Shown here in pieces: positions 1 through 64,000 of a stretch of 64,000 bases of DNA (positions are counted from its first letter, which is position 1; each line of letters starts with the position of its first letter). The translations under genes and the position numbers were made by a program. Under the pieces are notes generated by a model. It did not search any database. It saw nothing but the letters and a program-made list of their open reading frames with translations, and was not told where the DNA came from. The DNA is from Candidatus Binatia bacterium (GTDB lineage Bacteria; Desulfobacterota; Binatia; Bin18), in NCBI GenBank assembly GCA_963664395.2, contig OY761159.2, positions 2,176,001 to 2,240,000 on the forward strand, written 5' to 3'.

Positions 1-1
1 C

Positions 2-673
2 TGGCCAAAAGCAGCCTTGCAGCTGACCGACTCCTTTTTTCCCTCCGGCACAGTCACCCTGTCGCACGGCCTGGAAACCTTTCTCGGTGGCCAGTCCGCG
101 GAGATCGACCTGTCTCAGCTCCTTCAAGATTATCTCGAAAGGAAAATTGCTCCCTGTGATCTGGTTGCCTATGCGCACGCGTATCGGGCCGCAGAAGAGG
201 GAGACGTTGAGCGTTTGCATCAGCTCGACCGCTACTTGAATGTTTCGCTCCTTCCGCAAGAACTGCGGCAGGGCTCCGCACGTTCAGGCAGGGCGACGCT
301 GGAAACACTGCGGCGCTTAGTCGAGGAGCCCCTCTTCCAGGCATTTCTCGCTGGCATAGAGGCGGGCAAGAGCAGCGGTCATATCTCCATTTGCCTGGGT
401 CTCTTACACGTTCTGTGGCGTATCCCCCAACGCAGAGGCGGCGCTATGTTGCTCTACACCTTCATGGTGAACTTTCTTGGCGCAGCCATCCGTTTAGGCT
501 GTCTTGGGCATCGGGAAGCACAGAGGTTGCTCATCAACTTCCGACCTCATTTGATTCCACTCGCAGATCAAGCGCTAGAGAGCCCACTCGAAGAGATCGG
601 AACTTTTGTTCCGCTCGCGGATATCCGCGCGATGCAACATGCCCACCTGTCTGTCCGACTTTTTAGTAGCTAG
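2..673 (+). CDS. ureF: Urease accessory protein UreF (5' end runs off the window)
   Basis: N-terminal LQLTDSFFPSG..SHGLE motif, GAAIRLG and C-terminal RLFSS typical of UreF; the frame is open back to the window edge. Confidence 0.85.
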   Translation, partial: WPKAALQLTDSFFPSGTVTLSHGLETFLGGQSAEIDLSQLLQDYLERKIAPCDLVAYAHAYRAAEEGDVERLHQLDRYLNVSLLPQELRQGSARSGRATLETLRRLVEEPLFQAFLAGIEAGKSSGHISICLGLLHVLWRIPQRRGGAMLLYTFMVNFLGAAIRLGCLGHREAQRLLINFRPHLIPLADQALESPLEEIGTFVPLADIRAMQHAHLSVRLFSS

Positions 674-759
674 GAGGACGGTATCCTGACTCCCATTTGT
701 CTTCACCAGGCTTGTCTGGAGGCTGGACTATGGAGTAAGATTCCACATTACTTTTCTGT

Positions 760-833
760 GCCCCCGTAGCTCAGGAGGATAGAGCACCGGATTCCTAATC
801 CGGGTGTCGTGCGTTCGAATCGCGCCGGGGGCA
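760..833 (+). tRNA. tRNA-Arg, anticodon CCT; CCA not encoded
   Basis: Cloverleaf: acceptor GCCCCCG/CGGGGGC, D-arm TAGCTCAG..GATAGAGC, anticodon arm CCGGA-TTCCTAA-TCCGG, T-loop GTTCGAATC. Confidence 0.95.
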
Positions 834-848
834 GTTTTCTTCTCACCA

Positions 849-884
849 CGGGATATGCGGGATATGCGGGATATGCGGGATATG
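849..884 (+). repeat. 9-bp tandem repeat (CGGGATATG) x4
   Basis: Four exact copies between the tRNA and the aminotransferase start codon. Confidence 0.9.
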
Positions 885-885
885 A

Positions 886-2055
886 ATGATGCTGCGTGAA
901 AGTCGGCGGATGCGGGAGGTACAGTCGCCGATCATTCCGGTGATTGGCGAATTAATCCGCGCGAACCCCGGTACGGTTTCTCTGGGCCAAGGGGTCGCGT
1001 ACTACGGCCCGCCGCCTGAGGCGCTGGAAGCGGTCCGCCGGTTTCAGGCTGAACCGGATAACCATAAATACAAACCCGTCCAAGGCATTGACCCGCTCTT
1101 AGAGATCATTCGCCACAAGCTGTTGGAGGAGAACGGTATCGCGCTGAATGATGCGCAGCGGATCGTCGTGACGGCCGGGGGCAATATGGCGTTCATGAAT
1201 GCGTTGCTGGCAATCGCCGACCCCGGTGATCAGATTATTTTGCAACTGCCCTATTACTTCAACCACGAGATGGCAATTAGCATGGTCAATTGTGAGGCGG
1301 TGTGTGTACCGACCGACGAGCACTACCAACTTCAACTCGATGCGATCAGCAACGCGATTACGGATCGTACGCGCGCCATTGTGACCGTGTCGCCAAACAA
1401 CCCGGCCGGTGTGGTGTATGCCGAATCAGACTTGCGTGCGGTCAATGATCTCTGTCGCGAGACCGGCCTCTATCACATCAGTGACGAAGCGTATGAGTAT
1501 TTCACGTACGATGGCGCAACCCATTTCTCGCCGGGATCAATCCCGGACAGCAGCGAGTACACAATCTCCCTGTACTCGCTGTCCAAAGCGTACGGCTTTG
1601 CGAGCTGGCGCATCGGCTGGATGGTCGCGCCCGAACACCTGTATACGGCGATCAAAAAAGCCCAGGATACGATCCTGATCTGCCCGCCGGTCGTCTCGCA
1701 ATACGCCGCGGCGGCCGCGATGCAAGTCGGGTCGGCCTACTGTCGTGAAAAACTCAGGGCGATGACCGCGACACGCCGGGTCGTACAGAGCAGCCTGAAC
1801 GAGTTGAGTGATCTGCTCACGCTGCCTCGGTCCGACGGCGCGTTCTACTTCCTGCTGCGGGTGCACACAGATATGGATGCCATGACGTTGACTGAGCGGT
1901 TAATCCAAGAGCATCACGTCGCGGTGATTCCCAGTACGGCGTTCGGCGTAACCGAGGGGTGCTATCTGCGCGTAGCCTACGGCGCGCTGAACGAAGAGGT
2001 GGCCGGCGAGGCCGGCGGGCGGCTCTCGCGTGGACTGCGGCATATTCTTTTGTAA
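886..2055 (+). CDS. PLP-dependent aminotransferase, class I/II (aspartate aminotransferase-like)
   Basis: SLGQG, SPNNPAG, DEAY, SLSKAYGFASWRIG (PLP lysine); exact start among 886/889/910 uncertain. Confidence 0.9.
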   Translation: MMLRESRRMREVQSPIIPVIGELIRANPGTVSLGQGVAYYGPPPEALEAVRRFQAEPDNHKYKPVQGIDPLLEIIRHKLLEENGIALNDAQRIVVTAGGNMAFMNALLAIADPGDQIILQLPYYFNHEMAISMVNCEAVCVPTDEHYQLQLDAISNAITDRTRAIVTVSPNNPAGVVYAESDLRAVNDLCRETGLYHISDEAYEYFTYDGATHFSPGSIPDSSEYTISLYSLSKAYGFASWRIGWMVAPEHLYTAIKKAQDTILICPPVVSQYAAAAAMQVGSAYCREKLRAMTATRRVVQSSLNELSDLLTLPRSDGAFYFLLRVHTDMDAMTLTERLIQEHHVAVIPSTAFGVTEGCYLRVAYGALNEEVAGEAGGRLSRGLRHILL

Positions 2056-2191
2056 CGCGCTGAGAGGCGATCTGAGCATGCGGGGCTGGCGAGACATGAG
2101 AGCGTGCGACATAATATCTTGCGCCCGAACATTCTGATAGCGTTGCGGCGTTTTGGAGTGAACCGAAAGACAGGCGAGAGGACGTACTGTT

Positions 2192-3352
2192 ATGCGAGAA
2201 GGCTTTCATGTGATGGACAGTGATCTCCACGTTATTGAAAACGGAGAGGTGTATGAGAAATATCTCGACGAGAAATACCGCGATAAGAAACCCCGTTACC
2301 TGGGCTGGAGTCCAACCAATTTTCCGCACTGGGATGTACAGGGACAGCTGATCCCCCCATGGGCGAAGTCTGCGGAAGTGGTGAAAGCCCAGGAATATCT
2401 CGACAAACCAACTGAGCATATCTACAAGTCGGTCCGCGAGCGGAAGTACGAGCCCTCTTCCACTCTTGAAGCCATGGACGCGGAGGGTATTGATGTTGGT
2501 ATTGTCTACCGCACTTTTGCGCACATGATTGTTTCCATTGATGATTTAGAGCCAGCATATGCTACTGCCTACTGCGCCGCGTTTAACGATTGGCTGGCTG
2601 ATTACTGTCAGACTGACCCAAGGCGTCTCAAAGCGGCGGCTATTATCTCATTGCACGACCCTGAACTCGCAGCCGCCGAAGCCCGCCGCGCCGTAGAAGA
2701 CAAAGGCCATGTTGCTGTCGTTCTGCTGCCCATGCCCTGCAACGGACGCTATTTCAACGCGCCCGAGTGTGACGTGCTGTGGAAAGAAATCAGGCGGCTG
2801 AACGTGCCCCTGGCTTTTCATGGAACGAGCGGGGGCGCGTCAAAGGATTACGTGACCAATCGCTACCGCGGCCATCCGAATTTCCGCACGCTGAACCATT
2901 CTTCAGCCTTTCCCATGGAGTTGATGCTTGCGATGGGCGCCATGACAGTAGGCGGCGTGCTTGAGCGCTTTCCCGACCTGCGGGTCGGTTTTCTGGAGGG
3001 CAATTGTGGCTGGCTGCCGTGGTGGCTGGACCGTCTTGACGACCAGTGGGAGAAGTACGGCGGCGGCGAGGAAATCAAACTATCGGCCAAGCCGAGTGAA
3101 TACTTTAAGCGCCAGTGCTTTATTGGGACCGATGTCGACGAAGAGTTGTTAGCGGTCACGGTTGATAAAATCGGCGACGACAATATTGTCATGTCGGTCG
3201 ATTACCCCCATGCCGACGGCCCCTTCCCGAACGGGATCAAAGAGTTTCTGGAGCTGCCTGGGGTAGGATTAGACTCCAAACGCAAGATTATGTGGAAAAA
3301 CTGCCTCCGCTTATACGATTTTGATGAGAAGAAGATGCTTGGCGGCGAGTGA
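2192..3352 (+). CDS. Amidohydrolase_2 family metal-dependent hydrolase/decarboxylase
   Basis: DSDLH metal motif, FHG, GVLERFPDLRVGFLEGNCGW, SVDYPHAD. Confidence 0.9.
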   Translation: MREGFHVMDSDLHVIENGEVYEKYLDEKYRDKKPRYLGWSPTNFPHWDVQGQLIPPWAKSAEVVKAQEYLDKPTEHIYKSVRERKYEPSSTLEAMDAEGIDVGIVYRTFAHMIVSIDDLEPAYATAYCAAFNDWLADYCQTDPRRLKAAAIISLHDPELAAAEARRAVEDKGHVAVVLLPMPCNGRYFNAPECDVLWKEIRRLNVPLAFHGTSGGASKDYVTNRYRGHPNFRTLNHSSAFPMELMLAMGAMTVGGVLERFPDLRVGFLEGNCGWLPWWLDRLDDQWEKYGGGEEIKLSAKPSEYFKRQCFIGTDVDEELLAVTVDKIGDDNIVMSVDYPHADGPFPNGIKEFLELPGVGLDSKRKIMWKNCLRLYDFDEKKMLGGE

Positions 3353-4285
3353 TTACACAGGCTGTTGCATGCCAACCATGGCATAATGCTCAGGCGCAGC
3401 AGTCCGCGGGTCTTTATACATGATGACCCGACACAGTCCGCCAGTTGCCCCTTTTTCGCACACAATGGCCGGCCACGGCGCGCCAATACGCTCGATGGGC
3501 ATGATGGTGTGCATAACTGCGATATGCGCCTGATAGACTGAGACATTGCCATCCAGAAAAGAGAGAGGATGCTGTTCTTTGACGAGGGCGAGATTGAGCG
3601 GTGGTTTGAGGCAGCCCTGCCGAATTTGACGGCCACAACTCCCGCACGGGTCTTGGAAAAGAGTAAATTTTTCGCCGTCTTCTTCGATTCTGAGTGTGGC
3701 AAAATTTCCGAGCAAAAGGGCGACCCAGCTCCGGAGCCGTGCTGTGGCATCATGCGTAATGTCGTCCATCATCCACGGCATCCAGCGCTTATCACTGCTG
3801 AAGCGTAGACACTGTTCGAGCTCATCAATGCCATACTCCCGGTAGACGTGAGACAGCAGGAGAGAGACCCATTCCCGATAGAGATCGTGCAGGTCTCGAA
3901 AACCCTTCTCCATGTAGTCATAGAATTTTTTGACTTCCTCAACGTCGCCTTTGTCAATGAGCGCGTTCATGCGGTCTATGGCCGACTTGCTACAGTTGAG
4001 GACCTCGCCGACGCTCATATCAAGTTTAAGCGCTTCGGCGAGAACCGCACTAATCGGAGCCGCTTTGGCCAAACCCTCATGACCATGGGTCTCGTAAATG
4101 AATTCCTGCTCCGTAGCCACCCAGTGGTGATAGATATCGTGAAAGGCGAGAAAAGATTCTTCGAGCTCAGCGTACTTCGCCTTCGCCTCTGCTCTGTCTC
4201 CGGTCTCAAGAGCCGCGTACATCTGTTCACGCGGAGGACGGCACATTGCATCGAGCTCGTCTTGGGTAAAGAGCCGAGTTGTCAT
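3353..4285 (-). CDS. Hypothetical protein with internal duplication and a CGSCG motif
   Basis: 310-aa ORF with SD-like AGGGGA; repeated segment FLAFHDIYHHWV..YETHG / FRDLHDLYREWV..YREYG. Confidence 0.75.
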   Translation of the reverse strand: MTTRLFTQDELDAMCRPPREQMYAALETGDRAEAKAKYAELEESFLAFHDIYHHWVATEQEFIYETHGHEGLAKAAPISAVLAEALKLDMSVGEVLNCSKSAIDRMNALIDKGDVEEVKKFYDYMEKGFRDLHDLYREWVSLLLSHVYREYGIDELEQCLRFSSDKRWMPWMMDDITHDATARLRSWVALLLGNFATLRIEEDGEKFTLFQDPCGSCGRQIRQGCLKPPLNLALVKEQHPLSFLDGNVSVYQAHIAVMHTIMPIERIGAPWPAIVCEKGATGGLCRVIMYKDPRTAAPEHYAMVGMQQPV

Positions 4286-4338
4286 ATTTGTCCCCTTTTG
4301 GGTCGGACCTCTTGTTGATCTATTCCCGATAGTGTTGA

Positions 4339-5598
4339 CTACTCTTCGTAGGCTTGTGCCAATAAATCAATGGTATGCACGGCTTGAATCGGCAGGCCAT
4401 GCTGCTGTAAGCCAGCCCGTATCTGCATTAAACAGCCGGGATTGCCGGTCACGACCACGTCGGCTTCAGTTGCCTGAATATGCCCGACTTTACGCTCCAG
4501 CAGTCGGGCCGCCATCTCCGGTTGGGTCAGATTATACGTGCCGGCACTGCCGCAGCACCAATCTGACTCGGGTAAGTTGACAAACGTCAGCCCAGGAATG
4601 GCCCGCAGCAGTGCACGAGGTTGCTCACGGACACCTTGTCCATGCGCCAAGTGACAGGCGTCATGGTAGGTGACCTTTGCTCTGACCTCTCGGGTTGGTG
4701 GTGTAAGCGGAATACTCCCAACAAACTCAGCCACGTCTTTCATTTTTTCGGTGAGGCGTTCTGCCTTGTCCCGGTAAGCAGGGTCGTCTTTGAACAGCTC
4801 GCCGTACTCTTTCATCATCGCTCCGCAGCCAGCGGAGTTGATAATAAGAGCGTCCAGCTCAAGTTTGCCGAAGACGTCAATATTATGTCTGGCCAGCGAC
4901 AGGGCATTCAGCTTATCCCCATTATGCAAGAGGAGCGCCCCACAGCAGGATTGGGCCTTGGGAACCAGGACTTCACAGCCATTATGGCGGAGCACTTTCA
5001 CCGTGGACTGGTTGGTTGCCCCAAAGACCGTAGACATGACACAACCCGATAGCACGGCAACGGTGTGGCGTTTTTCACCAATCGCGGGGTAGCGCTCTAA
5101 TAGTGGTGCAGAAGATACGGTTCCACGTTCCGGCAAGAGCCCCAGCCAATAGCGAAGTTTTACCGGCATTGCTTCAGAGCGCGCAAAACGCGCCAATCCA
5201 AGGGCGGCGCCGACTTTGAGGGAAAGCGCGAAAAGGCGGGCCCCCAACGGATTGGGGAAGGTCTTGTTCATCATCCAGCGCTTTACTCGTTCCAGCAAAG
5301 GCCGGCGATAGTGTTGCTCAATAAAGGGCCGGACGCCTTCGATGAGTTCTCCATACCGCACCCCGGATGGACAAGCGGTTTCACACGCCCGACACCCCAG
5401 GCACAGATCAAGATGCCCAACGATCTCAGCGTCGAGCTGCGCATGCCCCTCTTGAAGCGCGCGCATCATCACGATGCGTCCCCGAGGGGAGTCCATCTCC
5501 GTACCTAATTCGACATAGGTTGGACACGAGGCCAGACACAGCCCACAGTGCACGCAGTCAAAGAATTTTTCGTGGTCAACAAAAGAGACGTTTTCCAT
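4339..5598 (-). CDS. glcF: Glycolate oxidase iron-sulfur subunit
   Basis: Two CxxCxxCxxxCP ferredoxin motifs plus two CCG domains; downstream of glcD and glcE. Confidence 0.9.
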   Translation of the reverse strand: MENVSFVDHEKFFDCVHCGLCLASCPTYVELGTEMDSPRGRIVMMRALQEGHAQLDAEIVGHLDLCLGCRACETACPSGVRYGELIEGVRPFIEQHYRRPLLERVKRWMMNKTFPNPLGARLFALSLKVGAALGLARFARSEAMPVKLRYWLGLLPERGTVSSAPLLERYPAIGEKRHTVAVLSGCVMSTVFGATNQSTVKVLRHNGCEVLVPKAQSCCGALLLHNGDKLNALSLARHNIDVFGKLELDALIINSAGCGAMMKEYGELFKDDPAYRDKAERLTEKMKDVAEFVGSIPLTPPTREVRAKVTYHDACHLAHGQGVREQPRALLRAIPGLTFVNLPESDWCCGSAGTYNLTQPEMAARLLERKVGHIQATEADVVVTGNPGCLMQIRAGLQQHGLPIQAVHTIDLLAQAYEE

Positions 5599-5653
5599 AG
5601 AGAGCAGTCAACCTTATAAAAATGAGCCAGGAGTCTATAAAACGTAAAAATTC

Positions 5654-6922
5654 CTATATTCCACCAATAAAGCGACCGGGGTTCAAAATACGGTTGGGGT
5701 CCAGGGTCTCTTTGAGCCGTTGCATAAGTGGAAACGCTTTTCCCACCGTGCCCCATACATTCGCCCGTTCCTTGAGCGCCGATGGGATCTCTTCCACGAC
5801 GGCAAAGCCATTATTGCGAGCTGCCTGGACACGTATCCAGTCAACAAGAGCCAGGAGCTGGTTATCGGGGACGGCCTCCCCTTCAAAGGCCGTGTACAGG
5901 ATGCCGTTCCCGGCCCGGGCCAGTAAACGGACCGGAATCTGACGGCGCTGAGCTTCCGCCGCCAGGTCCGCACAGAACGTCGCCAGCTGGGTTGGCTGAA
6001 GGCTCACTTTACACCGAAGCGCAGCTTGACCGGACACTGGAAAATCCCGGAGGGCCTGAGAGAGCGTCTGCGCCTCGTCGGCACTCAACTCCTCAACAAC
6101 ACATTCGTCATCCCCAAGGACAGCACGGAGGCGACTGCGCTGCTCATCGACTTCTTCCTGAATCCCGGCAAAGCCGACGAAGAGGAGGTAACCTGGAGGG
6201 AGTGGACCCCCTGACAGGGGGTGTGACGGGACCGGAGAAAAATTGGCCAGTTCAAGGAAAAAGGGCTGGATATCCGAGCCAGTCAATTTCAGCGCTGCTT
6301 CTCCGGCTTTTTCAGCAGATGAGAACGTTAGGGCGAGCGTTGTTTGGGCTTCAGGGCGGGGACGGATCATAAATGTGGCTTCGACAATAACGCCGAGCGT
6401 TCCAAACGACCCACAATAGAGTTTCGGCAAATCATAGCCGGCAACATTTTTGACTACTTGCCCGCCCCCCTTAATCAGTGTCCCATCCGAGCGAACGACG
6501 CGGAGGCCAATCAGAAAATCGCGGACTGTGCCTTGAGAGAATCGAGACGGACCATTGAGATTGGCAGCAATGAGTCCGCCGACCGTCGCCCGCTCCGGAC
6601 AAGGTGGGTCGAGTGGCAGCCATTGACGGTTTTCCCCAAGAACAGCCTGGAGTTGGGCCAGAGACATACCGGCCCCAACTCTAACGGTCATATCTGCAGG
6701 CTGGTAGTCTACGAGCGTATTCAGCGCCGTCGTACACAGCGCCTGCTCATACCGTTTCGGTACGCCGCCAAGGTGGAGGAACGCGCCGTGCCCCACCGGG
6801 CTTATGGCGCGGCCGTGTTCATTCGCCTCTTTCAGCAGTTGCGAGACTTCTGCAATCGATGTGGGATAGACCACAGTCTCGGGCGCTTTCCCATCGATTA
6901 TAAACTGGTCGGCCTCCCTCAT
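5654..6922 (-). CDS. glcE: Glycolate oxidase FAD-binding subunit
   Basis: FAD_binding_4 features ATVGG, GGQVVKNVAGYDL, GSFGTLG and C-terminal DPNRILNPGR. Confidence 0.85.
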   Translation of the reverse strand: MREADQFIIDGKAPETVVYPTSIAEVSQLLKEANEHGRAISPVGHGAFLHLGGVPKRYEQALCTTALNTLVDYQPADMTVRVGAGMSLAQLQAVLGENRQWLPLDPPCPERATVGGLIAANLNGPSRFSQGTVRDFLIGLRVVRSDGTLIKGGGQVVKNVAGYDLPKLYCGSFGTLGVIVEATFMIRPRPEAQTTLALTFSSAEKAGEAALKLTGSDIQPFFLELANFSPVPSHPLSGGPLPPGYLLFVGFAGIQEEVDEQRSRLRAVLGDDECVVEELSADEAQTLSQALRDFPVSGQAALRCKVSLQPTQLATFCADLAAEAQRRQIPVRLLARAGNGILYTAFEGEAVPDNQLLALVDWIRVQAARNNGFAVVEEIPSALKERANVWGTVGKAFPLMQRLKETLDPNRILNPGRFIGGI

Positions 6923-6948
6923 CAGTTTGGCTTTCTCTCAAAAAGTCT

Positions 6949-8385
6949 CTAGAGCGGGACCTGGCGTCGAGGCGTCGTTACGTCAATACAGCCACCGGGC
7001 GTAGGGATAATTTTATTGGGATTACACAGGTTGTCCGGATTAAAAACAGACCGGAGCTGGGTCATAACCATCAGATCTTCGGGGCTGAAGAGGAGCGGCA
7101 TCTGGCCCATCTTTTCGACGCCAATGCCGTGCTCGCCCGTCAGACTTCCCCCTAGGTCTATACATGCGTTCAAGATTTCCTTCCCCGCTTTGACCACGCG
7201 CCGGGTTTCGTCTGCATTGCGCTCGTCATACATCAGAATCGGATGGATATTGCCGTCTCCCGCGTGGAACACATTGGCAATCCGCAGTTGATACTTTTCT
7301 GAAATCTCAGTAATCCGCTGCAGAATGTCCGGAACCTTAGTGCGAGGGACTACGCCATCTTGGGTGCAATAATTTGGTGATAAACGGCCAATGGCACCAA
7401 AGGCACGCTTGCGACTCTTCCAGAGCGCCATACGTTCGGCATCATTCTGAGCGATCCGTACCTCGCGAGCATTATTGTGTTTGCAGATGGCCTGAATCTG
7501 GGCAGTTTGTGGGTCGAGACTGGCTGCAAGGCCATCAATCTCAATAATCAAAACAGCACCAGCATCGGTCGGGAAGCCGAAGTGAAAGGCTTCTTCGACT
7601 GCTTGGATAATAAGCGTATCCATCATTTCCAGGGCAGCTGGGACAATGCCCGAAGTAATAATACCGGAGACCGTTTGGGTGGCTTGGTGGACCGACTCAA
7701 ACACAGCCAGGAACGTGCGGTAGGCCTGCGGCTGGCGTGTCAGCTTGAGGGCGGCCTGGGTGACAATCCCGAAAGTGCCTTCCGCGCCTATGGTAATGCC
7801 GCGTAAGTCATAGCCGGGAACGTCCTCGACCGTCCCGCCTAGGGTGACGATTTCTCCATCCGGCAGGACGACTTCCAATCCGAGAACATGATTGGTCGTG
7901 ACGCCATATTTGAGCGTATGCGGCCCGCCGGAATTTTCTGCGATGTTGCCGCCGATGGTGCACGCCTGCTGGCTGGACGGGTCAGGCGCATACTGAAGGC
8001 CGTGATCTTTCACCGCATTACTCACCCACAGATTCACTACACCGGACTGGGCCACAACGTAGCGATTGAGAAGATCAATGTGTACGATTTTATTGAGTCG
8101 GCTGGTGCCGATCATGACTGGCGCTTCAACCGGCAGACAGCCGCCACTGAGGCCGGTCCCGGCGCCGCGCGGGACAAAGGCGATCTTTTCTTTGTTCAGA
8201 AATTTTACGACAGCCGCCACTTCTTCGGTCGAGTGAGGGAGAACGACGACCTCAGGCACCGCCTTCTCTAATGTGTACCCATCGCAGTCGTATACCGAGA
8301 GGGAATTTTTATTGGCCACGACCCCATCAGGACCAACGAGTTCACACAGCCGATCCAAGAATTTCCGATCGATTTTCTGATCCAC
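6949..8385 (-). CDS. glcD: Glycolate oxidase FAD-linked subunit
   Basis: PRGAGTGLSGG, APDPSSQ, HAGDGNIHP, GEHGIG. Confidence 0.9.
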   Translation of the reverse strand: MDQKIDRKFLDRLCELVGPDGVVANKNSLSVYDCDGYTLEKAVPEVVVLPHSTEEVAAVVKFLNKEKIAFVPRGAGTGLSGGCLPVEAPVMIGTSRLNKIVHIDLLNRYVVAQSGVVNLWVSNAVKDHGLQYAPDPSSQQACTIGGNIAENSGGPHTLKYGVTTNHVLGLEVVLPDGEIVTLGGTVEDVPGYDLRGITIGAEGTFGIVTQAALKLTRQPQAYRTFLAVFESVHQATQTVSGIITSGIVPAALEMMDTLIIQAVEEAFHFGFPTDAGAVLIIEIDGLAASLDPQTAQIQAICKHNNAREVRIAQNDAERMALWKSRKRAFGAIGRLSPNYCTQDGVVPRTKVPDILQRITEISEKYQLRIANVFHAGDGNIHPILMYDERNADETRRVVKAGKEILNACIDLGGSLTGEHGIGVEKMGQMPLLFSPEDLMVMTQLRSVFNPDNLCNPNKIIPTPGGCIDVTTPRRQVPL

Positions 8386-8411
8386 GAGAGCTCCTTCGCA
8401 TTGCCTCCGAA

Positions 8412-8861
8412 CTATACTGGCCGGCGGCGGATCATCCGTTTGACCGTGTACTCAAGTAAAACAGTGTCCTCCTGATTAATGACCTGGGTCAACGAAGTGA
8501 CCACCCCACGGTCAGGTTTTGAGGTCTCGCGCTTACCAAGAATCTGTACTTTGACATGCACGGTGTCTCCGCAGCGTAATGGTGCCGGGATTTTCATGTC
8601 TCCAATTCCGAGGAGAGCCATGCCGCCCTTTGCCATACCAGACTGCACAGTCAGGCCCTCAGCAAGGGCAAAGGTGAACGAGCCCGGCGATATCCGGCCT
8701 TCAAACAGGCTGTTGTTTTTGACGAACTGCATGTCCATGAATAAGGGCTCGTGAAAGCCGAACAGGTTCACGAAGTTGACGATATCCGCTTCGGTTATTG
8801 TTCGAGCCTTGGTCTCAAACTCCGCGCCGATTTCATACTCTTCAAAGTATTCGAGTGCCAT
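8412..8861 (-). CDS. MaoC-family (hot-dog fold) dehydratase
   Basis: YFEE..RTITEADI, EPLFMD, PLRCGDT, ETSKPDRGVV. Confidence 0.85.
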   Translation of the reverse strand: MALEYFEEYEIGAEFETKARTITEADIVNFVNLFGFHEPLFMDMQFVKNNSLFEGRISPGSFTFALAEGLTVQSGMAKGGMALLGIGDMKIPAPLRCGDTVHVKVQILGKRETSKPDRGVVTSLTQVINQEDTVLLEYTVKRMIRRRPV

Positions 8862-8976
8862 ATCATTTCCTCGGGAAAAGCGTCAGCAGGAAGTCTGCGT
8901 GCTTATGCCGGAGAAGTCAACAACGAACGAGGCGGGGTGTTGACAATTGGTCCGCTCTCGCGTTGTTTTAGCCGCT

Positions 8977-10056
8977 ATGAAAAAGCGTGTCGCCGTTGTT
9001 GGAGCAACTGGGATTGCGGGTCAGCAATTCCTCGTTGCGCTTCAGGACCATCCCTGGTTTGAGGTTGCTTTGCTGGCTGCGTCAGAGCGCTCAGCAGGCA
9101 AAAGCTATGCAGAAGCTATCCGCGATTCCAAAACCGGAGCGCGGCGCTGGTGGTGCGAGGTAGAACCACCGCCGCCCATGCTGACGCTTCCTGTCCACGA
9201 AGCCTCGGCTCTGGACCTGAGCGGGATTGATCTCGTTTTTACGGCTGTCGAATCAGGACCGGCACGAGAACTTGAACCGGTGTATGCCAGAACGACCCCG
9301 GTGGTCAGCACGGCCTCGGCGTTCCGACAAGAAGCGGACGTTCCGCTCCTTATTCCGGGTGTCAATCTGGATCATATCGCCCTGATTGATACGCAAAAGA
9401 AAAATCGTGACTGGCAAGGCTATATCGTCACTCAGCCCAACTGTACCACCATAGGTCTGGCTATTACCCTCAGGCCGCTGTTTGATCAATTCGGTCTGAA
9501 AAAGGTCATCATGACCTCTATGCAGGGGCTGTCCGGGGCCGGTCGCTCGCCCGGGGTGATCGCAATGGATACCATAGACAACGTCATTCCGTTCATTTCT
9601 GGCGAGGAAGAGAAAGTCGAAAAGGAAGGGCACAAAATTCTTGGCACCTTCGAGAATGGAGCCATTGTCCCAGCTAACTTTCTCGTCAGTGCGACATGTA
9701 CTCGCGTACCGGTTCTTGAAGGCCATACCGAGGCACTGCTGGTTTCTATGGATACACCCTGCTCAGTCGCTGATGTCCGGGCAGCTATGGTCGGATTTGG
9801 CAAAGAGTTTATCGAACTGGGCCTGCCTTCTTCTCCGCGGCATATGATTATCGTGCACGATGACCCATTTCGACCCCAGCCGCGCTTGGACCGTGATGCG
9901 GAAGACGGCATGGCTACCTCGGTTGGTCGTCTGCGGCCAGATCATGCCCTTGAGAATGCGGTGAAATATATTCTTGTCAGCCACAATACCAAGATGGGGG
10001 CGGCCAAAGGCGCGGTACTCACAGCGGAGTATCTATATCAGAAGGGGTATGTGTAG
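8977..10056 (+). CDS. asd: Aspartate-semialdehyde dehydrogenase, archaeal/eukaryotic-type clade
   Basis: GATG Rossmann motif, HPWFE, ASERSAGK, catalytic PNCTT, SGAG, CTRVPVLEGH, HNTKMGAA; ATG at 8977 preferred over TTG at 8947. Confidence 0.92.
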   Translation: MKKRVAVVGATGIAGQQFLVALQDHPWFEVALLAASERSAGKSYAEAIRDSKTGARRWWCEVEPPPPMLTLPVHEASALDLSGIDLVFTAVESGPARELEPVYARTTPVVSTASAFRQEADVPLLIPGVNLDHIALIDTQKKNRDWQGYIVTQPNCTTIGLAITLRPLFDQFGLKKVIMTSMQGLSGAGRSPGVIAMDTIDNVIPFISGEEEKVEKEGHKILGTFENGAIVPANFLVSATCTRVPVLEGHTEALLVSMDTPCSVADVRAAMVGFGKEFIELGLPSSPRHMIIVHDDPFRPQPRLDRDAEDGMATSVGRLRPDHALENAVKYILVSHNTKMGAAKGAVLTAEYLYQKGYV

Positions 10057-10063
10057 TTCCGTA
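10048..10063 (+). repeat. Direct repeat copy 1 (TATGTGTAGTTCCGTA), containing the asd stop codon
   Basis: 15/16 identical to 10493-10508. Confidence 0.8.
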
Positions 10064-10087
10064 AAAGAACGGAGTAGATATATACCA

Positions 10088-10486
10088 ATGCTAAGTAAAA
10101 TGATTCTCTTTGCGGCCCTGCTCCTGGGCCTGAGAGCGTGTGCCCCGACCACGGCGCGATACCACATTCAACTACCGACAGACACCCAACTCTCGTGTGA
10201 CGAGCTATGGGAGGCTAGGCGCCAAGTGGCTCTCACAGGGATAGACGCCTATCAGAACGGGCACTCGGAGAGCGTACTAGACCTCAATCTCCGATTACGC
10301 TGGCTCAAGGGTTTGTATAAAGGGAAAGGGTGCCTGGAAGAAGAGCGGCTTGGGTGTCTCAGGCTAGACAGTTTTTCGCGCCAGCTAACCGGCTACTCGG
10401 TTGAGGAATACTTGAGTATATACGGGGTACCTCCCGATATGGATTACAGCGTCTTAGAGCGGTGCAGAAAAGTAACCGGGAATTGA
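10088..10486 (+). CDS. Putative Cys-rich lipoprotein of unknown function
   Basis: SD GGAG upstream; signal peptide MLSKMILFAALLLGLRA-C with lipobox-like LRAC; four further Cys. Confidence 0.6.
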   Translation: MLSKMILFAALLLGLRACAPTTARYHIQLPTDTQLSCDELWEARRQVALTGIDAYQNGHSESVLDLNLRLRWLKGLYKGKGCLEEERLGCLRLDSFSRQLTGYSVEEYLSIYGVPPDMDYSVLERCRKVTGN

Positions 10487-10492
10487 CGTTGA

Positions 10493-10508
10493 TATGTGTA
10501 GTTCAGTA
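10493..10508 (+). repeat. Direct repeat copy 2 (TATGTGTAGTTCAGTA)
   Basis: 15/16 identical to 10048-10063; lies 445 bp downstream of it. Confidence 0.8.
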
Positions 10509-10516
10509 CGCCCATC

Positions 10517-11542
10517 TTGAAACAGCATACTGCCTCGATGCCCACATCCTTCGCCGGCGTTGCCTTTGTCTTGTTCGGTCCCAAGCGCGTGTATGCTTCC
10601 GTTGAGAAAACAACGGAAGTGCTGGTCATTGTGGTCACGGTCGGCCTTGGTCTCGTGGCCTGTGTTGTTGGCAATACGGAAACGTGGGCAGAGCTGGGAC
10701 GCGGGATGCTGAATTTCCCGTTCAAGCATCCAGATATGCCGACGTATATTCTGTTCTCTTCGGTTGTTTTTGCTGGAGCTGGGGGTACCGCGAATCTCTT
10801 TTTCTCGTTCTATATTCGAGACAAAGGCTGGGGCATGGGCGCGCTTATGCCCAAAGTGGTGAATCCGCTCCGAGCGCAGGAGGACGTTGCTTCAGAGCAG
10901 GCGTTTCAGATTGACGCAACCGAGTCCAACCTTGCGCGCTGGCGTGAATGGTTCAGACATTTGTCTTGGGATCAAATGCTCTTTTTCTGGCTGCTCAACA
11001 CTTTTACCATTCTCTTGTTTATCTTTGGGGCGCTGGCGGTGCTGCATCCGCAAGGCATTGTACCAAGCCAAGAAATGCTGGTCTGGGAGGAAGCCGAAAT
11101 TTTAGGCAGCGTGGGAGGAGGACTCGGAAAAACCCTCTTTCTTTTAGTCGGGATCGCGTGTTTGTTCAGCACCCAACTAACGCTTATCGATGGGGTTGCC
11201 CGTACAGGCGCAGATATTCTGCACACCAACTATGCCTGGGCGCAAAAGAAGCCGCTGAGTTGGTGGTATGGCGTCATTGCCGTGGGCTGGATCGTACTCG
11301 GTACTTTCTTGACATACGTGTATGAAGGCCTGCCACCCATTCTCTTTTTAATGGGATCAGCGTTTTTTGGTGGGATTGCTATGGCCGTCTACACACCGCT
11401 GACACTGGTGGTCAATCGAAAACTGCTCCCGCCGGCGCTCCGGCCCGGTCCGGCGAAAACTGCTCTTCTTGTCGGAATTAGCTGTTTTTATATTATTTTT
11501 GCCGTCTTTTCGATTGTTCAGCTTGGACAGCAGCTATTATAA
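10517..11542 (+). pseudogene. Nramp-like/APC-superfamily membrane transporter, apparently N-terminally truncated
   Basis: Multiple TM segments with FAGAGG..N..YIRDKGWGMG and LFSTQL..DG..R; no N-terminal GPG-type TM1 region and no clear SD or ATG. Confidence 0.55.
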
Positions 11543-11572
11543 GAAAGGGCGCGGCATGCCGCGCCCTTTCTT
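11541..11572. terminator. Perfect 32-bp palindrome; likely bidirectional terminator with a REP-like core
   Basis: AAGAAAGGGCGCGGCA-TGCCGCGCCCTTTCTT between convergent genes. Confidence 0.75.
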
Positions 11573-11590
11573 GCTTGCTCAATTAAGAGT

Positions 11591-11908
11591 TTACACTTTT
11601 GCAGATAGCGTAAACGCGATAACCAGCGCGTAAATAGCCAGCGCCTCGATGAAGGCGATACCGATGATCATCGGGGTCTGGATGCGATCAGCCGCATTTG
11701 GGTTACGGCCAATGGACTCCATGGCGGCAGCCACCGCACGTCCCTGACCCAAGCCTGCGCCAACGGCAGCGATACCGATGCCAAGGCCGGCGGCAAGGGC
11801 AATCATTCCTCTTGAGGAATCGCCTGCTCCGTCAGCCGCGAGGGCAGCGCCAGCGGTTAGCAGCAGCATACATACTGCCAACACCCCAGTTACACATACT
11901 TTCTTCAT
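11591..11908 (-). CDS. atpE: ATP synthase F0 subunit c, with N-terminal extension
   Basis: AAGLGIGIAAVGAGLGQG, RNP loop, FIEALAIY; SD GGAG before ATG at 11908. Confidence 0.95.
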   Translation of the reverse strand: MKKVCVTGVLAVCMLLLTAGAALAADGAGDSSRGMIALAAGLGIGIAAVGAGLGQGRAVAAAMESIGRNPNAADRIQTPMIIGIAFIEALAIYALVIAFTLSAKV

Positions 11909-12036
11909 ACGTCCTACTCCTTTCATGTCCCGATGGCGAAATATAGAGTCTGCCTCCTCTTATCCTCCTCGCCGCTTCATACCCTTTTCGCCACGTAGAC
12001 AATGGGTTTTATTGCACTATTTCTCTTCTCTTTCCC

Positions 12037-12738
12037 CTAGTGATGCTCGCCATGGGCAACGGCCAAGGAGACGTACACCATGCTGAGCAGAGTAAAAACA
12101 AAAGCTTGTACGAGTGAAACAAACGCCCCAAGCGCGTAAAAGATGACCGGAATACCAATTTTCGTCAGATCCGTAAATATCTCTAAAACAACGTGGTCGC
12201 CGGTCATATTCCCAAAGAGTCGCAGGGAAAGAGAGAAGGGACGGACAAAATTGTCAATGAGTTCCAGCGGGATCATCAAAATGCCCAGCCACCAGATCGG
12301 GCCGACAAAATGCTTCAGGTAGGCAAGGCCCCGTTCTTGGAAGGCATAAAAATTATAGGCAACAAAGGAAAGGACGCCTAATGCGAGCGTCACGTTGAAA
12401 TTGCTCGTCGGCGGAGAAAACCCAGGTAAAAGCCCAGAGAGGTTTGAGACCAGAATAAAGAGGAAGAAACTGCCATACAGATGTATATATTTATGCGCTT
12501 GGTCGCCCAGTACGCCCTCGGCCATGTCAGACACGCCTTGGGTAAGGAGCTCGGCCATATTCCGAAAGGTCAGCGAGTCGTCGGGGACAGCCACATCGTC
12601 CGCGGCAGCCAACTGCCTCTTGGCCATGTAAGCAAAGGAAATAAGTATTGCGGAGATGATGAGGGACGTTGCGATATGACCGGGGAGAAGGTTGAGCCCA
12701 GGAATATGATCGACCCATAGAAAGAGATGATGTTCCAT
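12037..12738 (-). CDS. atpB: ATP synthase F0 subunit a
   Basis: PPTSNFNVT, RPFSLSLRLFGNM, VQAFVFTLLSMVY. Confidence 0.95.
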   Translation of the reverse strand: MEHHLFLWVDHIPGLNLLPGHIATSLIISAILISFAYMAKRQLAAADDVAVPDDSLTFRNMAELLTQGVSDMAEGVLGDQAHKYIHLYGSFFLFILVSNLSGLLPGFSPPTSNFNVTLALGVLSFVAYNFYAFQERGLAYLKHFVGPIWWLGILMIPLELIDNFVRPFSLSLRLFGNMTGDHVVLEIFTDLTKIGIPVIFYALGAFVSLVQAFVFTLLSMVYVSLAVAHGEHH

Positions 12739-12741
12739 AGA

Positions 12742-13146
12742 TTAGCGTGGGGTAAAGGGGTGTTCAGACTGCTCCTCTGATCTGCTCAGGCCGATTATCA
12801 TGCAGGCAATAAGCAGTAAAGGGACCCCCGCTACAAAACTCTTGGCATCAATAGGGTAATGAAAAAGAACAGCACTTAAAAGCAATAAATAAAATCCCGC
12901 TTTGGCAGCGAGCCACAGCGCAACATGAGTTTTACTGTTCAGACGTGAGTCCCCTGAACCCTGCGAATCGACTGAAGCGAGTGCAGAGCGGACAACTTTT
13001 TTGAGCAGCCAGAAATTGGCCTGCATCACTCCGCCGCCAAGTAAAAAGCTGGGCACATGAATAATTCCCGCTATCCCGCCTATAGCTGCACCAGCCCCAA
13101 CTAAAACAAGATTCAGGACTTCTATTTTCTCAATTGTCTTCTTCAC
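12742..13146 (-). CDS. atpI: ATP synthase protein I
   Basis: Four-TM protein directly upstream of atpB; SFLLGG..ANF motif. Confidence 0.75.
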   Translation of the reverse strand: MKKTIEKIEVLNLVLVGAGAAIGGIAGIIHVPSFLLGGGVMQANFWLLKKVVRSALASVDSQGSGDSRLNSKTHVALWLAAKAGFYLLLLSAVLFHYPIDAKSFVAGVPLLLIACMIIGLSRSEEQSEHPFTPR

Positions 13147-13384
13147 GAGCAGAAAGCCGCCGGAGAACGATTATCAGACGATATATCGCTCCTGCCATAC
13201 CAAAGATCACTCCAATGACCATGAGGAAAGGCGCTGTACCGAACCGGGTGTCCGCATAGTTTCCAATAAAGAGACCGGCGATAATGGCTCCGGCAAACTC
13301 AAACCCAAGCGCACCATACCTTCCGTAGGCGGCGAAAATATGATTGGAGGACACGTTTCCTCTTTGTGGACTTTTCTTAGCCAT
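13130..13384 (-). CDS. atpZ: AtpZ/AtpI-family two-TM protein
   Basis: LGFEFAGAIIAGLFIGNYADTRFGTAP pattern; first gene of the atp cluster. Confidence 0.75.
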   Translation of the reverse strand: MAKKSPQRGNVSSNHIFAAYGRYGALGFEFAGAIIAGLFIGNYADTRFGTAPFLMVIGVIFGMAGAIYRLIIVLRRLSAREEDN

Positions 13385-13389
13385 TTTGC

Positions 13390-14673
13390 TCAGCCACGGA
13401 TATTTTTAAGCACCGTCCTCGCGGCACGTAGGGTTTCTTGGATTTCGTCCTCGCCATGCGCCAGGGAAATAAAGGCGGATTCGAATTGAGAGGGGGGAAG
13501 GTATATGCCCTGCTCAATCATGCCGTGAAAGTAACTGGCGAACATTTTTGTATCGCTCTGGGTTGCGGTGTCATAGTCGCGAACGTGGTCTACCCCAAAG
13601 AAAACAGTGAACATCGAACCCATTTGGTTCACACAGGCTTTTATTTCAGTCTCACGAATGACATTGCGCAGTCCCTTGGCCAGCATGTCTCCAAGCATAT
13701 TCAGCCTCTCATAGGCTCCAGCAGCGTGAACGAGCTTTAACGTCTCAATCCCAGCGGTCACCGCCAACGGATTTCCGGACAGCGTCCCTGCTTGGTAGAC
13801 CCCCCCCAATGGAGCAAGCACGTCCATTATCGCCGCCTTTCCGCCAACCGCAGCCAATGGGAGGCCACCGCCCACGACTTTCCCTAAGCAGGTGAGATCC
13901 GGATCGATGTTGTAAATCTCTTGAACGCCGCCACGTGCTACACGGCAACCGGTCATCACCTCGTCAAAGATGAGCACAACACCCAACTCCCGGGTGAGTT
14001 CTCGTAGACCTTCAAGAAAGCCTTGCTCGGGCGGCACGAGGCCCATATTTCCAGGAACAGGCTCCAGTATGACAGCCGCCACCCCCTCCGGATCAGCCTC
14101 CAGGTACGCCCGTACACTAGAGAGATCATTGTACTCCGCCACAAGCGTCAGGCTGCTAAATGCCTCGGGAACGCCTTGACTGTCCGGGGTGCTGAACGTA
14201 AGCGCACCGGACCCGGCTCTCACCAGAAGCGCATCAGTATGACCGTGATAGCAACCAGAGAACTTGATGATCTTCGCCCGGCCTGTATAGCCACGGGCGA
14301 GACGCAGGGCGGTCATGGTCGCTTCTGTACCCGAGGAGGTCAGGCGGACTTTCTCGATTGACGGAATGGTCTGAGTAAGCGTTTTTGCCAGCTCAATCTC
14401 TTTTGCGGTTGGGGCACCAAAACTGGTCCCGTTCTTCACCACCCGCTCAAGTGCACCAACAACCCGCGGATGAGCATGTCCGGCTATTAAAGGTCCCCAA
14501 GAGCCGACATAGTCTATATACTCGCGCCCATCCGCATCAGTAACGCGACACCCTTTCCCGCGGTTGATAAAAAGAGGGTCACCACCAACGGCCCGCCACG
14601 CACGAACCGGGCTGTTCACTCCACCTGGGATATATTTTTGCGCTTCATTAAAGAGTTTTTGCGATGTTGACAT
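13390..14673 (-). CDS. hemL: Glutamate-1-semialdehyde 2,1-aminomutase
   Basis: IPGGVNSPVRA, SSGTEA, FDEVMTG, LGKVVGGGLP, YQAGTLSGNP. Confidence 0.96.
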   Translation of the reverse strand: MSTSQKLFNEAQKYIPGGVNSPVRAWRAVGGDPLFINRGKGCRVTDADGREYIDYVGSWGPLIAGHAHPRVVGALERVVKNGTSFGAPTAKEIELAKTLTQTIPSIEKVRLTSSGTEATMTALRLARGYTGRAKIIKFSGCYHGHTDALLVRAGSGALTFSTPDSQGVPEAFSSLTLVAEYNDLSSVRAYLEADPEGVAAVILEPVPGNMGLVPPEQGFLEGLRELTRELGVVLIFDEVMTGCRVARGGVQEIYNIDPDLTCLGKVVGGGLPLAAVGGKAAIMDVLAPLGGVYQAGTLSGNPLAVTAGIETLKLVHAAGAYERLNMLGDMLAKGLRNVIRETEIKACVNQMGSMFTVFFGVDHVRDYDTATQSDTKMFASYFHGMIEQGIYLPPSQFESAFISLAHGEDEIQETLRAARTVLKNIRG

Positions 14674-15019
14674 CTACATACACCCACGTATCAGTTCAGT
14701 CACTCTGGACTGTATCAAGCCAGACTTTCATTGAGATTTCCCCTGCTACCACCCGCCCACAAGAGAGTCAAGATAAAAGAGCTTTTCCATAAGAATATCG
14801 AATTTTCCCCCTCTCCCCATGTCTTCTGATAGAAATTGATAACAAAATGTGATGCCTTTACGCTTTTTTTTACGACCGACGTGTTCAGAAATAATTAAAA
14901 AAACAAATAGATACGAACCCCCTCGTTCAAGGCTATTGTTTTTCATATTATCACTTCGTGTTATGAATTGGATTTTATCTAGCGATATCCGCTGCTTTGG
15001 AAAAGTCTTGGTTTTTTTC

Positions 15020-15048
15020 TTGCGTTCTTTAGAGAAAAAGTTTAAGAC
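15020..15048 (+). promoter_or_regulatory. Candidate sigma70 promoter for dnaA
   Basis: TTGCGT-17bp-TAAGAC following an AT-rich upstream tract. Confidence 0.4.
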
Positions 15049-15194
15049 GCAAGGGTCCTATCCATTCTGGCCTGATAAATTTTAAGCGGCACACTGATCC
15101 GGGTAGATATGGGTCTTCTTCTCGTCCCCCTGACCATATGGTTGGTGAACAGGGTTCCCCCTAGGACGGAAGGCTAGACAGGGGGACAAATGCG

Positions 15195-15271
15195 TGTGGA
15201 TAACTCCTTTGCCGACAGATATTTCCTTAGTTTACAGAGGAAGTTATCGAGTTATCCACAGATGTGGATAA
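15195..15271. promoter_or_regulatory. Three perfect DnaA boxes upstream of dnaA
   Basis: TGTGGATAA at 15195, TTATCCACA at 15252, TGTGGATAA at 15263. Confidence 0.85.
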
Positions 15272-15302
15272 CCTCATACGTTGAGCGGTGTAGGGGTGTG
15301 GT

Positions 15303-16634
15303 ATGTATAGGGTGTGGGAACGGGTGTTGGGGATTGTTGAGGGAAAAGTAGGAAAGACGAATAGTGAAACCTGGCTCAAACCGATTCGGCCTCTTGGGCT
15401 ACAAGATGATATATTCCATCTTGAGGTACCAAGCGCGCTCTTTAAGGATTGGTTACTCAGTCATCTCGTCGGCCCTTTAGAAAACGCATTGACTGAGGTT
15501 CTTGGTCAGCCAACGCACCTCATATTGCATGTACAGGAAAAACCACAAGGAGAACTCTTCCTGGAAGAAGAGAAAAAACAAACAGCCGAGGAAAAGGGAA
15601 GAGGGGGAGGAAAGAAAAACGGACTCATCCAGAATTATACATTTTCCTCCTTTGTTGTCGGGGGCGGTAATCAGTTTGCTCATGCCGCGGCTAGGGCAGT
15701 CAGTAAACACCCAGGGAAAAGCTACAATCCGTTGTTCATTTATGGGGGAGTTGGGTTAGGAAAAACTCATCTCATCAATGCTATTGGTCATGAGACATCG
15801 GTAAGGAGGGGAGGAGACAATATTGTCTATCTTTCTTCAGAGTCCTTTACCAATGAATTGATCGTTCATATACGAAAGAACCGGATGACGGAATTTAAAA
15901 ATAAATTCCGTCGCGCAGATGTTCTTATTCTTGATGATGTGCAGTTCCTGTCTGGTCGTGAACGGACACAAGAAGAATTCTTTCATACCTTTAATTCTCT
16001 TCATGAGTCGAGTAAGCAGATTGTATTAACGTCCGATAAATTTCCAAATGAGATTGGCGGGCTAGAAGAGCGGTTACGAAACCGTTTTGAATGCGGATTG
16101 ATTGCTGACATTCAGCCACCCGACCTCGAGACGCGGGTAGCAATTCTGCAAAAGAAATCACGCGCAAAACGTATTTCCCTCCCCGACGATGTTGCCCTTT
16201 TTATTGCCTCTCATGTGACTTCAAATGTCCGAGAGCTTGAGGGAGGCCTGACGCGATTAGGCGCGCTGGCAGCCTTAAATCAGGCTGATATTACTGTCAA
16301 CTTTGCGCGACAGGCCCTCCAAAACTTAGTCACAGCTAAAGAAAAGGAAGTCTCGATTGAGACTGTACAGAAAACTGTAAGTAAGTATTTTAGTGTCAGC
16401 GTTGCTGATATTACCTCAAAAAAACGGACAAAGCTGGTTTTGTTTCCAAGACAGGTTAGTATGTTTCTCTGCCGCAAGCTCGCCGGCGCCTCCTACCCAA
16501 TGATTGGAATGCGATTTGGAGGGAAAGATCATACTACGGTTCTGCACGCCTGTAAAATAATTGAAAAGCGGTCCAAAAAGGACGAAGAGCTTCGTGATAT
16601 TATTAATAGAATAGAAATCATGATTTATGATTAG
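15303..16634 (+). CDS. dnaA: Chromosomal replication initiator DnaA
   Basis: YNPLFIYGGVGLGKTHL, LILDDVQF, TQEEFFHTFN, NVRELEG, FGGKDHTTVLHA. Confidence 0.98.
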   Translation: MYRVWERVLGIVEGKVGKTNSETWLKPIRPLGLQDDIFHLEVPSALFKDWLLSHLVGPLENALTEVLGQPTHLILHVQEKPQGELFLEEEKKQTAEEKGRGGGKKNGLIQNYTFSSFVVGGGNQFAHAAARAVSKHPGKSYNPLFIYGGVGLGKTHLINAIGHETSVRRGGDNIVYLSSESFTNELIVHIRKNRMTEFKNKFRRADVLILDDVQFLSGRERTQEEFFHTFNSLHESSKQIVLTSDKFPNEIGGLEERLRNRFECGLIADIQPPDLETRVAILQKKSRAKRISLPDDVALFIASHVTSNVRELEGGLTRLGALAALNQADITVNFARQALQNLVTAKEKEVSIETVQKTVSKYFSVSVADITSKKRTKLVLFPRQVSMFLCRKLAGASYPMIGMRFGGKDHTTVLHACKIIEKRSKKDEELRDIINRIEIMIYD

Positions 16635-16640
16635 GCTATC

Positions 16641-16925
16641 TGTGGATCTGTGGATAACCTGTGGATAACCTGTGGATAACCTGTGGATAACCTGTGGATA
16701 ACCTGTGGATAACCTGTGGATAACCTGTGGATAACCTGTGGATAACCTGTGGATAACCTGTGGAAAAGTTATCCACAGGTATAGCGAAGTTATCCACACC
16801 CCCTGTGGATAACTTTTCAAGAATAAACAGATACTTAACCCACTTATCCACATATCCACAGGCCCTACTACTACTAATATTACTCTTATATATAAATGAG
16901 TAGTAGAATAAGTAGTAGTATTAGT
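16641..16925. other. oriC: oriC core: DnaA-box array, tandem box pair, GGCC, DnaA-trios and AT-rich unwinding region
   Basis: dnaA-dnaN intergenic; 14 perfect boxes (10 tandem plus 16769, 16790, 16804, 16844); TTATCCACATATCCACA-GGCC-CTACTACTACTA followed by an AT-rich tract. Confidence 0.92.
16649..16767 (+). repeat. 11-bp tandem repeat TGTGGATAACC: 10 perfect units plus one degenerate box
   Basis: Boxes start at 16649, 16660 and so on to 16748; TGTGGAAAA at 16759. Confidence 0.95.
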
Positions 16926-16990
16926 GGGAAAAGTAAAAAGTGAAATAAGAGAAAAGACTATGGTTAATAAAAGGAAAAAAAGGAGGGTAT

Positions 16991-18145
16991 ATGGAATTCA
17001 GCGTCAGTAAAGAAGACCTCCTCCAGTGCCTATATCTGGTCCAAGGTGTTGTTGAAAAACGTTCCTCCCTCCCTATGCTCTCCCATGTTCTTATTGAATC
17101 TAGCCCTACAGAAGAGAAAGATGGAGGCATCTGTCTTGGAGCAACAGATCTTGAAATTGGAATCCGCCAACAATGTCAGGCAGAAGTAAAAGAGTCTGGA
17201 TCAATGACAGCGGATGCAAGAAAGCTGTACGAGATCATTCGTGAGCTGCCGTCCGGTCAAGTCCGCTTACGCTCAAGTGGAAACGGATGGGTGGAGGTCA
17301 AGAGCGGCAAGTCTCGGTTCCGGATCGCAAGTCTTGATCCCAAGGAGTTTCCCACGATAACAGCACAGAAGGAAAAGAAAGAGGAACCTCCTGCTTCATC
17401 CAACCAATTCCTCTCTTTATCTGGGCCAACCATGCGGGAGATGATCGAAAAAACCCTCTTTGCAACCTCACCGGACGAGACACGACTGAACCTCAGCGGT
17501 GTCTATCTTGAGACAGAGAAAGAGGGAAAGATTCGCATGGTCGCCAGTGATGGTCACCGCCTCTCTCTTATAGAAAAAGAAATGGACGCCTCTTCTGTAC
17601 CCGATTGGCCGAGCGTTATCCTTCCGAAAAAAGGCCTGATGGAAACACGGAAGCTTCTTGAACGGAGCGAAGGAACAATAGAGGTCTCCCTCAGCGACTC
17701 GGTGATGAACCTCAAGAAAGAAACAACGGAACTTTTTATGCGTCTGATAGAAGGGGATTTTCCTGACTACCAGCAAGTCGTTCCAAAGGATCATACGCAC
17801 CGCGTTAAATTTCTCCGAGATGATCTCCTCTTTGCGCTCCGTCGGGTTTTGATTCTGACAACAGAACGATCTCGGGGGGTGAAGTTGCAGTTCGGGAAGG
17901 ACAAGATCGATATTTCAGTCAATACTCCAGACGTTGGGGAAGGGACAGAGGAGATTACGGCTTCATACGCCGGAGATGGATTATCAATCGGGTTTAACGG
18001 AAGGTATTTGACAGAGGCATTGAATGTCATAGATGAAGGAGATTCTGTCGTCCTTCTTCTCAAAGATGAGATGAGTCCTGGGCTTCTCCAGACGGAAAAA
18101 AGCAGTGAATTTTCATATGTCATAATGCCTATGAAAATAAACTAA
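16991..18145 (+). CDS. dnaN: DNA polymerase III beta sliding clamp
   Basis: ATDLEI, ASDGHRL, RLIEGDFPDY, IGFNGRYL, YVIMPM; strong SD. Confidence 0.97.
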   Translation: MEFSVSKEDLLQCLYLVQGVVEKRSSLPMLSHVLIESSPTEEKDGGICLGATDLEIGIRQQCQAEVKESGSMTADARKLYEIIRELPSGQVRLRSSGNGWVEVKSGKSRFRIASLDPKEFPTITAQKEKKEEPPASSNQFLSLSGPTMREMIEKTLFATSPDETRLNLSGVYLETEKEGKIRMVASDGHRLSLIEKEMDASSVPDWPSVILPKKGLMETRKLLERSEGTIEVSLSDSVMNLKKETTELFMRLIEGDFPDYQQVVPKDHTHRVKFLRDDLLFALRRVLILTTERSRGVKLQFGKDKIDISVNTPDVGEGTEEITASYAGDGLSIGFNGRYLTEALNVIDEGDSVVLLLKDEMSPGLLQTEKSSEFSYVIMPMKIN

Positions 18146-18207
18146 TAGAAAGTCGTTTTAATAGCACCCATGGTTTACGTAAGATAAAGGAAATGCTAGG
18201 GTTTTAG

Positions 18208-20655
<2,448 letters not shown>

Positions 20656-20732
20656 TTCCACTAGGCCAGTAATGCCTGTCTTGTTTTAGACCCTTACGCT
20701 CACCGCTGTCATCAAAAAGGAATCTGCTCTGT

Positions 20733-23264
20733 ATGGAAGACCATTCTGATTCCCTTCCCTCTGTCAACATTGAACAAGAGATGCGGCAGTCCTATATGGA
20801 CTACGCCATGAGTGTGATTATTGGTCGAGCACTGCCCGATGTCCGTGATGGACTGAAGCCTGTACACCGACGCGTCCTGTATGCCATGCACGACCTTGGG
20901 AATGAATGGAACCGCTCGTATAAGAAATCTGCCCGTGTTGTGGGTGACGTGATTGGGAAGTACCACCCACACGGAGATTCGGCTGTCTATGATACCCTTG
21001 TTCGCATGGCGCAGGATTTTTCGCTGCGTTACCCATTAATTGACGGTCAAGGAAACTTTGGCTCGGTTGATGGTGATCCCCCCGCTGCCATGCGGTATAC
21101 CGAAGTCCGCATGACCCGCATCACTTCTGAAGTGCTCGCCGATATTGACCGAGAGACAGTGAATTTCACACCGAATTATGACGATACAAGCCACGAACCC
21201 GCTGTTCTCCCAAGTAAACTTCCCAATCTACTCGTAAACGGCTCATCTGGAATTGCTGTGGGGATGTCAACCAACATCCCCCCTCACAACCTTGGCGAAG
21301 TGATTACTGCTCTCCTTGCTCTGATTGAGAACACGGCGCTCGAAAATCGTGATCTCATGCACTACATCCATGGTCCAGATTTTCCCACCGGAGCGTTCAT
21401 CCATGGACTATCCGGAGTACGGGACGCCTACGAAACCGGGCGAGGCATCGTTCAGATGCGGGCCCGGACAGCGATCGAGGAAGACGAGAAGACCGGAAAA
21501 AGCCGAATTATTGCGTACGAGATCCCTTACCAAGTGAATAAATCCCGCCTGATTGAGCGTATTGCTGATCTGGTGAATGAGAAGCGTATTACGGGAATCT
21601 CTGACCTGCGTGACGAGTCTGACAGAGAGGGAATGCGCATTGTTATCGAGTTGAAAAGAGATGTTGTCCCAAATGTCATTCTTAATCAGTTGTATAAAAT
21701 GACCCCCCTTCAGGATTCATTCGGGGTCATTCTTCTCGCCATTGTCGATGGCCGTCCTCGTCTCCTGACTCTCAAAGAGACACTCCTCCACTTTCTTGAA
21801 CATCGCCGAGAAGTAGTCCGACGCCGGACTGCTTTTGATCTTCGGAAAGCCGAAGAACGGCTGCACCTTCTTGAGGGGCTCAAAATCGCGCTGGATAACC
21901 TTGATCCGGTGCTCCAAACCATTCGCCAAGGGCAGAACGCGGCCGGTGTGCGACAAGCCCTTATGGGCCAATTTTCGCTGACTGAGACGCAAGCGCAGGC
22001 CATTCTTGATATGCGCTTGCAGCGACTCACGCAGCTGGAACAGGGGAAAATTCTGTCCGAGCATAGTGAAACGCGCAGTTTTATTGCTTCGTTGCAGAGT
22101 ACTCTGGCCAGTACGGAGAAGATTGACGGCGTGATCAAAGAGGAGCTGACTGATCTCCAGACCCGATTTTCTGACGAGCGGCGAACAGAGATCCTACCCG
22201 ACGGCGTAGACCTCTCGGACGAAGATTTGATTGCTGAAGAAGATGTAGTTGTGACCATATCACACGCCGGCTACATCAAAAGAATCCCAGTGACAGAATA
22301 CCGCTCGCAACGTCGGGGAGGAAAAGGGGTTGTTGGAGCAACAACCCGAGAAGAAGACTTTGTTGAGCACCTGTTCATCTCCTCTACACACGCCTTCCTG
22401 TTATTTTTCTCCTCAATTGGCAAAGTGTATTGGGTGAAAGTCCATGAACTTCCTCAAGGCAGCCGCATTGCAAAGGGAAAAGCCATAGTCAACCTGCTGC
22501 CTCTGCAAGCAGGAGAGAAAATTTCAGCCCTTCTCCCTATCCGAGAGTTCCAAGAAAACCGATTCCTTGTCTTTGCCACCCGCAAAGGACAAGTCAAGAA
22601 AACCGAGCTTATGTCGTATGCCAATCCGCGTCGTGGCGGAATCATCGCTCTTACTCTTGGGACCGATGACGAGGTTATCGGCGTCCAACTAACGGACGGT
22701 AAACAAGAGGTCCTCCTTTCGACAAAAAACGGAAAAGCGATCCGATTTACAGAAAAAGAAGTAAGAGCAACCGGGCGCGGCACATCCGGCGTCCGGGGTA
22801 TTACCCTTGAAGATGAGGATGACGTGGTCTCTCTTGAAATCCTCAATCAAGAGGCCACACTCCTCACTGTGTCATCTCAAGGGTATGGGAAGCGGAGCAG
22901 CATAGAGGAATACCGGGTGCAATCGCGCGCGGGGAAAGGAGTCAGTACAATGCGCACCACGGACAAGACCGGAGAGGTCTGTGGTGTGCGGCAGGTGAAG
23001 GAAGACGATGACTTGATGCTCGTGACGGATAGTGGCAAGATAATACGGCTTCGGGTCGCTGAGTTGCGGGTGATTGGCAGAAATACCCAAGGCGTGAAAC
23101 TCTTTAACGTTGGTGCGGATGGACACGTCTCCAGTCTCGCGCTGGTAGCAGAAGAGGAAGAAGAGGAAGTCGAAGAGGAAGTCGAAGAGGAAGTCGCGCC
23201 AAGGGGAGCCGAAAACGGAGAAGAAGTTCTCAATTCACAGAGAATAGAGGAGCAACAGCTATGA
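20733..23264 (+). CDS. gyrA: DNA gyrase subunit A
   Basis: [23 protein letters not shown], GyrA-box QRRGGKG, acidic tail. Confidence 0.98.
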
Positions 23265-23731
23265 GCATTCAGGTGGGCCAAACGGCACCGGATTTCACCC
23301 TCAAGACAAACAAGATGCAGGATTTTGCACTCAACGAGGCAAAGGGGAAGAAGAATACCGTCATCCTTTTTGTTCCTTTTGCCTTTACAGGTGGTTGAAC
23401 GAAGGAATTGTGCTCGGTTCGAGACAATATCAACACGTTGCAGAATGACGAGACCCAGGTTGTGGCCATTAGTGTGGATAGCCCTTTCTCGCTTGACGCC
23501 TGGGCGGCGAAGGAAGGCTATGATTTTCCACTGCTGAGTGACTTTAATAAGGAAGTTTCTCAAGCGTACGGGTCGTTCTATGAAAACCTGCTTGTTTTCA
23601 ACGGCGTCTCTAAACGTTCGGCCTTTGTCGTGGATAAGAGCGGGACAGTCCAGTACGCCTGGATTACAGAAGATGCCAGCCAGCTTCCTGAACTTGCTCC
23701 CATACGAGACTGTTTACAGCATTGTGGATAA
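23261..23731 (+). CDS. Peroxiredoxin (AhpC/TSA; BCP/AhpE-like) with in-frame TGA at the peroxidatic position: probable selenoprotein, 156 aa
   Basis: SD GAGGAG and ATGA overlap with the gyrA stop; [14 protein letters not shown]...PFAFTGG-TGA(23396-23398)-TKELC...[19 protein letters not shown], all in one frame. Confidence 0.85.
23407..23428 (+). promoter_or_regulatory. Candidate bacterial SECIS hairpin
   Basis: ATTGT(G)CTCG-GTT-CGAGACAAT stem-loop with a GU-containing apical loop about 18 nt after the UGA. Confidence 0.6.
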
Positions 23732-23754
23732 GGCGGTATAGCGTTCCGAGAACT

Positions 23755-23782
23755 GTAAGGGCGGGGCTCACTCCGCCCTTAC
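23755..23782. repeat. REP-like palindrome / possible terminator
   Basis: GTAAGGGCGG-8nt-CCGCCCTTAC between convergent genes. Confidence 0.65.
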
Positions 23783-24022
23783 TTTCCCCCCTTTTCCCTG
23801 TATCGCGAGGAGGAGAAGGAGAGTGAGGGCCCAGACGCCAAAAAGCAGCCCGCCGATGACCCAGGGATAGTGTGAGCGCGCACTTTTCTTGGCAATGAGG
23901 CCGCAGGCAATTCCGTCAAAAAAGTGAATAAAGAGCGCAGTCCCGGCAAGAGTGGAAAAGTCCATTGTCTTGTCGAGGAAACGTAAGCCGGTGAAATACC
24001 CAAGAAGAACTTCGAAATCCAC
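23768..24022 (-). CDS. Small hypothetical membrane protein
   Basis: 84 aa with two hydrophobic segments; SD GGGGAG before GTG. Confidence 0.6.
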   Translation of the reverse strand: MDFEVLLGYFTGLRFLDKTMDFSTLAGTALFIHFFDGIACGLIAKKSARSHYPWVIGGLLFGVWALTLLLLLAIQGKGGKVRAE

Positions 24023-24145
24023 ACTATCTCCCCCAGAAGTATCGAGAATCCCAAATTTAATCAGAAAGTTATTCTCTATATTTCTGCATTCCTGACAACA
24101 TTGTTATAGTCTGATTTTCCTCAGCGGAAAACCTTCCTTAGGGCC

Positions 24146-24484
24146 ATGGACGAAGAGAGAACTGTTTTCGAGAAGCTGTACGAGGCAAATAGAGAGAACT
24201 TTACCAACCTTGTAAAGGACCTCTTTGCACAGGTTCCTATGCACGACGTTATGGAGGAGACGTTGCGGAACGCGACACAAGCGAAAGAAGAAGTCGCCCA
24301 AAATATGGAGGCGTTACTCTCCCTTCTGAATATGCCCTCCAAAACAGACTACGAGCATTTGCTTGAAAAGATCGAAGAAGTCCAAGGCAGCCTTCTCAAT
24401 ATCAATATGAAACTCGATCGTGTACTCGCGAAAAAAGACAAGAAGCGCCGGCAGCCTGCCAACAAAAAAAAGGCCAAAAAATAA
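24146..24484 (+). CDS. Hypothetical coiled-coil protein (phasin/PHA-granule-associated-like)
   Basis: LNMPSKTDY followed by heptads and a Lys-rich tail; family assignment tentative. Confidence 0.55.
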   Translation: MDEERTVFEKLYEANRENFTNLVKDLFAQVPMHDVMEETLRNATQAKEEVAQNMEALLSLLNMPSKTDYEHLLEKIEEVQGSLLNINMKLDRVLAKKDKKRRQPANKKKAKK

Positions 24485-24523
24485 GAAAGGTTTCAGTCAC
24501 CGCGTGACGGTGACTATTCAGTA

Positions 24524-25216
24524 ATGGCATCGCCTATTCGTACCTGGCCCGAATCTGACCGACCGCGCGAGAAGCTCATTGAGCACGGTTCGGCAACCCT
24601 CTCCAAAGCAGAACTCCTCGCCATCATCCTCCGCACTGGTGACGCAAGTTCGGGCCAGAGTGCGCTCGATCACGGCCGCACCCTTGTCTCCCGTTTTGGC
24701 GACTCATTCCGAAAACTGGAAGAGGCGAGCATAGCCGAACTGTGTGAGGTCAAAGGGATAGGGCCGGCAAAGGCCGCCCAGATAAAAGCCTCCTTGGAGA
24801 TTGCTAAGCGTTTCTCACAAGAAGAAATTCGGCGTGGGGCGTCTTTCCGTTCCAGTGCGGAAGTCTTCAATCACTACCGTGAACAACTCGGCAGCCTCAA
24901 AAAAGAAGAGTTTCACGTACTCCTACTGGACGCCAAGAACAGAAAACTCAAAGACGTGCGTATCTCGGAGGGGTCTTTGACCTCTTCCTTAGTACATCCC
25001 CGCGAGGTCTTTCAGCCCATCATCCGCGAGTCAGCCGCCGCGGCTATCCTGGTGCATAACCACCCCAGTGGCGACCCCATGCCGAGCCAGGAAGACCTCC
25101 AGATCACGCAACGTCTCAGAGAGGTTGGGGAGGTCATGGGCGTCCACATCCTGGACCATCTTATTATTGGCAAAGGTCGCTATATCAGCTTTGTCGACGA
25201 CGGGTACTGGGATTAG
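24524..25216 (+). CDS. radC: RadC-family JAB-domain protein
   Basis: RPREKL, ELLAIILRTG, KGIGPAKA, VHPREVF, HNHPSGDP, LDHLIIG. Confidence 0.93.
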   Translation: MASPIRTWPESDRPREKLIEHGSATLSKAELLAIILRTGDASSGQSALDHGRTLVSRFGDSFRKLEEASIAELCEVKGIGPAKAAQIKASLEIAKRFSQEEIRRGASFRSSAEVFNHYREQLGSLKKEEFHVLLLDAKNRKLKDVRISEGSLTSSLVHPREVFQPIIRESAAAAILVHNHPSGDPMPSQEDLQITQRLREVGEVMGVHILDHLIIGKGRYISFVDDGYWD

Positions 25217-25235
25217 GGGGCAAGAAGTCGAAACA

Positions 25236-26081
25236 ATGGGACTCAATCGGGACCTGCTTGGCAAAGAGTACGACCCACAGGAGTATGTTGTCAGCGCTGC
25301 GGCAACCACGGCATACGCGCGTGCGTATAATGAGGATAACGTCTGGTTTTTTGATGCAGACAAACCCGGCGGCGTTCTTGCACCACCGCTGTTTGGCGCG
25401 GCCGCAAGCTGGCTCTCGCTGATAATGGTTGTGACCGACGCTGAGCTGAATGTCGATGTCTTACGTTTGGTTCACAGCCAGCAAGATATGCGTTTTTTCC
25501 ATCCTATTGTTCCTGGAGACATCGTCACCAGTACGGCGAAAATTGTAGCAATAGAGGAGCAGCGGGGGGGCGAGTCTCTCGCCATTGATCTCCACTGTCG
25601 CAATCAGACAGGCGAGATCGTCCAGCACATCACGTTTACCGCCTTTATTCGAGGACAAGGACGCCGCCAACGTAGGGTAGCACCAACCGCTGGGACTCCC
25701 GATCGTGAACCTCTGCATCGTGTATCCCAGACCATCGACGCGGCTCAAACAGTGCGCTATGCGGAAGCATCCGGCGACCGCAATCCCATTCATGTGGACG
25801 AGAATGTTGCCAGGCTGGCAGGACTGCCAGGCATTGTCGTCCACGGCCTGTGCACGATGGCGTTTGCCTCAAAAGCGATTATTGACAGCGTATGTGAAAG
25901 GGACCCGCGCCGGCTCAGGCGTCTTAGCGCCGGGTTCGCCCGGCCGGTACTTCCCGGGCAGACGATCACGACAAGTATATGGCCGGATGAGAATTCCGGG
26001 ACGTATCGGTATGAGACCGCTAATTCCGATGGCCGGGCCGTGATACAGCCCGGCTACGCTGAGATTGCGCAGGTCGTGTAG
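25236..26081 (+). CDS. Double hot-dog MaoC-family (R)-enoyl-CoA hydratase-like protein
   Basis: YAEASGDRNPIHVD..A..AGLPGIVVHGLCT; ATG at 25236 (the longer ORF overlaps radC). Confidence 0.85.
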   Translation: MGLNRDLLGKEYDPQEYVVSAAATTAYARAYNEDNVWFFDADKPGGVLAPPLFGAAASWLSLIMVVTDAELNVDVLRLVHSQQDMRFFHPIVPGDIVTSTAKIVAIEEQRGGESLAIDLHCRNQTGEIVQHITFTAFIRGQGRRQRRVAPTAGTPDREPLHRVSQTIDAAQTVRYAEASGDRNPIHVDENVARLAGLPGIVVHGLCTMAFASKAIIDSVCERDPRRLRRLSAGFARPVLPGQTITTSIWPDENSGTYRYETANSDGRAVIQPGYAEIAQVV

Positions 26082-26109
26082 TAGGGGCTGGTTTCAAACC
26101 CGTCCCTAT
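26081..26109. repeat. GTAG-type REP-like palindrome
   Basis: GTAGGGGCTGGTTTCAAACCCGTCCCTAT; its reverse complement nearly matches 31089-31116. Confidence 0.75.
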
Positions 26110-26546
26110 TAGAACGGCACGTCATCATCCGGAGGGACTGAGCCCGCCCCAGCATCATCAAACCCGCCCCCCGGTTCATCATCTAACGACTGGCCCGAAC
26201 GTGTGCCCCCGCCGTCACGGCTGCCGAGGAACGTCACTTGCTGAGCGTTGATCTCAGTGAAATAGCGTTCCTTCCCTTCTCTATCCTCAAACTTCCGCGT
26301 CTGGATACGCCCCTCGATATAGACCTGCCGGCCTTTGGACAGATATTGTCCGCACGTCTCGGCCTGCTTGCCCCAGACCACGATGTTGTGCCACTCCGTG
26401 CGTTCCTGACGGCCATTTTCCCGGTCCATCCACGTATCTGTCGTGGCAACAGAAAATCGTGCCATGGCCTGTCCACTTTGCGTAAAGCGCACCTCCGGGT
26501 CTTTCCCAAGATTCCCAACAATAATCGCTTTGTTCACCGAAGCCAT
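26109..26546 (-). CDS. ssb: Single-stranded DNA-binding protein
   Basis: MASVNKAIIVGNLGKDPE, TEWHNIV, C-terminal DDDVPF; SD GGAGG. Confidence 0.97.
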   Translation of the reverse strand: MASVNKAIIVGNLGKDPEVRFTQSGQAMARFSVATTDTWMDRENGRQERTEWHNIVVWGKQAETCGQYLSKGRQVYIEGRIQTRKFEDREGKERYFTEINAQQVTFLGSRDGGGTRSGQSLDDEPGGGFDDAGAGSVPPDDDVPF

Positions 26547-26678
26547 GGCGGTATCCTCCCTGGCGGACAACCTACCAACCTCGTTTTTTGAAGTCAATCA
26601 GATTGCCTGAGGCGGGCAGTGGGGATTGTTGCTCTTCTCTGGCTCGCCTATATTCGTTCAGGTCTGCATGAGGAAAAT

Positions 26679-28430
26679 ATGATGCTGAGGGCGCGAACTT
26701 TCCAAAGAGTAGAGCAGGTTGTCTTATTGCTGGTCTTATCCAGCCCTCTTACCGGGCTGGCATACGGTGCTGATTCTCCCTTCATTGCCACCTCCCAGCA
26801 CGGCATGGTTGCTGCTGCGAACGCGCCGGCGAGCGAGGCTGGCGTGGACATGCTCCGCCGAGGAGGCAATGCGGTTGATGCCGCGGTTGCCTCCTCATTT
26901 GCAATCAGTGTGCTCAGGCCACAATCAACCGGAATAGGCGGCGGTGGTTTTCTGTTGCTCTATCTGGCTGAAGACCAAAAAACGTGGGCGATTGATTTCC
27001 GCGAACGGGCTCCGCTCAAAGCCACACGAGACATGTTTGTCCGGGACGGAAAAACCGTCCCCTCCCTGAGCCGAACCGGACCACTTGCCGTAGCCGTGCC
27101 GGGCATGGTCGCCGGACTGGTGGAAGTCCAGCGCCGATTTGGGCACTTGTCGCTCGAAGAGGTCATGCAGCCAGCCCTCCGTCTGGCAGAAGACGGCTTC
27201 CCTGTCTATCCGCATTTGGCCAGGGCTATAGCCTACCGGGCTGAGACGTTGGGCGCATCCGAGGCAACCCGTAGGGTATATTTCCACAACGATCAGCCGC
27301 TTGAGCAAGGTGCTCTCTTTGTCCAAAAAGACTTAGCCAGCACCCTGCGCGCCATTGCCAAGGACGGCAAAGACGCCTTTTACACCGGCCAGGTGGCAAA
27401 GGCGATTGTCGCGGAAATGCAACGGATAGGCGGCTTGCTGACCCAGGATGATTTGGATCAGTATAGCGTGATTGACCGCGCGCCGGTGACTGGAACTTTT
27501 CAGGGTGCGCGTATCGATTCTATGCCGCCGCCGAGTTCTGGGGGCGTCCTGCTTGTACAGATGCTGAATGTCTTGTCAGGATTTCCGTTACAAAAGCTCG
27601 GCTTCCAAACACCTGGAGCCACGCATATCCTGACAGAAACCCTGCGGGCGGCCTTCCGCGACAGGGCTCGCTACCTGGGCGATGCGGACTTTGTGTCGGT
27701 TCCTATTGAACGCCTCGTCTCGCCTGCATATGCACAAGACGTACGGGCGAAGATAGATGTCTCCAAAGCCACGCCCAGTCAGGGCATTCCGCAAACACCA
27801 ACAGGACAGATGGAGTCCACGAGCACGACGCATCTGTCCGCGATTGACAAAGCTGGAAACGCCGTCGCCACAACCCAGACTGTGAATTTGTATTTTGGTA
27901 GCGGGGTACTGGTTCCTGGGACCGGTATTATGCTCAACGATGAGATGGACGACTTCAACGCCCAGCCCGATCAACCCAACGCCTTTGGCCTGATCGGCAA
28001 TACGGACGCGAATGCTATTGCGCCCCGGAAAACGCCGCTGAGCAGCATGAGTCCAACCATCGTTACCCGGGACGGAAAAGTCGAACTCGTGATCGGCGGG
28101 CCAGGTGGATCGCGCATCATCAGCTCGGTACTGCAAGTCATGCTCAATGTCCTCGCCTACCAGATGTCCTTGCCGGATGCCATGTTTGCCACGCGCATTC
28201 ATCATCAGTGGTATCCGGACAGGCTGAATCTGGAAGTACAGACAGGCAGTGAATCGAACGGGCTTGCCGAAGCGCTTCAGGCTATGGGCCACAATGTGGA
28301 AGTCGTGGAATGGGGTCCCGGCAAGCGTTCCCGCTTTGGCAACATCCAGGCGATTCATGTTGACCGGGAGTCCGGTCTGATAACGGGGGTCTCCGACCCT
28401 CGTGGGGAAGGACAACCGCGCGGCTTATAG
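26679..28430 (+). CDS. ggt: Gamma-glutamyltranspeptidase, with signal peptide
   Basis: GGNAVDAA, GIGGGGF, DFRERAP, autocatalytic TTHLS, LNDEMDDF, PLSSMSP, SDPR. Confidence 0.93.
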   Translation: MMLRARTFQRVEQVVLLLVLSSPLTGLAYGADSPFIATSQHGMVAAANAPASEAGVDMLRRGGNAVDAAVASSFAISVLRPQSTGIGGGGFLLLYLAEDQKTWAIDFRERAPLKATRDMFVRDGKTVPSLSRTGPLAVAVPGMVAGLVEVQRRFGHLSLEEVMQPALRLAEDGFPVYPHLARAIAYRAETLGASEATRRVYFHNDQPLEQGALFVQKDLASTLRAIAKDGKDAFYTGQVAKAIVAEMQRIGGLLTQDDLDQYSVIDRAPVTGTFQGARIDSMPPPSSGGVLLVQMLNVLSGFPLQKLGFQTPGATHILTETLRAAFRDRARYLGDADFVSVPIERLVSPAYAQDVRAKIDVSKATPSQGIPQTPTGQMESTSTTHLSAIDKAGNAVATTQTVNLYFGSGVLVPGTGIMLNDEMDDFNAQPDQPNAFGLIGNTDANAIAPRKTPLSSMSPTIVTRDGKVELVIGGPGGSRIISSVLQVMLNVLAYQMSLPDAMFATRIHHQWYPDRLNLEVQTGSESNGLAEALQAMGHNVEVVEWGPGKRSRFGNIQAIHVDRESGLITGVSDPRGEGQPRGL

Positions 28431-28438
28431 AATAAGAA

Positions 28439-28489
28439 GTAGGGTGCGCCCTGCGCACTAAGCAAAGTGGTGCATGGGATGCACCTTAC
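28439..28489. repeat. Inverted REP-like doublet
   Basis: GTAGGGTGCGCCCTGCGCAC, short spacer, GGTGCATGGGATGCACCTTAC. Confidence 0.7.
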
Positions 28490-28528
28490 AAAGGGATAAA
28501 GCCAGTTTTTGTGCGAAGGGAGTCTGCC

Positions 28529-29710
28529 GTGGCGAATTTTATTGACACCGATTTTTACCAGATTGAAGAGCTGCTGAGTGAAGAAGAACGTATGGTGCGC
28601 AATGTGGCGCGCCGTTTCGTGGATGAAGAATTCATGCCACGGGTTCAGCAGTGTTTCCGCGAAGGCTCTTTTCCCATGGAACTCGTCCCGCGACTGGCCG
28701 AGCTGGGCTTCTTGGGTATGACTGTTCCAACCGAATACGGCGGCGCCGGTATGAACAGCGTTGTCTACGGCTTGGTCAGCCAGGAGCTTGAGCGCGGGGA
28801 TAGCGGGCTCCGCTCATTCGCCAGCGTACAGTCGTCGTTGGTGATGTATCCGATTTTGACGTTCGGCTCGGAGAAGCAAAAGCAATATTGGCTACCGCGT
28901 CTGGCAAAGGCTGAGGCGATTGGCTGCTTCGGGCTGACGGAACCGGACTTTGGCTCAAATCCAAGTGGGATGATAACCCGCGCGCGGCAGGAAAACGGTG
29001 GCTATGTCCTCAATGGAACCAAGCGTTGGATCACCAATGGTTCGATCTCTGATGTGGCCGTGGTGTGGGCCAAGCTTGAAGAGGACGGTAGAGATGTCAT
29101 TCGCGGCTTCCTGGTCGAAAAAGAACGCGCCGGCTTCACGCGGCAAAACATTGACGGAAAATTCAGTTTTCGGGCGTCCGTGACCTCGGAGCTGATTTTC
29201 GAGGACTGTTGGATTCCTGAAGACAATCTTCTGCCACAATCCGGCGGCCTCAAATCCCCGCTCATGTGCCTGACCCAAGCGCGCTACGGTATTTCCTGGG
29301 GTGCGACCGGGGCGGCCATGGCCTGTTACGAGTGCGCGGTCGATTACGCCCAAAACCGCAAGATGTTCTCGCGGCCGATTGGGGGCTATCAGCTCGTGCA
29401 GGCCAAACTCGTCACCATGCTGACTGAGATCACGAAAGCGCAGCTTCTGGCCTACCGGCTGGGCCGGCTCAAAGACGCCGGCAAGATGCGGCCGGACCAG
29501 GTCAGCATGGCCAAGATGAATAATGTTTCGACCGCGTTGCACACCACGCGGCTCGCTCGGGACATTCTGGGTGGAAACGGCATCACGGATGAGTATCCGA
29601 TTATTCGGCACCTGCTTAACCTTGAGACGGTCAATACCTACGAGGGCACCGAGGATATCCACCGCCTGACGCTTGGTCGCTATATTACCGGGTTGAGTGC
29701 GTTTGAGTGA
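28529..29710 (+). CDS. Acyl-CoA dehydrogenase, glutaryl-CoA dehydrogenase-like
   Basis: ELERGDSGLRSFASVQSSLVM, GCFGLTEPDFGSNP, ETVNTYEGT. Confidence 0.88.
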   Translation: MANFIDTDFYQIEELLSEEERMVRNVARRFVDEEFMPRVQQCFREGSFPMELVPRLAELGFLGMTVPTEYGGAGMNSVVYGLVSQELERGDSGLRSFASVQSSLVMYPILTFGSEKQKQYWLPRLAKAEAIGCFGLTEPDFGSNPSGMITRARQENGGYVLNGTKRWITNGSISDVAVVWAKLEEDGRDVIRGFLVEKERAGFTRQNIDGKFSFRASVTSELIFEDCWIPEDNLLPQSGGLKSPLMCLTQARYGISWGATGAAMACYECAVDYAQNRKMFSRPIGGYQLVQAKLVTMLTEITKAQLLAYRLGRLKDAGKMRPDQVSMAKMNNVSTALHTTRLARDILGGNGITDEYPIIRHLLNLETVNTYEGTEDIHRLTLGRYITGLSAFE

Positions 29711-30435
29711 GCGCCTTAGCCTATGAGGCAAAGAGTAAACGTGCCAACAGCTTTGTATGTGTTGGAGGGCACGTTTACTCTTCGGAGCCTATTGAGGTCG
29801 TCATCGGCTCACGCACGCTGACCCTGCTCCGCGTCAAAGACCTTGAGCGGATGGTTGACCGCGAGGCCCTGCTGCAAGACGACACGGAGGAGCCGCCGTA
29901 CTGGGCCCATCTGTGGACCGGCGCGCTGACCCTGGCGCGCTATATTGACTCTTTCATCGATGTGCGAGACCAGACCGTGCTCGATCTCGGTTGTGGACTT
30001 GGGTTGACCGGCATCATCGCCGCGCAAAAAGGCGGACGGGTCACCTTTGCCGACAAAGAAGTCGACGCTGTGTCTTTTGCGCGTGAGAACGCGCGGTTAA
30101 ACGGATGTACGCAATACGAGGCGAGACCGCTCGACTTTACCCAGGATGTCCTGGATACCCGTTTCTCGCTCATCTGTGGTGCGGAGATTTTATACGATAG
30201 GCCGACCTTCCCCGCCCTGGTGCGTTTTCTCGCAACGCATCTCTCCCCCGCCGGGCGGGCAATCCTGTCTGATGCCAAACGGACGAATACCCAGGACTTT
30301 TACCAGCAGCTTGACCAAGCAGGGTTGCAATGGACCCAGGAAGAGGTGCCTGAGCGGGAAGACCACTTGCCCCTGCCCGTCACCATTGTCACCATACAAG
30401 GGGGAGAGGGAGGATACAGCAGTGGTGACGAATAG
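29707..30435 (+). CDS. Class I SAM-dependent methyltransferase (protein-lysine/nicotinamide N-methylase-like)
   Basis: PYWAHLW, VLDLGCGLG, GAEILYD. Confidence 0.85.
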   Translation: MSALAYEAKSKRANSFVCVGGHVYSSEPIEVVIGSRTLTLLRVKDLERMVDREALLQDDTEEPPYWAHLWTGALTLARYIDSFIDVRDQTVLDLGCGLGLTGIIAAQKGGRVTFADKEVDAVSFARENARLNGCTQYEARPLDFTQDVLDTRFSLICGAEILYDRPTFPALVRFLATHLSPAGRAILSDAKRTNTQDFYQQLDQAGLQWTQEEVPEREDHLPLPVTIVTIQGGEGGYSSGDE

Positions 30436-31081
30436 AACAATTTCTCGGGTGATCGGTATCCTGCGTCACTCATCTGCGGACTGGCACGCGCCTGTTGTGA
30501 CGGAAATGGCGGGGTTTTCACGTGATCCATACCAGGTGTTGATCGCATGTCTGCTGAGTTTGCGGACCAAAGATGAAACAACCGGCCCTGCGGCACGGCG
30601 GTTGTTTGCCCTGGCTTATACGCCTGAAAAAATGGTTACCCTTACGCCAGCTCAAGTGAAGAAGGCGATTTATCCGGTTGGGTTCTATAAAACAAAGGCG
30701 CAAACCGTGCTCGATGTCTCCCAGAGGATACTTGATGCCTATGCGGGCCGAGTCCCTGACGACATAGACGAACTCTTGACTTTTAAGGGCGTGGGCCGGA
30801 AAACTGCGAATCTCGTTGTGACCCTGGGATTTCAAAAACCGGGGATTTGTGTAGACACGCACGTCCACCGCATCTCTAACCGTTGGGGGTATGTTGAAAC
30901 GGACAATCCGGAAAAGACAGAAATGGCCCTGCGTGGCATGCTGCCCAAGCGTTTCTGGATCGGCTATAACGACCTGCTGGTCGCTTTTGGACAGACCGTG
31001 TGTCATCCAACTTCACCCAAGTGTAGCGAATGTCCGATTGAGCGGTTTTGCGAAAAAATCGGGGTGGAGCGGAGTCGGTAA
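30422..31081 (+). CDS. nth: Endonuclease III
   Basis: HhH GVGRKTAN, VDTHVHR, C-terminal C-x6-C-x2-C-x5-C Fe-S motif; GTG after SD GGAGG. Confidence 0.93.
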   Translation: MVTNRTISRVIGILRHSSADWHAPVVTEMAGFSRDPYQVLIACLLSLRTKDETTGPAARRLFALAYTPEKMVTLTPAQVKKAIYPVGFYKTKAQTVLDVSQRILDAYAGRVPDDIDELLTFKGVGRKTANLVVTLGFQKPGICVDTHVHRISNRWGYVETDNPEKTEMALRGMLPKRFWIGYNDLLVAFGQTVCHPTSPKCSECPIERFCEKIGVERSR

Positions 31082-31088
31082 TCGATAA

Positions 31089-31116
31089 GTAGGGACGGGT
31101 TTGAAACCTCCCCTAC
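31089..31116. repeat. GTAG-type REP-like palindrome
   Basis: GTAGGGACGGGTTTGAAACCTCCCCTAC. Confidence 0.75.
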
Positions 31117-31125
31117 GAGCATATT

Positions 31126-32400
31126 GTGGCACAGTCTCTCACAACTCGAGCGAAACTGATGTGGGTGGCCCTGCTGTATTTTGCCGAGGGTTTTCCATTC
31201 GGGCTCCTGTTTGATGCGTTTCCGGTGTATTTCCGGACGCATGGCATGAGCCTCACCGAAATTGGTCTGTTGAGTGTGGTGGGAGTGCCGTGGACGCTCA
31301 AGTTTCTGTGGGCACCATTGGTTGATGTATTGGGGTCGCGGCGAAGCTGGATTGTGACCTGCCAGGGCTTGCTGGCTCTCGACTTGGGCTTACTCCTTTT
31401 CCTCGACCCGACCAATATAGGCAGTCTGGCGTGGGGCGGACTCATTGCGCTTGCCATACTGTCGGCAACCCAAGACATTGCGATTGACGCCTATACGATC
31501 GAACTCCTGGACCAGACAGAAATGGGGCCTGCCAATGGGATACGAGTCAGTACCTATCGTGTCGCATTGATCGTTGCCGGGGGGATGTTTGTTGGAGCCG
31601 CTGGTCTCGTCGGTTGGCATGTGGCATTTCTGGCTGCTGCTGTCCTCTTCGCCGTACTGGCACTGGTCTCAAGTCAAATGCCTCGTATCGCGCAGGGACC
31701 ACAACGTACGCAGTATACTCAATCTTGGTCCACTGCGCTCACACACGGGTTCCTCAACCCGCTCAAGAGTTTTTGGCGGCGGCCTGGCGTTATTGCGGTC
31801 CTTCTCTTTGTGCTGCTCTTCAAACTCGGGGATATGGCATTGGGGCCGATGGTCCGGCCGTTCTGGGTGGACCGGGAGTTTACGCCGCTTCAGATAGGCA
31901 TTATTCCGGGAACGGTTGGCGTCGCCAGTACGATTCTCGGAGCGTTGCTCGGCGGTCGTCTCACCAAACAATGGGGGCTTTTTCGCGCATTGTGGGTATT
32001 GGGCATTGCTCAAGCCGGTTCCAACCTGTTCTACGCCGTGACCGCCGCCCTCCCCCGTTCCGAGCTGCTGATGTATTGCGCTTCGATTGTCGAGTCGTTT
32101 TGTGGCGGGCTGGGGACCGCGCCATTCTTGGCCTTTTTGATGAGTATCTGTAACAAACACCAAGCCGCCACCCAGTACGCCCTGCTGAGCGCGCTCTTTG
32201 GCCTGGGGCGGTCGTTGTCAGGGGCCTTTTCCGGGGTGCTCACCCAGAGTATCGGCTACGCGACGTATTTCACCCTGACTTTTTTCCTGGCTTGGCCAGC
32301 TTTTGTCCTCTTGCCGTGGGTCCGCATCTGGGTCGTTCAAGCAGAGAAGCGTTCGTCTGCCCGTCAGACCAAAGAGAGTCAGTCAGCCCAGAAAGCGTGA
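31126..32400 (+). CDS. ampG: AmpG-family MFS muropeptide transporter
   Basis: PWTLKFLWAPLVD, SATQDIAIDAY, ATQYALLS; about 12 TM segments. Confidence 0.85.
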   Translation: MAQSLTTRAKLMWVALLYFAEGFPFGLLFDAFPVYFRTHGMSLTEIGLLSVVGVPWTLKFLWAPLVDVLGSRRSWIVTCQGLLALDLGLLLFLDPTNIGSLAWGGLIALAILSATQDIAIDAYTIELLDQTEMGPANGIRVSTYRVALIVAGGMFVGAAGLVGWHVAFLAAAVLFAVLALVSSQMPRIAQGPQRTQYTQSWSTALTHGFLNPLKSFWRRPGVIAVLLFVLLFKLGDMALGPMVRPFWVDREFTPLQIGIIPGTVGVASTILGALLGGRLTKQWGLFRALWVLGIAQAGSNLFYAVTAALPRSELLMYCASIVESFCGGLGTAPFLAFLMSICNKHQAATQYALLSALFGLGRSLSGAFSGVLTQSIGYATYFTLTFFLAWPAFVLLPWVRIWVVQAEKRSSARQTKESQSAQKA

Positions 32401-32424
32401 GCGGGTACGAGAGCCCCTTCTGTC

Positions 32425-33229
32425 CTAGAGCGTGTAGAAGGCGTAGCGCAGGGATAGCCACACCCCGTGGCTCGACAGATGGGCGCGCGTTCGACCCACA
32501 GTGAGCGGAACCAGGACATCCCCGTCTCGATTGACGACCCGCGCGATTCCCTCGTCGGTCTCGACAGCGCCGGAATCCGTATAGCGATACGCGAGCTCAA
32601 GCGTCAGTCGATCGGTAATCGCTGTGCCGACGCCCGCCGTCAGCATCCAAGCGAAATTAACCTGGTGTCCACCCGGAGCGATGGTCCGCGTTCTGGTGAA
32701 CTTCATACGGGTTTTGCCGATATCGATATACGTGGCGCCAGCGCCAGCGCCGATGAACGGGCTGAACGGCCCGAGCCGCGGCAGGCCCAACTGCGGCAGG
32801 TCCACATAGGCGGCAAACATGCCGGACAGGGAGGACAATCTCGCCGAGACCTCCTGCCGACCTTGAGTTTGCAAAAAGTTTGCACGACCGGTGAGGGTGA
32901 ATCTCGGACGGTATTGAAACAGGGCCTCAATCCGCAGGGCAGGCATGATGGCGTGGCCGAGCCCAAGCTCGAAGCCGGCCGGCGCGCTGAAATCGCCGTG
33001 CGTGCTCAAGGGCGCTCCGTCGTTCCCTGTCCCACAGCCATACAAGGCGTATATGGCCGGCGGGGCGTGGTTCGTACAGTCCTTGTCCTTGAAGCGCGTG
33101 TCCTCCGACCAATCGAGGCCGACTCCGGCCCGCACATAGACATCCTTCGCTTGAGCCCCGGGCCCTGGAGGGCAAAAATAGGGCCGCAACGACCACAACA
33201 ATCCTCCAGATTTGCCATCTCTTCATCAT
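32425..33229 (-). pseudogene. Opacity/OmpA-type outer-membrane beta-barrel protein with a one-base frameshift in the signal peptide
   Basis: SD AAGGA plus MMKRWQIWRIVVVVAALF in one frame; mature domain AQA-KDVYVRAG...PFIGAGAG..LELAYRY..LRYAF in another; span is 805 bp = 3n+1. Confidence 0.7.
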
Positions 33230-33280
33230 AATGTCCTTATGCAAGGCGGTCCGTAAATAATAACCCTTCAGGTGGATATA

Positions 33281-33374
33281 TCATATGCTATATAACATAT
33301 TGCATATGACGAATATATATTTGACAACTAATCTGCTGCATGCTATTTGGTTTGCCCTGAGCAACTGCTGAGGG
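33281..33374 (+). promoter_or_regulatory. Candidate promoter and operator-like inverted repeats of the defence operon
   Basis: TTGACA(33321)-17bp-TATTTG with upstream TG; IR TCATATGC-13-GCATATGA (33281-33309); imperfect IR CCCTGAGC-4-GCTGAGGG (33355-33374). Confidence 0.5.
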
Positions 33375-33380
33375 TTCATA

Positions 33381-36300
33381 ATGGCACGAACAAGCATCGG
33401 TATACCAGGAGACTATTCAACCCGAGTTCGGAATGTGCGGAACCGCCTGGAGTTGACCCAGGTCAAGCTGGCCGAGCGTATCGGAGTCTCCTTTGCAACC
33501 GTGAACCGGTGGGAAAACGGACAGTCGAAACCAACGCGCCTGGCCTGGCAACAGATTCTCAACCTTGAAGCCGGCCTTGAGACATCGCAGGATAATGCTC
33601 AACCTGCCGTAGCTGCATTGGACCCATTACCGCGGCTGGACTTCGCGGCCAAGCCGCACGTGGTCACCGCGGTGGCCGAGGCAACCCGTCTTGCCTACGG
33701 CTATCTTTTCAACCCAGCCTTTGCCTCAGAAATCTCTTTGATTGATCCGCTGCCGCACCAGCGGATTGCCGTCTATGAGCATATGCTGAGCCTGGCGCCA
33801 TTACGATTCCTGCTCGCTGACGATGCCGGCGCAGGAAAGACCATCATGACCGGCCTCTATCTCCGGGAGGTCTTCATGCGCCGCCTCATGAAGCGTGTCC
33901 TCATCGTTCCGCCGGCTGGGCTGGTCGGCAACTGGGAACGCGAGTTGCGCACGCTGTTTCGTCTGCATTTTCGGATCGTGCGGGGCGACGAGGCCCGCAC
34001 CGGAAACCCGTTCGTCGGGTCGGACAGCGACCGTCTCATCGTCAGCCTCGATACCCTGACCGGTGAACGCATGTTTACGCGTATGCGTGAAGCAGTAGTC
34101 TCAGGGGCCGCGCTTCCATACGACCTCGTAGTATTCGACGAAGCCCACAAACTGGCGGCGAACCGCGAGCAGGATTTCCATGTCCGCAAGACCGACCGCT
34201 ATAAGCTCGCCGAGGCGTTGGCAGGTCTGTCCGTCGATGATGCGCGCTGGGAGTTAGGCTGGTCGGCAACAAACGTCCTGCTGCTGACCGCCACGCCACA
34301 TATGGGCAAGGACTTCCCTTATTATTACCTCTGGAGGCTGCTCGCGCCGGACGCGCTTGCAACCTTCGATGCCTTCCAAGCCTTTCCGCAGGCGCAACGC
34401 TCCCGCCATTTTATCCGACGGACCAAGGAAGAAATGGTCCGCTTCGATGGTCAGCCCCTCTACCCGCAGCGCCAATGCGACACGCTGAGCTACACCCTCA
34501 GCCCGGCAGAGCAGCAACTCTACGAGGCAACAACCACATACATCTCCGAGACCTATAACAAAGCGCGCATTCTGAATCGCTCTGCGGCCCGTCTGGCCAT
34601 GAGCGTATTCCAGCGTCGCTTGGCCAGTTCGACCTACGCCTTGCTGCGTTCGTTTGAGCGCCGCCTGGAGCGCCTGGACGAAGCTATCGAACTGGTTCGC
34701 GCCGGCCGTGCCGACGAGTTGGACCGCCGCCAGCAGCGTCTCGGGAAGACACCGGATTTTTTTGAAACGCACACCGCAGATGAAGACATTGACGAGACCG
34801 GCGGGCGCGAACGCCACGAGGAGTTCGAAGATCATGCCCTGGGCACCCTGATCGCGCTCACGCTGTCGGATCTTCAGCACGAACGTTCCGAGGTCGAAAC
34901 GCTGGCCGGTCACGCGCGCCGGCTTGCCAATGCCGGTGAAGACTCCAAGTTCGAGAAACTCCGCGCGGTCCTGCGCGACCCGACCTTCGCCCATGAGAAA
35001 TTTATCATTTTTACCGAGCACCGCGACAGCGCGGAATTCCTCGTCCGGCGTCTCGAAGGACTGGGCTTCACCGGACAAGTCGCGTTGGTCCACGGCGGGC
35101 TCGACTACCGCGAGCGGGAAGTGCAGGTCGAATTGTTCCAGCGGTCGCCGGACCAGGGCGGAGCGACCTATCTGGTCGCTACTGATGCCGCGGGCGAGGG
35201 CATCAACCTCCAGTTCTGCTGGTTAATGGTGAACTATGACGTGCCCTGGAATCCGGCCCGCCTGGAACAACGCATGGGCCGCATCCACCGCTACGGGCAG
35301 AAACGCGACCCGGTCATCATCGTCAACCTGATTGCCGGCGAGACGCGCGAGGGGCGGGTGCTCAAGACCTTGCTCGACAAGTTGGAAAACATCCGCAAAC
35401 AACTCGGGTCCGATAAGGTCTTCGACGTGGTGGGACGCCTGTTCGAGAACGTCTCGCTCCAGGCATACATGGAGCGGGCTGCGACCGAAGACGGGGCGCG
35501 CGGCGCTATCGAGGATATCGACAGCCGTCTGACACAAGAACAAGTGCGTGCGCTGGACGAGCGGGAGCGGGCGTTGTTCGGAGGCGGCGACGTCAAGAGC
35601 CGCCTGCCCGAACTCAAGGCCGCAATGGAGCAGGAAAATTATCGCCGCCTGTTGCCCGGCTATATTCGCCGCTTTGTCGGATCAGCGCTCCCCCTGCTTG
35701 ATATGAAATTGGAGGGCGACCTTGAGGAGGTCTTCAATCTCGCCCCAGAACGCGCGCGTGGTCTTGACCCCGTGCTCGGCGCTTTGGAGGCTTACCCGGA
35801 AGAGATGCAGGGCCGTTTCACAGTGTCTCGGCCACAAGGGGACGGCAACGCCGTCTGGCTGCACCCCGGCGAACCCGTGTTCGACCGATTTTGCACTGCC
35901 CTGTTGTCGCGCTACGGAGATGAGGCGTTACGTGGCACTATCTTCATAGACCCCCATGCCGACTCCCCCTATCTCTTCCATCTGGCACAGGTGTCGGTCG
36001 TTCGCCGCCAGCCGGCGGTAGCTCCTGACCTTCCCCATAAACCCAGTACGGACCGCGAGAGCGCGTATTCCGAAGTAGTCGAGAGCCGTCTGGTCGGGCT
36101 ACGGCAAGACAGCACCGGCGCAATCAAGCCCTGTCCTGTGGAGCACCTGCTGCTCCTGCGCGGCGCAGACCACGTGAAGCCCGGCAGCGTACCGCTGGCC
36201 CGCCAGGCACGCGGGCGGGCTGAAGCCGCGGCTGAATGGCTTCAGGGCGTCACGCTGGCACGCATGGTGGACGAGCACCGTGCACAGATCGAAAGCGCCC

Positions 36301-36980
36301 TGCCCGAGCGACTCGACTGGGCCGCCCGTGGGTACGACCACCAGGCGGCTGAGTTAATCGCCAAACGCCAGCGCATCAACGAACGGGCACGCAGAGGCGA
36401 TACGCGCGCCCGAGCCGAGCTTACCACGGTCAAGGCCCAGCAGCGCCGACTGACCGAGGACAAGGAGTGCCACCTTGCCAGGCTGAAGCTGGAGCCGTCT
36501 TGCATCGTTCCGGGCGAAGCGGTGATGATCGCCCACGCTCTTGTTCTCCCCTCGGACAATCCCGAAGAACGCGAACGGCACGCCGCCGAGGTTGAGGCCA
36601 TCGCTGTGCACTTGGCGCGTGCTTACGAGGAAGAGGCGGGTGCCAGCGTGGACGATGTCTCGCGGCCCGAACTGGCCCGCCGGGCTGGCCTCACCGATTG
36701 GCCGGGCTTCGACCTGCTGTCCCGACACTCTGACACCGGCGAGCGTGCCATTGAGGTCAAAGGTCGTGCCCACTCGGGCGGTATTGAGTTGAGCGAAAAC
36801 GAATGGGCCAATGCCTGCAACCTGCGCGACGGCTACTGGTTATACGTTGTCTTCGACTGCGCTACACCCCGCCCGCGTCTGGTGCGGGTGCGCGACCCGT
36901 TTGGTAAACTGCTCGCCAAGAGCCGCAACGCCACCGCCTACACCATCTCGCCCAAGTCGATTTTGGAAGTAGCCGAGTAA
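33381..36980 (+). CDS. XRE-HTH + SNF2-like helicase + C-terminal DUF3883-like (PD-(D/E)xK) nuclease domain
   Basis: LTQVKLAERIGVSFATVNRWENG; LLADDAGAGKT, DEAH, LTATPH, EGINLQ, EQRMGRIHRYGQ; GFDLLS..IEVKG..LSENEW..YWLYVV. Confidence 0.9.
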   Translation: MARTSIGIPGDYSTRVRNVRNRLELTQVKLAERIGVSFATVNRWENGQSKPTRLAWQQILNLEAGLETSQDNAQPAVAALDPLPRLDFAAKPHVVTAVAEATRLAYGYLFNPAFASEISLIDPLPHQRIAVYEHMLSLAPLRFLLADDAGAGKTIMTGLYLREVFMRRLMKRVLIVPPAGLVGNWERELRTLFRLHFRIVRGDEARTGNPFVGSDSDRLIVSLDTLTGERMFTRMREAVVSGAALPYDLVVFDEAHKLAANREQDFHVRKTDRYKLAEALAGLSVDDARWELGWSATNVLLLTATPHMGKDFPYYYLWRLLAPDALATFDAFQAFPQAQRSRHFIRRTKEEMVRFDGQPLYPQRQCDTLSYTLSPAEQQLYEATTTYISETYNKARILNRSAARLAMSVFQRRLASSTYALLRSFERRLERLDEAIELVRAGRADELDRRQQRLGKTPDFFETHTADEDIDETGGRERHEEFEDHALGTLIALTLSDLQHERSEVETLAGHARRLANAGEDSKFEKLRAVLRDPTFAHEKFIIFTEHRDSAEFLVRRLEGLGFTGQVALVHGGLDYREREVQVELFQRSPDQGGATYLVATDAAGEGINLQFCWLMVNYDVPWNPARLEQRMGRIHRYGQKRDPVIIVNLIAGETREGRVLKTLLDKLENIRKQLGSDKVFDVVGRLFENVSLQAYMERAATEDGARGAIEDIDSRLTQEQVRALDERERALFGGGDVKSRLPELKAAMEQENYRRLLPGYIRRFVGSALPLLDMKLEGDLEEVFNLAPERARGLDPVLGALEAYPEEMQGRFTVSRPQGDGNAVWLHPGEPVFDRFCTALLSRYGDEALRGTIFIDPHADSPYLFHLAQVSVVRRQPAVAPDLPHKPSTDRESAYSEVVESRLVGLRQDSTGAIKPCPVEHLLLLRGADHVKPGSVPLARQARGRAEAAAEWLQGVTLARMVDEHRAQIESALPERLDWAARGYDHQAAELIAKRQRINERARRGDTRARAELTTVKAQQRRLTEDKECHLARLKLEPSCIVPGEAVMIAHALVLPSDNPEERERHAAEVEAIAVHLARAYEEEAGASVDDVSRPELARRAGLTDWPGFDLLSRHSDTGERAIEVKGRAHSGGIELSENEWANACNLRDGYWLYVVFDCATPRPRLVRVRDPFGKLLAKSRNATAYTISPKSILEVAE

Positions 36981-36997
36981 GATGAAAGGGTAACGAC

Positions 36998-37084
36998 ATG
37001 GGAGCCACACACGTCACCGTACTCATTTGCAACCCGGCCGAGCCGGACCGCACAAAATTCATGGAGGACATAAAGAGTGACTGA
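36998..37084 (+). pseudogene. Probable 5' remnant of a clan AA aspartic protease-like gene
   Basis: MGATHVTVLICNPAEPDRT resembles, from memory, the N-terminus of small clan AA proteases, but the ORF diverges and stops before any DTG motif. Confidence 0.4.
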
Positions 37085-38111
37085 TTTGAACATAAATCTG
37101 AATGTACCCGCCCTTGAAAAACTGGCGGACTATACTGCCAGCGGGATCGGTGCAGTTGCCGGACCAATGTTGGCCACATGGAAAGCAAGCAAAGAAGCGG
37201 AGGCAAAACGCATTACGGCACAGGCGGACGCGGATGCACAAATTACTAAAGCCGAGGCAGATGCCAGTAGCTTACAGATCATTGCTGACGCACAAGCCAA
37301 GGCTCGGCAGTCTATTGATGCGCCGATTGAATCAGGCCAAGGCACGCTGGAAATTCGCGGGGATACTATTACTCAACGTATAGAATTCCAGGAGAGGAAA
37401 CGGCAGAGCAATATCGTATCCGTCGTGCGCGCGGCCGCTGCCGAACTTGGGAACAAAGAAGTTCCCAATCACGAGCCAGACCCGGACTGGACCGCCCGTC
37501 TTTTCGACAGCGTCCAAGATGTCTCGTCAGAAGATATGCAGAAAATTTGGGCAAAAATTCTTTCCGGCGAGGTGGAAACTCCCGGAAGAACTTCACTGCG
37601 CACCTTGGACACTCTTAGGAACATGACAAAAAGAGATGCTGAGATGTTCAGCGACGCTTGTAGCTTTGTTTTTCGAGAAGGAGAAGTGTATTTCATTCTA
37701 CGAGGAATACCAGACGAGTACGATGCCCTTCGACATACTAAGCTACTTCATCTACAAGACTGTGGTCTCGCAGCGATTGGTCCGACGTCCTACAAACCTT
37801 CTAATGAAGCTATCTCAGAACTTGTATACCAGAGCCTTCTGCTTCAGATATCAAGAAACGCAAAGGCCCATTCGGGGCTTGAAATTTCAGTCTCAACGCT
37901 CACGACAGCGGGTGTAGAATTGTATCGGCTCTCGGAGCCTCAATTGCGTATGGACTATTTAAGGTCCTTTGCAGGAATTCTTCGTTCCCATAATCATCAA
38001 TTATCGAGTGCGCAGATTGTCAATCAACATTCTGACGGAAGATTAGAGCATCGAAATGAATTTACTCCGATTGAGCCAGAGTCCCAGCAGGTTGGTGGAG
38101 CCGCTAGATGA
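37077..38111 (+). CDS. DUF2806-domain protein
   Basis: RQSNI..V...PDPDW..F...DVSSEDMQKIWAKILSGEVETPG..SLRTL..L; visibly more AT-rich than its neighbours. Confidence 0.8.
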   Translation: MTDLNINLNVPALEKLADYTASGIGAVAGPMLATWKASKEAEAKRITAQADADAQITKAEADASSLQIIADAQAKARQSIDAPIESGQGTLEIRGDTITQRIEFQERKRQSNIVSVVRAAAAELGNKEVPNHEPDPDWTARLFDSVQDVSSEDMQKIWAKILSGEVETPGRTSLRTLDTLRNMTKRDAEMFSDACSFVFREGEVYFILRGIPDEYDALRHTKLLHLQDCGLAAIGPTSYKPSNEAISELVYQSLLLQISRNAKAHSGLEISVSTLTTAGVELYRLSEPQLRMDYLRSFAGILRSHNHQLSSAQIVNQHSDGRLEHRNEFTPIEPESQQVGGAAR

Positions 38112-38979
38112 CATCTGATCCCAAACGTCTCATCGAAGTCGATTTCCCACTCGAACAAGTCTCGCTCGACTCGGTACACGAGAAGAATGTGCGTCACGGG
38201 CATATTTCGACGCTGCATATCTGGCCGGCGCGCAGGCCGTTGGCGGCGTGCCGGGCGGCGTTGATTGCGACGTTGCTGCCCGACCCCGGCAATGCGGAGG
38301 AACGCAAGGCCATCTACCGGCGTATGGCCGGGACGGTGGTGGAGACGATCAAGCCGGAAAAGAAGAACGGCAAGACGGTTGAGAAGCGTAGGCGCGAGAC
38401 CCGTGACGGCATTCTGCATTGGGGACGCGAGAACGGCCCTGACCTCGACTGGTTCCGCGACAAAATACGCGAAGCCTATGGTGGCCGCGCGCCCAAGGTG
38501 CTGGACCCGTTCGCCGGTGGCGGGGCGATTCCGTTGGAGGCCATGCGGCTGGGCTGTGAGGTGACGGCCAATGACCTCAACCCGGTCGCCTGGTTCATCC
38601 TGAAATGTACGCTCGAATATCCGCAAAAGCTCGCCGGCCAGACCCGCCCGCTACCCGACTTTGCGCTGCAAGACCGGGACTTCATGGCGTCCTTCCTCAA
38701 GGCAAATGGCTATAAGGGTGCAGCGCTCAGGAGGGAACTTGCCAAGCTCCACCTTGATAAGGACGGCCTGGATAAGGATGGCGGGGTCGCTGAGCCGGAA
38801 CTCATCTACCATAAGCCGCTGCTGGACGCCGACCTTGCCTGGCAGGTGCGCGCTTGGGGCCGCTGGGTATTGGCGCAGGCGCGCAAACGGCTGGCTCGCC
38901 GCTATCCGACCTATGCTGAGTTTCAGGCGTTGAAACCGGCCTCAGATCATTCCTCCCGTGAACGTGTGCTGCAAAAAGA

Positions 38980-39070
38980 AACCCACCCCGGCCTTCGGCT
39001 ACCCCTCCAAGGAGGGGATAAGGCAAACTCCCCTCTTGGGAGGGGTGCCGCGTCAGCGGCGGGGTGGGTT
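38980..39070. repeat. 91-bp palindromic element within the methyltransferase reading frame
   Basis: 11-bp perfect terminal IR AACCCACCCCG/CGGGGTGGGTT; internal inverted CCCCTC..GAGGGG hairpins. Confidence 0.8.
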
Positions 39071-39330
39071 CCTCCGCTGCAACTGCTGGAACCGGACGCG
39101 GACGGCAAGACGAATGTCGGGCCGCTGAATGCCGGTTTCGCTAAAGCCTATCTTGCTGACCCTGGGCAACCGCGCTGGATAGCCAAGCCCACCGTCGCCT
39201 ATTTGTGGGCGCGAACCGTGCGCTGCAAGGGCTGCCGCGCCACCCTCCCGCTGCTCAAGACCACGTGGCTGGTAAAGAAGGACAACAAGCGCGTGCTGCT
39301 GACCGTGACGCCGCACGCTGACCGGACGGG

Positions 39331-39355
39331 CCCTTCGACGGGGCTCAGGACAGGC
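39331..39355 (+). repeat. 25-bp REP-like element (encodes PSTGLRTG)
   Basis: CCCTTCGACGGGGCTCAGGACAGGC; 24/25 match to the reverse complement of 41078-41102. Confidence 0.8.
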
Positions 39356-41077
39356 GTCGTGTTCGGCATTGAAAAGGATGTCCCGCCGGTCGGCGGCAAT
39401 GCCGCGCAGCGGCGCGAACACGACAAACGGCGCGGGGCCGGCACCATGAGCCGCTCGGGTGCGCAATGTCCCTGCTGCCCGACGATCATGAGCATGGATG
39501 ACATTCGCTACGAAGGCCGCGCCGGACGGCTGGGCGCGGTCATGACCGTAGTGGTTGTGGATGGGGTGAAGGGCAAGGAATACCGGCTGCCGACCGAGGA
39601 AGAGCTTCGGGTCACTGAGGTTTCGCAACAAGAACTGGCCGAACTCTACGAGCAGATTCCGTTCGGCCTGCCGGAGGAGCCGACACCGCGTCAAGGATGC
39701 CTGGTGCGGCACGTGCCTTGCGTGGACAAGTATGGACTTGACCAATGGGCGAAGCTGTTTACCGAAGCGGCAGTTGCTCTGTCTTGGCTCGTTCGTCGGA
39801 ATTGTGCGAGAACTCGCTCGGAGTATGGATGGTGATATGCCCGGGGACTGGCGTGAGGCGTTGATTGCGAGCCTTGCGTTGGTGAGCGATCGTATCGCCG
39901 ACCGTGGTAGCGCGATTGCTCATTGGGATGTGGGTAGAGAGACAGTGGTCAATACTTTCCAAAGATTCGCTTTACCGATCAGTTGGGATTTTTCCGAAAC
40001 GGCCGTCCTGAGCGAAACAACAGGCTCTTATTCCGGACAACTCGAATGGGTGGCCCGCTATCTGGAGCACGGGGTAAACGCTTCGACCTCTTCCGTGAAG
40101 CCGTACCCTGCTAAACGTAGTGCGATTAACCTCGAAGGAGAGTACGAGGCCATCATTACCGACCCGCCCTATTACGATGCCATTGGGTACTCGAACTTAA
40201 TGGACTTCTTCCATGTCTGGCTAAGGCGCTCCACACATGGCTTATCCTCTGACATCGACGCCGCTTTTCAGGAACCGCTTGGGCCGAAATGGGATCACGA
40301 CACCGGCGACGGCGAGTTAATCGACGATGCAAGCCGCTTCGACGGTGACAGAGCGCGTTCAAAGCAGAACTACGAAGACGGCATGGCCCGTGCGTTTCAG
40401 GCGTGCCACTCGGCGTTGAAATCTGACGGGCGGCTTATCGTGGCGTTTGCCAATAAATCGCCCGATGCCTGGGAGACGCTGGTCGCCGCGCTGATTCGCG
40501 CCGGATTTGTTGTTGACGGTTCGTGGCCGATTCAGACCGAGATGGGCAACCGGCCCCGTGCAATGGCCTCGGCGGCCTTGTCCTCTTCCGTCTGGCTCGT
40601 CTGCAAGAAACGTCCTCCTGCCCGACCCGGCTGGGACAACACTGTGCTGGCCGAGATGCGGGAGCGTATTCGCACGCAACTCCGCGACTTTTGGGACGCG
40701 GGTATTCGCGGCCCTGATTTCGTCTGGTCGGCGACCGGCCCGGCGTTGGAAGCCTTCTCCAAGTATCCCGTCGTGAAGAAGGCCGATGAAGCCGGCGCGC
40801 AGATGAGCGTCTCGGAGTTCCTGCGCGAGGTGCGCCGGATTGTGGTCGATTTCGTGGTCGGGCGCGTGCTCACGCAGGACGGCGAGGCCGAGGCCATCAG
40901 CGGGCTCGACGACGTCACGACCTATTACCTGCTGCACCGCAAGGATTTCGGCCTCGACAAAGCGCCCATCGGGGCCTGTATTCTGTACGCCCTGTCGTGC
41001 AACCTCTCAGACCGTGAACTGACCGACCGGCTTGACATCCTGGCACGCGCGGGCAAGACCCTGTTCGACGCCCTTGA

Positions 41078-41102
41078 GCCTGTCCTGAGCCCAGTCGAAG
41101 GG
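41078..41102 (-). repeat. 25-bp REP-like element, inverted copy (encodes PVLSPVEG on the + strand)
   Basis: GCCTGTCCTGAGCCCAGTCGAAGGG. Confidence 0.8.
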
Positions 41103-41513
41103 GACGACGACCGGACGGACGAGACCGAGGAGAGCGAGGCCGACTCCGGCGGCACGGGCAACACGGTCAAGCTGAAAGCCTGGCATCAGCGCCGGGCCAA
41201 ATGGCTCGGCATCGAGTCGCCACGGGAACGGCCCGTCCCGCTGATTGATCAGGCGCACCGGCTGATGCACCTGTGGCGGGCCGGCGACGAGGTCAAGGTC
41301 AACGATTATCTTGACACGCGCGGCCTCAAGCGTAACGCGCTGTTCGTCCAGCTTTTACAGGCGTTGATAGAACTCGCACCCGCCGGCTCCGAAGAGCGCG
41401 CCATTCTCGAATCGCTCTCCAACCACATTGCCGCCCACGGCGGCATCGCGCCGTCGCGTCAGGCCGCCCTTCAGCTTGGGGAGGCGGGAGGTTCGGAATG
41501 ACGGCGGGTTGCA

Positions 41514-41828
41514 TTGATTATGCTGGATAGAATACAAGCCCAAGCTCGTGCAAACATCGTCCGTGTGACGCAACACGCGCAACAAGAAATGGTTGAAGAA
41601 TCCATCTCGCTTGATGAAGTATTGGAGGCTATTTCTCAGGGGCACATCCTGGAAAACTATGCCCAGCATCGAAGAGGTGCGTGCTGTTTGCTCCATGGGT
41701 TCACCAAGGCGGGACGAGCTGTTCATGTTGTTTGCACGACGGCGCAACCGACTCTTGTCATCATTACAGTGTATGAGCCTAAATTGCCTAAATGGATCAC
41801 TCCAACCCAAAGGAGACGTACACCATGA
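41514..41828 (+). CDS. DUF4258-domain putative toxin
   Basis: TQHAQQEM, ILENY, GRAVHVVC, IITVYEP..W. Confidence 0.8.
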   Translation: MIMLDRIQAQARANIVRVTQHAQQEMVEESISLDEVLEAISQGHILENYAQHRRGACCLLHGFTKAGRAVHVVCTTAQPTLVIITVYEPKLPKWITPTQRRRTP

Positions 41829-42049
41829 AGTGTAGTATTGAGGGATGTCCGGGAGAATATGAACAGGGAACGGTCATGCACACCGTGCGTCACCATGGTC
41901 AGGTAACCGTCATTGACCACGTTCCGGCTGATGTATGTTCCGTATGTGGAGACGTGCTGCTGGAGCCGGACACTGTTCGCCGGATTGAAGCCTTGCTTCA
42001 AAAAAGGCAGAAACCGGCCAGTACGGTGCCCTTATACGAGTTCGCGTAA
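41825..42049 (+). CDS. YgiT-type zinc-finger protein (MqsA N-domain-like putative antitoxin)
   Basis: MKCSIEGC...HVPADVCSVCGD; ATGA coupling to the DUF4258 stop. Confidence 0.8.
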   Translation: MKCSIEGCPGEYEQGTVMHTVRHHGQVTVIDHVPADVCSVCGDVLLEPDTVRRIEALLQKRQKPASTVPLYEFA

Positions 42050-42079
42050 AGAGCCACCTTACAAGTGAACGAGGACGCT

Positions 42080-45000
42080 ATGACCAAACTTCCCTGGACT
42101 CCCTGGCACGAAGTGGTGACGCTGCGTGACGATGTGCGCACGGGCGAACTGTCGCTGGCCGACTTTGCCGCGGACCTGCACGACGTAATGATGCAGACCG
42201 GCACGCGGCCAATCTATGAGGACCCGGCGCGGTTTTTTGGCCTGACCTATCCGACGCTCTCGCTGCGCGACCTGGCAAAGGATGTGGTGCTGCGTCTTGC
42301 CGGGCAGAACACCAAAGCCATCCGGCAGCTTGAGCTGACCTACGGCGGCGGCAAGACGCATACGCTGGTGACGCTTCGCCACCTCGTACACGACCCTACA
42401 ACGCTCCCTTCGATTCCCACGGTCGAGCATTTCAAATCCCATATCGGGGTGCCCTTGCCGCGGGCGTGTGTGGTGGCGCTCAGCTTTGACAAGCTTGACG
42501 TAGAAAAGGGCATGCAGGTGCGTGGGCCGCAGGGGGAACTGCGCTGGCTCAAGCATCCGTGGAGCGTGCTTGCCTTCCAGATCGCGGGCGCAGACGGGCT
42601 GCGTGCCCTGCATGCCGACGGCAAAGCTGAGGAACGCGAGACGCCGCCCGCGGAACCATTGCTCGCTACCCTGCTGTCGCGACCGCAGGCTGACGGGCTT
42701 TCGACCCTGGTGCTGATCGACGAAGTGCTGATGTATGCCCGCGAGAAGGCTGCGATGGGTGAGGTGTGGCGCAGCCGTCTGATCGACTTTTTTCAATACC
42801 TGTGTCAGGCCGCAACCAAGGTTGACCGCTGCGCCCTGGTTGCCTCGCTGCTCGCCTCCGACCCGGAGAAGAGTGACCAGTTCGGCAAGGAGCTGAGCGC
42901 CCAGATATTTGAGATATTCAACCGGCAGCGTGAAGAAGGGGTGCAGCCGGTGCAGAAGGAGGACGTGGCTGAGGTGCTGCGCCGTCGGTTTTTTGAAACT
43001 GCGTCCATCACCGACCCGGAAGTCTTCCGTCCGCACGTCACGACCGCGGTGGCCAATATCGCCGAGCTTGAAGAGACGGTCCGTAAGGACCGAAAGAACG
43101 CGGAGGAACGATTTCTCCGTAGCTATCCCTTTCATCCTGACTTGACCGACATCTTTTATACCCGCTGGACGCAACTCAATGGCTTCCAGCGCACGCGCGG
43201 CATCCTCAGAACCTTTGCCATCGCGCTCCGTGACGCTGAGAAGTGGGACACCTCGGCCCTTATTGGGCCAAATGTGTTCCTGCCGGCTCCCGGAGAATCC
43301 GGTATTGCCGAAGCGGCCCGTGAGCTGACCGGTATTGCTACCCGTGAAGCGACCGAGGGAGCGGGCAACGACTGGAGCTCGGTTTTGGAAGGCGAGCTGG
43401 CAAAGGCGCGCACGATTCAGACCGAGCAGCCTGGGCTGAAGTTCCGAGAGGTGGAGCAGGCCGTAGGTGCGGTCTTCCTGAGTTCACAGCCCATAAATCA
43501 GAAGGCGCGCACGCCGGAGCTGTTTACGCTGACAGGCGCATCCCGCCCGGACCGCATCGAACTGGAGAAGGGCCTGCGGCGTTGGACGGAGCTGTCCTGG
43601 TTCCTTGACGAGGCCGAATTTGTGGCAGATGCCACTGACAACGGCCGGCCGCAAACCTTGCCGAAAGCCTGGCGTCTCGGCAACCGACCGAATCTGAAGC
43701 AGATGCATCACGACGCGTGCGCGAACCGGGTGACCGAAGAGTTGGTCGAACAGAGGCTCCTGGCGGACGTGCAGCATACGAAGAGCCTGACCCAGGGGGC
43801 TGCGCCGTCCGGCGTGCGCGTTCATACGCTGCCCGAGCAACCGCGCGACATTGGGAATGACGGCGATTTTCACTTTGCCATCCTCGGACCGAAGGCCGTA
43901 TCTGACTCGGGCAAGCCGAGTGCTGCGGCGCGCCGCTTCATCGACGAAACGACCGGGTCGGACCGGCCCCGCACGTATCGCAACGCGGTCGTGCTGGTTG
44001 CGCCGTCGCGCGACGGCCTTGAAGCGGTTCGCACCCGCATCCGCGAGTATCTCGGCTGGGAGGAAGTCCGCAGCCAACTCAGAGACCAGCCGCATGATCC
44101 TCTGCGTGAAGGGCGGCTGGCAGCGTGGACGGAAGAAGCGAGAAAACGGATTCCGGAGGCGATCCGTCAAGCCTGGTCTATCGTTGTGACGGTGAATGAG
44201 CAGAACGAGGTCCAGGCATTCAGAATCACGGTTGGCTCGGAGCCGCTGTTCTCGACCGTGAAAGCGGATAAACGCACGCGCATCCAGGACACTCCGGTCA
44301 GCGCCGAGGCCATGCTGCCGGGTGGCCCCTACGACCTGTGGCGCGAGGACGAACCGTCGCGGCGCGTCAAAGACTTGGTGACCGCATTTGCCGAGAACCC
44401 CAGGCTGCCGAAAATGCTCCGGCAGAAAGAGATTCTCGACACCATCAATCAGGGCGTGCAGGAGGGCCTCTTCGTCGCAGTGCTGACCCGTCCCGACAAG
44501 TCCCTCAAAACGTGGTGGCGCATGTCGGTTGACGAGACCGCTCGCAAGGACCCTGGGCTTGAATTATTCCTTCCCGAGAAAGCCGCCCTTTCCGAGCTCC
44601 AGCCGAATATTCTGATTCCCGGTGTTCTCCCGGAGTTGTGGACCGGCGAGTCCGTCTCCGTAGCCGATGTCGTGGCGTATTTCTCGGATGGCCGGACGAT
44701 CGCGGTACAACGCGAGGGGTACGAAGAGCCGGTCGGCATCCCGGCCTGTGCGCCAGCCGTGGTCGAGGGAGCAATAGCGGCTGCCGTTGGTCAAGGCGTT
44801 CTCTGGCTTGTGAACGGTCCGGCGAGTTTCCAGGCTGAGCCCCTTCCGACGGGCGTGTTGACTGCCGCCGCGCAATTGCGGGGACCGATGCCGCCGCTAC
44901 CGGTCGATAGCCTCACCCCTGAGGCATTGCCCGAGGCGTGGCAGGATGGACAAACGACGGCTCTGGCTCTGTCCATTGGTGTGTCTGCTCAGGGAGGACA

Positions 45001-45409
45001 ACCCGTACCGTGGATGGTTCTCCGTGACGGAATCGGCGGTGCGATCAAGGCAAGCTGGCTCGCACTCGCGCCGGGAAGCGGCTCTTGGCCGTGTGACGCC
45101 GCCGGGGCTTCTGCTGTAACGCTACGACAGCCCGAGACGCCGGCGGGCAGGAACGGCCCGCTGCCCGCCGGGCCGATGCAGATATCGGAAAGAACTGGAG
45201 TCTACACCTCTTCCGTGGAGCTGGACCCTTCCAATTTGCAGGATCTGATTGAGGTGCTGCCGGACATTATCAAAGCCGCGGCCGGCGTGCCGCTGCAATT
45301 CAAGCTGTCCGTCACCTTGGGAGACGGCCAGGAGGTCGGCTCCGACACGATCGAGTCTTTGAACACGCTGCTGGAGGAAGTGAGCGCGAATCTTCGCCTG
45401 AAGGCATAG
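42080..45409 (+). CDS. DUF499-family AAA+ ATPase
   Basis: PWHEVV.LRDD, FAADL, Walker A YGGGKTH, Walker B VLIDE, SYPFHP, FQRTRGILR; SD GAGGA. Confidence 0.88.
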   Translation: MTKLPWTPWHEVVTLRDDVRTGELSLADFAADLHDVMMQTGTRPIYEDPARFFGLTYPTLSLRDLAKDVVLRLAGQNTKAIRQLELTYGGGKTHTLVTLRHLVHDPTTLPSIPTVEHFKSHIGVPLPRACVVALSFDKLDVEKGMQVRGPQGELRWLKHPWSVLAFQIAGADGLRALHADGKAEERETPPAEPLLATLLSRPQADGLSTLVLIDEVLMYAREKAAMGEVWRSRLIDFFQYLCQAATKVDRCALVASLLASDPEKSDQFGKELSAQIFEIFNRQREEGVQPVQKEDVAEVLRRRFFETASITDPEVFRPHVTTAVANIAELEETVRKDRKNAEERFLRSYPFHPDLTDIFYTRWTQLNGFQRTRGILRTFAIALRDAEKWDTSALIGPNVFLPAPGESGIAEAARELTGIATREATEGAGNDWSSVLEGELAKARTIQTEQPGLKFREVEQAVGAVFLSSQPINQKARTPELFTLTGASRPDRIELEKGLRRWTELSWFLDEAEFVADATDNGRPQTLPKAWRLGNRPNLKQMHHDACANRVTEELVEQRLLADVQHTKSLTQGAAPSGVRVHTLPEQPRDIGNDGDFHFAILGPKAVSDSGKPSAAARRFIDETTGSDRPRTYRNAVVLVAPSRDGLEAVRTRIREYLGWEEVRSQLRDQPHDPLREGRLAAWTEEARKRIPEAIRQAWSIVVTVNEQNEVQAFRITVGSEPLFSTVKADKRTRIQDTPVSAEAMLPGGPYDLWREDEPSRRVKDLVTAFAENPRLPKMLRQKEILDTINQGVQEGLFVAVLTRPDKSLKTWWRMSVDETARKDPGLELFLPEKAALSELQPNILIPGVLPELWTGESVSVADVVAYFSDGRTIAVQREGYEEPVGIPACAPAVVEGAIAAAVGQGVLWLVNGPASFQAEPLPTGVLTAAAQLRGPMPPLPVDSLTPEALPEAWQDGQTTALALSIGVSAQGGQPVPWMVLRDGIGGAIKASWLALAPGSGSWPCDAAGASAVTLRQPETPAGRNGPLPAGPMQISERTGVYTSSVELDPSNLQDLIEVLPDIIKAAAGVPLQFKLSVTLGDGQEVGSDTIESLNTLLEEVSANLRLKA

Positions 45410-45516
45410 TCCCGCATACTGGATGAGCGTAGCGTATCCTATACGCCGCTGGATATTGCGCCGGACAAGAGTGCGGCATAAGACAGGAGGACCGCCAGTT
45501 GGACAGGAGACATACT

Positions 45517-46542
45517 ATGGCAGCCGACCGCGAAGCCTGGATCAAACTGACCTCAGAAGAAGCGCTCGACCCGGACCTCCCTATTTGTGACCCACATCAT
45601 CATCTGTGGGATTATCCCAGGAATCGCTATTTGCTGGAAGATCTGCTCCGGGACCTCGAGGGCGGGCATCGGGTGACCCAGACGGTCTTTGTTGAGTGTG
45701 TGTCCATGTACCGAAAAGACGGTCCCGAAGAGATGCAGCCGGTCGGAGAGACCGAATTTGTGCAAGGCGTCGCCGCCCAGAGTGCGAGTGGAAACTACGG
45801 GCCGACGGCGGTCGCCGCCGGGATCGTCAGCCTGGCCAACCTCTCTCTCGGCCCGGCGGTCGAACCCGTCCTCGAAGCGCATATGGCGGCCAGCCATAAC
45901 CGTTTTCGTGGGATTCGGCACGCTTCAAGCTGGCATGCGCATGAGAAAATCAGGAACGCGCATACGCACCCTTCGGAAGGCCTCCTGTCAGACGCGACGT
46001 TCAGACAGGGATTTGCCTGTTTACATAAGCTCGGTCTGAGCTTTGACGCCTGGATGTATCATACTCAGCTTGCCGACCTGGTTGATCTGGCTCACGCCTT
46101 TCCTGACGCAACGATCATCCTCGATCATGTTGGCGGGCCGCTGGGTGTTGGTCCGTACGCGGGCAAGCAGGACGAGGTCTTTCAAGAATGGAAGAAGAGG
46201 ATTGCCGATCTCTCACACTGTCAGAATGTGGTGATCAAACTTGGTGGCGTCACCATGCCGATGTGTGGCTTCGGCTGGCATCAGTGGGAAAAACCGCCGA
46301 CTTCGGAGGAAATTGCTCGGGTAACCGCCCCGTATTACCTCTTTTGTATTGAGCAGTTCGGCGTAGACCGGTGTATGTTCGAGAGCAACTTTCCGGTTGA
46401 TAAGGCTTCGTGCTCGTACACTGTGCTGTGGAATTCGTTTAAGCGTATCGCCCAAGACTTCTCACACGACGAACGTGTGGCGCTATTCCATGATACCGCC
46501 GCGCGGACCTATAAAATACAATCCGCAACACAGCTACCGTAG
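45517..46542 (+). CDS. Amidohydrolase-family protein (lactonase-like)
   Basis: DPHHHLWD, RGIRH, LDHVGGP, FESNFPVD. Confidence 0.88.
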   Translation: MAADREAWIKLTSEEALDPDLPICDPHHHLWDYPRNRYLLEDLLRDLEGGHRVTQTVFVECVSMYRKDGPEEMQPVGETEFVQGVAAQSASGNYGPTAVAAGIVSLANLSLGPAVEPVLEAHMAASHNRFRGIRHASSWHAHEKIRNAHTHPSEGLLSDATFRQGFACLHKLGLSFDAWMYHTQLADLVDLAHAFPDATIILDHVGGPLGVGPYAGKQDEVFQEWKKRIADLSHCQNVVIKLGGVTMPMCGFGWHQWEKPPTSEEIARVTAPYYLFCIEQFGVDRCMFESNFPVDKASCSYTVLWNSFKRIAQDFSHDERVALFHDTAARTYKIQSATQLP

Positions 46543-46559
46543 CTGCTCTTACGCCGCTT

Positions 46560-47348
46560 TCATATCTCGCCCGGCAGAGCTTGGTAAAAGCCATTGGTCT
46601 GGACCAGCTCGACCGGTGTGTCGAACAGGGCGCTGAGGTTCGCGTTGGTGAGAATATCTTCTTTCTCACCGTCTGCGATCACCTTGCCCTGTTTAAGGAG
46701 AACAACCCGCGAGATCTCCGGCGGGATTTCATGAATGTGGTGAGTGACCAAAGCAAGCGTCTTGCCGGCTTGCATGAGTTGCCGAATGGTCTCTATGTAT
46801 TGAAAACACGCACTGAGGTCGAGTCCGCTGGTTGGTTCGTCCAATACCAGGGTTTCAGGGTCGTTAATCAGCGCCCGGCCGAGAAGAAAGCGGCGCTGCT
46901 CACCCGTAGACATGGTCGCATAGGTTTTCTCTTGCAGCGCGCTGATCCCGAGCGTGTCCAGGACTTTTTGCGCGCGCGCGGTATCGTCGTCACTAAATGT
47001 GTGGTGCCAGGCGATGTCTATGCTTGAGTAGAAGCCTGATAAAATAATATTAAACCCACGGGCATTACCAACATACTGCTGCTGCAAATCGTGGGACACG
47101 ATGCCAAAGCGGGAGCGTAGTTCCCACACATCCCAACGCTCCTGCCCATATAAACGCACGTAACTATCTTCCTGGTAAACAGGATATAGATCGCGAGACA
47201 GGAGCTTGAGCAAGGTTGATTTACCCGCGCCATTGGGGCCAAGGATGACCGTGTTTTGACCCTTGGTGAGGTCGAGAGAGAAATTTTCGAACACGCAGGT
47301 TTGGCCACGATAGACGGTGGCATTTTTAATCTCGATAATTTTCTGCAT
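46560..47348 (-). CDS. ABC transporter ATP-binding protein (ModF-like)
   Basis: GPNGAGKS, MSTGE signature, LDEP, VTHH. Confidence 0.88.
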   Translation of the reverse strand: MQKIIEIKNATVYRGQTCVFENFSLDLTKGQNTVILGPNGAGKSTLLKLLSRDLYPVYQEDSYVRLYGQERWDVWELRSRFGIVSHDLQQQYVGNARGFNIILSGFYSSIDIAWHHTFSDDDTARAQKVLDTLGISALQEKTYATMSTGEQRRFLLGRALINDPETLVLDEPTSGLDLSACFQYIETIRQLMQAGKTLALVTHHIHEIPPEISRVVLLKQGKVIADGEKEDILTNANLSALFDTPVELVQTNGFYQALPGEI

Positions 47349-47360
47349 ACAGCCTTCCTT

Positions 47361-47693
47361 CTATTCGAGTCGTATCCAGAGACAGTCCGTCCCATCCAGA
47401 AACATATGAATGACAAGCCCCAGGGCGATCAGCCTCAACGGGTTCGACTGCCTCAAATTGGGGATCACGAGGAGGAACAGATAGACGGCAATGGCCGGGT
47501 AGGAGTGGAGAGGATGAAAGCCGATCCCACAGCGCTGCGGATCGTATATGGGATCGGCGAGAAGATGATCAATATCAACCACCATAGTGCTGACCATGAC
47601 CAGGAAGGCCCACCGCCACCGATCAAAATAGAATGTCCGCGCTACAAGCGCCGGAACAATGAAATGAAGAACCATATGAATCATTGGACGCAT
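47361..47693 (-). CDS. DUF6122-like small membrane protein
   Basis: HMVLH, VDIDHLLADPIYDPQRCGIGFHPLH, HMFLD. Confidence 0.7.
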   Translation of the reverse strand: MRPMIHMVLHFIVPALVARTFYFDRWRWAFLVMVSTMVVDIDHLLADPIYDPQRCGIGFHPLHSYPAIAVYLFLLVIPNLRQSNPLRLIALGLVIHMFLDGTDCLWIRLE

Positions 47694-47730
47694 GGGCGCT
47701 GAGAGGACTCATGTCTATGAGAAGAAAGAA

Positions 47731-48834
47731 CTAATGTTTCCCGAGCTTGAGATACGGACGGGGGGAATACGGCTCTCTGGCCCCTCGGGTCGCCAGGTCT
47801 TGGAGCAGGGCGTCGCCGAGGGCGAGGGCAAGCATGGCCTCAGCCATCGGCACGCCGCGAATGGCAACACAGGGGTCGTGTCTGCCCTTGGTGCTGATTG
47901 TCCTGGGCTGCAACTGCGTGTCTAGCGTCTGTTGCTCACGTGGTATCGAAGACGTCGGTTTCACCACGACGCGGGCCACAATAGGCGCGCCAGACGAAAT
48001 GCCGCCCAGAATACCGCCATGATTATTGCTGCGAAAGCCGTCAACGTCCATTTCGTCGTTCATCTGACTGCCGCGCATGGCCGCGGCGGCAAAACCGGCT
48101 CCAATCTCTACGCCCTTCACTGCGGGAAGAGACATCAGGGCGCTAACAATAGTGGAATCGAGCTTGCCAAAGACCGGCTCGCCAAGACCGGGCGGAACGC
48201 CCGTGGCGACCACTTCAATAATGCCGCCAACCGAATCGCGTTCTTTCCGGGCCTGTTCGACTTCCTCCCGCATGGCTTGCACAGTGTCCGGATCAACGCT
48301 GCGCAGCTCATTGTGCTCGACCTGTTCCCAGACATAGCGTTGTGCTCGGACGCTGCCAACTTGGACGACGCCGCCAACTATCGATATGCCGAATTGCGCC
48401 AGGAGCTGTTTTGCGAGAGCCCCGGCAATCACGCGGCCGACTGATTCGCGGGCTGATGCCCTCCCTCCGCCACGATAATCGCGATGGCCGTATTTTGCGA
48501 AATACGTAAAGTCTGCGTGTCCGGGACGAAAGAGGTCTTTGATATCCGCATAGTCTTTTGAGCGGGTGTCTTCGTTGAAGACCATGATCATCATGGGTGT
48601 CCCGGTGGTTTTGCCTTCATAGACGCCAGAGAAAATCTCGAACTGTTCTTTTTCCTGACGTTGTGTCACCAGTTTGGATTGGCCAGGCCGGCGCCGCTGA
48701 AGTTCGGTGTGAATACCGGCCTCGTCGATCTCGAAGTCAGCCGGAAAACCATCAATGACCACGCCGACTGCTCTGCCATGGCTCTCACCGAAGGTTGTGA
48801 CGCGTAAGATTGTGCCGAAAGTATTGCCTGTCAT
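47731..48834 (-). CDS. aroC: Chorismate synthase
   Basis: [39 protein letters not shown]. Confidence 0.96.
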
Positions 48835-48921
48835 CGGTTCACCGCAGGAGAGGCGATAGGCGGCGATTATTTTCTCACCGCCGCCTTCGTCAGGGGTGAT
48901 ACTACCACGTCTGCCTCAACG

Positions 48922-48946
48922 AAAAAGGGGCCGGTCCATCGGCCCC
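48922..48946 (-). terminator. Rho-independent terminator after atpC
   Basis: Minus strand GGGGCCG-6nt-CGGCCCC followed by TTTTT. Confidence 0.75.
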
Positions 48947-48984
48947 CCTGGAGAACGTACAATGTTTGAGTGAAGTTGAGCAGG

Positions 48985-49392
48985 TTAGTTGCGAGACGCA
49001 ACGTCCAAACGGACCTGAGCAAGACGGAGAGTATTCTGAGCGTCCTCAAAGCCGGCGTCGTCTGGCAAAAGGTTGCTGAGCGAGGCTTCAGCCTCGCGAA
49101 CCGCCTCTTGCGCTTGCGCCGCGTCGATTTCGTTTGCGTACGCGGCATCAGTACACAGGACAGTCATAAGGTTGTCCACCACTTCAGCGAATCCGTCACT
49201 CACAGCCAATGACTGGCTTTGTCCGCCCTGCTTATAGGACAAGCGCCCAGGCTGGAGCGAAGACAAGAATATGGCGTGATTTGGGAACACACCAAACTCA
49301 CCCACTGTGCCGGGAGCGGTGACTTCATCGACCTCCTCATCAAGGAGGAGACGCTCTGGGGTGACTAAACGCAGACGCAGGATATCAGCCAT
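48985..49392 (-). CDS. atpC: ATP synthase F1 epsilon subunit
   Basis: LVTPER, PGTVGEFGVFPNH, GFAEV. Confidence 0.95.
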   Translation of the reverse strand: MADILRLRLVTPERLLLDEEVDEVTAPGTVGEFGVFPNHAIFLSSLQPGRLSYKQGGQSQSLAVSDGFAEVVDNLMTVLCTDAAYANEIDAAQAQEAVREAEASLSNLLPDDAGFEDAQNTLRLAQVRLDVASRN

Positions 49393-49446
49393 AATGCTCG
49401 TTGAATGCTCGTGCGGGAAAAGGTCTTGTCCCCCTTCCCTTCTTGT

Positions 49447-51769
<2,323 letters not shown>

Positions 51770-51784
51770 ATGTCAGTCGTTCAG

Positions 51785-53293
51785 TTAGGCGGAAAAGCTC
51801 TCGTTGAATTCTTTTAGCGCAGTGTCCATACGTCCGGTGAGATCATCATCAAGGGCACCCTTGGTGATGATCTCAGAGTAGATGTCGGGGTGAGAATTTT
51901 CGATGAAGCGGACGAGCTCCGACTCATATTGGGGGATCGAAGGCTCCGGGATGTCATCCAGATAGCCATTGGTGCCGGCGTAGATCATGACGACTTGGCG
52001 CTCGACCGAAAGTGGCTGATACTGCCCCTGCTTGAGGATCTCGACTAAGCGCGTGCCGCGTGCCAGCATCCGTTGCGTGGTCACATCCAAGTCAGACCCG
52101 AATTGTGCAAATGCTGCCATTTCGCGGTACTGCGCCAGGTCAAGTCGCAGAGACCCTGCGACTTGTTTCATGGCTTTAATCTGGGCGTTCCCACCCACCC
52201 GGGAGACCGAGATACCAACGTTCACGGCTGGTCGTACACCGGAGAAGAATAGATCAGACTCTAAGAATATCTGCCCGTCAGTAATAGAAATAACGTTGGT
52301 TGGAATATAAGCGGAGACGTCTCCGGATTGTGTTTCAATGATGGGGAGGGCGGTTAACGATCCGCCCCCCTGGGCGTCGCTCATTTTTGCCGCGCGCTCT
52401 AACAACCGTGAATGGAGATAAAACACGTCGCCCGGAAAGGCTTCACGGCCTGGCGGGCGGCGCAGCAAGAGGGAAAGCTGGCGATAGGCGACGGCATGCT
52501 TTGATAAATCGTCATACACCACAAGGGCGTGCTGACCGTTATCACGAAAATATTCGCCGATAGCAGTCCCGGAGTATGGGGCAATAAACTGAAGCGGTGC
52601 GGCAGCAGAGGCTGCCGCGACAACAATGGTCGTATACTCCATTGCCCCGGCACGGGTCAGCCGTTCAACGACCTGAGCAATAGTCGATTGTTTTTGGCCA
52701 ATGGCGACGTAGATGCAGGAAACATCGCCACCTTTCTGGTTGATAATCGTGTCAATGACGATGGCGGTTTTGCCGGTCTGTCGGTCTCCAATAATAAGCT
52801 CGCGTTGTCCGCGGCCAATCGGGATCATGGAATCAATGGCCTTGATCCCTGTTTGCAAAGGTTCTGTCACTGGTTGGCGGAGAACGATGCCTGGGGCTTT
52901 GACTTCGACACGACGGGTTTCGTTCGTCTCAATCGGACCTTTGCCATCTATCGGTTGGCCCAAGGCGTTGACTACACGTCCCCGCATGGCAACGCCAACG
53001 GGGATCTCAGCAATACGTCCGGTTCGGCGGACCTCGTCGCCCTGTTTAATAGCCTGGACCTCACCAAAGACCGCAGCACCAACATTGTCCTCTTCGAGGT
53101 TCAGCGCGAGACCATACAGGTCACCTGGAAATTGGAGCAGTTCCCCCGAGGCGACCCGGTCGAGACCATGAATACGAGCGATACCATCTCCAGCCGAGAG
53201 TACGGTACCTGTCTCGCGTTGCTCAACCTGGTGGTCATAGCCTTGGATCTGTTGCTTGATGATTTCGCTGATCTCAGCGGCGCGTAGTTCCAT
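51785..53293 (-). CDS. atpA: ATP synthase F1 alpha subunit
   Basis: [27 protein letters not shown]. Confidence 0.98.
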
Positions 53294-53343
53294 TCGTCCC
53301 TCTCGCAGTAATTTTTATGCCAATTCTCTTGAAAATGAGTATC

Positions 53344-53886
53344 TTATCGCTGCTGTGCTAATTGATCGCCGAGCCGGGCGAGCTGTGTTTTGAGGCTGGC
53401 ATCATACACCCGACCTTCAACCTCAACGACGATGCCACCCAAGAGTGTCGCGTCTGTCTCAAAGGCCGGCTCGACCGTTTTTTGTGTGAGTTGGCTGAAC
53501 GTATGCGTAATCAGCTGCTTTTCCTCTTCTGCCAGATCGGCCGCTGAGCGAACCCGTGCGCGAACCCGACCAAGAGCCTTGTCAAGAAGTCGCTGATAGG
53601 CCGCGTTGATAGCGCCGACATCCCGGAGTCGATCATTGTCAGCAAGGACGTGGAGAAACTTCTCGACGGTATCATGTGGAGAGCCTTGGACCACAACCTG
53701 GGCCACTATGTCCTGGCGCACTTTGACCGGGAGCGCTGGAAGCGCGAGTATGTTCGCCAACTCCGGATCAGTAAAAAGCTCGGCAATCCGGCCGAGCTGA
53801 GTGCCGATCGTCTCTCCCTCTCCTTGCTCTTGCGCAAGACTCAGGAGGGCTTTGGCATACCGTTTAGCTGCCTGTGTTCCCGGCAC
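53344..53886 (-). CDS. atpH: ATP synthase F1 delta subunit
   Basis: AKRYAKAL, LLGG..V...VYDASL. Confidence 0.93.
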   Translation of the reverse strand: MPGTQAAKRYAKALLSLAQEQGEGETIGTQLGRIAELFTDPELANILALPALPVKVRQDIVAQVVVQGSPHDTVEKFLHVLADNDRLRDVGAINAAYQRLLDKALGRVRARVRSAADLAEEEKQLITHTFSQLTQKTVEPAFETDATLLGGIVVEVEGRVYDASLKTQLARLGDQLAQQR

Positions 53887-54472
53887 TCCTCACCTCTTGA
53901 ACCAGTTCTTGTACGAGGCGACTGCTATCACTTTTCGTGACATTCTTTTGGATCAGTGCTGTCGCGATCAGTACAGCCTGTGTGGCCACTTCTCGGCGCA
54001 GGAGCCGCCGCGCTTCCTCAACCTCACGTTGCGCGACGAGTTGCACCTCAGTTTGTGCCCGCTCTGCCATCTGTTGGGCCTCTTCCATCAGACGACGGTG
54101 TTCGCGTCCCGCTGCCGCAACCGCGTGATTGCGTAACTGCTCTTCCTCTGCTGCGAGGTTGGCCAGCTTTTCATCATATTCTTGGCGTAGCTTATTTGCT
54201 TCTTCCTTGGCATTCTTGGCTTCCTCAAGCGCTTGTACGACAGTCTCGCGCCGCTCTTTGAGCTTTTGTCGAATGAGGTCCAGGGTAAACTTCCGGATGA
54301 CAAAAACAAAAATGAGAAAATTAATGGTAAAAAAGCCTAAGGTGAGGAGCGGGGAGCCGCCCCCATGCTCCCCAGGTGCGTTACCAGCCGCCCATACCAG
54401 CTCGGAACAGGTAGGGAAGAGAAGAAGGCTGCTGAGGGCGACGCCCACGAGAGGGAGGATCGGTTTCACCAT
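53864..54472 (-). CDS. atpF: ATP synthase F0 subunit b
   Basis: INFLIF TM segment followed by a long coiled coil; operon position. Confidence 0.88.
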   Translation of the reverse strand: MVKPILPLVGVALSSLLLFPTCSELVWAAGNAPGEHGGGSPLLTLGFFTINFLIFVFVIRKFTLDLIRQKLKERRETVVQALEEAKNAKEEANKLRQEYDEKLANLAAEEEQLRNHAVAAAGREHRRLMEEAQQMAERAQTEVQLVAQREVEEARRLLRREVATQAVLIATALIQKNVTKSDSSRLVQELVQEVRSAGNTGS

Positions 54473-54474
54473 AA

Positions 54475-54930
54475 CTAGGAGAGGGATCTTTCCAGGAGTT
54501 TTTCACTGATTTCATCAGCAAATTGAGGGATCTGCTCTTCAAGGTTTTGCCGGGTGTGCTGGATATCCCGAGCGAGGGTGCCCCGGATGCTGGCAATGGA
54601 TTGCTCGGCCTCTTTCCGCGCTGACTCAACAACTGAGCGAGCTTGGTCTTCCGCGTCTTTGTAGATAGCGTCGACACGATGGCGTGCTTCTGCTCGGGAG
54701 GCGGCTAGTCGGATTTTATACTGTTCGTCCATAGCCTCGGCTTCTGCCTTGACTGCCACCGCTTCTTGCATTGCCCCCTCCGTCCGTTGTTCCCGGGTCT
54801 TGAGCACCGAGAGGGTGGGTTCGAACAGAAGACGGCGTAAACAGACCCAAACAATAAGAAAGAGAATGATTTGGGCTATAAAAGTCCAGTCCGGGGGGAA
54901 AGAAAGCACCGAAGAGGGGTCTCCTCTCAA
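54475..54930 (-). CDS. ATP synthase F0 subunit b'
   Basis: TFIAQIILF..LLFEP..R TM segment plus coiled coil; start uncertain. Confidence 0.85.
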   Translation of the reverse strand: MRGDPSSVLSFPPDWTFIAQIILFLIVWVCLRRLLFEPTLSVLKTREQRTEGAMQEAVAVKAEAEAMDEQYKIRLAASRAEARHRVDAIYKDAEDQARSVVESARKEAEQSIASIRGTLARDIQHTRQNLEEQIPQFADEISEKLLERSLS

Positions 54931-55026
54931 TATAGAGTCAAAGTAAAAATTGGATTAAATACTATAAAAAGAACAAGTGGAACTGATTCTTCTATCAGGC
55001 TCTATTTCTTTGCGCTCCTTTTATTT

Positions 55027-55914
55027 TCATCCTTTTAAGCGCTGTACAAGCCCCTCTAGTTCGTCATGGGAATAATATTCGATTTCTATCTTTCCCCCCT
55101 TCTTCCGAGGGATGAGTCTGACTTTGGTTCCCAGGGCACGGACAAGGTCTTCCTCAACTGCACTCAGGAAAATACCCGTCTTTTGTATAAGCGTGGGGTT
55201 TTCCGAAACGGACGACTGAACTGGTAATTCCTCGATAACATTGGACTGCGACACGAGTGTTTCTGTCGCTCGTACGGAAAGACCATGCTCCATAATATGT
55301 CGGGCCATTTCCAGCTGTTGCTCTGGAATATTAAGCGCGAGCAGGGCGCGCGCGTGTCCAACGGTTATTGTCCCTTGATCAATCTTTTCTTTTATTTCTT
55401 CAGGAAGATTCAAAACGCGAAGAAGATTGGTGACGACAGGGCGGCTCTTGCCAACGCGCTGCGCAACCTGCTCCTGCGTGAGATTAAACTCTTCCATAAG
55501 CTGTCGATAGGCAAGTGCCTCTTCTATCGGGGTCAGTTCCTCACGCTGGATGTTTTCGACCAGCGCCATTTCGAGACTTTCCGCATCGCTGACTTCCTTG
55601 ACGATGACTGGAACACGCTCAAGCTGGGCACGCTGAGCTGCACGGAACCGTCTTTCACCAAGTATCAGCTCATACCCCTGAGGTATTTTTCTGACCACAA
55701 GGGGCTGTAAAATACCTTGGTTGCGGATAGATTCTGAGAGTTCCGCAATCTTGGCTTCATTAAAATAGCGTCTTGGCTGCCTTGGATTCGGCCGTATTTC
55801 GGAAATGGGAACCCGACGCTCAGCCGGAGTATCGAGCGATGTCCCCTTGGGAATAAGTGCGCCCAGACCTCTGCCAAGGGAACGCCTCTTTACGCTTACC
55901 GCAACGTCACTCAT
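55027..55914 (-). CDS. parB: Chromosome partitioning protein ParB
   Basis: LGRGLGALI, PNPRQPR, GERRFRA, ENIQREEL, HTH, GHARALL. Confidence 0.97.
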   Translation of the reverse strand: MSDVAVSVKRRSLGRGLGALIPKGTSLDTPAERRVPISEIRPNPRQPRRYFNEAKIAELSESIRNQGILQPLVVRKIPQGYELILGERRFRAAQRAQLERVPVIVKEVSDAESLEMALVENIQREELTPIEEALAYRQLMEEFNLTQEQVAQRVGKSRPVVTNLLRVLNLPEEIKEKIDQGTITVGHARALLALNIPEQQLEMARHIMEHGLSVRATETLVSQSNVIEELPVQSSVSENPTLIQKTGIFLSAVEEDLVRALGTKVRLIPRKKGGKIEIEYYSHDELEGLVQRLKG

Positions 55915-56798
55915 CCTTCACCACCCTCTTTTCCCTCTCCCAGTGAGCGAGCGCTCATCGCTGTCGTTGTATGAGTACCTGCTGCAACTGTCGTTGTGGA
56001 ACTGAAATCTCTCTCTGCATTAGTCCACTCTTCGGACTTTCGTCTGAGCAACTCCTGGGCAAGGTCCATATAACTCTTCGCGCCACGGCAAGATGGATCA
56101 TACAAGATGACAGGCAGACCGTGGCTAGGACTCTCACTCAACCGGACATTCCGCGGAATAATGGATTCAAAAACGTACTGAGGAAAGAATTCTCGTATTT
56201 CTTCAGCGACTTGGTGACAGAGTCGATTGCGCGCATCGAACATCGTAAGTAACAGACCTTCAATAGAAAGGTCCGGATTGAGTCTCTCGCGAATGATGTC
56301 GAGTGTTTCTATAAGTGACCGAAGCCCCTCAAGAGCATAGTACTCGCATTGTAGAGGTATCAGTACGCTATCTGCTGCGGTAAGAGAATTAATTGTGAGT
56401 AATCCGAGCGAGGGCGGACAATCGAGGAAAATATAGCGATAGGCAGAGCCATATTGCCGAATAATAGTCCGGAGGCGGTACTCTCTGTCTTCAATGTTGA
56501 GCAGCTCAACTTCCGCACCTATCAGGTCGTGATTGGCGGGAAGAACATCAAGATTTTCAATGGCTGTCTTCTGAATAGCCTCTTGAAGCGTACACTCCCC
56601 AAGGAGCAGTTGATAAATGGTCACTGCATCCTCGTCCGGACGGGCACCTATACCACTTGAGGCATTCCCCTGAGGATCACAGTCAATAAGGAGAGTCTTT
56701 TCTCCAGCTATGCCGATTGCAGCAGAAAGGTTGATGGCAGTAGTTGTCTTCCCGACCCCCCCCTTCCGATTCGCTATACAAATAGTTCTGGCCACCAA
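55911..56798 (-). CDS. parA: Chromosome partitioning ATPase ParA/Soj
   Basis: KGGVGKTT, DCDPQGN, DCPPSLG, QCEYYALEG, IPRNVRLSESPSHG. Confidence 0.97.
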   Translation of the reverse strand: MVARTICIANRKGGVGKTTTAINLSAAIGIAGEKTLLIDCDPQGNASSGIGARPDEDAVTIYQLLLGECTLQEAIQKTAIENLDVLPANHDLIGAEVELLNIEDREYRLRTIIRQYGSAYRYIFLDCPPSLGLLTINSLTAADSVLIPLQCEYYALEGLRSLIETLDIIRERLNPDLSIEGLLLTMFDARNRLCHQVAEEIREFFPQYVFESIIPRNVRLSESPSHGLPVILYDPSCRGAKSYMDLAQELLRRKSEEWTNAERDFSSTTTVAAGTHTTTAMSARSLGEGKEGGEG

Positions 56799-56900
56799 GG
56801 TCTCAGTAACACACTATGGAAAGGAAGGGAAGATTGTAGGGAAGTACCTCCAAAAACAGTATAAATGTAAATTTCCCTGTTGGCAGAAGGAGTTAAGTTA

Positions 56901-56916
56901 TGTTTCACGTGAAACA
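56901..56916. promoter_or_regulatory. parS: parS centromere site
   Basis: Perfect consensus palindrome TGTTTCACGTGAAACA. Confidence 0.95.
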
Positions 56917-57573
56917 TTTCTTTCTGAAAAAGAGCGCGTATCTGTCTCCTTCGCCAAAGGGGAGGCGGTATTCATCTATGGCCTCTTGTCTGAAGCGACC
57001 GTACGGTAAATGGTCTTCGCCTGCTGCGACTTCGTCCTTCTTTTGGGGGCCTCGCATTGCTACCGCATAGCCCCCTTCCTTCACAATCGGAAAGGACAGG
57101 GTAAGAAAGTGGGATATATCCCAGGTTGCTCGTGTTACAACGGTATCGAACCAATCCGGCCTGCTATCCTGAGTTGCGAACTCTTCGGCCCTCCCTTCAA
57201 ATATTCTTATATTCTCTATCCCCGTTATCCTGACTGCCTGTTTAAGAAAATTTGCCCTTTTTCTGCGCGTCTCAATGAGAAAGACCTCCCGTTCCTGTCC
57301 GGCTACTGCAAGTATGAATCCTGGAAATCCAGCCCCACTCCCAAGGTCGGCAAAAACACCCTGCCGCGGAAGAATTTGCGAAAAGGCCAGGGAGTCAAGA
57401 ATATGTTTGCGGATAATCGTTTTTGCGTCAGGCTGACCTACGAGATTGAACACCTGAGACCAGCGTTGAAGTTCATCTATGTACAGGCATAGGGTGCGGA
57501 ACGATTGTGGAGAAAACGATATTTTTAAGGCTTCTGCGCCTTTCTCCAAGAAAGAGGCGGTATCTTTATCCAT
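56905..57573 (-). CDS. rsmG: 16S rRNA m7G527 methyltransferase
   Basis: KHILDSL, DLGSGAGFPG, GRAEE, VTRA. Confidence 0.93.
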   Translation of the reverse strand: MDKDTASFLEKGAEALKISFSPQSFRTLCLYIDELQRWSQVFNLVGQPDAKTIIRKHILDSLAFSQILPRQGVFADLGSGAGFPGFILAVAGQEREVFLIETRRKRANFLKQAVRITGIENIRIFEGRAEEFATQDSRPDWFDTVVTRATWDISHFLTLSFPIVKEGGYAVAMRGPQKKDEVAAGEDHLPYGRFRQEAIDEYRLPFGEGDRYALFFRKKCFT

Positions 57574-57576
57574 CAA

Positions 57577-59439
57577 CTAGGCGGTCCCAGTGCGTTTCAG
57601 GTGAATGGCCAGTAATGATACGGCTGCGGGAGTCACCCCAGGGATACGCGATGCTTGGCCCAGCGAACGAGGACGCAATGTCAGGAGTTTCTCTTTTGCT
57701 TCGGTTGAGAGGCCTTGGACATAAGTGTAATCAATCTCATCTGGAATGAGGGTCTCCTCCATATGCCGGACTCTGTTCACCCCTTCTTCTTGGCGGCGTA
57801 TATAGCCGGCATATTTTACTTCTATCTCCACTTCAGCACCAACTTCTCGGGAGAGGGAAATTGGCGAAGGGCGTATGGATTGGATATCCCCGAAGGACAA
57901 CTCAGGACGGCGGAGTAATTTCGTCAGTGAGGTAGGCGTTTTTATCTCTGCGGTACCTAAAGCAGATAATTGAGTATTCACTTCTTCGTTTGGGGTCAGA
58001 ATACTGTCCTCCAGACGTTGGATCTCCCGGGCAATGTCTTCTTTTTTCCGAAGCGTCCGATCGGCCGATCTTTCATCTATGAGCCCGATTCTATGTCCGA
58101 ATGCGCTCAGCCTCACATCTGCGTTGTCTTCCCTCAGTAACAGCCGATGCTCAGCACGAGAAGTAAACATGCGGTAGGGCTCGCCTCCGACCCCTTTTGT
58201 GACTAAATCGTCTATGAGAACGCCAATATAGGCTTGATCTCGGGAAAAAATTAAGGGGCTATCGCCCCGAACTTTCAGTGTCGCGTTAATCCCTGCCATA
58301 ATCCCCTGTGCGGCGGCCTCTTCATAGCCTGTCGTGCCATTCAGCTGACCAGCGAAGTAGAGGCCTGATATAAGCTTTGTTTCCAGAGTCTGAGTAATCT
58401 GGGTTGGATCAGCATAGTCATATTCAATGGCATAGCCAGGCCGCATGATTTCTGCGTTCTCTAATCCTTTTATTGAACGGACCATGGTGAGCTGTACATC
58501 CAGTGGTAGACTTGTAGAAAGGCCGTTTGGATAGACTTCGACCGTGTCTCGCCCTTCTGGTTCGAGAAAAATCTGGTGGCGCGGCTTCTCTTTGAAGCGG
58601 ATAACTTTATCCTCAATCGAAGGACAATAGCGCGGCCCCCTCCCCTCAATCACGCCGGAATACAGCGGTGAGCGATCAAGTCCTGCTGCAATGGCCTCGT
58701 GCGTTTTCTCATTTGTATACGTAATATGACACGGCAATTGTTCCTGGGTGATCGACTCCGTTGAAAAGGATAAGGCCGGCGGAGGGGTATCTCCGTATTG
58801 CGGCTCCAAAATGTCGTAATTAATTGTTCGTTTGTCCAATCGAGGACACGTGCCTGTTTTGAGCCGGCCAATGTGAAAACCGAGTTCGCACAGGTGACTG
58901 CTCAATCCCTCGACTGCAAAATCGCCTGCCCTTCCTGCTGAATAATTTTTGAGACCAACGTGTATGCGACCTTTTAAAAAGGTCCCGGTAGTCAGAATAA
59001 CTGTATGGGCTGAGAAGGATTCGCCTATCTGAGTCTCAACTCCTTTTACCCTTCTGTTCTCAACTCTGAGGCGTTCCACACTTCCTTGCCGAAGGGTAAG
59101 ATTGGGCGTTGTTTCAGCCACTTTTTTCATACGCTGCCGATACAGTGCCTTATCTGCTTGTACACGCGTTGCGCGAACGGCCGGCCCCTTGCGCGTGTTC
59201 AAGACCCGGAACTGAATGCCGGTCTCATCAATGGCTCGGGCCATTTCTCCACCAAGCGCATCAATTTCACGCACCAAATGGCTTTTGCCTATCCCTCCAA
59301 TGGCAGGATTGCATGACATCTGGCCAATATGATCAAGGTTCAGCGTCAGCATCATGGTCTTACTGCCAAGACGTGCTGCAGCAAGTGCAGCCTCGATCCC
59401 GGCATGGCCGGCGCCAACAACGATGACATCATAGTCCAT
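57577..59439 (-). CDS. mnmG: tRNA uridine 5-carboxymethylaminomethyl modification enzyme
   Basis: [33 protein letters not shown]; ATG at 59439 after SD GGAGG. Confidence 0.97.
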
Positions 59440-59449
59440 GCGTCCTCCC

Positions 59450-60865
59450 CTATTTCCCGATACAGAAATCCTGAAACACGCGGTCAAGTATATCTTCACT
59501 ACTGACCTGGCCCGTTATTGTGCCAATATGATCAAGGCTCGCACGCAAATCAACTGCAATCAGATCAAGGGGGAGGCCTGCCGCTAACCCCCGCTCTGCA
59601 CATTGTAAGCTTTCCGCAGCCTGTTCAAGAGCAACTTTATGCCTTATTTTTGTAATAATGATACTCTTCTCAGTATCTTTGCCGTATCCCTCAGGGTGCT
59701 CTCCGCTCTCCTCCCCGAGAACGACCGCTTGTATTGTGTCTCCTAAGTCGTCCATCCCGGTACCGTACAGCGCCGCAATGTGTAGTAGGGGCGCCCCTAC
59801 GGCTAAATTCAGCTTGTCTGACAAACAGGTCGTATCAAGTTTTTGAGGGAGGTCGCTCTTATTCCCCACGAGGATAAACCTTTTTCCTTTGATCTTTTCA
59901 CAGATGAGGGCGTCATCCGCATCAAATGGCTGTGAGAGATCGAAGAGCGCCAAAATGAGTTCTGCTTGTTCGATGCCGGACAGGGTTCGTTCAATCCCTA
60001 TCTTCTCAATCTCATCCGTTGTCTGATGAATCCCGGCAGTGTCCCACACGACGAGGGGAAGGCCGTTCAGGATCACGGTCTCTTCGAGCACATCCCGCGT
60101 CGTACCAGGGACCTTCGTGACAATGGCCCGTTCCGTGCCTACCAAGAGGTTGAGTACACTCGACTTGCCGACATTCGGCTTCCCAATAATAGCTGTCCTG
60201 ATCCCGTCGCGATAGACTTTTCCTTGTGAAAAAGTGGCTGCTAGAGCCTCTATCTCTCTCCGAATTGAAGAGAATGTCTGGCCGATTTCCTGCTGGTTTT
60301 GTTCGGGAATATCTTCTTCAGGAAAATCGATAAAAGCTTCCAGGTAGGCTGTCTGAGTAATGAGTCGGTCCCGAAGGGCTGAACACGCCTGGGAGAGTCG
60401 GCCTGAGAGGTCTTCCCAGGCGAGATGTAAACCTGTCTCATTATTGGTGTGAATGAGGTCCAGCACAGCCTCAGCCTGTATGAGGTCGAGGCGGCCGTTG
60501 AGAAATGCCCGTTTTGTAAACTCACCTGCTTGCGCGAGACGAACTCCCTGGTTGAGAATCGTTTCTAATACTAGACGGGTGAGGAAACTGCCGCCATGGA
60601 GATGCAGCTCAGCGATATGCTCCCCAGTATAACTGTGGGGCGCGCGCATCAGGAGCAGACCGGCTTGGTCAATTGGCTGGCCGTTCGGCTGATCCAGAAT
60701 TTCGCCAAGATAGAAATGGTGAGAATGGATCTTTTCCCACGACGTATGGGGGAGAAAGAGTTGTCTTACTGTTCTTTCTGCGCATGCCCCACTGACTCGG
60801 ATAATGGCGATCCCGCCCTGGCCTGGGGGCGTCGCAATAGCGGCAATCGTATCATGCTCGTACAC
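59450..60865 (-). CDS. mnmE: tRNA modification GTPase
   Basis: [30 protein letters not shown], terminal FCIGK. Confidence 0.97.
59785..59800. repeat. 16-bp perfect palindrome matching GTAG-REP termini, inside mnmE
   Basis: GTAGGGGC-GCCCCTAC. Confidence 0.5.
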
Positions 60866-60883
60866 AACTCCTCAGGCCACAGG

Positions 60884-61693
60884 TTACGAGCGGGCCGCCC
60901 TCCGGTCTCGATCCCGGCGATTACTACCGGCTTCTTCTGGAACAATGGAGAGGCGGCGGAAATACCCGCGGCCCATACTTCTCGTATCAACAAGTGGGTC
61001 GTCTTCAAGCGCCAAATGGACGACGCGACGATCTCGAGGACTCAGCGGGTTCAGAGTCACTGTTTTCCGCCGCCTCTTTGCTCGCTCGCTCAAGCGGAGG
61101 GCCAAGCTTTCAAGACTCTGGCGGCGGCGTTCACGGTAGCCCTCGGCATCCAAGACCAGATGCGCCTCTTCCTCTTCTCCACGTGCGACCATGCGGTTGA
61201 GAAGGTATTCAAGCGCATCAAGCGTCTGGCCCTTCCGTCCAATGAGTAAGCCATCGACTGTATCCTCAAGATTCACAACGGCTTCTGTCCCTTGGACATC
61301 AAGCAAGACTGGGACTTCCATACCCATAAGACGGAGGGTTTCTGAGAGTATCTGACAGGCCTTTTCTCCTGTCTCTTTGGAAACGGGAACAGGCTGGGCG
61401 TCTGAGTCTCCAGAGGGAGAACGACGTCGTAGGGACGACCGGCTGGCCAGCCCTACAGACTCCTGAGGAGATTCGTCCATACCTTCAGTAGGCTCAGATT
61501 CAAGAGCCTGAAGCGAAGTAGGATTTCTCAGCGTCGCTCGGACTCGCGCCTTCCTCCCGCCAATACCGAGGAATCCCTTTGTGGCCTGGGAGAGAATTTC
61601 TATTTCAACCTGATCTCTCTCTGCTTTCAGTTGTGTCAGGGCAGCCGCAACCGCCTCTTCTATCGTCGATCCTGCCGCTTCAACTGCGCTCAT
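60884..61693 (-). CDS. jag: RNA-binding protein Jag/EloR (Jag-N, KH, R3H)
   Basis: KGFLGIG, LIGRKGQTLDAL, DRRVVH; ATG at 61693. Confidence 0.92.
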   Translation of the reverse strand: MSAVEAAGSTIEEAVAAALTQLKAERDQVEIEILSQATKGFLGIGGRKARVRATLRNPTSLQALESEPTEGMDESPQESVGLASRSSLRRRSPSGDSDAQPVPVSKETGEKACQILSETLRLMGMEVPVLLDVQGTEAVVNLEDTVDGLLIGRKGQTLDALEYLLNRMVARGEEEEAHLVLDAEGYRERRRQSLESLALRLSERAKRRRKTVTLNPLSPRDRRVVHLALEDDPLVDTRSMGRGYFRRLSIVPEEAGSNRRDRDRRAARS

Positions 61694-61712
61694 TGCGTCT
61701 TTTCCTCTTTGA

Positions 61713-63407
61713 TTATGCATATGTTCTTGTATACCAGTGCTGCTGAGCAACACTCAGGACATTATTGATAAGCCAGTATAGCACCAGTCCAGCTGGAAAA
61801 TTAACGAACATAACCGTAAAAATGACAGGCATAAGGAGCATCATCTTCTGCTGGGTTGGATCTCCCGTTGTTGGCATCATCATCTGCTGGATGATCATTG
61901 ATCCACCCATGAGTAAGGTGAGCACAGGGATACCTGGTGGATCAACAAAGGGAATGGCAAGTGCGCCCAATCGATCTGGCTGAGACAGGTCTTCAATCCA
62001 GCCGAAAAATGGGGCTTGTCTCAATTCAATTGCGTACAAAAGCCCCTGATACAGGCCGATGAAAACCGGTAGCTGTACGATCATGGGTATACACCCACCG
62101 AGCGGATTGACTTCGTACCGCTTGTACAGTTCCATCGTTTCCTGGTTCAGCTTTTGTTTGTCATCCTTATGTTGCTCACGTAATCGTTCTATCTGCGGCT
62201 GGAGCTTCTTCATCGCTGACATGGACTTAAAGCTCTTATTACTGAGCGGGAAGAACACCAGTTTGACCATAACAGTCAGTAGGATAATGGCAATTCCGTA
62301 GTTCCCTGTCACCCCATAGAGTATTCTCAGCAATGAGACTAACGGACGGGCAATAAAATGGGACCAACCAAAGTCGACGGCACGGTCAAAGGCTGGGTCG
62401 ACTGCATTGAGGGCAGAGGTATCCTTGGGACCAATATACAGTGTGTATGAGACAGCCTCTCCGCTCCAGGGCATCGAGAGGCGCGTTTCCAGTGTCCCGT
62501 CTTCATCGCTAAAGAATAGCTGTGCCGCTTCGACTTCCTGGGCCTGTCCTGCCTGAGGCATCATCCCTGCCAAGAAATAACTATTTGTGAATCCGGCCCA
62601 ACGAATATCTCCTGGGCCGTACGAGTCCCCGGCTTCCCAATCCCCGGCGTTTTCATACTCAAAGGTACGGCCAATTAGAGCCACCGGCCCGTAGACGTCA
62701 TAATAGCCGGATTTACTTTCTGAATGTGAGCCTTCGAGCCATGACAAAGAGAGGGTAGAAGCCGTAAAAGGAACATGTGTGACATCAACTGTGAGACCTA
62801 TTCCATATCCTTCTCCAGAAAAAGTAAAGGTTTTTGTAAAGGTTGCCCCATTTGCATGCGATCCTCTAAACACCAACTCCCTCTCATCTCCCGCCCGGAC
62901 AAAGAGCTGTTTCCCTGCCCCCTCCGCTGCATACGAGAGTGCCGCGTCAGTGAGCGTGACCTCTCTTCCACTCAAGTACAGGACGAACGGCAGCTCTCCA
63001 TAGGTCCCTGCGTTGACCATTTCCAAAAGTGGGCTGTCCGGGCTGAGAGTAACCGGATATTGTTTGAGTCGGAAGCTTTTTACACGTCCACCTATGGATG
63101 TCAAAACAGCAATATACGTGTCTGTTTCAACTGTTATTTCCTGCTCCACAGGGGCAGAGGGCGTTCGTGGGGTGTGTTGCTGAACACCCGGAGTGTGTTC
63201 TCCCTGTTCAACAACAGCCTGGCGGCGCTCCAAAGGGACCTGAGTCTGTTGACCTGAAGGGGCTGATGATGGTTCCGGGCCGACTACAGATTGTTGATTG
63301 TGGGGGGAGAGAGGTTCAGGAGTCGGGTAGAGGTACGAGATAAGCGATTGATATCCGATAAGAATGAGGATGCAGAGGACAATAGCAAAGAGACTCTTGT
63401 TATCCAT
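61713..63407 (-). CDS. yidC: Membrane protein insertase YidC
   Basis: VDFGW, GNYGIAIILLT, NPLGGCIP, PAGLVLYW. Confidence 0.96.
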   Translation of the reverse strand: MDNKSLFAIVLCILILIGYQSLISYLYPTPEPLSPHNQQSVVGPEPSSAPSGQQTQVPLERRQAVVEQGEHTPGVQQHTPRTPSAPVEQEITVETDTYIAVLTSIGGRVKSFRLKQYPVTLSPDSPLLEMVNAGTYGELPFVLYLSGREVTLTDAALSYAAEGAGKQLFVRAGDERELVFRGSHANGATFTKTFTFSGEGYGIGLTVDVTHVPFTASTLSLSWLEGSHSESKSGYYDVYGPVALIGRTFEYENAGDWEAGDSYGPGDIRWAGFTNSYFLAGMMPQAGQAQEVEAAQLFFSDEDGTLETRLSMPWSGEAVSYTLYIGPKDTSALNAVDPAFDRAVDFGWSHFIARPLVSLLRILYGVTGNYGIAIILLTVMVKLVFFPLSNKSFKSMSAMKKLQPQIERLREQHKDDKQKLNQETMELYKRYEVNPLGGCIPMIVQLPVFIGLYQGLLYAIELRQAPFFGWIEDLSQPDRLGALAIPFVDPPGIPVLTLLMGGSMIIQQMMMPTTGDPTQQKMMLLMPVIFTVMFVNFPAGLVLYWLINNVLSVAQQHWYTRTYA

Positions 63408-63434
63408 AGAGATTTCAAACGCCCGCGAGATTGG

Positions 63435-63731
63435 TTAGGGGACGAGATCTACTCCGCCGGGGTGCCATGGGTGGCATTTGGCTAAGCGTCGAATTGTGAA
63501 CGTAAGCCCCCTGCGAGCCCCATGCTTTCGTACTGCGTCAATAGCGTACTGAGAGCAGCTTGGATAGAAACGACATGCCGGGCCGAGCAGGGGAGAGATG
63601 AGAAGGCGATAGCTCTTGAGTCCTCCTACCAATAATATCTGACACAGCCGAGATATCCGAGATATCCGAGATATATCGGTCGCACATGACGAGAGGGAAA
63701 AATGAGAGATTTCATTCAGTGCATTGAGCAA
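63435..63731 (-). CDS. yidD: Membrane protein insertion efficiency factor (start uncertain)
   Basis: [27 protein letters not shown]. Confidence 0.9.
63648..63674 (+). repeat. 9-bp tandem repeat (CCGAGATAT) x3 in the yidD 5' region
   Basis: Three exact copies, encoding ISR-ISR-ISR on the minus strand. Confidence 0.85.
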
Positions 63732-64000
63732 TGGGAAGCACCCTCTCTAGTTCGGTAACGATCTGCACAAAGGACAACTCCTGTGCGCGAGATTTAGGAA
63801 TAATGAGGATATCATGCGTCGGGGATATAAGCGCCTGCCGAACTCGAAAGAACTCGCGCAACTTTCTTTTCATCTTATTCCGAATAACGGCATTTCCATA
63901 TTTCCGTGAGGCCGTTATCCCAAGGCGTGGACGATCTGTACCAGCAGGCGAAGTAATCACAACGAAATTGCGACTATACCGGCGTTCTCCACGTCTCTGG
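63712..64000 (-). CDS. rnpA: Ribonuclease P protein component (5' end outside the window)
   Basis: [25 protein letters not shown]; position upstream of yidD. Confidence 0.92.

Follow-up and report, generated by a model that had tools for sequence, protein, structure and literature searches.

The locus at positions 33227..45449 of the window (the whole stretch of 64,000 nucleotides analyzed, from a Candidatus Binatia bacterium) is, judged by its sequence, a copy of the named Hma anti-phage system, which consists of a helicase-nuclease, a DNA methylase and an ATPase. The whole of it is very probably explained as a 12.2-kb Hma island with two guest cassettes, situated between genes encoding an outer-membrane protein (OMP) and an amidohydrolase. 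The locus is largely ordinary: the system is known, its methylase is broken in the assembly, and two small guest cassettes are embedded in it. Hma was first defined by Payne et al. 2021 (PMC8565338), its embedded genes have been surveyed (bioRxiv 10.1101/2024.01.29.577857), an HmaA from Halomonas has been tested against phage T4 (PMC11232893), and its domains have been dissected under the alternative name of Type-1 DUF499-centred BREX-related (BR) system (PMC12839542).

Core proteins and relation to known systems

The three core genes are clustered on the + strand within 12 kb. Gene hmaA (33381..36980, +) is intact and encodes a protein of 1199 aa with an XRE-HTH, a Snf2/SF2 helicase and a C-terminal PD-(D/E)xK (NOV_C/DUF3883) nuclease. 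HmaA matched PADLOC model PDLC00659 at 2.7e-158 (526.9 bits, residues 88-1158 on profile positions 70-1131 of 1176), the runner-up PADLOC model being DrmD (1.7e-94). Pfam recognized HTH_3 (7.9e-10, residues 17-59), SNF2-rel_dom, Helicase_C (6.3e-21) and NOV_C/DUF3883 (1.8e-14, residues 1072-1163), and the motifs GAGKT (150-154), DEAH (253-256), QRMGRIHR (630-637) and EVK (1125-1127) were found, the last of these in the predicted extra C-terminal PD-(D/E)xK domain that Type-1 BR helicases carry. The fusion of an XRE-HTH to the helicase, pointed out in the sequence-only reading, is real, and it is not unusual, since, of the 120 homologue clusters closest to HmaA, 111 carry PF01381. Gene hmaB is present as two fragments on the + strand, at 38108..39835 and 39732..41501, which matched PDLC00661 at 7e-52 (profile 6-191 of 973) and 9.5e-57 (profile 471-810 of 973), respectively. 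Gene hmaC (42065..45409, +; ATG at 42080 may be an alternative start) is intact and encodes a DUF499 AAA+/STAND-like ATPase of 1114 aa, which matched PDLC00662 at 3.6e-72 (residues 12-806 on profile 4-776 of 941) and Pfam DUF499 at 6.8e-19. It contains Walker A (GGGKT, 94-98) and Walker B (LVLIDE, 215-220) motifs and gave no HEPN match in Pfam. PADLOC models of the next system were far behind. The sequence-only reading had seen here a helicase, a methylase and an ATPase, co-oriented and bearing characteristic motifs; Pfam and a motif scan bore this out on the + strand, the named domains DUF499, DUF1156, DUF3883 and SNF2 were all matched on profile search, and the general idea of a BREX-related defence operon of methylase, ATPase and helicase-nuclease was supported.

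Hma systems as modelled in PADLOC have the same A-B-C order on one strand, and the core models were matched over most of their length. Guests co-oriented with the core occupy both slots in the published survey (bioRxiv 10.1101/2024.01.29.577857), as they do here; different are the DUF2806 and DUF4258/YgiT guests of this locus, which fall outside PADLOC v2.0.0, and its hmaB, which is frameshifted in the assembly. HmaA of Halomonas meridiana SCSIO 43005 shares with that of the window Snf2 motifs I and VI and the C-terminal NOV_C PD-(D/E)xK domain, and the Halomonas hma region is likewise an insertion hotspot for defence genes (PMC11232893). The domains given there are Snf2, Helicase_C and NOV_C only, whereas the window's HmaA adds the N-terminal XRE-HTH; the HTH is absent from the main text of that paper, and HTH_3-bearing homologues are present in its Table S6. 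Guests differ as well, being Septu and an AAA_21 pair in Halomonas (PMC11232893) and DUF2806 plus a toxin-antitoxin (TA) pair in the window. The Type-1 BR system is described with the same tripartite core of DUF499 ATPase, DUF1156 N6-MTase with a nested TRD and Swi2/Snf2 helicase, the helicase with an extra active PD-(D/E)xK and the DUF499 protein canonical, without N-terminal HEPN, features matched here; an XRE domain on the helicase, present in the window's HmaA, goes unmentioned in the main text (PMC12839542). The same paper gives the DUF499 ATPase a BrxC-like core and a wHTH/RRM tail at its C terminus (PMC12839542).

Type-3 BREX (BrxC, BrxXI/PglXI, BrxHII, PglZ) is a more distant relative: HmaA matched BrxHI/BrxHII at 6.3e-93, the C-terminal HmaB fragment matched PglXI weakly (4.2e-08), and a common ancestry of BR systems and BREX has been proposed (PMC12839542). 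BrxA, BrxB/F and BrxL are nevertheless absent from the locus, as is PglZ, matched by none of the seven locus ORFs in Pfam or PADLOC and replaced by the helicase-fused nuclease. The earlier observation that PglZ and HsdS are lacking was correct (no Pfam match among the locus ORFs), and neither HsdS nor HsdM of Type I RM was matched by these ORFs. As to DISARM, the locus has no DUF1998 (DrmB) or PLD (DrmC) ORF, and only the helicase resembles DrmD/DrmA, with scores below those for HmaA (NCBIfam DrmD, 340 bits versus a cut-off of 610). Equivalog cut-offs of the PLD-DUF1156-DUF499 system (NCBIfam NF042962-NF042964) were not reached either, the bits being ~80 of 1000 for DUF1156_antiphage, 77 of 1200 for DUF499_antiphage and 151 of 1100 for phospholipD_antiphage. 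That the locus is an undescribed, unnamed methylation-based system apart from BREX, DISARM and the RM types is extremely improbable and was rejected on the PADLOC matches together with the literature: PglZ, HsdS, DrmB and DrmC are all missing from the locus ORFs and none of the core proteins reaches an NCBIfam cut-off that would name it, but PADLOC matched HmaA, HmaB and HmaC full length and the system is described (PMC8565338, bioRxiv 10.1101/2024.01.29.577857, PMC11232893, PMC12839542). The locus had been singled out as the likeliest case of an under-described system; the PADLOC Hma models, matching all three core proteins, refute this, and the check for an exact match went against novelty, Hma being both characterized and named (PADLOC, PMC8565338, PMC11232893).

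In Halomonas, HmaA is reported to be the effector, with both the Snf2 ATPase and the PD-(D/E)xK nickase required to stop T4; it works without HmaB or HmaC and, expressed alone in E. coli, conferred T4 defence with no toxicity (PMC11232893). Activity against phage has been shown for this HmaA and T4 only. Overexpression of HmaB left T4 infectivity unchanged, and T4 raised on such cells behaved as wild type, so that even this model system gives no proof of an RM-like function for HmaB (PMC11232893). Of the methylation-based self/non-self logic earlier proposed for the locus, the presence of a methylase family stands, but the logic itself, in its strict form, is unproven for Hma at large.

The island, its site and its embedded genes

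The boundaries of the island were deduced from empty sites in at least two related species (G004 and G005), in which the OMP and amidohydrolase genes are adjacent. When the empty-site intergenic region (L039 and L038, respectively) was compared by blastn, homology extended to 33226 and resumed from 45450, leaving ~12.2 kb in between. Upstream of the island lies an ampG-like MFS gene and downstream an Amidohydro_2 gene. Both flanks had been named in the sequence-only reading, which overlooked the outer-membrane beta-barrel gene (32425-33201, -) between the ampG-like gene and hmaA. Hma occupies the same chromosomal site in six related species (L009-L014), whose HmaA proteins are 88-91% identical, and the embedded defence cassettes differ from species to species across these six. 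Slots of the relatives contain NsnA/PD-T4-2-like genes, a PDC-M07A ATPase, Drt8, PD-Lambda-2, NsnABC, pAgo II with a Cas4-like nuclease, a STAND NTPase, HicA and retropepsin-like genes. In the window, 56 nt (36998..37053, +) are left from the 5' end of a gene for a retropepsin-like aspartyl protease, the scar of an earlier cassette, and align with the start of the ORFs that follow hmaA in L009, L014 and L015; intact retropepsin-like ORFs of L012, L013, L014 and L015 match gag-asp_proteas/Asp_protease_2. Gene embedding is the published norm for Hma, with embedded genes reported in 931 of 1485 systems (bioRxiv 10.1101/2024.01.29.577857) or in 66.5% of systems (PMC11232893).

The core genes are not the three tightly coupled genes they had been taken for: one embedded ORF occupies the A-B gap and two small ORFs the B-C gap. 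The first is a DUF2806 gene (37077..38111, +; 344 aa; Pfam 7.8e-37) with a GTG start and GGAGG 9 nt upstream, which fills the gap and overlaps the hmaB start with its stop (ATGA). Its GC content is 0.49, versus 0.62-0.63 for hmaA and hmaB. The protein found no PADLOC v2.0.0 model at E<=1, and its AF2 model (pLDDT 78.5) resembled no known structure clearly (Foldseek E 0.084 and VIA-align Z 4.9 at best). Among its relatives on one-genome-per-species contigs, 9 of 11 lie between hmaA and hmaB, in several phyla; Hma-embedded copies came from Dehalococcoidia, Pseudomonadales, other Gammaproteobacteria, Latescibacterota and Binatia MAGs. Nine of the 10 Hma-embedded copies, that of the window included, stand directly before hmaB, overlapping it by 4 nt at the closest and 96 bp away at the farthest, and pairwise identities of DUF2806 and HmaB correlate with r 0.64, nearly as closely as those of HmaA and HmaB (r 0.70). 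More distant DUF2806 genes (28-35% identity) adjoin no hma genes. Rather than random cargo, DUF2806 might be a fourth component dedicated to a widespread Hma sub-lineage, namely an HmaB-coupled abortive-infection (Abi) effector kept in check by the Hma complex, a proposal made at low confidence; such restraint may be likened to that of PrrC held by EcoprrI. A family member, Belisama, is a single-gene Abi-type defence of the Vibrio cholerae chromosomal integron whose overexpression is toxic and which led to culture lysis at high MOI (bioRxiv 10.1101/2024.07.02.601686). The gene of the window has Pfam family DUF2806 in common with it, a likeness that would extend an Abi role by family name only, and sits in an Hma slot rather than in an integron cassette.

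The 560-bp gap between hmaB and hmaC is filled by a DUF4258 toxin-like gene (41520..41828, +; 102 aa; BECR or RelE-ParE superfamily; Pfam 7.9e-21) and a YgiT-type zinc-ribbon antitoxin-like gene (41825..42049, +; 74 aa) resembling the N-terminal domain of MqsA. The latter scored 37.1 bits with NCBIfam YgiT_finger (2.7e-09; cut-off 20.2) and 3.8e-05, under the cut-off, with Pfam MqsA_antitoxin; unlike full MqsA, it has no C-terminal HTH. Its start overlaps the toxin-like stop (ATGA, 41825-41828), so that the two small genes form a putative pair with a type II TA layout. Neither matched a PADLOC v2.0.0 model, and a DUF4258 copy 93% identical is found at the same place in L011. DUF4258 has been placed in the RelE/ParE superfamily and called uncharacterized (PMC11980606).

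The break in hmaB

The methylase had been read as a single gene; in the assembly it is two overlapping ORFs in different frames. The N-terminal fragment contains DUF1156 (7.7e-19, residues 13-64), the SAM motif DPFAGGG (133-139) and two CxxC pairs, a D12-class MTase match was obtained in Pfam, and catalytic DPPY lies at residues 144-147 of the C-terminal ORF. About 560 residues with the two CxxC pairs precede DPPY, consistent with the Type-1 BR plan of an N-terminal DUF1156 and a predicted TRD region nested between motifs I and IV. Homology of the N fragment to intact HmaB stops at residue 553 (~39766), the final 22 codons being out of frame, and that of the C fragment begins at residue 12 (39765). 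Intact homologues of 1107-1116 aa are collinear with both fragments and 87-93% identical to the N and 90-93% to the C fragment; in one of them (P0121) the N fragment corresponds to residues 1-540 and the C fragment to 540-1116 (93% identity). DNA alignment located the frameshift at 39762..39763 (+), where the window has 'cc' and eight of eight aligned relatives have 'c'. In relatives HmaB is a single ORF of 1090-1163 aa, and the rest of the genome yielded no close paralogue of hmaB. The window's hmaB is thus an Hma member by sequence and, as encoded, probably non-functional.

Further irregularities surround the break. A hypervariable segment (39870..40137, +) showed no DNA-level alignment with eight of nine relatives; blastn HSPs against L009-L016 end at 39681-39868 and restart at 40132-40158, whereas L017 aligns (74% identity) in one unbroken HSP over 39076-41462. 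Upstream, a REP/MITE-like dispersed palindromic repeat (38980..39074) is inserted in frame; a 131-nt query gave 71 blastn matches in the same genome, at most 47 covering one position, and the repeat shows as a depth spike in metagenome contigs. HmaB of L010, L011, L013 and L014 has the same insert.

An artefact of assembly or strain mixture, the organism having an intact, fully RM-like Hma, is a possible if doubtful explanation of the frameshift. The frameshift found no confirmation in short-read contigs: over 39566-40290, exactly across the frameshift stretch, those of runs X1, X3 and X4 show a second allele that differs by 40 letters and 10 gaps, and the window's own allele has no short-read cover there. 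As 10 is not divisible by three, the gaps would fit an intact frame in that second allele. In addition, a compensated +2/-2 indel pair at 39697-39721, ~45 nt upstream of the +1, would also fit local assembly trouble, three indel differences being crowded into ~70 nt, and hmaA and hmaC are both intact. Against this, the extra base lies within a 'cc' dinucleotide and not in a homopolymer run, and in the flanking pieces the best-holding runs, X1 and X3, agree with the window letter for letter; with no differences outside 39566-40290, the assembly is accurate where testable. Relatives, moreover, also have broken hma genes (hmaC in L013, hmaB in L015, L017 and L025, hmaA in L022).

Frequent breakage in relatives, together with the split hmaB, the repeat elements inserted in it and the retropepsin scar, could also point to a decaying remnant without defence function, in which only the TA pair is active and stabilizes the island. 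This is improbable: the frames of hmaA and hmaC are open with complete catalytic motifs, the inserted repeats keep the reading frame and are common to intact orthologues, and HmaA alone defends in the tested homologue (PMC11232893).

Reassembly of the two fragments into an active methyltransferase, with methylation persisting, is highly improbable. In its favour, methyltransferases that are split or made of two subunits are known, the SAM-binding half with DPFAGGG and the catalytic half with DPPY lie on opposite sides of the break, and the C fragment begins with an ATG of its own, in frame, at 39732; but no clear ribosome-binding site precedes this ATG, and no relative has two genes at the break, the gene being continuous in eight of eight.

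A candidate operator and a model of the island

Upstream of hmaA, a 16-bp near-palindrome, TATATCATATGCTATA (33277..33292), is a candidate operator for the N-terminal XRE-HTH of HmaA. It occurs once in the window and gives only two matches at up to two mismatches in the 5.04-Mb genome. A related palindrome was found at the same place in 12 of 12 other loci with an HTH-bearing HmaA (0-4 mismatches), or 13 of 13 with the window included, always 307-361 nt before helicase residue 86; mismatches numbered at most three in 12 of the 13 and four in L018. By contrast, neither of the HTH-less loci L010 and L022 has it (within 700 nt, up to five mismatches). The XRE-HTH thus appears to travel with the palindrome, to which it would bind. 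A promoter-like site found by consensus scan (ATAACA-18-TATATT, 33292..33321, +) abuts the palindrome, a weak indication, as the region held three such sites versus 3.1 expected by chance in the scan's own control. RM systems with autoregulation by a C protein or an HTH-fused methyltransferase exist, and these likewise combine an XRE-type HTH with a palindromic operator at their own promoter; here the HTH resides on the helicase-nuclease effector instead of a separate C protein or the methylase, and binding is putative. The words 'XRE', 'operator' and 'autoregul' do not occur in the main text of PMC12839542, and both the HTH-palindrome pairing and the A-B placement of DUF2806 are details beyond the main texts consulted on Hma.

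On the Halomonas precedent (PMC11232893) HmaA would be the effector of the island. Following the published domain model for HmaB and HmaC (PMC12839542), HmaB would be an N6-adenine methylase marking self DNA, and HmaC a BrxC-like scanning or sensing ATPase giving HmaA licence to act on foreign DNA. Binding of the HmaA HTH to the palindrome would throttle the promoter of its own operon. Both guest cassettes may act as independent abortive-infection-type back-ups, since DUF2806 is the Belisama family and DUF4258 a RelE/ParE-superfamily toxin. If the hmaB split is real, methylation would be lost, the break lying between the SAM-binding and catalytic motifs, and the island would run at most on methylation-independent HmaA activity plus the guests. 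If DUF2806 is indeed an effector and the HTH and operator a pair, the island would be a self-regulated, two-layered unit.

Gene content and identity of the locus

ORF calling revealed seven ORFs, all on the + strand, within 33381–45409 of the window, rather than the three large genes counted in the sequence-only reading. ORF 1 (33381–36980; 1199 aa) is hmaA, encoding a helicase-nuclease with Pfam domains HTH_3, SNF2-rel_dom, Helicase_C and NOV_C (DUF3883). It is followed by ORF 2 (37077–38111; 344 aa), which encodes a DUF2806 protein (7.8e-37). ORFs 3 (38108–39835; 575 aa; DUF1156 plus a marginal D12 methyltransferase match) and 4 (39732–41501; 589 aa; no Pfam match) are the two halves of the methylase gene hmaB. 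ORF 5 (41520–41828; 102 aa) encodes a DUF4258 protein (7.9e-21), and ORF 6 (41825–42049; 74 aa) a YgiT zinc ribbon with a sub-threshold Pfam match to MqsA and an NCBIfam match to YgiT_finger above the cut-off. The last gene, ORF 7 (42065–45409; 1114 aa), is hmaC, encoding a DUF499 ATPase. According to Pfam, the flanking genes encode an AmpG-like MFS protein, an outer-membrane beta-barrel protein (OMP; minus strand) and an Amidohydro_2 protein. All the sequence motifs named earlier were found in the locus proteins, and promoter and terminator scans gave counts at or under the shuffled expectation.

The three core proteins had been put forward as a candidate for an under-described system, but in profile searches against PADLOC-DB they match the named system Hma. 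HmaA scored 2.7e-158 and HmaC 3.6e-72, and the HmaB model was hit by ORF 3 (7e-52) on profile positions 6–191 and by ORF 4 (9.5e-57) on positions 471–810. Compared to the Hma models, those of DISARM DrmD, BREX BrxH and PglXI scored far weaker, and the locus proteins fell far below the NCBIfam cut-offs of the PLD-DUF1156-DUF499 system. Pfam and PADLOC profile searches found no PglZ, HsdS, DUF1998 or PLD gene in the locus, upholding the earlier remark on the first two. The defence system is thus genuine but has a name already, and its embedded cargo is of the usual sort. Hma was defined on 1,638 operons from 26 phyla (PMC8565338), and embedded genes are reported in 931 of 1,485 Hma systems; 96.7% of embedded genes, pooled over Hma, BREX, DISARM and Type I RM, are oriented like the flanking system (bioRxiv 10.1101/2024.01.29.577857). 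Such loci have also been renamed 'Type-1 DUF499-centred BREX-related systems', described in 2,446 taxa, with a proposed RM-like model (PMC12839542). In the study of Halomonas HmaA by Liu et al. (PMC11232893), HmaA alone is reported to block T4, requiring the Snf2 motifs and the NOV_C nickase, and not to be toxic; overexpression of HmaB left T4 unaffected (PMC11232893).

The split methylase gene

In the same genus, six orthologues that are 77–81% identical to the C fragment of hmaB each lie in a single open frame of 1107–1192 aa; counted from the start codon, the hmaB ORFs of seven relatives span 1090–1163 aa. The three closest database homologues, P0121, P0122 and P0123 (1107–1116 aa), are 90–93% identical to the C fragment and 87–93% to the N fragment, and both fragments are collinear with them, joining at residue 553 of the N fragment and residue 12 of the C fragment. 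The break falls between the DPFAGGG and DPPY motifs. DNA alignment placed it at ca. 39762–39763, where the window assembly reads 'cc' versus 'c' in all eight relatives aligned.

Contigs of short-read runs X1 and X3 carry the window sequence in pieces flanking 39566–40290. Across that interval their allele differs (40 letters and 10 gap positions); it was also found in X4, a run of another study, and the window allele is without cover there. This suggests an exchange of the variable part of the methylase between near-identical strains. At the DNA level, positions 39870–40137 could not be aligned with eight of nine relatives, locus L017 alone aligning across. Moreover, a compensated +2/−2 indel pair at 39697–39721, relative to L010 (a related locus), P0121 and the X4 contig, recodes eight residues (CLVRHVPC versus PGAARAFS); the uncompensated +1 lies about 45 nt downstream of it. 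Because of the alternative contig allele, the unalignable stretch and the indel pair, the part of hmaB around the frameshift is considered hypervariable and probably recombining. The frameshift itself may either be genuine, left behind by an exchange of alleles, or reflect an error of local assembly. Two other explanations were rejected: programmed or phase-variable switching, since the extra base lies outside any repeat tract, and a silent donor copy of the variable segment, since neither a close hmaB paralogue nor a second close match was found elsewhere in the genome. With its frame broken, the methylase would probably be inactivated.

Two repeats were also found in frame within hmaB. At 38980–39074 lies a palindromic dispersed repeat of ca. 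95 bp (REP/MITE-like), which gave 71 blastn matches in the genome with a 131-nt query, up to 47 of them over one position, and a large depth spike in metagenome contigs. Intact hmaB orthologues of four relatives contain this insert too, so it is tolerated. The second, a 25-nt repeat at 39331–39355 with an inverted copy at 41078–41102, has 16 matches in the genome; its copy at 39331–39355 amounts to eight extra codons, shared with L009 only.

The island, its inner slots and the DUF2806 guest

In six related species the system sits between the same neighbouring genes as in the window, and their HmaA is 88–91% identical to that of the window. An empty site, in which the OMP and amidohydrolase genes adjoin, was identified in genomes G004 and G005; homology to it stops at 33226 and restarts at 45450, delimiting an island of 12.2 kb in which no integrase, tRNA or obvious direct repeat was found. 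At the corresponding loci of two species of the genus, the gap between the OMP and amidohydrolase genes measures 200 nt (L038:1303–1504 and L039:1302–1504). In L037, another related locus, the gene immediately before the amidohydrolase gene is ampG.

The genes lodged in the two inner slots of relatives were analyzed by searching 43 ORFs against PADLOC and 30 against Pfam. Slot contents vary by species and include NsnA/PD-T4-2-like proteins, a PDC-M07A ATPase with its partner, Drt8, PD-Lambda-2 A/B and NsnABC, as well as a class II pAgo with a Cas4-like nuclease, TIR-like proteins, STAND NTPases, HicA, HEPN and retropepsin-like proteins. Former occupants have left traces: at 36998–37053 the window retains 56 nt from the start of a gene for a retropepsin-like aspartyl protease, a gene that follows hmaA intact in L012–L015, and L012 has kept the last 36 codons of a DUF2806 gene. 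Judged by sequence comparison, these remnants of slot genes are the product of cassette replacement. The DUF4258/zinc-ribbon pair that occupies the hmaB–hmaC slot of the window is also present in L011, with 93% and 90% identity. DUF4258 is assigned to the RelE/ParE BECR superfamily and described as uncharacterised (PMC11980606). None of the three guest proteins of the window matched a PADLOC model at E≤1.

Some details of related loci were recorded. At L017 (2555–6274), the hmaA–hmaB slot contains genes for an XRE-HTH protein, a Cas4-like nuclease (1.9e-128) and a prokaryotic Argonaute of class II (1.4e-300). Several relatives have, directly upstream of hmaC, a gene for a STAND-type NTPase of ca. 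395–400 aa that is absent from the window (L009:12551–13738, L010:3969–5171 and L014:13239–14432); its product has AAA_16/nSTAND1/NACHT matches and no PADLOC model. Broken hma or guest genes are common: hmaC is split in L013 (471–3796), hmaB and the DUF2806 gene are split in L015 (7372–10669) and again in L025, L022 has an internal deletion in hmaA and a truncated hmaB, and the DUF2806 gene of L026 is interrupted by ca. 1.2 kb.

The DUF2806 domain is reported in Belisama, a V. cholerae integron defence of the Abi type (bioRxiv 10.1101/2024.07.02.601686). In contigs sampled at one genome per species, the DUF2806 clade of the window was found at 11 loci, nine of which (counting L015) lie between hmaA and hmaB, in hosts from Dehalococcoidia (four), Pseudomonadales, other Gammaproteobacteria (two), Latescibacterota and Binatia MAGs. 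The end of the DUF2806 gene is 9–96 bp from hmaB in eight of these nine loci and overlaps it in the window, and its GC content is below that of both neighbours in all nine loci measured. Pairwise identities of DUF2806 correlated with those of HmaB with r 0.64, and those of HmaA with HmaB with r 0.70 (six taxa, non-independent pairs). More distant DUF2806 genes (28–35% identity) showed no hma gene in their 1.5-kb flanks. The clade is large, with 1,094 proteins retrieved at E≤0.001, and each of the best 120 clusters is at least 48% identical; in the phylum sample, the family was found in 5 genomes out of 401. The metagenome_contigs collection yielded one short locus, with no hmaA in its 1.9 kb upstream; viral_contigs yielded none, and PHROGs holds no family for it.

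An AF2 model of the DUF2806 protein (pLDDT 78.5, pTM 0.70) places a long helix at the N-terminus and a variable alpha/beta region at the C-terminus, with a disordered linker and a helical core in between. Foldseek returned no PDB match at E≤0.001 (best 0.084). A wide VIA-align search reached Z 4.9 at best, and residues 183–287 matched winged-helix domains with many hits at Z ~4, the noise range of the tool. The profile hit only ATP synthase subunit b among PDB sequences (E 0.25, compositional), and the ESM Atlas gave DUF2806 clusters only. On this model, DUF2806 has no convincing structural relative.

A candidate operator and the significance of the locus

The fusion of an XRE-HTH to HmaA is common: among the 120 closest HmaA clusters, 111 contain PF01381. 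A 16-bp palindrome with consensus TATAGCATATGCTATA lies at 33277–33292 (one mismatch), 89 nt upstream of the hmaA start. With up to three mismatches allowed, the window has a single copy and no scanned locus has more than one; with up to two, the whole 5.04-Mb genome has two. All 13 HTH-bearing loci, six of them from other phyla, carry it at a matching distance upstream of the helicase core, 12 with up to three mismatches and locus L018 with four; it is absent from both loci with an HTH-less HmaA (L010 and L022). Given this co-occurrence and an estimated chance rate of ~4e-6 per position at up to three mismatches (assuming uniform base composition), we infer on good grounds that HmaA would repress its own expression through this candidate operator.

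Table S6 of Liu et al. (PMC11232893) lists HTH_3 on HmaA homologues, and its tables S3–S9 contain 284 occurrences of HTH_3, 13 of DUF4258 and one hmaA-neighbour row with DUF2806. HTH-HmaA and DUF2806 are thus present in the published tables and undiscussed in the main text of that paper; the XRE-HTH of HmaA is likewise undiscussed in the main text of PMC12839542. On present sequence comparisons, only the putative HTH–operator pair and the DUF2806 clade linked to hmaB go beyond the discussion found in the literature.

As a defence system, the locus is nothing new in kind: Hma, or Type-1 BR, already has a name, has been surveyed across thousands of genomes and has been tested in part. The locus illustrates how one chromosomal Hma scaffold persists among related species of one genus as defence cassettes (pAgo, DRT, Nsn, STAND, TA and others) come and go in its two inner slots and leave scars, and also how a methylase can be lost, or its variable segment exchanged, with the nuclease gene still open, which agrees with the published non-toxicity of HmaA without HmaB. 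The HTH–operator pair and the hmaB-linked DUF2806 clade offer concrete, cheap targets for questions on Hma regulation and on cooperation between guest and host genes.
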